The translations under genes were made by a program, and so were the position numbers. From positions 768,603 to 832,602 of the forward strand of contig CAVWCS010000005.1 in the NCBI GenBank assembly GCA_963753525.1: a DNA stretch of 64,000 nt, given 5' to 3'. The notes under the pieces were generated by a model. The model saw only the letters and a program-made list of their open reading frames with translations, was not told the origin of the DNA and searched no databases. The DNA is from an uncultured Actinomycetes bacterium (GTDB lineage: Bacteria > Actinomycetota > Thermoleophilia > Gaiellales > Gaiellaceae). Positions 1-64,000 of this stretch are shown here, one piece after another (position 1 is the stretch's first letter; every line of letters begins with the position of its first letter).

Positions 1-283
1 CGCGCGTGGCCGCGTCAACCGGATTCGCAAGCGGACGTGTCACATCACGATTGAGCTCGCGCAGAGCCCGACGGCGGTTGCTGCTGCGGCCGCTCAGGCT
101 GCGGCTGCGCCGAAGAAGCGCGCGCCGCGCGCGAAGGCTGAGCCGGTCGAGACCGAGGCTGTGGTCGAGGAGACCCCGGTCGAGGAGACCCCGGTCGCCG
201 AGAACCCGGTCGAAGAGACGGAAACCACCGAGGAGACCGCGACTGAGACGGACGAGGTCTTGACTGAGGGGACAGAAGGCTAA
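1..283 (+). CDS. rplV: 50S ribosomal protein L22, 3' part (gene begins upstream of window) with Ala/Glu/Pro/Thr-rich C-terminal tail
   Basis: Frame 2 is absent from the ORF track because it has no start in the window. It reads [19 protein letters not shown], the canonical L22 C-terminus. About 70 aa of low-complexity tail follow ([48 protein letters not shown]...). It ends at TAA 281-283, overlapping the rpsC ATG (TAATG). The position upstream of rpsC fits operon order. Confidence 0.85.
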
Positions 284-1477
284 TGGGACAGAAGATTCAT
301 CCTGGGGGACTCCGCGTGGGCGTCATCCACGACTGGAAGTCCAACTGGTACACCGGCAAGAAGGAGTTCGCGGGCTACATCCTCGAGGACGTCAAGATCC
401 GCGAGCACATCTACGGCAAGCTCGCGCACGCGGGGTTGTCCGACATCCTGATCCGCAAGGACAAGCAGCGGATCACGATCGACATCTACACCGCACGGCC
501 GGGCATCGTGATCGGCAAGTCGGGCGTCGAGGTCGACGCGCTGCGGAAAGAGCTGCACGCGCTCACCCAGAAGAACGTCCACATCAACATCAACGAGATC
601 AAGCGCCCCGAGCTCGACGCGAAGCTCGTCGCGCAGTCGATCGCGGAGCAGCTCTCCAACCGCGTCGCCTTCCGCCGCGCGATGAAGCGCGCGCTCGCCT
701 CGGCGATCCGCTCCGGCGCCGCCGGTGTGAAGATCCGGTGCGCCGGCCGCCTCGGCGGCGGCGAGATGAGCCGCAGCGAGACGTACAGCGAGGGCCGCGT
801 GCCGCTCCACACCATCCGCGCCGACATCGACTACGGCTTCGTCGAGGCGAAGACGACTCAGCCGGCCGCATCGGCGTGAAGGTCTGGATCAACAAGGGCG
901 AGATCATGCCGGAGGGCTTCGGCGAGACCGACAACCGGCTCGGCGACCAGGACACGCGCCGTCGTCGCGGCGGTGCGCTCGAGGGTCTCGGTGCCTCGCG
1001 CGAGAGCGGCCGCGCCCGCGGCCAGGATCGCGAGGGCCTCGGTCCGGTGCGCCAGCGCCGGCGCGGGCCAGGTGGCGGTCCGGGCGGACCCGGTGGCCGG
1101 GCGGCTCCGGTCGTCCCGGCCAGCGGCGCGGTCCGGGCGCGTCGGCGCACGCCCTTCGGGCGGCCAGGTCCATCGGCGCACGCCCTTCGGGCGGCGCGGG
1201 CGGCGGACGCGGTCCGCGCCGTGACCAGCCGGTCGAGCAGCCCAAGGTCGAGGAGAAGCAGGTTCAGGCAACCGAGCCGGTCGTCGAGACTCCGGCGCCC
1301 GAGCAGGTCGTCGAGACCCCAGCGGTCGTCGAGGCCGTCGAGACTCCGGTGACCGAGGCCGCCGCGCCCGAGGCTCCCGCTGCCGACAAGCCGAAGCGCG
1401 CCCCGCGCAAGAAGGCGGAACCGAAGGCCGAAGCGGAGCCGAAGGCCGACGCGGAGCCGAAGGACGGTGACGCCTGA
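283..1477 (+). CDS. rpsC: 30S ribosomal protein S3 with long low-complexity C-terminal tail; reading frame broken as sequenced
   Basis: ORF 283-879 reads [13 protein letters not shown]...[15 protein letters not shown] and then stops prematurely. The expected continuation [13 protein letters not shown] lies in frame 0 from about 864 (inside ORF 738-1352). A third frame reads ...[34 protein letters not shown]...[29 protein letters not shown]. It ends at TGA 1475-1477, overlapping the rplP ATG. The core call is secure; the path through the tail is uncertain. Confidence 0.85.
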
Positions 1478-1896
1478 TGTTGATGCCGAAGAAGACGAAG
1501 TTCCGGAAGGTCCATCGCGGCCGGCGGCGCGGCACCTCCAAGGGGCAGACCGTCGTCCAGTACGGCGACTACGGCCTGAAGGCCATGGATGCCGGCTGGA
1601 TCACGAACCGCCAGATCGAGGCGGCTCGTATCGCGATGACGCGCAAGATCAAGCGCGGAGGCAAGGTCTGGATCAACGTCTTCCCCGACAAGAGCTTCAC
1701 CAAGAAGCCGGCCGAGACGCGCATGGGCTCCGGCAAGGGCTCGCCCGAAGGCTGGGTCTGCGTGATCAAGCCGGGCCGCGTGATGTTCGAGCTCGCCGGC
1801 GTGCCCGAGCCGCTCGCCAAAGAGGCGCTCCGGCTCGCGGGCCAGAAGCTGTCGATCAAGACGAAGATCGTGAAGCGAGAGGCTGAGCTCTTTTGA
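1477..1896 (+). CDS. rplP: 50S ribosomal protein L16
   Basis: 139 aa [22 protein letters not shown]...[11 protein letters not shown], typical L16. The start overlaps the S3 stop, and operon order fits. Confidence 0.97.
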
Positions 1897-2099
1897 CTAG
1901 GGCATCGGAACTGCGTTCGTTGACGGACGACGAGCTCGAGCACCGGCTCTCCGAGCGGCGACAGGAGCTGTTCAACCTCCGCTTCCAGTCGGTGACCGGC
2001 GCGCTCGAGAACTCGGCGCGTCTCAAGCTCGCGAAGCGCGAGATCGCCCGCATCCTCACCGTCGTCACCGAGCGAGAGGCAGAGAAGGCAACAAGCTGA
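1893..2099 (+). CDS. rpmC: 50S ribosomal protein L29
   Basis: 68 aa, ...[27 protein letters not shown], typical L29. It has 4-nt overlaps with both neighbours. Confidence 0.95.
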
Positions 2100-2887
2100 T
2101 GACTGAAGAGAACGAGAACATCGAAGAGACAACAGAGGCCCCGGTGGAACCGGAGTCGACGGAAGAGACTCCGGCCGAGGCAGAGGTTCCGGCCGAGGAG
2201 TCCGCCGCCGAGGAAGCGCCGGCTGACGAGCCCGCCGCCGAAGAGGCGCCTGAGCCCGTGGCCGAAGAGCCGGCCGCGGAGCCGGAGGCTGCCGTCGCAG
2301 AGGAAGCTCCCGCAGAGGAAGCTCCGCCTGAAGAGCCGGTCGCCGAGGTGCCTGCACCTGAGGTCGAAAGCGGAGGCGAGGTTTCGGACGAGCCCGGCCG
2401 CGATCCGGCGGCTTCGCCGCCGGATCTTGCAGCCATCGCGGAGGAAACTCCTGCGGCTGAGGTCGAGACGGCGCCTGCCGCTGAAGCGGCTCCGGCTGCT
2501 CCTCAAGCTCAGTCGGAACCGAAGAAGAAGAGCAAGCGCCTCCCGCGCAGTCTGCGTCCGCAGAAGACGCGTCCGTCGCGCCCCGTTGCGACCGGCGACC
2601 GCAAGCCCATCGTTCGCCTGCCGAAGCCCGAGCACGACCGCGGTCGTCGCCAGGAGCGGCGCGGCGTCGTCGTCTCGAGCGCGATGGATAAGACGATCGT
2701 CGTCAAGGTCGACGTGATCACCTCGCACCAGAGGTACAAGAAGGTCATCCGCCGCAGCGTGAAGTTCCACGCGCATGACGAGCAGAACGCCGCGAGCGTC
2801 GGCGACATCGTCCGCATCATCGAGACGCGGCCGCTCTCGAAGACGAAGCACTGGCGGCTCGCCGAGATCGTCGAGGCGGCGAAATGA
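2099..2887 (+). CDS. rpsQ: 30S ribosomal protein S17 with ~180-aa acidic Pro/Glu/Ala-rich N-terminal extension
   Basis: The C-terminal 80 aa form the S17 core: [66 protein letters not shown] 2099 overlaps the rpmC stop (TGATGA). No alternative start lies before the core apart from one internal Met. Confidence 0.9.
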
Positions 2888-3252
2888 TCCAGCAGGAGTC
2901 ACGCCTCAAGGTGGCCGACAACACCGGCGCCCGCGAGATCCTCTGCATCCGCGTCAAGGGTGGCCATCACCGCCGCTACGCGCGGGTCGGCGACATCATC
3001 ATCGGCACCGTCAAGACGGCAACGCCGCAGGGCGCCGTCAAGAAGGGCGAGGTCGTCACGGCGGTCGTCGTGCGGACGAAGAAGCCGTTCGGTCGCGACG
3101 ACGGGACGACGATCGCGTTCGACGAGAACGCCGCGGTGATCATCGACAACCAGCGCAACCCGCGCGGCACCCGCATCTTCGGGCCGGTCGCGCGCGAGCT
3201 GCGCGAGAAGAACTTCATGAAGATCGTCTCGCTCGCACCGGAGGTTCTCTAG
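2884..3252 (+). CDS. rplN: 50S ribosomal protein L14
   Basis: 122 aa, [24 protein letters not shown]..., canonical L14. ATGA overlap with rpsQ. Confidence 0.97.
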
Positions 3253-3615
3253 ATGTCCCAGACCATGAAGATCAAAAAGGGCGATCGGGTGCACGTCCTC
3301 CGCGGCAAGGACGCCGGCAAGGAAGGCCGCGTCGTCGAGTCGCTGCCGAAGGACGGCAAGGTCATCGTCGAGAACATCAACGTGATCAAGAAACACCGGC
3401 GCCCGCGCGCGATCCAGGGCGTCAACAACATCGGTGGAGCCGTAGTCCCGGGCGGGATCATCGACCTGCCGGCGCCGCTGCCGGTCGCGAACGTGATGCT
3501 CGTCTGCCCGACCTGCGGCAAGCCGACCCGCGTAAGCACGGTGACGAAGACCATCGCCGGCAAGCAGGTGCGGATCCGCGTCTGCAAGCGCTGCGGCCAG
3601 GAGATCGACAAGTAA
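3253..3615 (+). CDS. rplX: 50S ribosomal protein L24 (with C-terminal CxxC...CxxC zinc-ribbon-like segment)
   Basis: 120 aa with [22 protein letters not shown] (KOW motif). The C-terminus contains [10 protein letters not shown]...CKRCGQEI. Confidence 0.95.
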
Positions 3616-4202
3616 TGGCGACCGCAACCGAGACATACACGCCACGCCTTAAGGACCTGTACGAAGGCGAGATTCGCGAGCGGCTCAAGGACGAGCTGGG
3701 CCTCGACTCGATCATGCAGGCGCCGCGCATCGAGAAGATCACGCTCAACATGGGCGTCGGCGAGGCGAAGACCGACTCGAAGGCGATGGACGCCGCGATC
3801 GAGGAGCTGACGACGATCGCCGGCCAGCGCGCGCAGGTGCGCAAGGCTACGAAGTCGATCGCGCAGTTCAAACTGCGCGAGGGGATGGCTGTTGGCGCGC
3901 GCGTCACGCTGCGCGGCGTCCGCATGTACGAGTTCCTCGATCGGCTCGTCTCGATCGCGCTGCCCCGCATCCGCGACTTCCGTGGCCTCAACCCGGGCTC
4001 GTTCGACGGGCGCGGCAACTTCTCGATCGGCGTACGCGAGCAGCTCATCTTCCCGGAGATCAACTACGACGACATTCAGGACGTCCGCGGCCTCGACGTG
4101 ACGATCACGACGAGCGCGCAGTCGGACGAGCATGCGCTCGCGCTACTGCTGGCCCTCGGCCTGCCGTTCGCGAACGCCGACGGCGAAGGAAGGAATATCT
4201 AG
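3615..4202 (+). CDS. rplE: 50S ribosomal protein L5
   Basis: Internal ATG 3615 of ORF 2775-4202 overlaps the rplX TAA. The protein reads [30 protein letters not shown]...[10 protein letters not shown]...[18 protein letters not shown], canonical L5. Confidence 0.95.
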
Positions 4203-4387
4203 TGGCCAAAACGTCTCTCGTCGTGAAGCAGCGGCGGCCTCAGAAGTACAGGGTGCGGAACTACACGCGCTGCAACCGGTGCGGCCGGCCGCGCGCGGTA
4301 TTCAAGAAGTTCGGCCTCTGCCGGATCTGCCTGCGCGAGCTCGCCCACCAGGGCGCCATCCCCGGCATGACGAAGTCCAGTTGGTAG
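4202..4387 (+). CDS. rpsN: 30S ribosomal protein S14 type Z (zinc-binding short form)
   Basis: 61 aa with a GTG start overlapping the rplE stop. Contains [23 protein letters not shown], two CxxC pairs. Confidence 0.95.
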
Positions 4388-4397
4388 GAGAAACGAC

Positions 4398-4826
4398 GTG
4401 CTGACCGATCCGATCGCAGACATGCTCACCCGCATCCGCAACGCCAACAAGGCGCTGCACGAGCACGCCGCAATGCCGAGCTCGCGGATGAAGGTCGAGA
4501 TCGCCCGCCTTCTCAAGGAGGAGGGCTACATCCGGGACTACCACGTGGAGAAGCCCGCCGCGTGGAACGCGGCTCATGAAGAAGACAAACGGTCCTTCGA
4601 TACCCTTGTGATCGACCTCAAGTTCGGCCGCGACCGCGAGCGGGTCATCTCCGGCCTGAAGCGCGTGTCGAAGCCGGGCCGCAGGGTCTACGCGCGGAAG
4701 GACCGTCTGCCGCGCGTGCTGGGCGGCATGGGCGTCGCAATCCTGTCCACGTCGTCCGGTCTCATCACGGCCCGCACCGCCCAGGAACAAGGCGTCGGCG
4801 GCGAGGTCGTCGCTTTCATCTGGTAA
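4398..4826 (+). CDS. rpsH: 30S ribosomal protein S8
   Basis: 142 aa, [19 protein letters not shown]...[23 protein letters not shown], canonical S8. Confidence 0.96.
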
Positions 4827-4848
4827 CCGCGATGTCATCCCTAAAACA

Positions 4849-5382
4849 ATGAGCAGAATCGGAAAAGCCCCAATCGAGATCCCGGACGGTGTCACCGTCA
4901 CGATCGAGCCTGCCCGCGTTGCGGTCGCCGGCCCGCTCGGCGCGCTGCAGCAGCAGGTGCCGGCGCGGATGAAGATCGAGCAGTCCGACGGCGTCGTAAC
5001 CGTGACGCGCCCGACCGAGCGCGGCGAGGACCGCTCGCTGCACGGCCTGACGCGGACGCTCGTCGCGAACATGGTCGAGGGCGTGACGAAGGGCTTCGAG
5101 AAGAAGCTCGAGATTCAGGGCGTCGGCTATCGCGCCCAGCTCAAGGGCTCCGACCTCGAGCTCAGCGTCGGGTATTCCCACACCGTCACGATCAAGCCGC
5201 GCACCGGCATCACGTTCGAGGTGCCGACGCCGACGGAGATCGTCGTCAAGGGAACCGACAAGCAGATGGTCGGCCAGACGGCCGCCGAGATCCGCAAGGT
5301 GCGCAAGCCGGAGCCGTACAAGGGCAAGGGCATCCGCTACGAGGGCGAGTACGTGCGCCGGAAGGTCGGCAAGCGTGCCTAG
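4849..5382 (+). CDS. rplF: 50S ribosomal protein L6
   Basis: 177 aa, [19 protein letters not shown]...[18 protein letters not shown], canonical L6. Confidence 0.96.
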
Positions 5383-5731
5383 CCTGACCGTTAGGGAGGC
5401 TCGTCTCCGTCGTCACCGGCGCGTACGCGGGAAGGTCATCGGAACCGCCGAGCGACCGCGCCTCGCCGTGTTCCGCTCGAACCGCGGCATCGAGGCGCAG
5501 CTCGTCGACGACGCGTCCGGCAAGACGCTCGCGTCGGCCTCGCACCTCGGGCTCGCGAAGTCGTTCAAAGGCGACAAGTCGAAGCAGGCGGAGGCGGTCG
5601 GGAAGGCCCTCGCAGCGGCGGCGAAGAAGGCCGGCGTCGAGGCGTGCGTCTTCGACCGCGGCGGCTACCTCTACCACGGACGTGTGAAGGCGCTTGCCGA
5701 CGGCGCCCGCGAAGGAGGCCTGGAGTTTTGA
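5375..5731 (+). CDS. rplR: 50S ribosomal protein L18
   Basis: 118 aa, ...[35 protein letters not shown]...[27 protein letters not shown], canonical L18. Confidence 0.95.
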
Positions 5732-6498
5732 GTGGTATCGAGTACACCGAGACGCGCGAGCTCAAAGAGCGCGTCGTCGAGATCAACCGCGTCGCCAAGG
5801 TCGTCAAGGGCGGCCGGCGCTTCTCCTTCACGGCGCTTGTCGTCGTGGGGGACGAGGTCGACCGCGTCGGCCTCGGCTACGGCAAGGCGCGCGAGGTGCC
5901 TCTCGCGATCACGAAGGCCGTCGAGGACGCGAAGAAGAACCTCTTCACGATCCCCAAGCACGGCTCGACGATCACGCACGAGGTACTCGGCCGCTTCGAC
6001 GCGGCTCGCGTCATGCTCCGGCCCGCCTCGGAGGGAACCGGCGTCATCGCCGGCGGCGGCGTGCGCGCGGTGCTCGAGCTCGGCGGCGTCCGCAACGTTC
6101 TCGCGAAGAGCCTCGGCACGACGAACCCGATCAACATGGCGAAGGCGACTGTCGCCGCGCTCCAGGATCTGCGCCGGCCCGAGGATGTCGCGAGGATCCG
6201 CGGCAAGCGGATCAGCGAGGTGCTGCCCTTCTCTGAGGCAGCTCCGGTCGAGACCGAAGCTGAGGCTGCAAGCGTCGCCGGCGAAGCCGACGACGCGCGG
6301 CCGGACTCAGTCGAGACCTCAATGGACTCAGTCAAGGAAGTGCAGCCTGTAGTCGACACCGAGCCTGTCGCCGAGGAGGCTCCGGTCGAGGAGCCGGTCG
6401 CCGAGGCCGTTCCGACCGAGGAGCCTGCCGCCGAGGAACCACCTGCCGAAGAGCACAAGAAGCGGCTCTCGCTCCGGCGCAAGAAGGACGACGCCTAG
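5728..6498 (+). CDS. rpsE: 30S ribosomal protein S5 with ~90-aa acidic C-terminal tail
   Basis: Inside ORF 5644-6498. TTG 5728 lies 9 nt after GAAGGAGG and overlaps the rplR stop. The protein reads [41 protein letters not shown]..., the S5 core. The tail reads ...[16 protein letters not shown]...[27 protein letters not shown]. Confidence 0.9.
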
Positions 6499-6678
6499 AT
6501 GGCGAAGGTGAAGATCACGCAGGTCAAGTCCCAGATCGGGCAGTCCGAGCGGCATCGCGGTACCCTGCGCGCGCTCGGACTCGGTCGCATCGGCAAGAGC
6601 TCCGAGCAGGAGGAGTCGCCGGTGCTTGCCGGCATGCTCCGCAAGGTTCGCCATCTCGTGAAGGTTGAAAGCGCCTGA
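6499..6678 (+). CDS. rpmD: 50S ribosomal protein L30
   Basis: 59 aa, below the ORF-track cutoff and translated by hand: MAKVKITQVKSQIGQSERHRGTLRALGLGRIGKSSEQEESPVLAGMLRKVRHLVKVESA. The ATG directly follows the rpsE TAG. TGA 6676-6678 overlaps the rplO ATG. Confidence 0.9.
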   Translation: MAKVKITQVKSQIGQSERHRGTLRALGLGRIGKSSEQEESPVLAGMLRKVRHLVKVESA

Positions 6679-7310
6679 TGCCCGAGAAACAACTCAATCT
6701 CTCGAATCTCAGTCCGGCCCAGCCGCGCGAGGACCGCAAGCGCGTCGGCCGTGGGCTCGGCTCCGGCAAGGGCCGCTACTCCGGCCGTGGCATCAAGGGC
6801 CAGAAGTCGCGCGCGGGCTCGCACAAGATGGCGGCCGGGTTCGAGGGCGGCCAGACGAAGCTCTTCATGCGGATCGGCAAGCTGCGCGGCAACACGTCTG
6901 CCGACGCGATGCCGATCGGCCCGTTCCGGACGTATACCCAGCCGGTCAACCTCCGCGACCTCGACCGTTTTGACGCCGGGGCGGAAGTCACGCCCGAGAC
7001 GCTCGTCGAGAAGGGCCTGCTCAAGAACACGAAGATCGACGTCAAGCTGCTCGGCAGCGGCGAGCTCACGAAGAAGCTCACCGTCCGCGTCCACGCCATC
7101 TCCGCCTCCGCGCGCGACAAGGTCGAGGCAGCCGGCGGCACCGTCGAGCTGCTCCGCGAGCCGAAGGTCAAGAAGGTGCGCCACCATAAGGCGAAGCCGG
7201 TGGCGGCTGCGGAAGAGCCCGCAGTCGACGAGGAGGCGACCGCGGACGCCACACCGGCAGACGCCACAGCGTCCGCCACCGAAACCGAGCCAGTAGAAGA
7301 GGAGAGCTAG
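6678..7310 (+). CDS. rplO: 50S ribosomal protein L15 with acidic C-terminal tail
   Basis: 210 aa, ...LSNLSPAQPREDRKRVGRGLGSGKGRYSGRGIKGQKSR, the L15 core. The last ~55 aa are Ala/Glu/Thr-rich. Confidence 0.95.
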   Translation: MPEKQLNLSNLSPAQPREDRKRVGRGLGSGKGRYSGRGIKGQKSRAGSHKMAAGFEGGQTKLFMRIGKLRGNTSADAMPIGPFRTYTQPVNLRDLDRFDAGAEVTPETLVEKGLLKNTKIDVKLLGSGELTKKLTVRVHAISASARDKVEAAGGTVELLREPKVKKVRHHKAKPVAAAEEPAVDEEATADATPADATASATETEPVEEES

Positions 7311-7314
7311 GTCC

Positions 7315-8574
7315 ATGTTTGCGTGGCTCGCGAACGCCTGGCGCGTCCCCGAGCTGCGCCGGCGCGTCCTCTTCACCGCCGGTGTGCTCGCCGTCTACAA
7401 GTTCGGTTCCTGGTTGCCTGCGCCGGATCTCTCAGCAAGCGCGGCAACCAACGCAGGCTCGGGTACGGGTCTCTCCAGCCTCCTCAACCTCCTTTCGGCC
7501 GGCGGCTTTTCGCGCGGTGCGATCTTCTCTGTCGGCATCCAGGCATACGTCACGGCTTCGATCATCCTCCAACTCCTGACGACGGCGATCCCCTCGCTCG
7601 AACGGCTACAGAAGGAGGGCGAGGCCGGCCAGATGAAGATCAACCAGTACTCCCGGTACCTCACGGTGGCGCTGGCCCTCTTCACGTCGACCGGATACGC
7701 GTTCCTGTTCAAGAAAGAGAAGCTGCTTGTGAGCGCGGACGCCGGCCGCATGCTCCTGCTCATCCTGACGCTCACAGCCGGGGCCGCGTTGCTGATGTGG
7801 CTCGGCGAGCAGATCACGAAGCGCGGTGTCGGCAACGGGATCTCGATCATCATCGTCGCCTCGATCCTCAGTTCCGCCCCGGCAGCGATCGGGAGAGGCG
7901 GCTGGCTCGGCGCCGATGCGACGGGGCAGCTGTTCATGCCGATCGTGATCCTCGCCGTAATCGTGGCCGTCGTCTTCGTCATGGAGGGACAGCGGCGGAT
8001 CCCAGTCCAGTACGCGCGACGCCAACTCGGCGGCCGCGATTCGTCGGTCGGTACCTCGACCTACATGCCTCTCAGCATCAACATGGCAGGAGTCATTCCC
8101 GTGATCTTCGCGCTCGCGCCGCTCTCGATCGCGCAGACGATCGGCGGCTTCAAGCCGGCTTGGCAGAACTGGATCACGACGAACTTCAGCTTCACGGATT
8201 GGAAATACCTGCTCACCGAGGTCGTCTTGATCATCACGTTCACGTTCTTCTACACGTCGGTCGTCTTCAACCCGGTCGAGCAAGCCGACAACCTCAGGAA
8301 GTCGAACGGCTACATCCCGGGGCTTCGTCCCGGCCCGCCCACGGCGGCCTATCTCGACCGCGTCCTAAGCCGTCTGACCTTCTTCGGCGCGCTGTTCCTC
8401 GCCGCGGTCGCCGTCGCGCCATCGATCTTCGAATCGCAATTCCACTTCCCGCAGACCGCGACCCGCTTCCTCGGCGGAACCTCGGTGCTCATCGTGGTCG
8501 GTGTCGCGCTGATGACAATGCGGCAGATGGAGTCGCAGATGGCCATGCGGCACTACGAAGGCTTCTTGCGCTAG
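7315..8574 (+). CDS. secY: Preprotein translocase subunit SecY
   Basis: 419 aa multi-pass membrane protein, ...PELRRRVLFTAGVLAVYKFGSWLPAPD...GISIIIVASI.... Canonical position after rplO. Confidence 0.96.
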   Translation: MFAWLANAWRVPELRRRVLFTAGVLAVYKFGSWLPAPDLSASAATNAGSGTGLSSLLNLLSAGGFSRGAIFSVGIQAYVTASIILQLLTTAIPSLERLQKEGEAGQMKINQYSRYLTVALALFTSTGYAFLFKKEKLLVSADAGRMLLLILTLTAGAALLMWLGEQITKRGVGNGISIIIVASILSSAPAAIGRGGWLGADATGQLFMPIVILAVIVAVVFVMEGQRRIPVQYARRQLGGRDSSVGTSTYMPLSINMAGVIPVIFALAPLSIAQTIGGFKPAWQNWITTNFSFTDWKYLLTEVVLIITFTFFYTSVVFNPVEQADNLRKSNGYIPGLRPGPPTAAYLDRVLSRLTFFGALFLAAVAVAPSIFESQFHFPQTATRFLGGTSVLIVVGVALMTMRQMESQMAMRHYEGFLR

Positions 8575-9159
8575 ATGAACATCCTCGTGCTGGGGCCGCA
8601 GGGCTCCGGCAAAGGCACCCAGGCGAAGCGGATCAAGGCGACGTACGGGATCCCGCACATCGCGACAGGGGACATGCTCCGCGAGATGCGGGGGATCGAC
8701 AACGACCTCGGCCGTGAGCTGAGCGAGGTCATGGATCGCGGCGACCTCGTGAACGACGAGATGATGATCCGACTCATGCACAGCCGGCTCTCGCGCGGCG
8801 ACACGCTCGGCGGCTTCGTCCTCGACGGCTTCCCGCGCACGATGCCGCAGGCCGAGGCGCTCGACGACCTGCTGCGCGAGCTCGACCGTGAGCTCGACGT
8901 CGTCTTCGACTTCCAGGTTCCCGACCGCGAGGTGCTGCTGCAGCGGATGCTCCAGCGCGCCGCCCACGAAGGCCGCGCGGACGACACGCCGGGGGCGATC
9001 GAACGGCGACTCGAGCTGTACAGGCGCGAGACGGAGCCGCTCGTCGACTACTACCGGACGCACCAGGCGAACGTCGTCGGCATCCACGCCGACCGCAGCG
9101 TCGACGAGGTCTTCGGCGAGATCGAGCGCTCGCTCCAGTCGGTCGAGGCACGAGCGTGA
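8575..9159 (+). CDS. adk: Adenylate kinase (short-lid type, no zinc lid)
   Basis: 194 aa with MNILVLGPQGSGKGTQAKRI (P-loop) and ...GFVLDGFPRT. No Cys4 lid. Confidence 0.96.
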   Translation: MNILVLGPQGSGKGTQAKRIKATYGIPHIATGDMLREMRGIDNDLGRELSEVMDRGDLVNDEMMIRLMHSRLSRGDTLGGFVLDGFPRTMPQAEALDDLLRELDRELDVVFDFQVPDREVLLQRMLQRAAHEGRADDTPGAIERRLELYRRETEPLVDYYRTHQANVVGIHADRSVDEVFGEIERSLQSVEARA

Positions 9160-9989
9160 TCATCCGAAAGTCCGCCGCTGAGATCGAGGGGATCGCGCGC
9201 GCCGGCACGCTTCTTGCCGAGACGCTCGCGCTCGTCGGCGAGCACCTCGAGCCTGGGGTGACGATGCGCGAGCTCGACCGGATCGCCGACGAGCACCTCG
9301 CCGCGAACGGGGCGACGCCGACCTCGAAGGGCTACAAAGGCTTCCCCGCAGCGCTCTGCATCTCGCCGAACGCGATGGTCGTGCACGGGATCCCGAGCGA
9401 CTACGCAGCACGCGAGGGCGACCTCATCTCGCTCGACCTCGGCGTGACGCTGGACGGCCTCGTCGCCGACAGCGCCGTCACGCTCCCGGTCGGCGAGATC
9501 TCACCCGAGGCCCAGCGGCTGCTCGACGTCTGCCAGGAGGCGCTCGCCGCCGGCATCGACCAGGCGCGCCCGGGCAACCATCTCTCCGACATCTCGCACG
9601 CCGTCCAGGTCGTCGTCGAGGACGCCGGCTTCTCGGTCGTCCGCAGCCTCGTCGGGCACGGCGTCGGCCGCTCGTACCACGAAGACCCGCAGATCCCGAA
9701 CTACGGCCCGCCCGGCCGCGGCCCCGTTCTGCAGGAAGGGATGACGCTCGCGATCGAGCCGATGATCACCGCCGGCGAGCCGGACGTCTACGTTCACGCC
9801 GACGAGTGGTCGATCTCGTCGGTCGACGAGTCGCTCGCGGCCCATTTCGAGCACACAGTGGCGATCGTGGCCGACGGCCCGCGGATCCTGACTTCGCTGG
9901 AAACGTCGGCGGCCAAGCCGCCGACGCCCGGCAGGCAGACCGCGCCGCCTGCGGCGGCGCCCGGCGGAAAAGCGCCTTTGCTACGATGA
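9156..9989 (+). CDS. map: Type I methionine aminopeptidase with ~30-aa Pro/Ala-rich C-terminal tail
   Basis: 277 aa, ...MVVHGIPSDY..GDLISLDLG...VGHGVGRSYHEDPQIPNY...LAIEPMI...HFEHTV. The metal-ligand pattern is typical of MetAP. Confidence 0.95.
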   Translation: MIIRKSAAEIEGIARAGTLLAETLALVGEHLEPGVTMRELDRIADEHLAANGATPTSKGYKGFPAALCISPNAMVVHGIPSDYAAREGDLISLDLGVTLDGLVADSAVTLPVGEISPEAQRLLDVCQEALAAGIDQARPGNHLSDISHAVQVVVEDAGFSVVRSLVGHGVGRSYHEDPQIPNYGPPGRGPVLQEGMTLAIEPMITAGEPDVYVHADEWSISSVDESLAAHFEHTVAIVADGPRILTSLETSAAKPPTPGRQTAPPAAAPGGKAPLLR

Positions 9990-9997
9990 CCACCTTC

Positions 9998-10020
9998 CGC
10001 GCACGGCTCAGCCGTGCGCG
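9998..10020 (+). terminator. Perfect 10-bp GC hairpin (CGCGCACGGC-TCA-GCCGTGCGCG) followed by TGTTT, 8 nt after the map stop
   Basis: Read directly from the sequence. The U-tract is weak, so this may be a partial terminator, an attenuator or an RNA-processing structure between map and infA. Confidence 0.3.
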
Positions 10021-10055
10021 TGTTTACGTCTCAACTCCGCTCCACTGAAGGGAAT

Positions 10056-10277
10056 TTGCCTACCAAGGAAGAGAAGATCGAGGTCGAAGGCGAGGTCGTC
10101 GAAGCGCTCCCGAGCACGATGTTCCGGGTGCAGCTCGACGGGGGCCATGCCGTGCTCGCGACCATCTCCGGAAAGATGCGGAAGCACTACATTCGCATCC
10201 TTCCGGGCGACAAGGTCAAGGTCGAGCTCAGCCCCTACGACCTCAGCCGCGGCCGGATCACCTACCGGCACAGGTAA
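10056..10277 (+). CDS. infA: Translation initiation factor IF-1
   Basis: The C-terminal 73 aa of ORF 10014-10277 read (L/M)[75 protein letters not shown] 10014 lies inside the preceding hairpin, so TTG 10056 is preferred. The start is uncertain. Confidence 0.9.
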
Positions 10278-10283
10278 CTCATC

Positions 10284-10397
10284 ATGAAAGTCCGTCCTTC
10301 CGTCAAGCCCATGTGCGAGCGCTGCCGCGTCATCAAGCGGCACGGTACGACCATGGTCATCTGCACCAACCCTCGTCACAAGCAGAGGCAGGGGTAA
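10284..10397 (+). CDS. rpmJ: 50S ribosomal protein L36 (Cys-containing zinc form)
   Basis: 37 aa translated by hand: [37 protein letters not shown]. Lies between infA and rpsM as expected. Confidence 0.93.
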
Positions 10398-10404
10398 CCG
10401 AGTA

Positions 10405-10779
10405 ATGGCACGCATCGCTGGAGTCAACCTTCCGAACCAGAAGCGGCTCGAGATCGGGCTGACGTACATCTACGGGATCGGCCAGCCGACGGCGCGCAAG
10501 GTTGCGATCGCGCTCGGCCTCGACCCCGACACGAAGATCAAGGACCTCACCGACGACGAGGTCACAAAGCTCCGCACGTACATCGACGCCGAGCTCGAGG
10601 TCGAGGGCGATCTCCGGCGCGATCGGCAGCAGGCGATCAAGCGCCTCTCCGAGATCGGCGCCTATCGCGGGGTCCGCCACCGTCGCGGCTTGCCGGTGAA
10701 CGGCCAGCGGACGAAGACGAACGCGCGCAGCCGCAAGGGCCCGAAGAAGACCGTCGGACGCGGGAAGAAGGCGACCTAA
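10405..10779 (+). CDS. rpsM: 30S ribosomal protein S13
   Basis: 124 aa, [26 protein letters not shown]...[26 protein letters not shown], canonical S13. Confidence 0.97.
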
Positions 10780-10780
10780 C

Positions 10781-11189
10781 GTGGCGCCTCCCCGCAGAGC
10801 AGCGGCCGCAAGGGGCCGCACCCGCCGCCGGGTCCGCAAGAACATCGCCATCGGCCAGGCGCACATCAAGACGAGCTTCAACAACACGATCGTCGCGCTC
10901 ACCGACAAGGAGGGCAACGTCATCGCGTGGGAGTCCGCCGGCTCGGCCGGGCTTCAAGGGCTCGCGCAAGTCGACGCCGTTCGCGGCGCAGGTGACCGCC
11001 GACGCCGCCGCGCGCAAGGGGATGGAGCACGGCCTCCAGAAGGTCGAGGTCTTCGTCAAGGGGCCGGGCTCGGGCCGCGAGACCGCGATCCGCTCGCTCC
11101 AGGCCGCCGGCCTCGAGATCCTGTCCGTCAAGGACGTCACGCCGCAGGCGCACAACGGCGTCCGCCCGCGCAAGCGGAGGCGGGTCTAG
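10781..11189 (+). CDS. rpsK: 30S ribosomal protein S11; one apparent +1 frame break near 10952
   Basis: Frame 2 reads ...[39 protein letters not shown]. The conserved continuation is in frame 0 (ORF 10992-11189 region): [78 protein letters not shown]. The raw sequence GCCGGGCTTCAAGGGC has one nt too many. The gene length is 3n+1. Confidence 0.9.
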
Positions 11190-11809
11190 TGGCTCGCGAT
11201 CTCGGTCCGAAGTGCCGCATCTGCCGCCGCGAGGGGATGAAGCTCTTCCTCAAGGGCGAGCGCTGCCTGACGGAGAAGTGCGCGATCGAGCGCCGCTCGT
11301 ATCCGCCGGGTGAGCACGGCCGCGGCCGCATCAAGCAGAGCGAGTACCTGCTGCAGCTGCGCGAGAAGCAGAAGGCGCGCCGCTACTACGGCCTGCTCGA
11401 GAAGCAGTTCCGCACCTACTACGAGAAGGCCGCGAAGGGCACCGGCGTGACCGGCGAGGAGCTGCTGCGGATGCTCGAGACGCGGCTCGACAACGTCGTC
11501 TACCGGCTCGGCTTCGCCGCCTCGCGCGCGCAGGCCCGTCAGCTCGTGCGCCACGGCCACTTCCAGGTCAACGGCCGCCGAGTCAACATTCCGAGCTACC
11601 AGGTGCGGCCGAACGACATCGTCACCGTGCCGCCCAGCTCGTCGGCGCAGCAGGTGATTCGCGACGCAACCGATCTCGTCTCGACGGTCGCTCCTTGGCT
11701 TCAGGCCGATCACGACGGACTCACGGGCAAGGTGCTGAAGCAGCCCGAGCGCGCCGAGATCGACACGCCTGTCCAGGAGCAGCTCATCGTCGAGCTCTAC
11801 TCGAAGTAA
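11189..11809 (+). CDS. rpsD: 30S ribosomal protein S4
   Basis: GTG 11189 overlaps the rpsK TAG. The protein reads [47 protein letters not shown]...; it is the tail of ORF 10781-11809. Confidence 0.95.
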
Positions 11810-11843
11810 CGGAAAGAGGGAATCCGCTTGGCAACTACGAGCG

Positions 11844-12822
11844 ATGAACTTCCAGATCCCGAAGATCGTCCACGAGGAAGTCGACGACCATCGCGGGGTC
11901 TTCGCAATCGAGCCGCTCGACCGCGGCTTCGGCTACACGTTCGGCAACTCGCTCCGGCGCGTGCTGCTCTCGGTCGCTCGAGGGCGCAGCGGTCACCTCG
12001 GTCAAGGTCGAGGGGACGGCGCACGAGTTCACGACGCTGCCGGGCGTCCGCGAGGACGTCACCGACATCATCCTCAACCTCAAGAACCTCATCGCGCGTC
12101 TCCACGGCGAGTCGCCCGAGATCGAGGTGCACATCGCGAAGAAGGGCCCGGGCGTCGTCACGGCCGCCGACATCGAGGCGCCGGCGGATCTCGAGATCCT
12201 CAACCCGGAGCTCGAGATCGCGAACCTGTCCGACAAGGGCCGGCTTGAGATCACGCTGACGATCGGTCGCGGTCGCGGCTACGCGCCGGCGGACATGAAT
12301 CGCGGCTCGCAGCACACGATCGGCGTCATCCCGATGGACTCGATCTTCTCGCCGGTGCGCCGCGTTGCGTACCAGGTCGAGGCGGCCCGTGTCGGCCAGC
12401 GCACCGACTACGACAAGCTGACGATCGACATCACGACCGACGGCTCGGTCGATCCGAAGGACGCGCTCGGCGAGGCTGCCGAGATCCTCATCCGCCAGCT
12501 CGCGATCTTCACCGACCTCGACCGCATGGAGGGCTTCGGCGAGGCTGCGCCGATCGAGGGCGGTGCCACTCCCGAGACCGCGCTCGCGCACGGGATGGAG
12601 AACTTCCCGATCGAGGAGCTCGAGCTCGGCGTCCGCTCGTACAACTGCCTCAAGCGGGTCGGCATCGAGACGATCGGCGACCTCGTTATGAAGAGCGAGC
12701 AGGAGCTGGCCGCGATCCCGAACTTCGGCAAGAAGTCGATCGAGGAAGTGCGCGACACGCTCGCGCAGCACGGCCTCCACCTGCGCGGCGAGAACGGCTC
12801 CGGCGGCTTTCCGGAGGCCTGA
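11844..12822 (+). CDS. rpoA: DNA-directed RNA polymerase subunit alpha; one apparent +1 frame break near 11973
   Basis: ORF 11844-12248 starts [43 protein letters not shown] and then becomes nonsense. The next frame continues [39 protein letters not shown]...[10 protein letters not shown]... into ORF 12127-12822. The raw sequence CTCTCGGTCGCTCGAG has one extra G. The gene length is 3n+1. Confidence 0.92.
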
Positions 12823-13193
12823 TGCGTCACGCACGGACAGGGAAGAAGCTCGGCCGCGACTCGTCGCACCGCAAAGCTCTGTACTCGAACCTGACGTGCT
12901 CGCTCATCGAGCACGGCCGGATTCGCACGACAGAGGCCAAGGCGAAGGCCGTCAAGCCGTTCGCCGAGCAGATGATCACGCTTGGCCGGCGTGGCGACCT
13001 CCACGCGCGCCGGCAGGCACTCGCCGAGCTTCGCTCCCAGGAGGTCGTCCACAAGCTGTTCGCGGACGTCGGTCCGCGGATGGCCGACCGTCCCGGCGGC
13101 TACTCACGCATCGTCAAGCTCGGCCATCGGCTCGGCGACGCCGCCGAGATGGTCTACCTCGAGCTCGTCGACTTCGATCCGGCCGGGCGCTAG
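12822..13193 (+). CDS. rplQ: 50S ribosomal protein L17
   Basis: 123 aa, [44 protein letters not shown]..., canonical L17. ATGA-type overlap with rpoA. Confidence 0.96.
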   Translation: MRHARTGKKLGRDSSHRKALYSNLTCSLIEHGRIRTTEAKAKAVKPFAEQMITLGRRGDLHARRQALAELRSQEVVHKLFADVGPRMADRPGGYSRIVKLGHRLGDAAEMVYLELVDFDPAGR

Positions 13194-13196
13194 CTC

Positions 13197-13688
13197 TCAG
13201 CCGCCGGGCGTTCCGAGCAGCGATCCGAGACCGGCGCTGATGGTCGCGATCAGGATTCCTGCAAAGGTCACGATCCCGAGCGCTCGCACGAACGTGTCGG
13301 AGAAGAAGCGGTAGCGGAAGTACGCGAGCATCAGCAACTCGAACGCCACGACCGCGACGGCGAAGATCAACGCGACGTGGTAGTTGGCGATGAGGAACGG
13401 CAGCGAGTGGAGAATGCCGCCGACGAACGTGCCGCCTCCCGTGATGGCGCCGCGCGCCCACGGGCTTCCCCGGCCGGTCAGCTCGCCGGTGTCGGAGAGG
13501 CCTTCGGAGAACCCCATCGAGATCGCCGCGCCGAGTGACGTCGCGAGACCGGCGATGAACGCGTAGCGCGTGTCATGCGAGGCGAGCACGACTGCGAAGA
13601 TCGGGGCGAGCGTGGACAGCGAACCGTCGATCAGCCCGACCATGGCCGGCTGCACGCGCTGCAGGAGGAACTTGTGCTCGTCCGACAT
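13197..13688 (-). CDS. Small integral membrane protein, VIT1/CCC1-like (iron/manganese transporter family) - tentative
   Basis: 163 aa with motifs GLIDGSLSTLAPIFA and AISMGFSEGLSD plus several hydrophobic helices. The resemblance to the VIT family is from memory only. Confidence 0.5.
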   Translation of the reverse strand: MSDEHKFLLQRVQPAMVGLIDGSLSTLAPIFAVVLASHDTRYAFIAGLATSLGAAISMGFSEGLSDTGELTGRGSPWARGAITGGGTFVGGILHSLPFLIANYHVALIFAVAVVAFELLMLAYFRYRFFSDTFVRALGIVTFAGILIATISAGLGSLLGTPGG

Positions 13689-13766
13689 CGACTAGAGTGT
13701 ATCAACCATTGTGCAATGAGTTAGAGCATAAGGAAGTCCTGACAAGCGCGGTCAGGGTCTCCTGAC

Positions 13767-14488
13767 GTGCGCCTCATCTTGACGCTCGAGTACGACGGTA
13801 CGCCCTTCTACGGTTGGGCGGCGCAGCCGGGGCGCCCGACGGTCGAGGCGGCGCTGCGACAGTCCCTCGGCGAGACGTTCTCCTCCGTAGAGAATCTCGC
13901 TGTCGCGGGGCGGACGGACGCCGGTGTCCATGCGCTCGGCCAGGTCGTGTCCGCCGACGTCGAGGGAGGACCGCCGACGGATCGGGCGGCAGCGGCGCTC
14001 AATTCGCGCCTGCCGGACGAAATGGCCGTCCTCGCGGCAGGCAAGGGAGCGCCGGATTTCCACGCGCGTCACTCGGCGCGCTCGCGGAACTACCGCTACC
14101 GGCTCTTCACTCGGGCGACGGCCTCGCCGTTCGAGACACGCCGTAGCTGGTGGGTGCCGCGCCCGCTCGACGAGGACGCGCTCGGCGCAGCCGCAGCGGC
14201 GATCGTCGGCGAGCACGACTTCCGCGCCTTCACCCCGACGCAGACGCGGCATTCGATCTTCGTCCGGACGGTCGAGCGGGCGGAGTGGATCCGGCGCGGC
14301 GACCACCTCGACTTCGAGATCACCGCGAACAGCTACCTCCGGCACATGGTGCGGAGCCTCGTCGGGACGATGCTCGAGGCGCCGGAGACGATCGCGGGCC
14401 TGCTCGATGGGCGCCCGCGCTCGGAGGCCGGCGCGACGGCGCCGCCGTGGGGGCTCTACCTGGTGTCCGTTGCCTACGATCAGCCGCA

Positions 14489-14492
<4 letters not shown>
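13767..14492 (+). CDS. truA: tRNA pseudouridine(38-40) synthase TruA
   Basis: 241 aa, [22 protein letters not shown]...[16 protein letters not shown]...[10 protein letters not shown]. The catalytic Asp motif GRTDAGVHA is present. Confidence 0.93.
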
Positions 14493-18334
<3,842 letters not shown>

Positions 18335-18356
18335 GCCGCCTAGTCTCGCGCGCAGC

Positions 18357-19043
18357 TCAGACGATTCCCGAGCGGACGGCGTACACCGCCGCTTGGATCC
18401 GGTTGTCGATCTGGAGCTTCATGAGGATGTTCGAGATGTGGTTCTTGACCGTCTTCGGGCTGATGTGAAGCTCCGCCGCGATGAGCGCGTTGTCCTGGCC
18501 GGCCGCGATGAGTTTCAGCACCTCGATCTCGCGGTCGGAGAGCTCGGTGCGGATGAGCGCCTCGATCCCCGAGTGCGCGCTCGTCGCGCGGACGCGCTGG
18601 AGCACCTTCCCGGCGATGTGCGGGGAGATGAGCGCCTCGCCGCGCGCCGCGGCCCGAATCCCCGCGACGAGCTCCTGGATCGAGGCATCCTTCAGGAGAT
18701 AGCCGCACGCGCCGGCGAGGATCGCGTCGGTGACGTCGCTGTCCTCGTCGGAGACGGTCAGCATCACGACGCGCGTGAGCGGTGCGATCTCCGCGATGTG
18801 CCGGGTCGCCTCGACGCCGCCCATCCCCGGCATGTTGAGATCCATCACGACGACGTCGGGCGAGAGGTCGCCGACTTGCGCGACAGCCTCGGCTCCGGTA
18901 GCCGCCTCACCGACGATCTCGAGCCCCTGTTCCTCGAGGAGACTCCGCAGGCCGGTGCGGAACAGATCCTGGTCGTCGACGAGGAGCACGCGAAGCGTCT
19001 CCGCCGACCGCGTCTCCTCCTCCGTTCCGATGTGCGCCGCCAC
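18357..19043 (-). CDS. NarL/FixJ (LuxR-type HTH) response regulator
   Basis: 228 aa with RVLLVDDQDLFR...VVVMDLNMPGMGG in the receiver domain. The C-terminus reads LSDREIEVLKLIAAGQDNALIAAELHISPKTVKNHISNIL. No histidine kinase gene lies adjacent. Confidence 0.92.
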   Translation of the reverse strand: MAAHIGTEEETRSAETLRVLLVDDQDLFRTGLRSLLEEQGLEIVGEAATGAEAVAQVGDLSPDVVVMDLNMPGMGGVEATRHIAEIAPLTRVVMLTVSDEDSDVTDAILAGACGYLLKDASIQELVAGIRAAARGEALISPHIAGKVLQRVRATSAHSGIEALIRTELSDREIEVLKLIAAGQDNALIAAELHISPKTVKNHISNILMKLQIDNRIQAAVYAVRSGIV

Positions 19044-19076
19044 CGCGAACCCCCTTCCGCGCGGCGAAGTGTAGAG

Positions 19077-20132
19077 CTAATAGATCGTGATCGTCACGGT
19101 GCGCCGGCCCCACTTGGCGCACTGCGCGTACGTCGAGTACCAGAGGTCGATGATCTTGCCCTTGATCCCGCCGCCGACATCGGCAGCGATGCCCTTCCCG
19201 TAGCCGGGGATGTAGAGCCGGGTGCCGAGCGGGATGACGGTCGGGTCGACGGCGACGATGCCGGGCCCGACCGGTAGGCCGCTCGCCGTGGTCCCCTTGA
19301 GGATGTAACACGTCGCGCTCACAACCATCTTCCGGCCGCCCTTGGGCGGCGGCTGGGGCGGTGGGGTGTGACCGTGCCCGAGCTTCCGGGACTTCTGGAC
19401 CGCGGACTGTGCGCTCGAAAGCAGGCCCGCGGCCTCGGCTGCGCCCGCGCCGGCGCGGATGGACGCGACATACGACGACTTGCTCGTGGCGGTGCTCGTG
19501 AGGCTCTGCTCGGCCGCGCGTGCGGAGGCGAGCGAGCGCGCCAGCCGCTTAGCGCCGGTGGTGAGCGATCGCCGCGCGCGGAACAGCCGGCGCTCGGCGG
19601 CGCGGGTCGTGGCGACGACCCGCGTGCTCTCGGCGGCGCTTCGTGTGAGGTCGTCGAGCTCTCGCAGGCCCTTCCCGAGGGACGCGGCACCGAACACGAC
19701 CGCGACCGGATCGACCTCGCCCTGTTCGTAGAGCGTCCGGAGCTGGAGAGCCAGCTGCCGCTGCGAGGCGGCGAGCGTGGCGCGTGCGGCACGCAGTTCC
19801 GAACGAAGCGCCCTGCGTTCCCGCCGGAGTTTCGCGGCCTCCGTCGCGAGGTACGCGACGCGGGCTTGCGATGCCTGGAGGCGGCTGTCGAGCGCGTAGA
19901 GCTCGAGCAACGCCTGGTGCTCCCGGCTACCGCGGCTCGAGGTGGCCACGGCCGGGTGGACCGTCTGCGAGGCGAGCGCGGAGGACGCTGCGACGAGTCC
20001 GACGACGAGGGACAGGCCCGCAAGCCGGGCCGTCCGTGATCTGTTTCGCCCTGCCACGACTGCGCGGACCGTAACCGAATCCGAACCTTGTGCGGACCCC
20101 TGTCCGCGGGCGTGCGAAACGCTTTGTGCCAA
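19077..20132 (-). CDS. Secreted coiled-coil protein with C-terminal 3D (MltA/YabE-like double-psi barrel) muralytic domain
   Basis: 351 aa with signal peptide RTARLAGLSLVVGLVAASSALA. A long coiled-coil region follows. The C-terminus reads GIVAVDPTVIPLGTRLYIPGYGKGIAADVGGGIKGKIIDLW, the 3D-domain signature. The true start may be GTG near 20057. Confidence 0.8.
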   Translation of the reverse strand: MAQSVSHARGQGSAQGSDSVTVRAVVAGRNRSRTARLAGLSLVVGLVAASSALASQTVHPAVATSSRGSREHQALLELYALDSRLQASQARVAYLATEAAKLRRERRALRSELRAARATLAASQRQLALQLRTLYEQGEVDPVAVVFGAASLGKGLRELDDLTRSAAESTRVVATTRAAERRLFRARRSLTTGAKRLARSLASARAAEQSLTSTATSKSSYVASIRAGAGAAEAAGLLSSAQSAVQKSRKLGHGHTPPPQPPPKGGRKMVVSATCYILKGTTASGLPVGPGIVAVDPTVIPLGTRLYIPGYGKGIAADVGGGIKGKIIDLWYSTYAQCAKWGRRTVTITIY

Positions 20133-20198
20133 ATTGCAGCAGTTTCCGGCGTGGTTGTCCGTACAGACGTCTGCCCGCGCTGTTATTGTCCTGAGCTT

Positions 20199-21302
20199 GT
20201 GACGGTCCGGAGGACGTCCATCCGCACGCTGAAGCGGCAGGTAGCGGCCTCAGCGCTGCTAGCAGGTCTGCTGTGCGTCGCAGTCGCGGCGGCGTCCGCG
20301 GCACCCCCGATCTCGGCGAAGCAAGCCGAAGCGCAGCGCGTTCTCGCGCAGCTCCAGCAGCTCGACTCGGCCGCGCAGGTCGCGAGCAGCCGCTACCAGC
20401 TGGCCACCGCCAAGCTGCAGCTCCTCCAGCAGCGACTCTCGGAGAACAAGCAGGCGCTCGGCGTCGCGCGCGTCAACCTCGGCGCTGCGCAGAAGACCTT
20501 GGCGCAGCGGCTCGTCGCGATGTACACGTCGCAGGACAGCCAGTCGTCCCTCGCCGTCATCCTCGGCGCGAAGAGCCTCGACGACCTCGTCACCCGGCTG
20601 GAGACCATGAACACCATCACGAAGCAGGACTCGTCGCTCATCCGGCAGGTCACGTCATACGAGCGCTCGATCGTCCGCCACCGGCAGCTTCTGCACCAGG
20701 CGAGACGCTCCGTCGGCCGCCTCGTTCTCGAGCGCGCGTCCGCGAAGCGCGTGATCGATGGGAAGCTCGCCGCGGAGCAGCGGCTTTACAACTCCGTTCG
20801 CTCCGAGATTGCGCAACTCGAGGCCGCGCAGCGCGTCAACCAGCTCGCTGCGGAGCGACAGGCCGAAGGGGCGGCGCTCGCGCAGCAGACGCAGTCGGAG
20901 CTCGGCGGTGGGATCATCGACAGCGGGAATCTTCCACCCGAGCGCTACAGCGGAGCCGTCGGGATCGCGATGCAGTACCTCGGCGTGCCGTACGTCTGGG
21001 GTGGCGCGAGTCCAAGCGGTTTCGACTGCTCGGGTCTTGTGATGTACGTCTACGCGCAGCTCGGTGTCTCGCTGCCGCACTACACCGTGTCGCAGTACAA
21101 CTATCCGAACGCGGTCCACCCGTCGCGGTCGGAGCTTGAGCCGGGAGACCTCGTCTTCTTCGCCGGGCTCGGCCACGTCGGAATCTACATCGGCAACAAC
21201 GAGTTCATCCACGCGCCGCACACGGGCGCGGTCGTGAGTATTGACAGTCTCACCGGCTGGTACTCGTCCGAGTACTACGGCGCGACGCGCATCCTCGGGT
21301 AA
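20199..21302 (+). CDS. Secreted coiled-coil NlpC/P60 peptidoglycan endopeptidase (RipA/RipC/CwlO-like)
   Basis: ORF 20088-21302. GTG 20199 gives signal peptide RQVAASALLAGLLCVAVAAASA. An N-terminal coiled coil is followed by GVPYVWGGASPSGFDCSGLVMYVY...GDLVFF..LGHVGIY.GNNEFIHAP, the Cys-His NlpC/P60 core. Confidence 0.9.
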   Translation: MTVRRTSIRTLKRQVAASALLAGLLCVAVAAASAAPPISAKQAEAQRVLAQLQQLDSAAQVASSRYQLATAKLQLLQQRLSENKQALGVARVNLGAAQKTLAQRLVAMYTSQDSQSSLAVILGAKSLDDLVTRLETMNTITKQDSSLIRQVTSYERSIVRHRQLLHQARRSVGRLVLERASAKRVIDGKLAAEQRLYNSVRSEIAQLEAAQRVNQLAAERQAEGAALAQQTQSELGGGIIDSGNLPPERYSGAVGIAMQYLGVPYVWGGASPSGFDCSGLVMYVYAQLGVSLPHYTVSQYNYPNAVHPSRSELEPGDLVFFAGLGHVGIYIGNNEFIHAPHTGAVVSIDSLTGWYSSEYYGATRILG

Positions 21303-21420
21303 CGCGTCTGGCCGGCGTCGGCTCCCGCCTGGCGAAGCCCTGCTCCGCCGCCGCCTGACGTCGCTCGCTGCGGGATGCTGCGCCTCCTTTGCGAGCAACG
21401 CTCCAGACGCGGGCTACGAG

Positions 21421-23109
21421 CTAACCCGCGTAGAGCTGCTCGATCTCGGCGGCGAAGTGGTCGTGGATCACCCGGCGCCGAAGCTTGAGCGTCGGCGTTA
21501 CCTCGCCCTCCTCCAGTGAGAACTCGCGCGGAACGATCGCGAACTTCTTGATCTGCTCGACGCGGACGCGGTCGCGGTTGACCTCGTCGACCACCCCCTG
21601 CACGAGCTCCTGCGGATCGCGCCCGCTCGAGGTGACCTCGGCCTCGTCGAGGGTCAGGAGCGCGGTGACGTACGGCCGCCGGTCGCCGACGACGATCGCC
21701 TGCGAGATGAACCGTGACGACTTGAGCGCGTTCTCGAGGTTCTGCGGAGCGATGTTCTTGCCGCCCGCGGTGATGATCAGATCCTTCTTACGGTCGGTGA
21801 TCTTGAGGAAGCCGTCCGTGTCGATCTCGCCGACGTCGCCGCTCGAGAACCAGCCGTCGTCGCTCAGCACGGCCGCGGTTGCCTCGGGATCCTTGTAGTA
21901 GCCCGCGAAGATCGAGTCGCTGCGGATGAGGATCTCGCCGTCGGAGTCGAGCTTCACCTCCGTGCCCTCGACGGGCCTCCCGACCGTGCCGATCCGGAAG
22001 TCGGCCGGGTCGTTCACCGTCGCCGAGCTCGCTGTCTCCGTCAGGCCGTAGCCCTCGATGACGGGGACGCCGAGCGCGTGGAAGAACTCCATTACGTCGA
22101 CCGACAGCGGCGCCGCGCCCGAGACACCGAGCTTGAGCTTCCCCCCGAGGCGCTCGCGCACCTTGACGAAGACGAGCTTGTCGGCGAGACGGTGCTGTAG
22201 CTCGAGCCACGGGGAGGGCCGCTTGCCGTTCCGCTTCGTGCGGCTGTAGCGGGAGCCGACACCGATCGCCCAAAGGCCGATCCGGCGGCGCATGCCGCCC
22301 GCGCGTTCGATCTCGCCTAACGCGTTGGCGTGGATCTTCTCGTAGACCCGCGGGACGGCCGGCAGGATCGCCGGCTGGAGCCTTGAGAGTGCCTCGGGGA
22401 CGCGCCCCACGTCGGCGACGGCCGCGATGGTGGCGCCGCGGTGCGTGGCCCCTTGATGCGCGATACGCGCGTAGCTGTGGGCCATCGGCAGGAAGAGAAG
22501 GACGATGTCGCCCGGCTCCTGAATCCCTTCGAGCACCCGCGTTGCGGCGGTGACGAGGTTCTTGTGCGTGAGCATGCAGCCCTTTGGCGGCCCGGTCGTC
22601 CCGGACGTGTAAATCAGCGTCGCGAGGTCGTCCTCCGCCACGGGCTCCGGCTGCAGGTGCTTCGCCGAGCGACCCTCGGCCTCGATATCGCTGAGCCGGT
22701 CGAACGGGACGATCTCTCGGAGCGCAGGCAGCGAGCCGCGCACGGAGACGAGCTTCCGCGCCTGCTCGTCATTCTCCGCGAAGGCGAGCACGGTCTCGGA
22801 GTGCTCGAGCACGTACGCGCACTCCTTCGCCGAGCTAGTCGGATAGAGGCCGACGACGACTGCGCCCACTGACATGATTGCCCAGTCGAGCAGGATCCAA
22901 TCGACCGACGTCCGCGACAGCACTGCGACGCAATCGCCGTGCCGCACGCCGTGCGCGAGCAGTCCGCGCGCGAGCGCGTCGATCCGTTCCGACGCGTCGT
23001 CCCAGGACACGGGGCTCCAGCCCTCCGTCCCCTCCTCGAGGTACGCGGGCGAGGCCGGCGCGTTGCCAACGGCTTCGCGCCAGAGCTCGGGCGCGGTGCG
23101 CCGCTCCAT
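21421..23109 (-). CDS. fadD: Long-chain-fatty-acid--CoA ligase (AMP-dependent synthetase, FadD15-like)
   Basis: 562 aa with IYTSGTTGPPKGCMLTHKN (AMP-binding motif I), ...GYGLTET... and ...DGWFSSGDVGEID.DGFLKITDRKKD. Confidence 0.9.
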   Translation of the reverse strand: MERRTAPELWREAVGNAPASPAYLEEGTEGWSPVSWDDASERIDALARGLLAHGVRHGDCVAVLSRTSVDWILLDWAIMSVGAVVVGLYPTSSAKECAYVLEHSETVLAFAENDEQARKLVSVRGSLPALREIVPFDRLSDIEAEGRSAKHLQPEPVAEDDLATLIYTSGTTGPPKGCMLTHKNLVTAATRVLEGIQEPGDIVLLFLPMAHSYARIAHQGATHRGATIAAVADVGRVPEALSRLQPAILPAVPRVYEKIHANALGEIERAGGMRRRIGLWAIGVGSRYSRTKRNGKRPSPWLELQHRLADKLVFVKVRERLGGKLKLGVSGAAPLSVDVMEFFHALGVPVIEGYGLTETASSATVNDPADFRIGTVGRPVEGTEVKLDSDGEILIRSDSIFAGYYKDPEATAAVLSDDGWFSSGDVGEIDTDGFLKITDRKKDLIITAGGKNIAPQNLENALKSSRFISQAIVVGDRRPYVTALLTLDEAEVTSSGRDPQELVQGVVDEVNRDRVRVEQIKKFAIVPREFSLEEGEVTPTLKLRRRVIHDHFAAEIEQLYAG

Positions 23110-23163
23110 CTGCCCATCGTAAACCGGAGGAGAACACTTCTCCGACTAGAATTCGCCTTCCCC

Positions 23164-24027
23164 ATGCGCACGATCTGGAACGGATCCATCAGCTTCGGGC
23201 TCGTGAACATCCCGGTCGGGCTCGCGCTCGCGACCCAGCGGCAGGATGTGTCCTTCCGCACCCTGCACCGGGAGTGCGGCACGCCGATCAAGCAGAAGCG
23301 CTGGTGCCCGGTCCACGAGCGCGAGGTTGAGGCCGACGAGCTCGTCAAGGGCTGGGAGTTCGCGAAGGGTCAGTACGTTCTCGTGGAGGAGTCCGACCTC
23401 GAAGCGGTCGCGCTGACGCGGTCGCAGTCGATCGCGATCCTCCGCTTCGTCCGTCTCCAGGACGTCGACCCCGTCTTCTTCGACCGCACGTACTACCTCG
23501 CGCCGGCCGACGCCGATGCGCAGCGCAAGCCGTACGTCCTGCTGCTGCGCGCGATGGAGGAGTCGGGCATGGCCGCAGTCGGGAAATTCGTGCTCTGGGG
23601 TAAGGAGAACCTCTGTCTCATCCGCTCGCAGGACGACGCGCTCGTGCTCGAGACGCTGTTCTTCGCCGAGGACGTCCGCTCGAAGAAGGAGATTGAAGAC
23701 GTTGTTGGGGCGACCGTGCTGGCCGAGGCCGAGCTCCAACTCGCGGGTCAGGTCATCTCGAGTCTCGCGGGCGAGTGGACGCCGGAGGACTTCGCGAACG
23801 ACTACCGCGAGGATCTCAAGCAGATGCTCGAGGCGAAGCTCGCCGGCCACGAGGTCGTCGCACCGGAACCGGTGTCCGAGGCGCCGGTGATCGACCTCAT
23901 GGAGGCGCTCCGCCAGAGCGTCATCGACGCGCAGGGGCGCCGTGCTGCGAAGACCTCCGAGAATGGGAAAGCCGCCCAAAAGAGCGGCTCCCGGTCACGC
24001 AAGGCGCCCGCGCGCAAAAGCGCGTAG
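23164..24027 (+). CDS. ku: Ku protein (non-homologous end joining)
   Basis: Internal ATG of ORF 22939-24027. The protein reads MRTIWNGSISFGLVNIPVGLALATQRQDVSFRTLH...YVLVEESDL...FFDRTYYLAP, canonical bacterial Ku, with a basic C-terminal tail. Confidence 0.93.
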   Translation: MRTIWNGSISFGLVNIPVGLALATQRQDVSFRTLHRECGTPIKQKRWCPVHEREVEADELVKGWEFAKGQYVLVEESDLEAVALTRSQSIAILRFVRLQDVDPVFFDRTYYLAPADADAQRKPYVLLLRAMEESGMAAVGKFVLWGKENLCLIRSQDDALVLETLFFAEDVRSKKEIEDVVGATVLAEAELQLAGQVISSLAGEWTPEDFANDYREDLKQMLEAKLAGHEVVAPEPVSEAPVIDLMEALRQSVIDAQGRRAAKTSENGKAAQKSGSRSRKAPARKSA

Positions 24028-24045
24028 CGCAGAATCTCGTTCGCC

Positions 24046-24216
24046 TTACGCGGCGTTCGCCTGTGATGACGCCGCTTGCATCTGCGCCTGGAACAGGTGT
24101 TTGTCGATCTTCCCTTGATAGATCGGCACGCCCTCTTCGACGCAGACTCGGATCACTTCCTGGCGCTCGAGACCGAGCTCCTCCGACAGTTCTTCGGGCG
24201 TGAGGTGATTCGCCAT
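24046..24216 (-). CDS. Small (56 aa) hypothetical protein, possible helix-turn-helix
   Basis: Hand-translated: MANHLTPEELSEELGLERQEVIRVCVEEGVPIYQGKIDKHLFQAQMQAASSQANAA. A strong SD (GGAAGGAG) lies about 8 nt upstream of the ATG. The ORF is below the track cutoff and converges on ku. Confidence 0.55.
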   Translation of the reverse strand: MANHLTPEELSEELGLERQEVIRVCVEEGVPIYQGKIDKHLFQAQMQAASSQANAA

Positions 24217-24241
24217 CTAGTTCGACTCCTTCCCAGGAACG

Positions 24242-24273
24242 AAAAAACCCGCCGCGCGAAACGCGCTGGCGGG
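24242..24273 (-). terminator. Canonical intrinsic terminator on minus strand: CCCGCC(A)GCGCG-UUU-CGCGCGGCGGG followed by U6
   Basis: The plus strand shows AAAAAA CCCGCCGCGCG AAA CGCGCTGGCGGG. This is an 11-bp GC stem with one bulge. The U6 tract ends 25 nt upstream of the small-ORF ATG and 8 nt before its SD. Confidence 0.6.
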
Positions 24274-24305
24274 CTAGTCCGAACCCTCGGTTGTCCTTGC
24301 GAAAA

Positions 24306-24334
24306 CCACTAGTCGGAAGAATATGCCCTAGTGG
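24306..24334. promoter_or_regulatory. Inverted repeat CCACTAG-N15-CTAGTGG in the divergent intergenic region; right arm overlaps the GTG start of the hydrolase gene
   Basis: Perfect 7-bp arms read directly from the sequence. The AT-rich spacer GAAGAATATG contains a minus-strand TATTCT (-10-like) hexamer. Confidence 0.35.
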
Positions 24335-25252
24335 TGACGGAGAGCAAGCCGCGTCTTGACGGATTCGACGATCGCGAGCTCGTCGTGGACGGCGCGCGGC
24401 TGCGTTACGCGGTTGGAGGACCACCGGCGCCACAGGCGCAGGGGTCTCTCCGCCGGGCGTCGTCGGCTTTGCCTACGACGCTTCCAGCTTCACCCCCGGG
24501 GCTCGTGCTCGTGCACGGCCTCGGCGGCACGATCGAGAACTGGCGCGGGCTCGCGCCCGCGCTCGCGCGGCGCCACCGTGTCCTCGTTCCCGACCTGCCG
24601 GGGCACGGGCACTCCGAGCCGTTGCCCGAGGCCGCGCACCTCGACGACTTCTCCGACGCGGTCTTGGCGATGGCCGAGGCGGAGGGGATCGGCAGCGCCG
24701 TGTGGATCGGCCACTCACTCGGCGGCACGGTTGCGCTCCGCGCCGCGGTAAGGAAGCCTGACGCAGTGCGCGGGCATCGTCCTCGCCGCGGCAGCCGGGA
24801 TCGGCTCATCGACGCGCCTCGGCCGCGTCACCGTCACGCTGATGGGGCTCGCCCAGCCCGGCAAGGCGATCGCTCCGTTCCGGCACGCGCTCGCCGGCTC
24901 GCGCCTCGGGCGGCGCCTCGCGTTCGGCTGGTGGGGTGTCGGCGACGCCGACGCGCTCGAGCCCGAGCTCGCGGAGGGCTTCTTCGAAGGACCCGCGCAT
25001 CATACGAAGACACGCCAGGCGGGGCGCGCGCTCCTCGCCACCGATCCGCTCGACGGACTGGAGCAGATCGCGTGCCCGGTGCTCTGCCTCTGGGGCGCGA
25101 CCGACAAGTGGGTGACGCTCGACGACGGGGTCGAGTACGCGCGCCGCCTCGGCGCACCGCTGCGGACGATCGCCGGGTGCGGCCATCTCCTGATCGGCGA
25201 GCGCCCCGAGGTCTGTCTTGCCGCGATCGAGGAGTTCGTCGCTCGCCTTTGA
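24331..25252 (+). CDS. Alpha/beta-fold hydrolase; one apparent +1 frame break near 24772
   Basis: ORF 24331-25260 is good up to ...LVLVHGLGGTIENW...VPDLPGHGHS...WIGHSLGGTVALRAAVRKPDAVR. The frame then continues in ORF 24842-25252: ...GIVLAAAAGIGS...CPVLCLWGATDKWV...IAGCGHLLIGERPE. The raw sequence CGCGGGCATC has one extra G. Confidence 0.85.
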
Positions 25253-25256
25253 TTTC

Positions 25257-25631
25257 TTAGCCCGCGACCGGAGCCTCGAACGGGATCACCTCGCCGCCTG
25301 CCTGCTCGTCGTCCGCGCGGGACCCGCCGCCGAGGAACTCGACCCGTCGCGCGACGACCTCGATCGCCGTGCGTCGCTTGCCTTCGTCTTCCCACGAGCG
25401 CGACTTGAGCCAGCCGTCGACGGCGACGCGCCGTCCCTTGCCGAGGTACTCGGCGCACAGCTCTGCCTGGCGGTCCCACGCGCAGACGTTCACGAAGTCG
25501 GCGCCGCCGTCCTTGCTCGCGCGGTCGACGGCCAAGAGGAAGCTCGCCACCTTCTTCTCTGGCGCGACTTCGCGCAACTCGACGTCGGTCGCAAGGTTTC
25601 CGATCAGCGTGACGATGTTCATGGGAGACAC
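25257..25631 (-). CDS. ssb: Single-stranded DNA-binding protein
   Basis: 124 aa, MNIVTLIGNLATDVELRE...FLLAVDR...FVNVCAWDRQAELCAEYLGKGRRVAVDGWL.SRSWED, an OB fold. An acidic tail ends in ..IPFE. Confidence 0.9.
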   Translation of the reverse strand: MSPMNIVTLIGNLATDVELREVAPEKKVASFLLAVDRASKDGGADFVNVCAWDRQAELCAEYLGKGRRVAVDGWLKSRSWEDEGKRRTAIEVVARRVEFLGGGSRADDEQAGGEVIPFEAPVAG

Positions 25632-25678
25632 GGTAGAGCGCGATTCGTGACAACGGGCTCAAAGGTTCGTGCCGGTAG

Positions 25679-26743
<1,065 letters not shown>

Positions 26744-26746
<3 letters not shown>

Positions 26747-26868
26747 CTCGCGAGTGCTGCGCACTCGCTTCCCAGCAAAGCCCTACAGCACGGAGCCGAC
26801 CGGAGACCGCGCTCTCCGGTCGGCGCCGTTCGATTGACAGCGAGCAAGTCCGCAGGACTTGCGAGCTA
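26744..26868 (+). repeat. Structured intergenic repeat, copy C (3' half of the family plus a 5' terminal hairpin)
   Basis: Starts at the TAG stop of mreB. Hairpins: GCGAGTGC-TGC-GCACTCGC (26750-26768), GCCGACCGGAGA-CCGCGC-TCTCCGGTCGGC (26795-26824) and GCAAGTCC-GCA-GGACTTGC (26844-26862). The ends are TAGCTCGCGAG / CTTGCGAGCTA. Confidence 0.75.
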
Positions 26869-26878
26869 ATCTAGGGCG

Positions 26879-27817
26879 GTGGCTACCCGCGGTCGTAGCG
26901 CGCGCTCGGCGGCGCTCGCCCAGTCCGTCCAGCGTTCGAAGCCGACTCCGTACCCCTCGAAGGTCCGCAGCGCGCTCGTTCGCCGTGCGGTTCTCGTCGC
27001 GCTCGTGCTCGTCTCGCTGACGCTCCTCACGATCTCGTTTCGCTCGCCGACGTCCGGCGCGCTCCACGACATGCAGGGCGTGGGCTCGTCGGTGCTCCGG
27101 CCGTTCCAGATCGCAGCCGAGCGCGTGGCCCAGCCCTTCCGCGACGCGTACAACTACTTCGACGGCCTCGCGAACGCGAAGTCCGAGAACGCGAAGCTAC
27201 GGCGGGAGGTTCAGTCGTTACGGAGCCAGCAGCTGATGAGCCTCGAGGCGGCGCAGCAAGAGAAACAGCTCGCGAAGATCCTCCGCTACAAGGACGGCTC
27301 GAAGTTCCCGAACGGCTACAGCCTGGTGACCGCCCGAGTCATCTCGTCCTCGGCGAGCCCGTTCGCACACTCGCTCGTGATCACCGCGGGCTCCTCATCG
27401 GGAATCGCGGCGGGCTCGCCCGTCGTGACCGGCGACGGCCTCGTGGGGATCGTGTCGACCGCCTATCCCGACACGGCCCTCGTCACCCTGCTCAGCGATC
27501 CGCAGACCGTCGTGCCTGCGGAAGACCTTCAGACGAACGCCCGCGGCACCGTTCATACGAGCAGCGCCGGGGGGCTGATCCTCGACTATGTCTCCAAGCA
27601 GCTTCCCGTCTACGCGGGTGACGAGCTCGTGACGCTCGGGACCATCGACCCGCGGCTTCCGGATCTCTACCCGGCCGACATCCCGATCGGCACCGTCACG
27701 TATGCCCACGCCACGGATACGTCGTCGTTCCTCACGGTGGAGTTGCAGCCGTTCGCGAATCTCAGCCAGCTCCAAGCCGTCTCTGTCCTCGTCGCGACGA
27801 AGAAGCATCACAAGTGA
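26879..27817 (+). CDS. mreC: Rod shape-determining protein MreC
   Basis: 312 aa with an N-terminal TM segment (VLVALVLVSLTLLTISF), a coiled-coil part and a beta-rich C-terminus. Sits between mreB and mreD. Confidence 0.85.
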   Translation: MATRGRSARSAALAQSVQRSKPTPYPSKVRSALVRRAVLVALVLVSLTLLTISFRSPTSGALHDMQGVGSSVLRPFQIAAERVAQPFRDAYNYFDGLANAKSENAKLRREVQSLRSQQLMSLEAAQQEKQLAKILRYKDGSKFPNGYSLVTARVISSSASPFAHSLVITAGSSSGIAAGSPVVTGDGLVGIVSTAYPDTALVTLLSDPQTVVPAEDLQTNARGTVHTSSAGGLILDYVSKQLPVYAGDELVTLGTIDPRLPDLYPADIPIGTVTYAHATDTSSFLTVELQPFANLSQLQAVSVLVATKKHHK

Positions 27818-28338
27818 GCTCCTGGGATGGCGTGAAGATCGCCGTCCTGCTGTTCGTGGCGGCGGTGGCTCAGGTTTCGGTCTTCTCCCAGATCGACGTG
27901 TTCGGGGCGGCGCCAGACTTGCTGCTCGTGACGCTCGTCGCGGTCTCCCTCCTGCGCGGCAGCGTCGCCGGTGCGGTCGGGGGCTTCTTCGCCGGGTTGA
28001 TCGTCGACACCGCCTCGCTCGGGACGCTCGGCCTCACGTCGCTCGTCCTCACGCTCGCCGGCTTCTGGATCGGCCGGTACGGGGAGACGACCGGACGCGC
28101 CCGCGCGCACGCGCCGTACCTCTCGATCGCCGTCATCACGATCGTCTACGAGGTCGGGCTTCTCGTCGTCCACTTCGTGCTCGGGGAGAGCGCGCCCGCA
28201 GGCGCAGTCTTCGCGAGCCTCGTGCCGGCGGTGATCCTCAACCTAATCGTCACAGGCCCCGTCTACGCGCTGGTGCGACGACTCTTCCGGCCGCTCGAGC
28301 GCAGTGAGCTCAGCGCGGAGGTGCAGCTCCTTGGCTAG
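27814..28338 (+). CDS. mreD: Rod shape-determining protein MreD
   Basis: 174 aa polytopic membrane protein with a 4-nt overlap with mreC, in the canonical position. Confidence 0.8.
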   Translation: MSSWDGVKIAVLLFVAAVAQVSVFSQIDVFGAAPDLLLVTLVAVSLLRGSVAGAVGGFFAGLIVDTASLGTLGLTSLVLTLAGFWIGRYGETTGRARAHAPYLSIAVITIVYEVGLLVVHFVLGESAPAGAVFASLVPAVILNLIVTGPVYALVRRLFRPLERSELSAEVQLLG

Positions 28339-30368
28339 TGCCGCCGCAGGACGCGCGCGCGGCCGGGCGAGAGACGCCGCGGACGCCGAGCGCGAGCCCG
28401 CCGTCGAGCCATATCGCGTCACGCCGAAGCTCGCGCGCCGGTTCGCGATCCTCGGCGCGCTTCTCCTCATCGGCTTTGCGGCGCTCGTGATGCGGCTCTG
28501 GACGCTGCAGGTTCTCGCCGGCTCGGAGTACGCAGCGCGCGCGAACGCGAACCAGACGCGCGAGGTCCCCGTGCCAGCGGAGCGCGGCGCGATCGTCGAC
28601 CGGAACGGCGACCCGCTCGTGACGAGCGCGGCCGTGACGGCGGTCGACCTCTATCCGTCCGGGCTGCCGAAGCTCGGCGAGTCGCGCCACGCCGAGCTCG
28701 AGAACCTCGCCCGCATCACGCACGTTCCCCTCCGCACGATCCTCCACGGGATCTCGGCAGCGGGATCGGGCGAACGACACGCTCGACCCCATCGTCGTCC
28801 GCCCCGGGGCTCCGGCGCCGCTCGTGACGTACCTTCAGGAGCGGCTGAGCCAGTTCCCCGGTGTCAGCCTCGGCCAGACCTACGTCCGCCGCTACCCCCA
28901 CGGCGATCTCGCGGCGCAACTCTTCGGAGTCGTCAGTCCGATCACCGAGCCGGAGTTGCAGGCGAACGCGAAGCAGGGGTTGCAGCCTGGCGACGAGATC
29001 GGCCAGTCGGGGATCGAGTACGCGTTCAACTCGTACCTCCAGGGCATCGACGGGTCGGCGCGCGTTCGCGTCGACTCCTTCGGGCGGCGGCGCAGCCAGC
29101 GGACGCTCGTCACGCCCGCCCAGCCGGGGCAGACCGTCCGGCTGACGCTCGACACCGGCCTCCAGCAGGCCGCACAGAATGCGCTCGCGTACGGGATCCA
29201 GCTCGCCCACAACAACCACGAGTGGGCCGCCGACGGCGGCGCGATCGTCGCGATGGATCCTCAGACCGGCGCGATTCTTGCTGCGGCGTCCTCGCCGACG
29301 TACGACCCCGCGGTCTACAGCGGCCGCAGGAGCCAGCACGCGCTCGCGGCGCAGGGCCTCACGAACGCGACCGGCCTCGCCCACAACTTCCCGGCTCTCA
29401 ATCGAGCCATCGACGCGGAGTATCCGCCGGGCTCGGTCTTCAAGCCGCTCACCGCAATCGCCGCGCTGCAGGAGGGAATAGTCAATCCGTATGCGTTCGA
29501 GCCGTGCACCGGGACGTACGTGGCGCCCGAGGATCACTCGCACCACGTCTGGCACAACTGGGACCCGAACGTCGATCAGGGGATGAACCTGCCGACGGCG
29601 ATCGGGTACTCGTGCGACACGTACTTCTACCAACTCGGCAATGCGTTCTATCTCCTGCCGCCCGATCGCGGTCAGCCCGAGCAGAAGTGGGCTCGCAAGT
29701 TCGGCTTCGGGCGAAAGGCGCCGCTCGGGAAAATTGGGCCGCAGGCGAGCGGGCTCCTGCCGACGATCCCGTGGAAGCACCGGACGTACACGCTTAAGAC
29801 GGACCCGTGCTGCTGGCAGGTCGACCGCTTGTGGAAGCCGGGAGACTCGATCCAGCTCGCGATCGGCCAGGGAGACCTTCTCGTGACGCCGCTCCAGATG
29901 GCACGGTTCTACTCGGCGATCGCGAACGGTGGCAAGCTCGTCCAGCCGCACATGCTTCTCGACGTCGAGAACCCGAACAAGACGGTCGTCCCGACCGCGG
30001 CGCCCGTGGCGCCACGGCCGATCGCGGGGCTCAGCCAGTCGACGCTCCGGGTCGTGCAGACGGGGCTCTTCGAGGGGACGCACATGTCCTTCGGCACGTC
30101 GTACGGCGTCTTCGGCCACTTCCCGGTGCCGATCGCCGGCAAGACGGGTACGGCCCAGAAGGTCGTGCAGCTACCGGGCGGCACGCGCGACGAGAACCAG
30201 TCGTGGTGGTGCGGCTACGGGCCGTTCAACGCGCCGACGCTCGTCGTCTGCGCGGTGATCGAAAACGGCGGCTACGGCGGCTCGGCCGCGGCGCCGGCGG
30301 CGGAGCAGGTGTTCGCAGAGTTCTTCCACGTTCACACTGGCCAGCTCGGGTACATCCACTCAGACTGA
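28304..30368 (+). CDS. mrdA: Penicillin-binding protein 2 (elongasome transpeptidase); one apparent +1 frame break near 28770
   Basis: ORF 28304-29797 gives the TM anchor and ...LWTLQVLAGSEYAARANANQTREVPVPAERGAIVDRNG. ORF 28824-30368 continues ...YLQERLSQFPGV...RRYPHG...GSVFKPLTAIAAL (SxxK), SCDT and KTGTAQ. The start is uncertain (ATG 28304 or TTG about 28331). Confidence 0.9.
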
Positions 30369-30378
30369 GGGACGACTG

Positions 30379-31563
30379 ATGCTCGAATACGCGGGATCAC
30401 AGAGAGCGGGACGGCGCGAGCGCGAGGCGCCGCACCTCCTTGCCGTCGTGCGCTCGCTCGACTGGATCCTCGTGATCAGCCTCGCTGCTCTCCTCGTCGT
30501 GGGGCTATGGGGGATCGGAGGCGTGACGAGCCACGACATTTCGGGCAATCCGAACTACTTCCTCGACCGGCAGATCCTCTACGCCGCGATCGGCGGGATC
30601 GTGCTCGTCGGGGCTGCGCTCGTCGACCCGGATCTCTACCGCCGCTACTGGCGCGTCATCTTCGGTGGCATCTCGGGTCTCATCGCGGTCGTCTTCCTCG
30701 CGGGTCATGCGGCGAGGGGCTCGACGCGCTGGATCAGCCTCGGCTTCTTCACCTTCCAGCCGTCGGAGTTCGGGAAGCTCCTCGTCGTCCTCGCGCTTGC
30801 CGGGCTGCTCGCCGAGCGGCAGGGGGCGATCGGGCAGTGGAGGACGACGCTCAGGGTGCTGCTCTTCGGGGCGGTGCCGGTCATGCTCGTGTTCATCCAG
30901 CCGGATCTCGGCACGGCGCTCGTCTACATCGCTGCGCTGGGGGCGATGCTCTTCGTCGCGGGCACGCCGTGGCGCCACATCGTGACGCTCGGGACGATCG
31001 TCGTGCTCCTCGTCGTCGGTGTCCTCTGGGCCGGCCCCGCCGTCGGCATTACGGTCCTCAAGGGCTACCAGCAGCAGCGCTTGACGTGCTTCTTGCACCC
31101 GCAGACGTGTCCCGCCGCCGCCGGCTACAACCTCATTCAGGCAAAGATCGCGGTCGGGGCCGGCGGGATCAGAGGTCAAGGCGTGAACGGCGCGTCGCAG
31201 AACAATTCCGGTTTCCTCCCCGCCAGCAGCACCGACTTCGCCTTCGCGGCCTTCGCAGAGCAGCGCGGCTTCGTCGGCGCCGTGATCCTCCTCGGGCTCT
31301 ATCTGCTCGTGCTCTGGAGAGGCCTCCGCGTAGTGACGGTGGCGCGCGACCTCTTCTCGGCCGTCGTCGCCGGCGGGATTGTCCTCGCGCTCTTCTTTCA
31401 GATCTTCGTGAACGTCGGCATGACGATGGCAATCGCGCCGATCACCGGCATCCCGCTGCCGTTCGTCAGCGTCGGCGGCTCGGCGATGATCGCCAACCTC
31501 GCCGCGATGGGCGTCCTGCTCGCGATCCACGCCCGCGGCCGCGCTTCTCGTCGCCGGCGGTAG
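30379..31563 (+). CDS. rodA: Rod shape-determining protein RodA (SEDS family glycosyltransferase)
   Basis: 394 aa polytopic protein with ...RWISLGFFTFQPSEFGKL...FIQPDLGTAL...GYQQQRL...GGIRGQG...LPASSTDFAFAAFAEQ.GF, the SEDS motifs. Confidence 0.93.
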   Translation: MLEYAGSQRAGRREREAPHLLAVVRSLDWILVISLAALLVVGLWGIGGVTSHDISGNPNYFLDRQILYAAIGGIVLVGAALVDPDLYRRYWRVIFGGISGLIAVVFLAGHAARGSTRWISLGFFTFQPSEFGKLLVVLALAGLLAERQGAIGQWRTTLRVLLFGAVPVMLVFIQPDLGTALVYIAALGAMLFVAGTPWRHIVTLGTIVVLLVVGVLWAGPAVGITVLKGYQQQRLTCFLHPQTCPAAAGYNLIQAKIAVGAGGIRGQGVNGASQNNSGFLPASSTDFAFAAFAEQRGFVGAVILLGLYLLVLWRGLRVVTVARDLFSAVVAGGIVLALFFQIFVNVGMTMAIAPITGIPLPFVSVGGSAMIANLAAMGVLLAIHARGRASRRRR

Positions 31564-31752
31564 CTCGCGGACTCGACGGCCGGAGGCTAAGACAGCGCGA
31601 AGCGCGGCTTAGTCGCAGGCTCTCCCACTCCCCGGCGCGCGCCGTAGGCGCTCGCCGCTGCGGGTAACGAGGTCTCACGTAGGCGCGGAAGACCGCGCTC
31701 TTCCGCGCCGGAGTTCCCTCAACAGCGAGCGAGTCCGCAGGACTCGCGAGCT
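31561..31752 (+). repeat. Structured intergenic repeat, copy A (full length, ~192 nt)
   Basis: Starts at the TAG stop of rodA and ends at the stop of convergent ORF 31752-31946. It aligns along its whole length with the reverse complement of 51137-51319. Hairpins lie at 31683-31708 and 31729-31747. Confidence 0.8.
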
Positions 31753-31946
31753 CAGGCTGCGGCCGGCCGCAGCCTCGCGCGGCGGGCGCGGATCGCGCGG
31801 AGGCGCTGCGACAGCCGGGCCCACGCCCATGGCTCGATCTCGTGATAGCGGGTCTCCGCCTGGCTCCGCGTCGCCTCGAGGTACTCGAACCATGCGTCGG
31901 CCTCTTCGATCATCAGGAGCTCTTCTGCTTGACGCTTTGCCGCCAC
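31752..31946 (-). CDS. Small hypothetical protein (64 aa)
   Basis: GTG start preceded by GGGAGGTG. The protein reads MAAKRQAEELLMIEEADAWFEYLEATRSQAETRYHEIEPWAWARLSQRLRAIRARRARLRPAAA. No family recognised. Confidence 0.45.
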   Translation of the reverse strand: MAAKRQAEELLMIEEADAWFEYLEATRSQAETRYHEIEPWAWARLSQRLRAIRARRARLRPAAA

Positions 31947-32192
31947 ACTTCACCTCCCGTCGTGAATGGGCGGGATCCTAGGTCCGGGACCGGACGGAGG
32001 CGTCGCCGCTGAGCCTGCAAGCGTCGCCGGCCGAGCCGGCGACGCGCGGGCAAAGGACGGGGTCGCCGTTGGCGGCCCGGGGGCACTGCTACCCTGCCCT
32101 TCGAGGCATTCCATGCTTTCCACTGACAACAACGAGCGCGCGCGGGTCCAGTACTGGGCCGCGGCTGCGCGCCACCCCGAAGGAGTTTCTCT

Positions 32193-34972
32193 TTGCCTTG
32201 GTTCCGATTCCGGAAGAAATCTTCCGATGACCAGCGCGCGGACAACGCGCGTGAGCTCGAGTCCAGGCCCGAGCCCGAGCTAGCCCCCGCTGCCGCAGAC
32301 GCGGCGGCACCCGAATCCAGCGATCCCACAAAGCCGAAGCGCCGGCGCGGCAGTCGCGGCGGACGCGGGCGCAAGAAGCCCGGCACCGCTCCCGCCGGCG
32401 CAACCGGCGCGGCCGCCACTCCCGAGCGGAAAGAAGGCGGGAGGCAGCCCGCCGGTTCTGGCCGCGCGTCGTCGGCTTCGCCGGCGGCGCCTGGCAAGCA
32501 GCTGTCGCAGCGGCAGGAACGCCGCCGCGACCAGTCCTCCCAGCAGCGCCGCCGCCGCGAGCCGCAGCGCCGCGCTCCGCTCCCCGCCGCGAAGCGCGAG
32601 CTGATCGTCTCGGTCGACGTCGGCGAGAAACGCGTCGCCGTTCTCGAGGACGGCCAAGTTGCCGAGGTCTATCTCGAGCGTCCCGACCGCCGCTCGATCG
32701 CGGGCAACATCTACCTCGGCCAGGTCGACAACGTTCTGCCGGGAATGGAGGCTGCGTTCGTCGAGATCGGCCTCGAGAAGAACGGCTTCCTCTACGTCGA
32801 CGAGATCGTCGGCCCGGAGATCGAGCGAGGCCACGGCCGCAAGATCCAGGACCTGATCAAGCGCGGCGAGACGCTCCTCGTCCAGGCGGTCAAGGATCCG
32901 ATGAAGACGAAGGGCGCGCGGCTCACGACCCAGATCTCGCTGCCCGGCCGCTTCGTCGTGCTCGTGCCGCAGGGCGAAGGGCTAGGTGTGTCGCGCCGGC
33001 TCGACGACGACGAGCGCAACCGGCTGAAGGACATCCTCAAGCGCCTGAACGTCAAGGAGGGCGGCGTCATTGTTCGCACGGCCGCCGAGGGCGCGTCCGA
33101 GGAGGACATCGAGCGCGACCTCGTCTTCCTGCAGCGGCTCTGGAAATCGATCCAGGCGCAGGCGAAGGCCGCGAGCGCGCCGGAGCTCGTCTACCAGGAG
33201 GCCGAGCTGCCGCTCCGAGTCGTCCGCGACCTCTTCACCGGCGACTTCGAGAAGGCGTACATCGACGACGAGCGCACCCACAGGCGGATCGTCGGCTACC
33301 TCAAGAAGACGTCCCCGCACATGGTCGAGCGCGTCGTCCGCTATCGCGAGAAGGCGCCGCTCATGGAGACGTTCGGCGTCGACCAGGAGATCCGCTCGAC
33401 GATCGGCCGGCGCGTCGATCTCCCGTCCGGCGGCTACCTCATCTTCGACTACGCCGAGGCATTCACCGTCATCGACGTCAACACGGGCCGCTTCGTCGGC
33501 GGGCGTGGAAAGAACTCCGGCGGACGGCTCGAGGACACGATCACGAAGAACAACCTCGAGGCGGTGAAGGAAGTCGTCCGCCAGCTCCGGCTCCGCGACA
33601 TCGGCGGGATCATCGTCATCGACTTCATCGACATGGCGAACCCGAAGAACCGCGCCGCGGTCGAAGAGGCGCTGCGCAACGAGCTCGAGCGCGACCGGAC
33701 GAAGACGTACGTCGTCGAGATCTCCCCGCTCGGCCTCGTCGAGATGACGCGCCAGAACGTCACCGACGGCCCGCGCGAGATCATGACCCGCAAGTGCCCG
33801 ACGTGCGGCGGCGACGGGATCGTCTACTCCGAGGCCTCCGCCGCGATCGACGTCGAGCGGCGCCTGCGCGCGCTCGCGGCAGGCTCGCGCTCCCAGGCGT
33901 TCCGCATCGAGCTTGCCGATCCGATCGCCAGCGCGCTCGTCGGCCCCGGCGCGCGGAGGCTGATCGAGCTCGAGGCGGTGACGAAGAAGCGGTTCTTCCT
34001 CTCCGGCAAGCCCGAGACGCACCTCGACCACTTCGTCGTCCTCTCCGAGGGCAAGCTCGCCGACCTCGCGCCGGCCACCTCGGTGGAGGAGGGCGCGGAG
34101 CTGATGATCGAGCTCGGTCGAGATCGATCGCTATGACGGCTCTGCGGCGGTCGGCAAGCTCCGACGGTCTCGAGGTCGTCGTCGCCGAGGCAGCGACCCT
34201 CGTCGGGAAGCGCCTCAAGGTTCGCGTCGAGCGCGTCCTCGACGGCCGCGCCTACGCGGTGCCCACGAGGAAGACGAAGGCCGCGGCCGAGCCGCTGACC
34301 GCCGAGGCGGAGGCCGAGAAGCCGACCCGCAAGCCGCCCGTGCGCAAGGGTGCCGCGGGCGCGACGACGGTCGAGGAGCCGGACGAGGACGTCGTGGCCG
34401 ACGCCGAGCTCGAGGACGAGCCCGAGATCGCGGAGGTCGCCGAGGTCGCTGCGGAAGGCGACGAGGCCGCTGACATTCCCGTGAAGAGGAAGACGAGGCG
34501 AGGCTCGCGCGGCGGACGGAACCGGAAGAAGACTCCGGCCTCTGCTACGACCGACGGCGAGGCTGCATCCGAGTCGGAAACGACCGTCACGATCCACCTG
34601 CCGGACGACGACCTTGGGCGCAAGCCGAAGGTCGAGAAGGAGCCTGCGGCGAGCGCGGAACCGGCGGCGGAGGCCGAGGAGCCGGAGGCGGAGACCGAGG
34701 TGGCCGACGGTGACGAGGCTCCGGCACCGAAGAAGAAGACGAGGCGTGGCTCGCGCGGCGGGCGCAACCGCAAGAAGAAGCCTGCTGCCGCGACGAATGG
34801 CAGCGAGCCGGAATCCGACGCGGAGCCGGAGCCTGCACTCGAGCCGGATGAAAGTGGCGAGGTCTCGACTGAGCCCGGCCGCGCTCCGGCGGCTGTGCCG
34901 CCGGAGCTTGCAGCCAATTGGGAGTACGTCCCCATGTCCGAGTGGGCGGACGAAGTCGAGAGGAATCGTTAG
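32193..34972 (+). CDS. rne: Ribonuclease E/G family endoribonuclease (RNase E-like) with Arg-rich N- and C-terminal segments; two apparent +1 frame breaks near 34116 and 34162
   Basis: TTG start 7 nt after AAGGAG. S1 and catalytic core: RELIVSVDVGEKRVAVLEDGQVAEVYLER..IAGNIYLGQVDNVLPGMEAAFVEIG....DFIDM. Zn-link: CPTCGGDG. ORF 32193-34136 ends ...ELMIEL. Frame +1 reads VEIDRYDGSAAVGKL. Frame +2 (ORF 33794-34972) reads DGLEVVVAEAATLVGKRLKVRVERVLDGRAYA..., followed by an acidic and Arg-rich tail. The gene length is 3n+2. Confidence 0.88.
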
Positions 34973-35015
34973 CTACACTGCCGATTCGCGGGCGTCGAGC
35001 CCGCGTTTCCACGCC

Positions 35016-35578
35016 ATGAGCGGCTACGCAATCATCAGTCTCGGAGGCAAGCAGCACCGCGTCCACGAGGGCGAGTGGCTGCTCGTCGACCGCCTCAAGG
35101 TCGAGGAGGGGAAAACCTTCCAGCCTCGCGTCCTGCTTCGTCGGCGGCGACGGCACAGCCGATCTCACCCCGTCGGTGACGGTCACCGCGCGCGTCGTCG
35201 GACACGAGCTCGGCGAGAAGATTCGCATCGGCAAGTACCGCAAGCGCACCGGGTACAAGCGGCATAACGGCTACCGCAGCCGCCTCACGCGGATCGAGAT
35301 CGAGTCGATCGGCGGGAAGGCGAAGGCTGCAGCCGCGAAGTCGAAGGCGGAGAAGGCAGAGCCGAAGGCGGAGAAGGCCGAGCCCAAGCCCGCGCGCAAA
35401 GGCCGAGACAGTTGCGACGGGGATCGACGTCGGCTCCATGACGATCGCCGACATCACGAAGGCCGTGGCCGGCTGGAGCAAGGCCGAGGTCGAGGCGGCG
35501 CTCGCGGCCGAGCAGTCCGGTAAGGCGCGCAAGGGCGCGATCGCGGCGCTCGAATCGGCACTCGAGGAGAAGGAGCTA

Positions 35579-35579
<1 letters not shown>
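35016..35579 (+). CDS. rplU: 50S ribosomal protein L21 with ~85-aa C-terminal extension; three apparent +1 frame breaks (about 35139, 35401 and near 35570)
   Basis: Frame 0 reads [41 protein letters not shown]. Frame 1 reads [87 protein letters not shown]. Frame 2 reads [62 protein letters not shown] at 35577-35579 overlaps the rpmA ATG but is in frame 0. The gene length 564 = 3n fits three 1-nt insertions. Assigning the tail to L21 is an inference. Confidence 0.8.
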
Positions 35580-37583
<2,004 letters not shown>

Positions 37584-37589
37584 AGACGC

Positions 37590-37943
37590 TTGACCTCTCT
37601 CGAACAGGCCCGCCGCATCGCCGCTCTCGCCCAAGAGAAGCTGGCGGAAGACGTCGTCATCCTCGACATGCGGCCCGAGTGCTCGTTCACCGACTACTTC
37701 GTGATCGCGACCGGGCGCAACCCGCGTCAGACCGCCGCGATCTGGGACGAGGTGCACGCGCGGCTCAAGAAGCAGAAGCTCCTGCCGGCGGGCGTTGACG
37801 GAGTGCGTGAGGGAGCGTGGATCGTCGCCGACTACCTCGACGTCGTCTTCCACGTCTTCACGCCGGAAGCGCGCGCGTACTACCGGCTCGAGGAGCTGTG
37901 GAACGACGTGCCTGCGGTCGCTCTCGACGCCGCCGCGGTCTAA
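37590..37943 (+). CDS. rsfS: Ribosome silencing factor RsfS
   Basis: 117 aa, ...KLAEDVVILDMRPECSFTDYFVIATGRNPRQTAAIWDEV...WIVADYLDVVFHVFTPEARAYYRLEELW, canonical RsfS, in the usual position after nadD. Confidence 0.93.
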   Translation: MTSLEQARRIAALAQEKLAEDVVILDMRPECSFTDYFVIATGRNPRQTAAIWDEVHARLKKQKLLPAGVDGVREGAWIVADYLDVVFHVFTPEARAYYRLEELWNDVPAVALDAAAV

Positions 37944-37985
37944 GTCGCTTAACGATATACCGGTCGCCGATATAGACTCACGGCT

Positions 37986-38300
37986 ATGGCGAAGCGCGAG
38001 ATCGCAGGCACCGCGACTCTGATCCTCTCGAGCCTCGCCGAAGGCGCGAAGCATGGCTGGGCGCTGACGAAGGACGTCGAGGAGTTCGCCGGCGTGCGGC
38101 TTGCACCCGGGACGCTGTACGAGGCGCTGAACCGCCTCGAGGGACTCGGCCTCATCGAGGCGTTGCCGAGCGACGACCGCCGGCGCCCATACCGGCTGAC
38201 CGCGGCGGGCGCTTCCGCGCTGGGCGAGCACCTCGCGCGAGAACGGAAGGTCGTCGACGTCGGGCTCTCGCGCTTGTCCGCGAAGTGGGGAGCGGTATGA
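37986..38300 (+). CDS. PadR family transcriptional regulator
   Basis: 104 aa, ...LILSSLAEGAKHGWALTKDVEEFAGVRLAPGTLYEALNRLEGLGLIEALP...RRPYRLTAAG, the winged-helix PadR signature. Confidence 0.9.
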   Translation: MAKREIAGTATLILSSLAEGAKHGWALTKDVEEFAGVRLAPGTLYEALNRLEGLGLIEALPSDDRRRPYRLTAAGASALGEHLARERKVVDVGLSRLSAKWGAV

Positions 38301-39271
38301 GCCGGGCGGAGAAGCAAGCGCGGCGGCTCCTACGCTGGTATCCGCGGTCCTGGCGGGATCGCTACGGCGACGAGTTCTCCGAGCTCCTGCGCGCGGACAT
38401 CGCGGAGCGGCCGCGCTCGTGGTCGCGCACGATCGACGTCGCCCGGAGCGGAGCCGCCGCTCGGCTCGGCCTCGGTGGCGCCGTCCACTCGCTCCCGTCG
38501 CGCGAGCGCGCCGGCGCGCGACTCGCGGTGTTCGCCTGCTCCGCGGCAGCCTTCGTGCTGTTCGGCACTGCGATCTGGGCGCAGCTCGCGATCGGCTGGC
38601 AGTGGTCGCGGCCGGCGACTCCAGCGACGTCCGCAGCGATCGTCGCGATGTCGTGCCTCCTTGCGGTTTTCGCGGCGCTCATGGTCGCGGGCGTCGTGCC
38701 CGTGCTCTGGACGGTTGTGTGTCGGTTCGCGACCTGCCGCGGCCGCGGTCTTGCCGCGCCGTTCGCGGTCTTCGTCACCGGCGTCGTCGTCTCGGTTCTG
38801 GGCGCCCGGCACTTCGCGGCCGGCTGGCCGGGGACCGGAGGACATTCGTGGGCGCACCAGCACCTGCTACCGGGTCACGTGGCCGCTCTTGCGTGGGCCG
38901 AGACGCTGTCGGTCACGTCTTACTGGGTACACCCCGGCGCGCTCCTCGGCTTCCCGCCGGACGAGCTGCTCTGGATGGCGGCGAGCCCCGTCGCGCTCGT
39001 CGCGGCCGTCACGGGCGGAGCCCGAACGATCCGCCGCCTCGAGCTGTCTCCTCGCGTCCTCCGCTTCGAGCTCGCGCTCGCGCGGCTCGCGTGCGGGGCG
39101 ATGATCGCCTTCGTCGCTGCGGCGTGCTGCTGGATCGCAGCGGGAGGCACAGGCCCGCGCAACCTCTTCCACATAGGTGCGATCGACTTCGCCGCGGTCG
39201 CGGCGATGGTCGCCGCGCTCCTCGTCGCACGGCGGGCAGGGGCGGACGCACGCGCGGCGCTCGCGCAGTGA
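38297..39271 (+). CDS. PadR-associated polytopic membrane protein (hypothetical)
   Basis: ATG 38297 overlaps the padR stop (ATGA). The N-terminus reads MSRAEKQARRLLRWYPRSWRDRYGDEFSELL. At least six hydrophobic segments follow. Confidence 0.55.
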   Translation: MSRAEKQARRLLRWYPRSWRDRYGDEFSELLRADIAERPRSWSRTIDVARSGAAARLGLGGAVHSLPSRERAGARLAVFACSAAAFVLFGTAIWAQLAIGWQWSRPATPATSAAIVAMSCLLAVFAALMVAGVVPVLWTVVCRFATCRGRGLAAPFAVFVTGVVVSVLGARHFAAGWPGTGGHSWAHQHLLPGHVAALAWAETLSVTSYWVHPGALLGFPPDELLWMAASPVALVAAVTGGARTIRRLELSPRVLRFELALARLACGAMIAFVAAACCWIAAGGTGPRNLFHIGAIDFAAVAAMVAALLVARRAGADARAALAQ

Positions 39272-40173
39272 CCCGCGGGCATTTCCTCAAGCTCGGGCTC
39301 GCGGGAGCCGGAACGCTTGTCGCCGGGGGCGCGACGCTCTTCGAGCTCGTCGAGCATGGCGTCCTGCCCGGAAAGCACACGCTCGACGTCATCGACGGCG
39401 CCTGCGATGTCCCGCACCCGCCGCTCCGCTTCTCGACGCCCGGCCCGTCGTACTCGAAGCGGTTCTACTCGCACGCGCGCAAACGTGCGGTCGGGTACAC
39501 GATCGCGTACCCGCCTGGCCATAAGCCGGGCGACCGCCTGCCGCTCGTCGTCATGCTCCACGGCGAGGGCGGCGATCACACGAGCGGAGTCGGCGGCATG
39601 TCGCCCGCGCAAGCCCTGGCTCTTCAGGTCGACGGCGCGCCTCTTCGGCCGATGGCGATCGTCACCGTCGACGGGGGCAGCGGCTACTGGAATCCGCATC
39701 CGGGCGACGACCCGATGGGGATGGTCGTGGATGAGCTGATCCCGCTCTGCCGCGGGCTCGGGCTGGGACGGCCGCCGCACGAGATCGGAGCGCTGGGCAC
39801 CTCGATGGGCGGCTACGGCGCGATCCTCTTCGCGGAGAAGTTCCCGCACCTCTTCCGCGCGGTCGCCGCGATCAGCCCTGCGGTCTGGACGAGCTACGCG
39901 CAGGCGAGCAGCGTCAATGCCGCCGCCTACGCCTCGTCGGCCGCATTCGCTGCCGCGGACGTCATTACGCATGCCCGCGCGCTCGCGGGGACTCCTGTGC
40001 GAGTCGCCTCGGGGAACGACGATCCGTTCCATCCCGGCGTTCTCGCGCTCGCGAAGGTTCTCCCGTCGGGCGCGATCGTCGAGCTGTCGGCGGGCTGTCA
40101 CTCCGGGTCATTCTTCCTCCAGCAGACACCACCGTCGCTCGAGTTCCTCTCCCGGCACCTCACGGAGTCGTGA
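39268..40173 (+). CDS. Secreted esterase-family alpha/beta hydrolase (esterase D/putative esterase type)
   Basis: GTG 39268 overlaps the upstream stop. A Tat/Sec-like leader reads TRGHFLKLGLAGAGTLVAGGA. Also seen: ...PLVVMLHGEGGDH... and the nucleophile elbow GTSMGGYGA. Confidence 0.75.
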   Translation: MTRGHFLKLGLAGAGTLVAGGATLFELVEHGVLPGKHTLDVIDGACDVPHPPLRFSTPGPSYSKRFYSHARKRAVGYTIAYPPGHKPGDRLPLVVMLHGEGGDHTSGVGGMSPAQALALQVDGAPLRPMAIVTVDGGSGYWNPHPGDDPMGMVVDELIPLCRGLGLGRPPHEIGALGTSMGGYGAILFAEKFPHLFRAVAAISPAVWTSYAQASSVNAAAYASSAAFAAADVITHARALAGTPVRVASGNDDPFHPGVLALAKVLPSGAIVELSAGCHSGSFFLQQTPPSLEFLSRHLTES

Positions 40174-40490
40174 ACGTGCCGGCAAAAGCCGACCGGATCG
40201 CCGGGAATACGGGAGTCCTTTCGCTCGCGCTCCTGGCGGCCTCGATCAAGTGGGCGCACCACTGGGGCGTGCGAGCGGATCTGCTCGTTTCCTGTTGGGG
40301 CCTGGCGACGGCTGGTGCGCTGTGGTTCTCCCTCCGATCTGTCCGCGCCAGCGGTGCGGCGTTCAAGGCAACGCCGGCCCTGGCCAAGCTCGGGATCTGG
40401 CTGGCCGCCGTGTCGCTGGCGGCTCTCATCGTGGCCGGGATCGCCGCCGCGGCCGGGATGGATCCGGCCGGCGCCTGCGGCGGCGGCTAG
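40170..40490 (+). CDS. Small membrane protein (hypothetical, 106 aa)
   Basis: 4-nt overlap with the esterase gene and three hydrophobic segments. No family recognised. Confidence 0.4.
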   Translation: MNVPAKADRIAGNTGVLSLALLAASIKWAHHWGVRADLLVSCWGLATAGALWFSLRSVRASGAAFKATPALAKLGIWLAAVSLAALIVAGIAAAAGMDPAGACGGG

Positions 40491-40520
40491 CTGTTGTCCG
40501 CCGTGTAAACTACAATCGCG

Positions 40521-40948
40521 GTGTACTCACCACCGATCAGAAGGGGACCAACGCAGAGACAGCCGTCGTGCACGAGGCGGTGAGGCTGGGGATCGAAGTC
40601 TTGAAGCCGGTGAACGATGGATGCCGGTACGACCTTGCGTTCGAGTCCGGTGGCGTATTACTGCGTGTCCAATGCAAGTGGGCTCCGAGACACGGGGAGG
40701 TGGTCGTCGTGCGCTGCTACTCGGCCCGCCGAAACCGCCACGGCGTGGTGCGCCGCTTCTACGGCGCGGAAGAAGTGGATGCGTTCGCCGCGTACTGCCC
40801 TGAGCTTCGTCGGTGCTACTTCCTTCCCATGGCCGAGTTCGCCGGGAGAACGCACATCCAGCTGCGTCTTCAGCCGGCGAGGAAGAACCAGACGGCCCGA
40901 GTCAACTGGGCTGAGGACTATGAATTCAAGGCTAGACTTGGCCGCCCA
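40521..40948 (+). CDS. PD-(D/E)XK endonuclease family protein (PF11645-like); start and stop unresolved
   Basis: Frame 2 of ORF 39917-41038 reads LTTDQKGTNAETAVVHEAVRLGIEVLKPVNDGCRYDLAFESGGVLLRVQCKWA...EEVDAFAAYCPELRRCYFLPMAEF...IQLRLQPARKNQTARVNWAEDYEF. This shows the D...(D/E)xK-type pattern YDL...VQCK. No in-frame canonical start lies nearby. GTG 40521 is 4 nt after a TACAAT -10-like hexamer but is out of frame. No in-frame stop occurs before the tRNA. Confidence 0.6.
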
Positions 40949-41021
40949 GGGGCCGTAGCTCAGCTGGGAGAGCGTTCGGCTGGCAGCCGAAAGGTCAGGG
41001 GTTCGATCCCCCTCGGCTCCA
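40949..41021 (+). tRNA. tRNA-Ala (anticodon GGC)
   Basis: GGGGCCGTAGCTCAGCTGGGAGAGCGTTCGGCTGGCAGCCGAAAGGTCAGGGGTTCGATCCCCCTCGGCTCCA. It folds as a cloverleaf with the G3:U70 identity pair, anticodon loop CTGGCAG and a T-loop GGTTCGATCC. CCA is not encoded. Confidence 0.93.
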
Positions 41022-41034
41022 TAGACTCCGGCTC

Positions 41035-41457
41035 GTGAGCCATGCGAGCGTCGAGCTTCTCCTCCGCGGTTACCGCGCGTTCGTCGCCGGTGATCTAGAG
41101 TCGCTCGCGGGGATGCTCCATCCCGATGTCGAATGGGTTGCCGTCGGCGAGGAAGCCGTTCTGGTCAGCCGAGACCGCGTTCTCGAGGTGCTCGCCGACC
41201 GCGTCGCCGAGGACTACAACGTCACCGTCGATCGCGCAATCGGGCTGTCGGATCGCGTCGTCGTGAGCATGCGCTTCTCGCGGGTCGAGGTCGATCCGAG
41301 CGACGAGCGTCCGTTGCAGAGCCGGCGCTCATACCTCCTCGGCCGCTGGGCCGGCATCGTCCACATGGAGGACGGTCGCGTCGTTCGGGTCGAGGAGTTT
41401 CCCCATCTCGAGGGGGCGTTGGAGGCGGCAGGAGTCGAGAGCGACGGGCACGTATGA
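41035..41457 (+). CDS. SnoaL/NTF2-like fold protein (hypothetical)
   Basis: 140 aa, ...LLLRGYRAFVAGDLESLAGMLHPDVEWV..., typical of the SnoaL-like polyketide cyclase / ketosteroid isomerase-like superfamily. GTG start. Confidence 0.5.
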   Translation: MSHASVELLLRGYRAFVAGDLESLAGMLHPDVEWVAVGEEAVLVSRDRVLEVLADRVAEDYNVTVDRAIGLSDRVVVSMRFSRVEVDPSDERPLQSRRSYLLGRWAGIVHMEDGRVVRVEEFPHLEGALEAAGVESDGHV

Positions 41458-41993
41458 CGCGCGTGCTCGTCACGGGGTTCGAGCCGTTCGGCGCACACGA
41501 CGTCAATCCCTCGGCGTTAGTTGCAGAGGCACTCGACGGCGTCGTGTTGCCCGTCTCGTTCGCTCGCGCGAGCGGTGCCCTGCGCGCTGCGATTGACGAG
41601 CGCGACCCGGAGCTCGTCGTCTGCTTCGGCCTCGCCGACGGCGCCACGGCGATCTCCGTCGAGCGCTTCGCGCACAACCTCGACGAAGCGGACGCGGTCG
41701 ACAACGAGGGCGCCGGCGGCAGCGGATCGCCGATCGACCCGAACGGACCGCTCGCTCTACCCTCGTCGCTTCCGGTGGACGCGATCGTCGCCGCGCTCCG
41801 CGCCGAGGAGATTCCAGCAGCGGTTTCGCGCGACGCCGGCGGTTACCTTTGCAACCACATCTTCTACGTGCTCATGGGAGAGCTCGGGCCGGGCCGAAGG
41901 GGCGGTTTTGTCCACGTTCCTGGCCTGAATGTCCTCCCGCTCGAGGTCCAGATCCGGGCCGCCCGGACGATCGTGGCGGTGGCTTCTACGTAG
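41454..41993 (+). CDS. pcp: Pyroglutamyl-peptidase I (pyrrolidone-carboxylate peptidase)
   Basis: ATG 41454 overlaps the upstream stop (ATGA). The protein reads MTRVLVTGFEPFGAHDVNPS...VVCFGLA...ISVERFAHN...DAGGYLCNHIFY...GFVHVP. The Glu-Cys-His triad context is present. Confidence 0.8.
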   Translation: MTRVLVTGFEPFGAHDVNPSALVAEALDGVVLPVSFARASGALRAAIDERDPELVVCFGLADGATAISVERFAHNLDEADAVDNEGAGGSGSPIDPNGPLALPSSLPVDAIVAALRAEEIPAAVSRDAGGYLCNHIFYVLMGELGPGRRGGFVHVPGLNVLPLEVQIRAARTIVAVAST

Positions 41994-42023
41994 TCGGTAC
42001 AATCCGTATACCTAGTTCACGGA

Positions 42024-44310
<2,287 letters not shown>

Positions 44311-44321
<11 letters not shown>

Positions 44322-44628
44322 GGACTGCCGGCCGTTGCCCGAGGAGGTCGCCCGTGCGGTCGACCTTCTCGGGCGACGCTGGACGCTCGCGATCGTGTGG
44401 GCGTCGGCGGAGGCGGGAGCCGTCCGCTTCAACGAGTTCAAGCAGACGCTCGAAGGGATCCCGCCGCGCACGCTCGCAGCGCGTCTCGTCGAGCTCGAAG
44501 CCGCAGGTGTGCTCGAGCGACAGGTCTTCGACACGCGACCGCCGCGCGTCGAGTATCAGTTGACCGAAGTGGGGCTTCGGCTCCGCTACGTCGTGGAGGC
44601 GCTCAACGTCTGGGCTGCCTCGGCGTAA
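44311..44628 (+). CDS. HxlR family (MarR-like winged helix) transcriptional regulator
   Basis: The in-frame ATG 44311 of ORF 44281-44628 overlaps the lon 3' end. The protein reads ...VARAVDLLGRRWTLAIVWASAEAGAVRFNEFKQTLEGIPPRTLAARLVELEAAGVLERQV....PPRVEYQLTE.G. Confidence 0.85.
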
Positions 44629-44661
44629 GCCGAGACAGCCCAGCGGTCGTATCGCCAGCCG

Positions 44662-45825
44662 CTACTTCTTCTTCTTGACGACCTTGCCGCGCTTGCAGAC
44701 GTAGCCCTTCGCGAGCTTCGTCTTCTTGGTGCACTTGCCGGACTTGGCGCCCTTCGCCAGGACGACGAAGCCCTTCACGCAGGCCCAGCCGGGATAGAGC
44801 TTCGTCTTCGCTGTGCAGATCGGCCGGCCGGCGCAGTTCTGCGGCGGGTAGACGTTCTCCACACCCCGCTGGCTGCTGATGTTCGTCACCGCCACCGAGT
44901 TGCCGTCCAGGGTCGCGGTGCCGCCCTGGCAGTCTCCGCCGTAGCTGACCTTCAGCGTCTGGGCCGGAGCGTGGTAGTCGTTCGGGCCTGCGCCGGTCGT
45001 AACGACCGTCCCGTCGGTCTTCGTACATACGCCTACGCCGAGCGACGGGTAGAAAGTGACAGTCGCTGTGTCGTTGCCGAGTGGCTTGTTCTGGTACTTC
45101 GAATCCGCCACCTCGACCTTCGCGACCCGCGTGCTGACCGTGGTGATGGACGCTCCGGAGCTGGCGCTCGCTGAGACCGGGCTGAGTACCGTGTCGACGA
45201 GCCCGTCGAGCGTCAAGGCGTCCGCGTCGGAGGTGTACGCGTCGTATCCGGTGTTGACCTTGAAGTCGATGAACCCCCAGCGGGAGCCGAACTCGCACTT
45301 CAGCACGGAGTTGCAGTCGTTGGCTACACCGGTTGCGACCTGGACGTCGCTGATCGTGAAGCTCGTGTCGCCCGGCGGGCAGGGGTACACGGTCACGGTG
45401 TTCGACACCGCGGTCGCTTCGGCGTCATAGACGGTCGTACCGAGATAGGCGCACACGATTCGGTTGCCCGCCGCGCCCACGTTCGAAGTGGACACGACGG
45501 AGAAGGATCCCGAGACGGCTGTGTAGTTCGGTGTTGGCCGTTCAGGGCCATTGCCGGGGCCGAGGTTCTCGGCACTGGCGGTGGCCTCGCATGGCGTGTC
45601 CGCATGATTGACGTACACGAAGACGTACTCGGACGTCGAGGCGAAGCCGGAGGCCGTCATGGACAGCGTGTTCGGCCCGGTCAGGGAGGCGGTGGCGGTC
45701 AGGGAGTCGCCCGCGGCCGAAGCCGGAGCGGTGACTGTCAGCCCGACGAAGGCGGCGAGCGAGAGCGCGAGGATCGCGGGCGCGAGCAAGCCGCGGCAGA
45801 GCCGTGCGAGCGATGGACTAAACAC
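44662..45825 (-). CDS. Secreted Thr/Ser/Val-rich protein with multiple Cys and a Lys-rich, Cys-spaced C-terminus (hypothetical)
   Basis: 387 aa with signal peptide ...LALSLAAFVGLTVTAPASA and beta-rich Ig-like composition. The C-terminus reads CTAKTKLYPGWACVKGFVVLAKGAKSGKCTKKTKLAKGYVCKRGKVVKKKK. It is visibly less GC-rich than its neighbours. No family recognised. Confidence 0.6.
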   Translation of the reverse strand: MFSPSLARLCRGLLAPAILALSLAAFVGLTVTAPASAAGDSLTATASLTGPNTLSMTASGFASTSEYVFVYVNHADTPCEATASAENLGPGNGPERPTPNYTAVSGSFSVVSTSNVGAAGNRIVCAYLGTTVYDAEATAVSNTVTVYPCPPGDTSFTISDVQVATGVANDCNSVLKCEFGSRWGFIDFKVNTGYDAYTSDADALTLDGLVDTVLSPVSASASSGASITTVSTRVAKVEVADSKYQNKPLGNDTATVTFYPSLGVGVCTKTDGTVVTTGAGPNDYHAPAQTLKVSYGGDCQGGTATLDGNSVAVTNISSQRGVENVYPPQNCAGRPICTAKTKLYPGWACVKGFVVLAKGAKSGKCTKKTKLAKGYVCKRGKVVKKKK

Positions 45826-45913
45826 TGTGAACCCCTCTCGAATGGACGGGGGTCATATCCACCCCGTTGGCATCACGGTACTCGGCATTTCGCCAATTGC
45901 AAAAGCTGGCGGA

Positions 45914-46966
45914 TCAGGCCGGCGCGAACGCCGCGATCTCGCGCTCTCGCGCCAGCCGTTCCAGCGCCTGGATCTCGATCTGACGCACCCGCTCGCGCGT
46001 CAGACCCATCTCGCGGCCGATCATCTCGAGCGACATCGGATCGCGGTCGCCTTTCAGCCCGTAGCGCAGATTGATCACATACTGCTCGCGCTTCGGCAGC
46101 TTCGCCACCACCTCGCGCAGCAGGACCTCGCTCAGCCCGACGACGACCTCCTCCTCGACGTCTGTCGGATGCATCGCGAAGATATCCCCGAACGACGTGT
46201 CGCTTTCGCCGCCGAGCGGTTTGTCGAGGCTCGCGACCGCTCTCGCCGCCTTCCGCACTTCGCGCACGTGCTTCAAGGAGAGCTTCGCCGTCTTCGCGAC
46301 CTCGTCGTCGGTCGGAGCGCGCTCGAGCTTCAGCGTCAGCTCCCGCTCCGCGCGCGCGATCTTCTGCTCGCGCTCGACGATGTGGACGGGGATCCGGATC
46401 GTCCGTGACTTGTTCGCGACGCCGCGTTGCACCGCCTGGCGGATCCACCACGTCGCGTAGGTCGAGAACTTGTAGCCGCGCCGCCAGTCGAACTTCTCGA
46501 CCGCGCGGATGAGCCCGATGATTCCCTCCTGGATCAGGTCGAGGAGCGACAGGCCGTGGCCCTGGTACTTCTTCGCGATCGAGACGACGAGGCGGAGGTT
46601 CGAGTTGATCATCAAATCCTTCGCCACGCGGTCGCCGCGCTCGATCCGTTTCGCGAGCTCGACCTCCTCCGCCGCGGTGAGGAGCTTGTAGCGGCCCGCC
46701 TCGTTGAGGAAGAGCTGCAGCGAGTCGGTCGTCATTGCAGCGACCGTCTCGTTCGAGAAGTGCGTCTCCGCCAGGTCAGGCAGCGAGCAGTCGTCGGTGA
46801 GCTCGATTCCGTGGTCCTCCAGCTGCTGGTAGAGGGCCTGCGTCTCCTCGTCGTCGATCTCGAGCTCGGTGAGGAGTTGCGTGAACGCAGACAGGTTGAC
46901 GCAGCCGGCCTCCTCGCCGTGCTCCATCAGGGCGCGTAGTTGGTCGTGACTCATGCCTAGGCTCAT
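45914..46966 (-). CDS. RNA polymerase sigma-70 family factor, principal/group-1-2 (RpoD/HrdB-like)
   Basis: 350 aa with [70 protein letters not shown] and [21 protein letters not shown]. Regions 1.2 to 4.2 are all present. Confidence 0.9.
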
Positions 46967-47034
46967 GCCCCGCGGCCCGGATAGGTAACGCGAGGCGTTT
47001 TCGGTCTTACATCCGGCGGGTAAACTCGAAAACG

Positions 47035-47326
47035 GTGGGTGGCCCGGACTCCCTCACGGAGTTGGTCTTCCTGATGGTGATTCTCAAGATCCCCATCGTC
47101 TATCTCTGCGGCGTCATCTACCACGCGCTCAAGTCCGAGCCGGAGAAGGGAGAGCTCCGACCCGGTACGCGTGCGTGTCTCGCCCGACGACCCGCTGCCC
47201 GGATTCGGCCGGATTCGCCCGCGTTCGCGCCGCCGCCCGCCGCGGCCGCACGGAGGCCCGGCGCGCGCCTACGCCCGCACCGCGCGTGCCGGGTACGCCC
47301 GCGCCGATAGGCTGGGGCGCGGATGA
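47035..47326 (+). CDS. Small membrane protein (hypothetical); apparent +1 frame break near 47165
   Basis: ORF 47035-47310 begins [38 protein letters not shown]. The +1 frame then reads [36 protein letters not shown]... It ends at TGA 47324-47326, overlapping the next ATG (ATGA). The gene length is 3n+1. Confidence 0.4.
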
Positions 47327-47598
47327 ACTTCGACGCCGACACGAGCATCGCCGGCGGCCCTGCCGAGCGGAGCACGGCTCAGAGCGTCGCGGGCTATCTC
47401 TCGTCGTTCGCGATCTTCGTCAGCTTCCTCGGGATCTTCTGGCACCCGCTCCGCCTCATCGTCCCGTCGCTCCTCGTCGCGCTCATTGCGTCGGGGATGG
47501 CGAAGGGGAGGCTTCAGCTCGCTGCGGTGCTGATCGGTGGCGTCTGCCTCTTCCTCGGGCTCGCGATCGCCGTGGCCACGGGCCACGCGCTCTGGTAG
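47323..47598 (+). CDS. Small membrane protein (hypothetical, 91 aa)
   Basis: Three predicted TM helices (YLSSFAIFVSFLGIFW, LIVPSLLVALIASGM, LAAVLIGGVCLFLGLAIAVA). Apparently translationally coupled to the upstream ORF. Confidence 0.45.
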   Translation: MNFDADTSIAGGPAERSTAQSVAGYLSSFAIFVSFLGIFWHPLRLIVPSLLVALIASGMAKGRLQLAAVLIGGVCLFLGLAIAVATGHALW

Positions 47599-47628
47599 CG
47601 CAGCGGCCGCTGCTACAACGGGAGAGCA

Positions 47629-50460
47629 ATGGGACGCCCTGAGGTCGACGGCCCGAACTCGGGCTACGCCGCGCTTCTTCTCGAGCAGTACCTCGACAAC
47701 CCCGGCTCCGTGCCGGAGGAGTGGCGCGACCTCTTCGAGAGCGACCCCGCCGCGGTCATCGCTTCGCAGCCAGGCCTCGCGCGCCTGCTCGAGCTCGCAT
47801 CGAACGGGACTTGCTGCGCCGCCTCCGCCTCCGCCGGCTCCGGCTCCACGGCTCGCGCCGCGGTTCCCGACGCAGGAGCTGCTCGGCGGGGTCGCCGCGG
47901 CGATGGCGCTCGTCAAGGCGATCCGGATGCACGGGCACCTCAATGCCCGGCTCGACCCGCTCGGGGCGGAGCCGCCCGGCGACCCGGCGCTCGAGCCGCT
48001 TCGCCTGATCCCGAAGCTCACGCCCGAGCTGCAGGCGCGCATCCCCGCCTCGCTCCTTCGCCTCCACGTCGAGGGAGAGACGCTCGCCGACGCGCTGCCG
48101 CGGCTCCTCGCGACGTACACGGGGACGATCGCGTACGAGATCGAGCACATCTCCGACCACGAGGAGCGCGTCTGGCTGCGGCAGGCGATCGAGTCGGGCC
48201 GCTACCGCAGGCCGCTCACGCGCGACGAGCGCGTCCGGCTGCTCGGCCGGCTGAGCCAGGTCGAGGGGATGGAGCGCTACCTCCGCCGCGCCTTCCTCGG
48301 GCAGAAGCAGTTCTCCGTCGAGGGGCTCGACGTGATGATCCCGATGCTCGACGAGGCGATCGAGCTCGCCGCGGAAGCAGGCGCGCACGAGGTCGTGATC
48401 GGGATGGCGCACCGCGGCCGCCTCAACGTCCTCGCGCACGTCGTCGGCCGGCCGTACGAGGTCGTCCTCCGCGAGTTCGAGGGCGAGCGAACGATCGAGG
48501 CAGTCGTCTCGAGCGAGGAGGGCGGCAGCGGCGACGTGAAGTACCACCTCGGCGCGCAGGGCACGCGCTCGACGCCGGCCGGCGACATCACGATCACGCT
48601 CGTCTCCAACCCGAGCCACCTCGAGGCCGTCGATCCCGTCGTCGAGGGACGGGCGCGCGCGAAGCAGACCGACCGCTCGTCGCGGGAGGGCTACTCCGAC
48701 CCGACCGTCGCGCTCCCGATCCTCATCCACGGCGACGCCGCCTTCGCCGGCCAGGGGATCGTCGCGGAGACGCTTCAACCTCGAGGCGCTCGCCGGCTAC
48801 TCGACCGGCGGCACGCTCCACCTGATCACGAACAACCAGGTCGGTTTCACGACCGACCCGGAGAGCGGCCGCTCGACGCGCTACTCGAGCGACCTTGCGA
48901 AGGGGTTCGACTGCCCGATCGTCCACGTCAACGCCGACGACCCGGAGGCGGCGCTCGCGGCGATCCGGCTCGCGCTCGCCTATCGCGTGCGCTTCGGCCA
49001 CGACGTCGTCGTCGACCTCGTCGGCTACCGCCGGCACGGGCACAACGAGCAGGACGAGGCGGCATACACGCAGCCGCTTCTCGCAGCCGCGATCGCCGAG
49101 CACCCGACGGTGCGCGAGCAGTTCGCGGCCGAGCTCGTCGCCGACGGCGACGTCGCCGAGGAGCAGGCCGCCGAGCTCGAGCAGACCGTGCTCATGGAGC
49201 TGAAGGCAGCGCACGAGGCGCTCAAGGAGACCTTCGGCGCGCACGAGCCGCCGCCGCGGCCCGATGACACGCATGTCCCGGCCGCGACCGGCGAGCAGGT
49301 CGTGACGGCCGTCGCCGCCGATCGGCTCCGCTCACTCAACGAGGAGCTCCTCCGTGTCCCGTCGGGCTTCACGCCGCACCCGAAGCTCATGAAGCAGCTC
49401 GAGCGCCGGCGCGACACGCTCGAGGAGGGCGGCATCGACTGGGGCCAGGCGGAGGCGCTCGCGTTCGCGTCGCTGCTCGTCGACGGGATCCCGATCCGGC
49501 TCACCGGCCAGGACACGGAGCGCGGCACGTTCTCGCACCGCCACGCCGTCCTCCACGACGTCAACACGGGCGGCACGTACACGCCGCTCCAGCATCTCGA
49601 CGAGGCGAGGGCCGCGTTCGAGATCTACAACTCGCCGCTGTCGGAGTACGCGTGCGTCGGGTTCGAGTACGGCTACGCGGCTGCCGCGCCCGAGGCGCTC
49701 GTCCTCTGGGAGGCGCAGTTCGGCGACTTCGTCAACGGCGCCCAGATCGTCGTCGACCAGTTCATCTCCGCAGGCCTCTCGAAGTGGCGCGAGTCGACGC
49801 GGCTGACGCTGCTGCTCCCGCACGGCTACGAGGGGAACGGCCCGGAGCATTCGAGCGCGCGGCTCGAGCGGTTCCTCCAGCTCGCCGCGCAGGAGAACAT
49901 CCGGATCGCGAACTGCACGACGTCGGCGCAGTACTTCCACCTGCTGCGGCGCCAGGCGCTCGACGCGATGGCGCGTCCGCTCGTCGTGATGACGCCGAAA
50001 GGGCTGCTGCGCCTCAAGCAGGCGGGCGCGACGCTCGACGATCTTGCCACCGGCGAGTTCCACCCGCTGCTCGACGACGCGACGGCCGACCGGGCGTCGG
50101 TCGAGCGCCTCATCCTCTGCCAGGGCAAGGTCTATTACGACATCGAGGGCCACGAGGAGCGCGGCAACGCGGCGGGCGTCGCGATCGCGCGCGTCGAGCA
50201 GCTCTATCCGTTCCCGGCGGAGCAGGTGCGGGAGCTGATCGCCGGCTACCCGAACCTCCGCGAGCTCGTCTGGGCGCAGGAGGAGCCGCAGAACATGGGG
50301 GCGTGGCGCGCGATCCGCCACCGGCTCGAGGAGGCCAAGCCCGAGCGACGTACCGCTCGCCTACGTCGGCCGGCCGTGGCGCGCGAGCCCGAGCGAGGGC
50401 TACCCGACAGCGCATCTGCGCGAGCAGGACCGGATCGTCCGCGCTGCGCTCGGTCTTTAG
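47629..50460 (+). CDS. sucA: 2-oxoglutarate dehydrogenase E1 component; three apparent +1 frame breaks (about 47809, 48776, 50346)
   Basis: Segment 1: GPNSGYAALLLEQYLDNPGSVPEEWRDLFES. Segment 2 (ORF 47537-49267): ...ALVKAIRMHGHLNARLDPLG...EIEHISDHEERVWL...IGMAHRGRLNVLAHV...GDVKYHLG...LVSNPSHLEAVDPVVEG..IHGDAAFAGQGIVAETL. Segment 3 (ORF 48987-50621): NLEALAGYSTGGTLHLITNNQVGFTT...GYRRHGHNEQDE...LWEAQFGDFVNGAQ...LLLPHGYEGNGPEHSS...EEPQNMGAW. The last segment reads DVPLAYVGRPWRASPSEGYPTAHLREQDRIVRAALGL and ends at TAG 50458-50460. Confidence 0.9.
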
Positions 50461-50634
50461 CTACTTCTTCTTGCGGGCGCGCGCCTGGACGACGTGCTTC
50501 GCGATCTTCGGGCCGTGCTTGCGCGCGAGGCCGAGCGCCTTCTTGCGCTGCTTCGGCGGGAGCCTCCGCCACACGTCCCACGCACCCACGGCGAGCGCCC
50601 AGGCGGTCGGGCGGAGCTTGAGCTTCTTAGGCAT
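50461..50634 (-). CDS. Very basic small protein (57 aa, hypothetical)
   Basis: Hand-trimmed from ORF 50461-50859: MPKKLKLRPTAWALAVGAWDVWRRLPPKQRKKALGLARKHGPKIAKHVVQARARKKK. Its stop abuts the sucA stop. The SD is weak (AAGGA about 9 nt upstream). Confidence 0.3.
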   Translation of the reverse strand: MPKKLKLRPTAWALAVGAWDVWRRLPPKQRKKALGLARKHGPKIAKHVVQARARKKK

Positions 50635-50727
50635 GCTCCACATCCTTTCATAACTCTCGAATCGGAAAACCCCCTGGATTTGCTTATCATTGCGGCGAGG
50701 ACGCAAGCCTATGGAGGTCGTTTGCCA

Positions 50728-51135
50728 ATGTCTGTAGAGACATCGTCGATGTTCGAGCGCGTTATCCAGGATCACCTCGCGCTCAAGGAACGCAACGCGC
50801 GGCTCGACGGCAACATGCCGATTGAGCGCTACAAGGACGAGGATCCCTTCGATAACCATCCGCTCTTCAAGACCGAAGAGCAGGCGCGGATCGAGGAGAC
50901 GATGGACGGAGTCGATCCCGACTTCAGCGACGAGACCCTCGACGACATCGGGGTTGGCGTGTGGCCGGGCCAGCAGCAGGCCGCGGCGCCGGACACGTGG
51001 AGCGAGGAGCCGCGCGCGGCGACGCTGCCGCCCGAGGTCGAGGACGCGACTGCCGAGAACGCAGCGCCGGAGGTCGAGGAGACGACCGGCTTCTGGAACA
51101 CCGGCGGCGCCCGCGACTTCGACTGGGGCGACTAA
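50728..51135 (+). CDS. Acidic hypothetical protein (135 aa)
   Basis: ATG 50728 lies 10 nt after GGAGG, inside ORF 50494-51135. The protein reads MSVETSSMFERVIQDHLALKERNARLDGNMPIERYKDEDPFDNHPLFKTEEQARIEETMDGVDPDF... and ends FDWGD. No family recognised. Confidence 0.55.
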   Translation: MSVETSSMFERVIQDHLALKERNARLDGNMPIERYKDEDPFDNHPLFKTEEQARIEETMDGVDPDFSDETLDDIGVGVWPGQQQAAAPDTWSEEPRAATLPPEVEDATAENAAPEVEETTGFWNTGGARDFDWGD

Positions 51136-51136
51136 G

Positions 51137-51319
51137 TAGCTTGCCGGTCTCGCTCGCTGAACTAAGGAACTCGGGCCGCCAGAGCGCGGTCTGGCGGCCC
51201 TCGTGCTGAGAGCTCGTTTGCCCGCCGCGGCAGGCGCCTGCGGCGCGCGCCGGGGAGCGGGAGAGCCTGCGGCTAAGCCCCGCTGCGCGGAGCCTTAGCC
51301 TCCGGCCGGAGGCGAGTTA
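51137..51319 (-). repeat. Structured intergenic repeat, copy B (full length, reverse orientation)
   Basis: The reverse complement aligns with 31561-31752, sharing blocks GGCCGGAGGCTAAG, CGCAGGCTCTCCC, CTCCCCGGCGCGCGCCG, GAGTTCC and CAGCGAGCGAG. Hairpin GGGCCGCCAGA-CCGCGC-TCTGGCGGCCC is the reverse complement of 51173-51200. The hairpin-2 region is replaced by ACCGGCA. Confidence 0.78.
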
Positions 51320-51355
51320 CGCCGTGGCGGTGATCGTGATCCCGCCGCGTGGTTT

Positions 51356-51562
51356 TTGCGTGAGCGTGACTGTGACGCCGCTTCGGTCGAGCTCGCGGAC
51401 TTCTCTCAGCCCGATGAGGGGACGGCGATGGAGGCGTGGTACGCGCACTCGCGCGGCAAGCCCGTCGTCGCGTACACCGGCAGCGCATGGGCGCATCCGT
51501 GGACGGTCTACGTGGCCGCGAGCATCCACGCGGAGCTGGTCGACGCCGTCGCGGCGCTCTAG
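51356..51562 (+). pseudogene. Possible 3' remnant of a nucleoside 2-deoxyribosyltransferase-like gene
   Basis: The 68 aa ORF reads ...VELADFSQPDEGTAMEAWYAHSRGKPVVAYTGSAWAHPW... This resembles the C-terminal D.GT..E.GYA...KPV region of that fold. The expected ~70 N-terminal residues are absent, and the sequence immediately upstream is repeat copy B. Confidence 0.3.
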
Positions 51563-51687
51563 TCGCTCAACCAGCCTCGCTCGCCGTCGGAAGGCGCATA
51601 CCCAAGCGGAAAGTGGGGAAGCATTGGTTCGCGGCGATCCCTCCGTAGAGGGACGCCCTAGGCCGGTTCTTCACCGATGCTTTCCCG

Positions 51688-54339
51688 GTGGTAGTGCGGA
51701 CCTCCCACCTACGGCTGCTCGAGGACGAGGACTCGTTCGGCGATGCGACTCTCATCGAGTCGTACCGCCGACTAGCCGACGTCTTCCACGAGGTGCTTGC
51801 TGAGCAGTCGCTCGACGCGCTCCTCGTGCGCGTCGCCGACACCGTCGGCGAGCTCATCCCGCACGACACGCTCACGATCTACGAAGCCGACGAGGCCAAG
51901 GGAATGCTCAAGCCCGCCCTTGTCGTTCGCGACGAGTACGTCGACGAGATCATGAGCCAGACTGTCAGCTTCATCGACGGCGAGGGGATCACAGGCTGGG
52001 CCGTGAGCCATCGCGAGGCGGTGCTCGCCAACCAGGCGCATCTCGACCCGCGCGTGGCGCTTGTTCCGGGCACGCCGGTCGAGCCGGAGTCGTTCATCTG
52101 CGTGCCGCTCATCGCGCGCGGCCATGTGAAGGGGGCTCTCAACATCTATCGGGACGGCGAGGACGTCGATTTCACCGAGACGGAGTTCGAGCTCGCGAAA
52201 CGGTTCGGCGACGCCGCCGCGCTCGCGCTCGACAACGCCGAGATCCGAGCGCGGCTCGAGCATCAGGCGCGCACCGACTCGCTGACCGGACTCCTCAACC
52301 ACAGCGTCTTCTACGAGCAACTCCTCCATGCTCTGCAGGAGTCGAGCCGCCTCCACTTGCCGGTCGCAGTGCTAATGCTCGACATCGACGACTTCAAGCA
52401 CGTGAACGACGTCCATGGTCACGCCGTCGGCGACGAGCTTCTCCGCTACCTCGCCGAGGTGCTGCGCGTGACCGTACGGCCCGACGACACCGTCTGTCGG
52501 CTCGGCGGCGAGGAGTTCGCCGTCGTGATGGTCGGCTGCACCGAAGCGGGGGCGCTCAAGGTCGCCGAGCGGATCAAGCGCCGGCTCTCCGAGTCGGAAT
52601 TTCCGGGCGTCGGCCGTCTCGCGGTCTCCCTCGGACTCGCGCTCGGCCCTGAGCACGCGATGAACCCGCGCGAGCTTGCGGCGTGCGCCGAGGCGGCGAT
52701 GATGACCGCAAAGGCGCAGGGAAAGAACCGCATCGTTCTCTACGCCGAGGCCGAGACCGAGCGTCCCGACGCGCCGGCGACGACCCGCGACGTGCGCTCG
52801 ATCGCGCATCTCAAGATGCTCCAGAGTCTCAGCGGCAAGCTCAATCGCATCAACGACGTCCGCGAGATCGGCGAGGAGATCGCCGCCGAGCTACGGTCGC
52901 TCATCGACTACCACAACTGCCGCGTCTTCGTGGTCGACGGGACGGATCTCGTCCCCGTCGCCTTCCTCGGCGGCCTCTCGACGAACATCAGGTCTCTGTC
53001 CCTCGACCTGCTCCGGATCAAAGTCGGTGTGGGAATCACGGGCCACTGCGCGGAGCTCGGGGAATCGATCGTCGTCGGCGACGCCGCCAACTACGAGTTC
53101 GGGCACCAGATCGAAGGGACGCCGGCGATCGAGGAATCTCTCCTCGCCGTGCCTCTCCGGTACGGCTCGCAAGTCGTCGGCGTGATCGTCGTCTCGAAGC
53201 TCGGTCTCGACCAGTTCGACGAGGACGAGGTTCGGCTGCTCGAGGTTCTGGCCGGCCACGCCGCCGTCGCGATCGAGAACGCGCGCCTCTTCGAGGCGGC
53301 GAGGCGTGAGGCGGAGAGCGCGACCGCCTTGCTCGAGTTCGGCCGCGAGCTGGCCACGCTCGTCGAGTTCGGCGAGATCGTCGAGCGGGTGACGAGCCTG
53401 TCGGCCGAAGTGCTCGGAAGCCGGTACACATCGCTCTGGCTCGAGCGCGGCGGTGCGCTGCGGCTCGCGGCGGAGCACGGTCACACAGCTGAGTTCTCGG
53501 AGCGGCTGTCCGAATTGACGTTCCCCGTCGACGGGATTCCCACCGACGGCGAACCGTACGTCATCGGCCCCGAGGACTACGCGGACATCTTTCCGGAGCC
53601 CTCCTCCCCCGACGGTCGTTATGCGGTCGCTCCCTTCGCCGTCGATGGACGCGCCGGGTGCTTCGTGGCCCTCATCGACCGCGAGGACTTCGGTGAGCGC
53701 GAGCTCCGGCTTCTCGGCGGCCTCGCCCACCAGGCGAAGCTCGCGATCGCCAACGCCTCGAGCTACGAAGGGCTCGAGCGGACCTTCGTCTCCACAGTCG
53801 AGGCGCTCGCGAACGCTCTCGAGGCGAGCGACGAGTACACGTCACGGCACGCGCGCTGGATCAGCGACCTCTCGCTCCGCGTCGGCGGGGTGCTCTCGCT
53901 CGACGAGCGGACGCTGAAGCGCCTCGAGCTCGGCGCGCTGCTCCACGACATCGGCAAGATTGGGATCCCGAGCGACATCCTCTCGAAGCCGGGGCGTCTC
54001 ACCGCCCAGGAAAGGAAGATCGTCGAGACGCACCCCGAGCTCGGCGAGCGGATCATCGCGCCGATCGACCGGCTCCAGAGCGTGCGCCCGATTGTCCGCC
54101 ATTGCCACGAGCGCTGGGACGGCGCCGGCTATCCGGACGGGATCTCCGGTGAGGACATCCCGCTCGAGTCGCGGATCATCTTCGTGTGCGATGCGTACCA
54201 CTCAATGACGACCGACCGCCCGTACCGGCGGCGCCTCAGCCATCCCGAAGCGCTTCGGCGGCTCGCCGAAGGGTCCGGCACGCAGTTCGACCCGCGGGTC
54301 GTCGAAGTCGCGCTCCGCGTCCTCGAGCCGAGCTCCTAG
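51688..54339 (+). CDS. Multidomain c-di-GMP signalling protein: GAF-GGDEF-GAF-GAF-HD-GYP
   Basis: 883 aa. GGDEF domain: [11 protein letters not shown]...[23 protein letters not shown]...[16 protein letters not shown], with an RxxD I-site 5 residues before GGEEF. HD-GYP domain: [14 protein letters not shown]...[14 protein letters not shown]. Three GAF-like modules each end in ...AIENARL / AIANAS. Confidence 0.88.
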
Positions 54340-56076
54340 CCTGCTACCGCGAACTCGGGCTCGCCGCCGTCGAGCGCGTGTGCGAGGCGGCGGAACGGCC
54401 CGTCCTGCGCGAGGAGCTCGCGCTCGCTGCCGCGCTGCACGATCTGGCCGTTCTCGACGACGAGGATCTCGTCGGCGCGCCGGACGGTGGAGAGGCGGTG
54501 GGCGATGATGATCGACGTCCGTCCCTTGCAGCAGGCGGTCGAGAGCGCGCTCGATCAGCACCTCCGTCGGGCGGTCGATGTTCGAGGTCGCCTCGTCGAG
54601 GACGAGGATGCGCGGGTCGGCGAGCAGGGCGCGCGCGATCGAGATCAGCTGCCGCTCGCCCGCCGAGAGCCCTGCGCCGCCCTCGCGCACGGCGTGGTCG
54701 AGGCCGCCCGACAGGCGTGCCGCGACGCGGTCGACGCCGACTGCAGCCGCCGCCGCCGCGACCTCCTCGTCGCGTCGCGTCGGGCTTCGCGAAGCGGATG
54801 TTCGAGGCGATCGTGCCGCTGAAGAGGAACGGATCCTGGAGCACGACGCCGAGCTGGCGGCGGTAGGAGCGGAGCTCGACGTCGCGCAGGTCGTGGCCGT
54901 CGACGCGCACCGCGCCCTGATCCGGGTCGTAGTGGCGGCCGATGAGCTTCGCGAGCGTCGACTTGCCGTGCCCGGACTCGCCGACGAGCGCGAAGCAGCT
55001 GGCCCGGCGCCAGGCGGAACGAGACGCCGTGCAGCACCGGCTCCTTGCCGTACGCGAAGACGATCGAGTCGAGATCGAGGTCGCCGACGATCCGCGGCAA
55101 GCGGCGCGGCGCCGGGCTTGTCCTGGATCTCCGACTCCTCGTCGAGGATGCTCGAGATCTTGACCATCGCGGCGGCGGCCGACTGCAGCTGCCCGTAGAC
55201 GTCCGACAGGTCCTGCAGCGGCTGGAAGACGAGCTGGAGCAGGCTGACCGCCGACGATCAGCGTTCCGATCTGGATCGCGTGGTGCTGGTAGAGGCCCGA
55301 GCCGAAGTAGAGGACGGCCGTCATCGCGATCACGCCGAGGAACTCGATCGAGGGGAAGAAGACCGAGAAGATCTTCTGCGACGTACGTCGCCTGCTCGCG
55401 GTTCGCGTCGTTGAGCGCGTCGAACTCGGCCTGGAAGCGCGCGCTCGCGGTTGAACGCCTGCACGACCGCCATCCCGGAGACCGACTCGGCGATCTGCGC
55501 CGTGACCGCCGCGATCCGGTTCCGCGTGCTCGACGTGCGCGGCGTGCGAGACGCGCTGGAACCAGCGCGAGAGGACGAGCGCCGGCGGCAGGACGCCGAA
55601 CGCGATCAGCCCGAGCCGCCAGTCGGCGATCAGGAGCGCGGCCACGGCGGTGGGCAGGAGGACAGCGCTCGAGACGAGCGTCGGCATCCCCTGCGAGAGC
55701 GTGTCGGAGACCGCGTCGACGTCGCTCGTCAGGCGCGCGATGATCCAGCCGGCCTTCTGCTGCGAGAAGTAGCGCAGCGAGAGCCCGGTCAGGTGGTCGA
55801 AGAGGTCGCGGCGGAGGCCGATCACGATCCCCTGGCCGATCGCGGCGAGCCCGCGGATCAGGTAGCCCTGCAGGATCCAGCCCGCGGCCGCGACGCCGAG
55901 GTAGATCGCGACGACGACCACGAGGTGGTGCTCGTTGCGGGCGACGATCCCGTTGTCGATCGCGTTCCGGACGAGCAGCCAGCCGCCGCTCTGGCCGCCG
56001 CGTTGCCGGCACCGACGAGAAGCATCAGCGCGACGACGAGCTGCCGGCCCTCGAGGTACTTCGTCAGGCGTCTCAC
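54336..56076 (-). pseudogene. ABC exporter fused permease/ATPase subunit (canonical ATP site), reading frame broken about 9 times as sequenced
   Basis: GTG 56076 overlaps the upstream stop (GTGA). Pieces are found in three frames. TMD: GWLLVRNAIDNGI...LRYFSQQKAGWIIARLTSDVDAV. Then ...VVQAFNRERAFQAEFDALN. NBD: FALVGESGHGKSTLAKLI (Walker A), LSAGERQLISIARALL, ILVLDEATSNID (Walker B plus Glu), [10 protein letters not shown]. The stop TAG shares a CTAG with the convergent GGDEF gene stop. The breaks may be sequencing error rather than decay. Confidence 0.8.
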
Positions 56077-57880
56077 GCCGCCACCTCGTCGCCGAAGAGC
56101 CGCGTGAACGGGCCGCCCGGCCTGCAGCAGCTCCGTCGGCTTGCCGGACTCGACGACCCGGCCCGTCGCTGGAGCACGACGGCGCGGTCGGCGAGCTCGA
56201 CGGTCGAGAGCCGCTGCGTCGCGATGCAGGACGGTGCGGCCTGCGAGCGCCGGGCGCAGGCGCTTGACGAGTCGGCGCTCGGTGAAGCGTGTCGACCGCC
56301 GAGAGCGGGTCGTCGAGGACGACGACGCGCGCGTCCGGTCGACGAGCGCGCGCGCGAGCGCGACGCGCTGGCGCTGGCCGCCCGGAGAGGTTGACGCCGC
56401 GCTCGCCGATCAGCGTGTCGTAGCCCTCGGGCAAGCTCGGACCGAAGGCGTCGACGCCGGCCGCCTCGCACGCGGCGAGCGCCTCGTCCCAGTCGTCGTC
56501 CTCGCGGCCGGCGATGCAGGTTCTCGCGCAGCGGCACGGAGAACAGGACCGGGCGCTGGGTGACGAGCGCGACGTCGTTGCGCAGCTCCGCGAGCGGGAG
56601 GTCGCGCGTGTCGACGCCGCCGATCAGGACGCGCCCGGCGGTCGGGTCGTAGAAGCGCGGCAGGAGGTTGAGCAGCGATCGTCTTGCCGGATCCCGTCGA
56701 GCCGCAGACGGCGACGATCTCTCCCGGCGCGACGACGAGGTCGAGGTCGTGGAGCACGTCGCACCTCGCCGCCGTAGGCGAAGCCGACCTTCTCGAAGCG
56801 GATCTCGAGCGGCTGCGGCGGCGCCGGCAGGTGACGCGGCTGCTCGGGCTCGGGCAGCGGCTCGATCCCCTCGAGCCAGGCGAAGCTGCGGCCCGCCGAG
56901 GCGAGCGCGCGCTGTGCGAGGTTCGTGATCCAGCCGAGCGCCTCGAGCGGCCAGACGAGCTGCAGCAGCAGCGTCTCGAACAGGAAGAACTGGCCGATCG
57001 TGAGGTTGCCGTCGATGTATGCGCGCCCGCCGAAGAAGACGACGGCGGCGATCGACAGGCCCGGCAGGTAGTAGAGGCCCGGCAGGTGGCGCGACTCGAC
57101 TCCGGCCTGGCGCAGGACGGTCGACGCGCACTCCCTCGGCCTTCTCGCCGAAGCGGTCGCGGACGTCGTCCTCGCGCCCGAACGCCTGCACCATCTCGAT
57201 TCCGACGACCGCCTCGTCGGCAGCCTCCGTGACGTCGCCCTTCCGCTCCTGCACCTCGACGCGAGATCGGCGAGACGCGGCGCGCGAAGCGGAGCGTGAG
57301 CCACGTGATCGGCGGCAGCGCGACGACCGTGTACAGGGCGAGCTGCGCGTCGACGATCACGAGCACGATGCCGACCCCGATGATCATCATGATGCTCTGC
57401 ATCCCCTGCACGAGCCCCCAAGCCGATGAAGTAGCGGATCGGGTAGAGGTCGTTCGTCGCGCGCGAGAGCACCTGTCCGGTGGCGTGCCGGTCGTAGAAC
57501 GCGCGCGGGTAGCGGAGATAGGCCTGGTAGAGCAGCTCGCGCATCCGCGCCTCGATCCGGACGCCGATCCGCGCCGTCGCGAAGCGGCGCGTGAAGTTGA
57601 CGACGAACCGGAACGCGCCGAGGGCGACGATGATCGCGAGATACACCCAGAGCGGCTGCCCGAGGTCGGGCCACGTCTTCTGGCTGCTCGTGTCGATCGT
57701 GTCGTCGATCGCTGCCGAGGCGAGGAGCGGGATCGCGATCGAGATCAGCACGTAGACGAGCGAGCAGGCGAGCCCGTAGAAGCCCAGGCGGCGCTGCTCC
57801 CACCAGAGCGGGAGGAGCCTGCGAAAGGTCGGCAGCAGGCCGAGGTCGGGCGGATCGACGGGATTCACATACGTGGACAT
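56073..57880 (-). pseudogene. ABC exporter fused permease/ATPase subunit (degenerate ATP site), reading frame broken about 14 times as sequenced
   Basis: Starts MSTYVNPV...WWEQRRLGFYGLACSLVYVLISIAIP.... Pieces in three frames include RATNDLYPIRYFIG, VQGMQSIMMIIGVGIVLVIVD, VQAFGREDDVRDRF, GEIVAVCGSTGSGKT (Walker A), LSGGQRQRVALARAL, VVVLDDPLSAVD (Asp replaces the catalytic Glu) and IATQRLSTV. The breaks may be sequencing error rather than decay. Confidence 0.8.
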
Positions 57881-57979
57881 GCGCGGATAGGCCGCCGCGA
57901 GGAGCCTCTAACTCGCCGCGGAACAGCCCAGCTCCGACGATACCAACGAGATCGCCGGACGACGGCTCTGGTTTTGGCG

Positions 57980-58465
57980 CTACGGACGCCTGGTCGTGCG
58001 CCGGCGCGCGGTCGCCGCGGGCTCGGGCTCGGACGGCGGCTGCGGCAGCGGTGTCGGAGGCCGTGGCTCGGTCTCGAGCTGCTGCTCGCCCGGCTGCGGG
58101 GGCGCCGGAGCGGAGCCCGTCACGCGGCGCCACTCCTTCTCGAGCTGGACGCGAAGGCCGGCGAGCTCGCGCTCGACCTTGCGGATGTTGCGCTCGCGCT
58201 CGTCGAGACGCTCCCGCTCCGCCTGCGCGAGGGCCTTCTCCGCCTCGGCGGCCGCGACGGCGCGAGCGAGGTCGCTCTCAGTGGGCTCGGCGACCACGGC
58301 ACGGCGTCGGCTGCCGCTTCTGGTGGCGCTCTCCTCGACCTGGCGCATCAGACGCTCCTCGAGCTCGGCGACGTGCCGGGCGCGCTCGGCGAGCGCCCGC
58401 TTCATCTCCGCTACCTCCGCGAGGGCGTCTTCGTAGCGCGCCCGCATGTCCGGCGAGTCGGTCAC
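57980..58465 (-). CDS. Coiled-coil hypothetical protein with Pro-rich C-terminus (161 aa)
   Basis: GTG start after a G-rich SD. Heptad-like Glu/Arg/Ala-rich sequence: ...YEDALAEVAEMKRALAERARHVAELEERLMRQ.... Lies upstream of the ABC pair on the same strand. Confidence 0.45.
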   Translation of the reverse strand: MTDSPDMRARYEDALAEVAEMKRALAERARHVAELEERLMRQVEESATRSGSRRRAVVAEPTESDLARAVAAAEAEKALAQAERERLDERERNIRKVERELAGLRVQLEKEWRRVTGSAPAPPQPGEQQLETEPRPPTPLPQPPSEPEPAATARRRTTRRP

Positions 58466-58676
58466 CCCCCAAGTGTCGCTTGCGCGGCGGCTGCTGGCAA
58501 CCGGTTCAAGCGCACACTTGCCTCGCAGCTAGCTCGCCTCGTCGGGAAGTGCTGCGCGCTGCTGCCCAGATATGCCTTGTGGCTCCGCTACCGGGTCGAC
58601 AACACCGCCGCGCCGACGACCGCAACGACCCCCGCGATCGAGAAGAGCCACACCCATACATCCACGGACGAATACT

Positions 58677-59165
58677 TCAGGAATAGACCGCGAGGCGGCG
58701 GAGGTAGTCGAGCGTGTAGGGATGGACCCCGTCTGGGATGTTGTCCTCGTCTAGCCAGGCGTAGTCCGAATGCTGGTTCGAGTACCGCTTCTTGTCCAGC
58801 TCGATGTCCTCTGTCTCGCGAAGCCGATAAGCGAGCGCGATGTAATGGGTGGACAAATTCGCTATGCCCAGGGCGTTCGTGTCGTAGCGGTGCATGAAGA
58901 CGCCGACAAGTCGCGCGTCGTCCCATATGAGGTCATGCTCGATGCCGAGCTCGTCGCGAGCAATCTCGGTGAGAGCGACACCCAATGTGCCGTAGTGCTT
59001 CTCGATGCGACCACCTGGAACGAAGAGGCTTCCCTTCGCCGGCTCATTCACCCGCTTGCCGACAAGTAGGCGACCGTTCTGATCCGTCACGAGAAGGTCG
59101 ATTGAAACGAGCGGCGCCGCAGCGACCAGCATGGCGAACGTCTTCTCGTCCAGGCGCTTCTCCAC
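58677..59165 (-). CDS. gmm: GDP-mannose mannosyl hydrolase-like Nudix hydrolase (Gmm/NudD/WcaH family)
   Basis: 162 aa with APLVSIDLLVTDQNGRLLVGKRVNEPAKGSLFVPGGRIEK......IARDELG, ...THYIALAYRLRE... and QHSDYAWL. These closely parallel E. coli Gmm blocks ([60 protein letters not shown]). Visibly more AT-rich than the flanks. Confidence 0.8.
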   Translation of the reverse strand: MEKRLDEKTFAMLVAAAPLVSIDLLVTDQNGRLLVGKRVNEPAKGSLFVPGGRIEKHYGTLGVALTEIARDELGIEHDLIWDDARLVGVFMHRYDTNALGIANLSTHYIALAYRLRETEDIELDKKRYSNQHSDYAWLDEDNIPDGVHPYTLDYLRRLAVYS

Positions 59166-59256
59166 GCGGCGTTTTTAGCAGGATTCCAGACTGCGACCCT
59201 TCACTAACGGCTGACGGCCTCTTCCACGTCAGCGAAGTTATGCGGGCCGAAGAAAG

Positions 59257-59329
59257 TGGAGCGTACCGGGATCGAACCGGTGACCTCCGGCTTGCAAAGC
59301 CGGCGCTCTCCCAGCTGAGCTAACGCCCC
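59257..59329 (-). tRNA. tRNA-Ala (anticodon UGC)
   Basis: The reverse complement is GGGGCGTTAGCTCAGCTGGGAGAGCGCCGGCTTTGCAAGCCGGAGGTCACCGGTTCGATCCCGGTACGCTCCA. It has the G3:U70 pair and anticodon loop TTTGCAA. CCA is not encoded. Confidence 0.93.
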
Positions 59330-59395
59330 GAGAGCGGCCAGTGTAAGGATCGGCCCGGCGAGTGGCCGGGTCGATCCTTAACGGAGGGAGGTCTG

Positions 59396-59680
59396 TCAGG
59401 CGGCGCGTTCGAGCCGCTCTTCGACGCGCGCGCGAGCAACGATCTTCTCGCGGTCGCCGAAGAGGATCGTGGCGCGGACTGCGCGGTTCTCATCCCACAG
59501 CTCATCGAGCTTGGCGTCGAGGGCGCGGATCTCCTCGCGAACGTCCGAGTCGTGCTCAATGGAGAGTCGCTGCCAGAGCTCAGTGCGCTCCTCGCTTAGG
59601 CGCTCGATCTCCTCGTGGATCTCTTCGCTTGTTCTCATGCCGTCTTCAACGCACTGCATTCCCGCGGCATTCCGGCTCAA
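59396..59680 (-). CDS. Small coiled-coil protein, DUF2630-like (tentative)
   Basis: 94 aa ORF with a probable start at the internal MRTSEEIHEEI. Contains ...EEIERLSEERTELWQRL....REEIRALDAKLDELWDENRAVRA. The pattern is recalled from small actinobacterial DUF2630 proteins. Confidence 0.45.
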   Translation of the reverse strand: MSRNAAGMQCVEDGMRTSEEIHEEIERLSEERTELWQRLSIEHDSDVREEIRALDAKLDELWDENRAVRATILFGDREKIVARARVEERLERAA

Positions 59681-59693
59681 TCCTCTGAATCTT

Positions 59694-61189
59694 CTAAGCC
59701 GCGGCGAGCGTCTCGCGCACGCGGTCGCCGACCGCGGCGAGCTCGAGCGTCTCGCCCGTCACGTCGCGGAGGAGCTCGTCGGCCGTCGGCTTCTGTCCTT
59801 CCGCCCACAGCTCGCGCAGCAGCGTGCTGGCGTCGCGCTTCGAGAACCACGCGTTGCCGAACTTCTCCCGCAGGTACGCGCGCAGCTGCGCCTCGAAGGC
59901 CCAGGCGCGCAGGTACTCGGAGGCGTAGAAGCCGGCGTCGATGTCGCCGAGGTAGTCCGCCGCGGCAGGCTCGACCTTCGTCGCATCTGCGAGAAGCTCG
60001 AAGTAGCGCGGCCGCATCGCCGTCACGTCCTCGGCCGTGTGGAACTCGAGCTCGTACAGAAGCTTCGCGCAGTAGCGACGCACGATCCACAGGAGTGTCG
60101 TCGCGCCTTCCGCGGCGAAGGCGTGGGGGCGCGGGAAGTTGAGGCGCCGGTCGAGCCAGACGGGATCGAACGTCAGGTGCTCGAGCAGCATCGCCCAGCC
60201 TTCCGTGACGGCGTTGTCGCCGAGCCGCCGCTCCTCGGGCGAGAGGGACGGGGACGTGTGGGCGAAGTGCTCGGTGTGGCCTGCCTCGTGGAAGAGGGAA
60301 CGCCAGTCGTCCGGTCCGCCCTGCGGCTTGATGACGAGGACGACGCGGCCGGGGACCTCGATCGGCGCGCAGAAGGCGCGCGGATCCTTGTTCGGCCGCT
60401 CCTCGAGGTCGATCTCGACGTTGGGCTGCGCGTGGAGGTCGACGCCGAGCTCGCCGAGCGTCGTCTCCAGCGATGGCAGCATCGCCTCGGCCGGGAAGGC
60501 CGCGTCCCAGCCCACGCCCCGGAAGGCGCGGCCGACGTCCCAGCGCTGCACCTCGTCGAGCCCGAGCCCGAGACGCGAGCGGAAGAACCTGTCGCCGGCC
60601 TCTTCCCACAGGCTCTCAGTGTCGCTGAGGAACGTCCGGCATTGCGCGGCGAGATCGTCGAGCGGAAGGCCGAACTCGCGGTACAGATCGGCGTAGTTGC
60701 GCGCGCCGAGCCGTGCGGTCTCCTCGTGGACGACCTGGATCGCGTGGAGGTGGAGGCCGTTCAGGTGCTCTTCGGTGAGCTCGGTCCGCGAGCTCCGAGA
60801 GACGCGCGCGCTTGTCGCGGTCCTCCTCGTTCATGAGCCGGGGCCGGAGCATGCGGAACGGGATCTCCTCGTCGTCGAGCGTCGCGCTCAGCGTCGCCTC
60901 GAGTCCCGCGATCCGCTCCTCCTCGGCCGTGACGAAGTTGCCGAGATACTGCTCGCACGCGAACTTCCAGAGCTCGCGGCGACGGCGGATCCCGGCGACT
61001 GACGCCCCGAGTGCAAGTGCTGTGTCGAGCTCGGTCAGCCGTGCGTGGCGCTCATAGATCGGCGCGAGGTCATACGTCTCCTTCTGGCCGGAGAAGTGGA
61101 GGTACGACTCCTCGTCGAGCTCGGAGCTGAACCGCTCGGCCTCGGCGGAGAGCGTCGTCGATCTCGCGTTGCTGAAGCGGCTCCGCCAT
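59694..61189 (-). CDS. Zinc metallopeptidase with HExxH motif (M3/oligoendopeptidase-F-like, ~498 aa); two apparent +1 frame breaks (about 61148, 60786)
   Basis: ORF 59694-60551 contains LFHEAGHTEHF. Hand translation upstream continues in other frames: [14 protein letters not shown] / AEAERFSSELDEESYLHFSGQKETYDLAPIYERHARL...RMLRPRLMNEEDRDKRARLSELAD / ELTEEHLNGLHLHAIQVVHEETARLGARNYADLYREFGL...VQRWDVG... The gene length is 3n+2. Confidence 0.7.
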
Positions 61190-61613
61190 GGGCGTCCGTA
61201 GGATACGGGCCGTGCGCGAGATCGTCCTCGAGACCGAGCGGAAGCTCCAGCTGATCGAGGTCACGGACCAGATCCGGGACGCGCTCGGCGATACGAACGG
61301 CGCCACGGCGGCGCTCGTCTACGTCCCGCACACGACCGCTGGCGTCGCGATCAACGAGCGGATCGATCCCGAGCTCGTGAGCGATCTCGAGAACGCGTTC
61401 CAGCGCGTCGTCGGCGACGACTGGGAGTGGAAGCACGAAGACGAGGACGGCCCGAACGCTCCGTCTCACGCCCGCGCGTCGCTCGCCTCGAGCCCGCAGG
61501 TGCTCATCCCGCTCAAGGACGGTGGGCTCGCGCTCGGCACATACCAGGGCGTCTTCTTCTGCGAGTTCGACGGCCCGCGCACGCGCAAGATCTACGTGAC
61601 GACGCTCACATAG
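61188..61613 (+). CDS. yjbQ: YjbQ/UPF0047 family protein (secondary thiamine-phosphate synthase-like)
   Basis: 141 aa, ...[19 protein letters not shown]....[26 protein letters not shown].....V........[17 protein letters not shown]......[29 protein letters not shown]. The start is possibly GTG about 61212. Confidence 0.85.
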
Positions 61614-63014
61614 TGAAGCGGGCTTTGCTGCTGGCTCTAGGAGCCGTTGTCGTTCTGGGTGCCGTGCTCGTCGCGACGGTCGAGCTTCATGGCTCGAGTC
61701 GCCCGGCTCGGCCGGTTTCACGCGCGGGGATCTTCAAGATCCGTCACGTCGTGATCATCATGCAAGAGAACCGCTCGTTCGATTCCTATTTCGGGACGTA
61801 CCCCGGAGCCGACGGAATCCCGGGCCTCGCAGGCAATCCCGGCACCGTCCCGTGTCTACCCGAGCCTCGGACGAAGACCTGCGTCCGGCCGTACCACGAC
61901 ACGGCCGATCGCAACTCCGGCGGGCCGCACGACACGGCCAACGCGATCCGCGACATCGCCGGCGGGAAGATGAACGGCTTCGAAGCCCAGGCCCGCAGAG
62001 GGCGCGCGATCTCTTGCCGCAACAACCTCGATGTGCCCGGCTGCTCGCTCACGCCCGCGACGCCGGACGTGATGGGCTACCACGACCAGCACGAGATCCC
62101 GAACTACTGGGCGTACGCGCGCCATTTCGTCCTCCAGGACCAGATGTTCGCGTCGGTGAACTCGTGGAGCCTGCCGGCGCACCTCGCGATGGTCTCCGGC
62201 TGGTCGGCGCGCTGCAGCAAGGCCGGCGACCCGATGAGCTGTACGACCGCCGTGGCAGGACCTGTCGGTGCCTCCGGGAAGTCGGCCGACTTTCCGTGGA
62301 CGGACATCACGTACCTCCTCCACCGCTATGGGGTCAGCTGGCGCTACTACGTCGCCCAAGGAAGCCAGCCCGACTGCGCCGGCAGCCAGATGTTCTGCAA
62401 ACGGGCGCGCCAGCGCGCGAGTACCCCGAACATCTGGAATCCGCTGCCCCGCTTCGACACGGTCCGACAGGACAACCAGCTCGGGAATGTCGTTCCGCTT
62501 CACACATTCTTCCGGGATGCCCACGCCGGGACGCTGCCGAACGTCTCCTGGATCGTGCCGTCCCAGACGGTCAGCGAGCACCCGCCTGGGCTCGTCACTG
62601 CGGGCCAAACGTACGTCACGAGTCTCATCAACACGATCATGCGGAGCCGCAACTGGCGGTCGACGGCGATCTTTCTCGCGTGGGACGACTGGGGCGGCTT
62701 CTACGACCACGTCAAGCCACCGGTCGTGAACGCGCAGGGCTACGGCATACGGGTTCCCGCGCTCGTGATCAGCCCGTACGCGCGCACCGGTTTCATCGAC
62801 CACCAAACGCTGAGCACCGACGCCTACCTCAAGTTCATCGAGGCCGATTTCCTCGGCGGCCAAACGGATCGACGGGCGCACGGACGGCCGTCCCGACTCG
62901 CGGCCGTTCATTCCCGAGGACGCGCGGATCCTCGGCAACCTCGCCAAGGACTTCGACTTCCGCCAGAAGCCCCGGCGGCCGTTCATCCTGCCGCTCCATC
63001 CGCCGTACTCCTGA
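61613..63014 (+). CDS. Phosphoesterase family protein (phospholipase C / acid phosphatase AcpA type), secreted; one apparent +1 frame break near 62865
   Basis: This frame-2 ORF is absent from the track because, as sequenced, it runs on into the next gene and off the window. GTG 61613 overlaps the yjbQ stop. The protein reads [21 protein letters not shown]...[26 protein letters not shown]...[25 protein letters not shown]...[10 protein letters not shown]...SEHPP...[21 protein letters not shown]....[16 protein letters not shown]. After CAAACGG the frame shifts to ...[19 protein letters not shown]...PLHPPYS and ends at TGA 63012-63014. Confidence 0.85.
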
Positions 63015-63037
63015 ACCGCTCCCGCTACGGTGGCCGC

Positions 63038-64000
63038 ATGGCCGCGCCCGTAGCGAAGGGGGACGAGCTCGAGCTCGACGTCGAGTCGCTCGCGTTCGGC
63101 GGCAACGGAGTCGCGCGGCACGGCGGCTTCGTCGTCTTCGTCCGCAGCGGCCTTCCGGGCGACCGCGTTCGCGCCCGCGTCACGAAGGTCAAGCGCAGCC
63201 ATGCGGAGGCGCTCGCGACCGAGATTCTCACCCCGGGAACGGATCGCGTCGAGGCGCCGTGCGCGCACTTTCCCGCGTGCGGCGGCTGCCGCTTCCAGGA
63301 CTTCGCCTACGAGGCGCAACTCGCGCAGAAGGAGGCGCAGGTCCGCGACTCGCTCGTGCGCCTCGCCGGGATCACGGAGCCTCCGCTCGAGCCGATCGTC
63401 CCGTGCGAGCCGGAGATCTTCCACTACCGCAACAAGGTCGAGTACTCGTTCACGCAGACGCCGGACGGCCCCGCGCTCGGCTTTCACAAGGCCGGTCGCT
63501 GGGACGAGGTGCTCGAGATCGAGAAGTGCTGGCTCATCGATGACCTCGGCAACGCGATTCGCGAGGCGGTGCGCGCTTGGGCGCGAGAGGAAGGGCTCGA
63601 GGCGTACTCGCAGGCCGACGGCAGCGGCTATCTCCGCCATCTCGTCGTGCGGCAAGGGCGCAACACGCAGCAGGCGCTCGTGCAGCTCGTGACGGCGCCG
63701 GGGGAGAAGTTCGAGCCGGGCTATCTCGTCGACGTGCTGCGCCGCTTCCCCGAGGTGCGCTCGATCCACTGGGCGGTGAACGACACGCCGGCGGAGGTGA
63801 CGAACCTCCCGACGCGGCTGCTCTGGGGCGACGACGGGATCGAGGAGGAGCTGTGCGGCCTGCGCTTCCGCGTTCGGCCGAATGCATTCCTCCAGACGAA
63901 CACCGCGATGGCCGAGCGGCTCTACGGCCTCGCGCGCGACGCGGCCGGGCTGACCGGGAACGAGACCGTCTGGGATCTCTACTGCGGGATCGGGACGATC
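63038..64000 (+). CDS. RumA/TrmA-family RNA (uracil-C5)-methyltransferase (TRAM domain + Cys cluster), 5' part; continues beyond window
   Basis: [58 protein letters not shown] (TRAM domain). Then ...[21 protein letters not shown] (Fe-S Cys motif), ...[10 protein letters not shown], ...[13 protein letters not shown], ...[11 protein letters not shown] (SAM motif). No stop occurs in the window. Confidence 0.88.

Follow-up and report, generated by a model that had tools for sequence, protein, structure and literature searches.

The rodA locus raises the question of what kind of sequence fills the 192 nt between this gene and its convergent neighbour, and recurs in altered form twice more in the window, the 64,000-nucleotide stretch of DNA analysed here. 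An initial annotation had described three copies of a structured repeat, and all three are present on reading the sequence: copy A at 31561–31752 on the + strand, copy B (183 nt) at 51137–51319 on the − strand and copy C (125 nt) at 26744–26868 on the + strand. Over their whole length A and the reverse complement of B can be aligned, as had been reported, with the shared blocks visible, and a repeat finder matches 91 nt of the two at 87%. Copy A exactly spans the gap from the stop codon of rodA (30379–31563, +; FtsW/RodA/SpoVE family by Pfam) to that of a convergent 64-aa ORF (31752–31946, −), which is conserved beside rodA in relatives and whose stop shares one base, the final one, with A. 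The TAG that opens A (31561–31563) is the rodA stop, and the TAG that opens C (26744–26746) is likewise the stop of mreB (25691–26746, +; Pfam). Copy B is flanked by the TAA that terminates an ORF on the + strand (51133–51135) and by the stop of a C-terminal remnant of queF (51320–51322).

The copies are built from a small set of hairpins. Copy A starts with TAGCTCGCG (31561–31569, +), a vestigial left terminal hairpin, followed by an inner hairpin (GGCTAAG...CTTAGTC, 31585–31614, +) that is common to B and to full-length copies of the repeat. Next comes hairpin 1, GGCGCGGAAGA-CCGCGC-TCTTCCGCGCC, whose sequence and position had been given correctly for all copies, except that in A the stem gains one further G-C pair and extends to 31682–31709 (+). 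Its counterparts are GGGCCGCCAGA-CCGCGC-TCTGGCGGCCC in B (51173–51200, −) and GCCGACCGGAGA-CCGCGC-TCTCCGGTCGGC in C (26795–26824, +). Invariance had been claimed for the CCGCGC loop and the closing pairs AGA/TCT; it holds within the window, but elsewhere in the family the loops CCACGC, TCGCAC and TCGCAA and the closing variant AAA/TTT also occur. For hairpin 2, the compensating G>A and C>T changes between A and C are present, but the structure is longer than was claimed, reading AGC-GA-GCGAGTCC-GCA-GGACTCGC-GA-GCT in A (31724–31752, +), where the T that ends it opens the TCA (TGA stop) of the convergent ORF. Hairpin 2 of B is partly deleted, its 3′ half being lost. Copy C had been taken for a version lacking the 5′ half; it consists instead of a left terminal hairpin, GCGAGTGC-TGC-GCACTCGC (26750–26768, +), one hairpin 1 and a right terminal hairpin 2, AGC-GA-GCAAGTCC-GCA-GGACTTGC-GA-GCT, with a terminal A (26839–26868, +). 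A covariance model of one arm of the repeat matches C on both strands (92.9 bits on +, 50.5 on −), and scores A at 80.2 bits and B at 59.3 bits, with E values from 6e-19 to 2e-11 across the three copies. Apart from the opposite strand of C, the next site in the window reaches 18.6 bits and is the reverse strand of the hairpin in A. No further copies were detected in the window by the unfiltered covariance model, by patterns for alternative terminal hairpins or by a reversed-arm pattern.

The repeat extends well beyond the window. A pattern scan of genome collections returned more than 113 stretches, several per metagenome-assembled genome (MAG) and mostly from MAGs assigned to Gaiellaceae, Gaiellales or ‘Actinomycetes'. 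The arm covariance model identified 143 arms in 86 loci, and the overall tally is at least 142 arms in 93 loci of Gaiellales MAGs. The family is so far known only from this order (Thermoleophilia, Actinomycetota). Viral contigs contained one match, with atypical spacing. The complete element is ∼450 nt long and comprises two outward-facing arms of ∼93 nt around an asymmetric core with five more hairpins, giving about nine hairpins per full-length element. Each arm runs from CACGGAGC through hairpin 1 and GCGGAGTTCC to the terminal hairpin 2, which ends in ...GCGAGCTA. Of 37 arm pairs that lie close together, every one has the (−,+) orientation, termini outward, the opposite arrangement occurring in none, so that a full element carries the arm in both orientations; the copies themselves are found in either orientation. 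The doublets have a modal length of 445–458 nt within an element size range of 123–509 nt. In an alignment of 18 full-length copies the mean column identity is 75%, and 43 of the 111 predicted pairs display compensatory changes; the single-strand fold of one full copy has a z-score of −11.3. The form of ∼190 nt, initially regarded as the unit of the family, is a deletion derivative, the true unit being the ∼450-nt doublet. A, B and C are all internal-deletion derivatives of this element, A and B (the former a ‘type i' form) retaining a single arm and C representing a minimal symmetric version. The derivatives retain both their termini, as illustrated by C, by A and by a solo hairpin at locus L152.

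The most conspicuous property of the family is that its stems vary and yet stay complementary. This was noticed from the three copies in the window and holds family-wide: in the arm alignment 98.8% of the cells pair, and doubly changed cells number 316 compared with 94 in shuffles, while shifting the structure by 1–3 columns leaves only 34–45% pairing. Such strong covariation, along with conserved unpaired motifs, could indicate a host-functional, transcribed element under selection for RNA structure, acting as a U-tract-less bidirectional terminator, a 3′-end stabilizer, or a cis-regulatory or small RNA. The location directly behind stop codons and chiefly between convergent genes, persistence across species at some orthologous sites, and the folding of copy A as RNA, which is better than that of shuffles (z = −2.75), are also in keeping with an RNA role. 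The pairing, however, fits RNA poorly, as the non-Watson–Crick cells (20 G-T, 13 A-C and 53 other) reveal no preference for G-T or G-U pairs over A-C mismatches. This Watson–Crick-only pairing, the presence of the arm in both orientations and the occurrence of copies either way round make a structured small-RNA family, one of the candidates initially proposed, a poor fit as the primary reading, though a secondary role of this kind is possible. A screen of the window against Rfam 15 at gathering thresholds returned only two tRNAs, consistent with the initial view that this is no known Rfam motif, and nothing relevant was obtained at E<=1 from four loci with full-length copies. Nor is the element a classical terminator, as had been recognized at the outset: no T-run follows any hairpin, and a terminator scan gives no site at A or C. 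Moreover, the element is missing between the same genes in many relatives, the forms at one site vary widely (31, 125, 192 or >400 nt), and stem replacement at orthologous sites outpaces the divergence of the flanks. An RNA function as the primary role of the family thus appears improbable.

These data suggest that the hairpins are maintained at the DNA level. Comparison of orthologous sites revealed differences at 35.5% of stem positions compared with 7.1% of non-stem positions, with a bimodal distribution, and within the stems 91 pairs were doubly changed against 17 other changes. Template-switch repair can restore complementarity in DNA palindromes without any selection. The best explanation for stems that are complementary in DNA while free in sequence is, we infer, that a mobilizing enzyme recognizes hairpin shape. 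Palindromes restricted to Watson–Crick pairing, bordered by conserved motifs and extragenic in location, might also serve as binding arrays in double-stranded or cruciform DNA for a nucleoid-associated protein, gyrase or a recombinase, as proposed for BIME/REP sequences. We consider this very improbable; the freely varying stem sequence argues against sequence-specific double-stranded recognition, and binding arrays leave unexplained the outward doublets with defined ends, the deletions that keep the termini and the presence or absence of the element at a given site.

The termini provide further information on how the element may move. The inverted, TA-flanked ends had been noted initially; what had been missed is that the proposed imperfect terminal inverted repeat constitutes one strand of the terminal hairpin. 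Most complete copies have the termini TAGCTCGCG...CGCGAGCTA, with TA at both ends and no direct repeat longer than TA seen in the flanks. Such short elements with terminal inverted repeats and no coding capacity (no ORF-bearing copy occurs among 93 loci) conform to the definition of a MITE, and these ends, as well as the size range and the internal-deletion derivatives, would fit a classical TA-duplicating MITE mobilized as double-stranded DNA by a DDE transposase of the IS630/Tc1-mariner type. Such a model would account for the association with stops because TAG and TAA codons are among the few tolerated TA sites; as the element starts with G, TAG would be regenerated on insertion. The ‘A' that follows the right-hand TA of copy C is also as expected if the original stop was TAA. 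The model requires, however, a G or an A beyond the opposite TA, and where one terminus is a stop codon the observed bases (C 7, G 6, A 2, T 2) match background composition, although this test has no discriminating power. The CTAG preferred by IS630 is not reflected in the flanks, and no cognate transposase was detected in the 93 arm-bearing loci. Furthermore, the two ends of one element mostly differ in their stems, the left and right arms having an identical hairpin-1 stem in only 1 of 37 elements and an identical hairpin-2 stem in 6 of 37; neither this nor stems that covary without sequence conservation would be expected of a double-stranded terminal repeat bound in a sequence-specific manner. 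Mobilization by this route is accordingly judged unlikely. The TAG at the end of the element is conserved, the preceding base being G in about 13, C in 9, A in 2 and T in 2 cases (a hand count of the listed flanks), and neither a GTAG nor a CGTC tetranucleotide is conserved there. Palindrome-associated elements derived from IS200/IS605 (PATEs) lack terminal inverted repeats; their ends are asymmetric, their hairpins subterminal, and only on the left does a conserved target of four or five nucleotides border them. Assignment to this class was rejected, as here both ends form a symmetric inverted repeat, with a hairpin beginning at base 2 of the element, and no flank is conserved beyond TA.

The position of the elements relative to genes is highly biased. 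With coding strands assigned by the GC3>GC1>GC2 rule, 81 of 110 termini face the 3′ end of a gene, and in 63 of these 81 the terminal CTA is the TAG stop of that gene. Thus, the terminal TAG (CTA on the other strand) is frequently the stop codon of the abutting gene. Complete elements lie between convergent gene pairs in 17 cases, tandem pairs in 12 and a divergent pair in 1, a distribution suggesting that elements survive only in short gaps at gene 3′ ends. With genes reading into the elements from either flank, transcription of the hairpins is probable, and any effect on mRNA 3′ ends, which they would exert as structures without a U-tract, is probably a side effect.

Comparison of orthologous loci is consistent with gain and loss. 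The site downstream of rodA is occupied in four related loci (L114, L115, L117 and L118), holds a solo hairpin in L152 and is empty in numerous relatives, L124 and L130 among them, while a site next to a CBS gene is empty in L033 and occupied in L024, L080 and L085. Occupancy of some orthologous sites nevertheless persists across species. No base-exact empty site was found, L124, L130 and L033 being too diverged for base-by-base alignment, and an exact-protein look-up with MreB, aimed at strain variants, gave no record. Near-identical copies were not seen, and as the best pair is only 87% identical (82–84% within one MAG), recent transposition is not demonstrated. The large number of copies and genomes, the presence or absence of the element at individual sites, deletions that preserve the termini and confinement to gene 3′ ends all support the initial proposal of a dispersed mobile repeat, whether MITE or REP/BIME-like. 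Taken with the properties of the stems, they indicate that the undescribed, dispersed family of GC-rich, multi-hairpin palindromes of which A, B and C are shortened members is probably of the non-autonomous, mobile REPIN/MITE kind. In the mechanism we favour, the family would be selfish DNA that is gained and lost at orthologous sites, its turnover leaving internal-deletion derivatives and solo terminal hairpins. The mobilizing enzyme would recognize the hairpin-shaped ends and the conserved unpaired motifs, possibly through a single-strand mechanism like that of REP/RAYT systems.

A candidate for this enzyme was sought in the loci themselves. Among the 93 arm-bearing loci no copy encloses or adjoins a transposase ORF. 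A strict RAYT/Y1 motif gave no match in the ∼1.4 Mb of Gaiellales locus fragments, nor did tblastn with Escherichia coli RayT, a sample in which a single-copy gene is easily missed. A relaxed version of the motif matched only L105, an unrelated chance locus. Two possible autonomous versions were dismissed: in L063 the arms are 1.2 kb apart and enclose a probable OmpR-type response regulator (identified by eye) and a small ORF, and a 1.6-kb insert at the mreB site of L114 and L039 contains a HIT pseudogene and a GNAT gene, with no transposase in either.

The nearest relatives in kind are REP/BIME sequences and REPIN doublets, which are mobilized by RAYT (Y1 HUH) transposases and are known from Enterobacteria and Pseudomonas. 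The Gaiellales family resembles them in consisting of many-copy, GC-rich extragenic palindromes of conserved structure, in the inverted pairing of units, in concentration at gene 3′ ends, in stems that are variable yet complementary, and in persistence at orthologous sites. It differs in size, an arm of ∼93 nt with two hairpins and a doublet of ∼450 nt comparing with 20–40 nt for a REP and ∼100 nt for a REPIN, and in conserving only TAG where REPs have GTAG or CGTC. In GTAG REPs, too, the TAG-ending termini give stop codons to flanking ORFs (PMC3733652), a further likeness to the Gaiellales family. In contrast to REP/REPIN systems, no RAYT was found in the ∼1.4 Mb surveyed, and the host belongs to the Actinomycetota. 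In the literature searched, no REPIN/RAYT paper refers to Actinobacteria, and nothing turned up on repeats of Gaiella or Thermoleophilia. TA-flanked bacterial MITEs, such as the Correia elements of Neisseria and those derived from IS630, are intergenic sequences of 100–500 nt with terminal inverted repeats and internal-deletion variants that are co-transcribed with their neighbours. Inverted ends, TA at both of them, similar length, deletion variants, intergenic location and, probably, co-transcription are all shared with the present family; its inverted ends, however, are hairpins, usually with unlike stems at the left and right of a given element, and no parent IS was found in the 93 loci. 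The ERIC/IRU sequences of enterobacteria and the TRIT-type 3′ hairpins of mycobacteria are imperfect palindromes in transcribed intergenic regions, with size variants arising by internal deletion or insertion and no U-tract. They have in common with the Gaiellales elements imperfect intergenic palindromes, size variants and U-tract-less hairpins downstream of genes, but are unrelated in sequence to this much larger, modular family with its defined, TA-ended termini. Finally, RAYT-like ‘TIRYT' genes are flanked by TIR families, some of which are double-palindromic (Di Nocera et al. 2013, PMC3733652). These TIRs are also long inverted repeats with self-complementary tracts; they belong to dispersed families of moderate abundance and are often found as dimers (PMC3733652). 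Their sequences are unrelated to the Gaiellales arms, and no arm-flanked tyrosine transposase gene was found among the 93 loci. The repeat is new as a family but belongs to a well-known type of DNA, the REP/REPIN/MITE-like sequences; it is not a new kind of system.

A bolder version of the preferred reading, which we regard as possible but doubtful, is that the elements form a REPIN-like population that persists vertically and replicates within genomes of a deep-branching actinobacterial order. Its members would be giant nine-hairpin doublets with stems that are swapped as cassettes at a rate exceeding the divergence of the surrounding DNA, and host genes would systematically receive from them stop codons and probably also bidirectional terminators. 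If correct, it would imply a dedicated hairpin-recognizing transposase or recombinase outside the Proteobacteria, where REPIN/RAYT systems have been studied.

Members of the Thermoleophilia, Gaiellales included, are abundant in soil and have almost no genetics. For these genomes the family is of practical use as a marker for annotation and assembly breaks in Gaiellales MAGs, and as a source of natural presence/absence markers. It also carries a warning for annotation, as many TAG stops and C-termini in Gaiellales genomes are set by the repeat. For the discovery of RNAs by covariation in GC-rich genomes it counsels caution, since the stem covariation seen here in >140 copies is no evidence for an RNA gene. 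Should the mobilizing enzyme prove to be a hairpin-recognizing Y1 transposase, REPIN biology would extend to a new phylum.

The element recurs in the window as copy A (31561-31752, + strand), copy B (51137-51319, - strand) and copy C (26744-26868, + strand), positions that were proposed in the initial annotation and are borne out by reading the window sequence. As described there, reverse-complemented B aligns with A over the full length, with shared blocks visible (a repeat finder recovers a 91-nt stretch, 87%), the hairpin 1 stem around AGA-CCGCGC-TCT differs in all three copies and is perfectly complementary in each, and in hairpin 2, the terminal hairpin, a G>A change between A and C is matched by C>T. 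A window search with a covariance model of the arm, the ~93-nt unit comprising hairpin 1 and hairpin 2, scored C, A and B at 93, 80 and 59 bits, respectively, and C's opposite strand aside, no other window site exceeded 19 bits. The repeat is real and its copy count in the window is exactly three. The TAG triplets at 26744-26746 and 31561-31563 are, as annotated, the stop codons of mreB and rodA, and Pfam supports the identities of mreB, mreC, PBP2 and rodA in the window. On its right, A runs into a convergent 64-aa ORF, sharing a base with that ORF's TGA stop (TCA at 31752-31754), and thus spans exactly the gap between two stop codons. B is bounded by the TAA stop (51133-51135) of a + strand ORF and by the stop of an apparent queF C-terminal remnant. 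Of queF, just the final ~25 codons are left (...ELDRSGVTVTLTQKPRGGITITATA*; 51320-51400, - strand); a Gaiellaceae locus, L036, carries a complete queF at the matching site. L036 is 94% similar to the window flank, which places the window in a Gaiellaceae bacterium. The window sequence upstream of the remnant differs from L036, suggesting that DNA may have been rearranged next to copy B.

The window also contains a second hairpin repeat of ~60 nt, unrelated to the A/B/C family, with the consensus GAGGTCTCGACTGAGCCCGGCCGCGC-[stem]-loop-[stem']-GCTTGCAGCC. A repeat search placed copies at 2375-2435, 24425-24488 and 34856-34916 on the + strand and at 6264-6320, 9896-9959 and 32008-32049 on the - strand, with a possible copy at 32457-32493; one copy lies upstream of an RNase E/G gene. 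The stems vary yet stay complementary (TCCGGCGGC/GCCGCCGGA vs CGTCGCCGGC/GCCGGCGACG). Two separate regions (124-2450 and 6344-6454) hold coding repeats with a 15-nt period in which GAG, GCC and CCG codons abound; they apparently encode Glu/Pro/Ala-rich tracts. Two tRNA genes on opposite strands, at 40949-41021 (+) and 59257-59329 (-), are 71% complementary over 87 nt including flanks.

Scanning one genome per species for an exact pattern gave more than 113 stretches among the matches listed, mostly in Gaiellaceae, Gaiellales or 'uncultured Actinomycetes' MAGs and often several per MAG; ∼30 matches, in unrelated phyla, reflect chance. The upstream sequence of family loci revealed an inverted-doublet layout in the long copies: the arm known from the 3' half of A recurs as its reverse complement on their left side. 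A covariance model built from 79 aligned arms identified 143 arms in 86 loci. Close arm pairs are all (-,+), with the terminal hairpins pointing outward, and doublet lengths cluster at 445-458 nt (range 123-509 nt). Among 18 aligned full-length copies mean column identity is 75%, and the consensus fold, with compensatory changes in 43 of its 111 pairs, comprises ∼9 local hairpins and also pairs the conserved boxes GGAACT/AGTTCC and TCCGTGC/GCACGGA; the single-strand fold of one full copy has a z of -11.3. The core is asymmetric and modular, with at least three inner module types. The terminal hairpin occurs in three alternative forms (AGCGAGCG...CGCGAGCT, CCGGGCGAAGAGC...GCTCTTCGCCCGG and CCTCGGAAACGC...GCGTTTCCGAGG), and a tandem GA/GA internal loop is present in 67 of the 79 arms. 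The 'imperfect TIR' of the initial annotation (TA-GCTCGCG...CGCGAGC-TA) corresponds to one strand of this hairpin. In 10/79 arms the distal hexamer (alignment columns 96-97) is GCTCGC, not GCGAGC, an inversion that turns the GA/GA loop into a perfect stem.

A and B represent a single-arm subtype, carrying a GGCCGGAGGCTAAG...CTTAGCC hairpin together with an inner module of its own, and A retains a stump of the left terminal hairpin (TAGCTCGCGGACTCG). In C, which the arm model matches on both strands, a single hairpin 1 sits between a left and a right terminal hairpin. Given this single-arm or minimal make-up relative to the full-length doublet, the three copies are internal-deletion derivatives that retain the family termini, and the ~190-nt form originally taken as the family unit is not that unit.

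The covariation for which a covariance model had been proposed extends across the family. Among the 79 arms, which display 40 hairpin 1 stems and 36 hairpin 2 cores, standard pairs occupy 98.8% of cells and double changes occur at 13 of 22 pairs (316 cells, against 94 in shuffles), while control structures slid by 1-3 columns pair at only 34-45%. Most arms have their loop and closing pairs dictated by the ascertainment pattern, but 26 were recovered independently of it; these still pair at 95% and show CCACGC, TCGCAC and TCGCAA loops and an AAA/TTT closing variant. Invariance of loop and closing pairs thus holds among the window copies but not in the family. Non-Watson-Crick cells are rare, with G-T (20) not favoured over A-C (13), and full elements always bear the arm in both orientations. 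The left and right arms of one element share the same hairpin 1 stem in 1/37 cases and the same hairpin 2 stem in 6/37, and thus each local hairpin is conserved rather than the sameness of the two ends. Identical stem 'alleles' turn up across different genomes. These last four observations argue against reading the covariation as an RNA gene's signature, contrary to the structured small-RNA family considered initially.

Across 24 orthologous arm pairs the difference amounts to 35.5% of stem positions and 7.1% of non-stem positions (40% and 9.3% in random arm pairs), with 91 Watson-Crick-preserving double changes versus 17 other changes. The stem differences are bimodal: none of 30 positions between loci L114 and L115, and 16/29 between L011 and L050, despite flanks 95% identical and an element core ∼90% identical in the latter pair. 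This looks like hairpin-cassette replacement or gene conversion, or copy turnover, and not like a gradual drift of compensatory changes. Palindrome repair by template switching could likewise preserve perfect stems, in which case selection would not be needed. No two copies are near-identical (87% identity for the best pair, 82-84% between copies within one MAG), and they thus give no sign of a recent burst.

With coding strands called by the GC3>GC1>GC2 rule, 81 of 110 arm termini point toward a gene 3' end and 16 toward a 5' end, and the terminal CTA is the TAG stop codon in 63 of the 79 incoming genes with a locatable stop. Complete elements lie between convergent (17), tandem (12) or divergent (1) genes. 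Neither reading of the window copies nor a terminator scan found a canonical terminator or T-tract at the hairpins, in agreement with the view that they are not classical terminators.

Occupancy varies at orthologous sites. Among 80 metagenome loci with rodA orthologues, only the closest relatives have an arm after rodA (L114 and L115, at 88-89% amino-acid identity; L117 and L118, at 75%). L152 (84%) has at the exact site of copy A, with the right flank shared, a 31-nt solo terminal hairpin (TAGCGAGCGAGTGCTGCGCACTCGCGAGCTC, L152 906-940), which probably arose by deletion between two terminal palindromes. L124 and L130 (75-76%) contain the same convergent gene pair and lack the element, and in many more distant loci the joined flanks align straight through. 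At a CBS gene, the site lacks the element in L033 and carries it in three other loci (L024, L080 and L085). The mreB site is also variable, with copy C in the window and an arm beside the mreB stop in L039 and L114; mreB-mreC spacing is ∼1.6 kb in L114 (4898-6500) and L039 (2178-3855), whereas in the window (26744-26878) the gap holds just the 125-nt copy C. The L114 interval contains an element arm, a frameshifted HIT-family pseudogene and a GNAT acetyltransferase gene; its mreC-side flank is 99% identical to that of the window. The elements likely also act, as a side effect, as transcribed 3'-end hairpins, but since close relatives have the same gene pairs without the element, this role is not the best primary explanation.

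The data show that the family is structured, dispersed and bounded by defined ends, that it is present at some orthologous sites and absent from others, that it is restricted to gene 3' ends and that it donates stop codons. We infer that the elements are non-autonomous mobile DNA. The mobile MITE/REP-like repeat among the initial candidates accords with the presence/absence pattern and the deletion derivatives. An IS630-type, TA-duplicating mechanism may operate instead, but none of the tests made supports it: the base beyond the opposite TA is C7 G6 A2 T2, where the model requires G or A, and the flanks do not match CTAG. Recognition of hairpin-shaped ends, by analogy with single-strand REP/RAYT-like mobilization, is favoured, as structure and unpaired motifs are conserved despite freely varying stem sequence, stems are unlike at the two ends of one element, and pairing is strictly Watson-Crick. 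No transposase was found in the about 1.4 Mb of fragments searched, a weakness shared by all mobile-DNA readings.

As the initial annotation supposed, no Rfam family matched, either in the window at gathering thresholds or in four loci with full-length copies (E<=1), and literature searches turned up no paper describing Gaiella or Thermoleophilia repeats. The nearest kinds are REP/REPIN-RAYT systems, TA-flanked bacterial MITEs and double-palindromic TIR families around RAYT-like genes. GTAG REPs are likewise reported to donate stop codons to genes (Di Nocera et al., PMC3733652). The Gaiellales element lacks the GTAG or CGTC tag and is much larger, and thus falls outside strict REP membership. 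Unusual features are the doublet of ∼450 nt with nine hairpins, the cassette-like stems, the high frequency with which a terminus provides a stop codon (63/110) and the host lineage.
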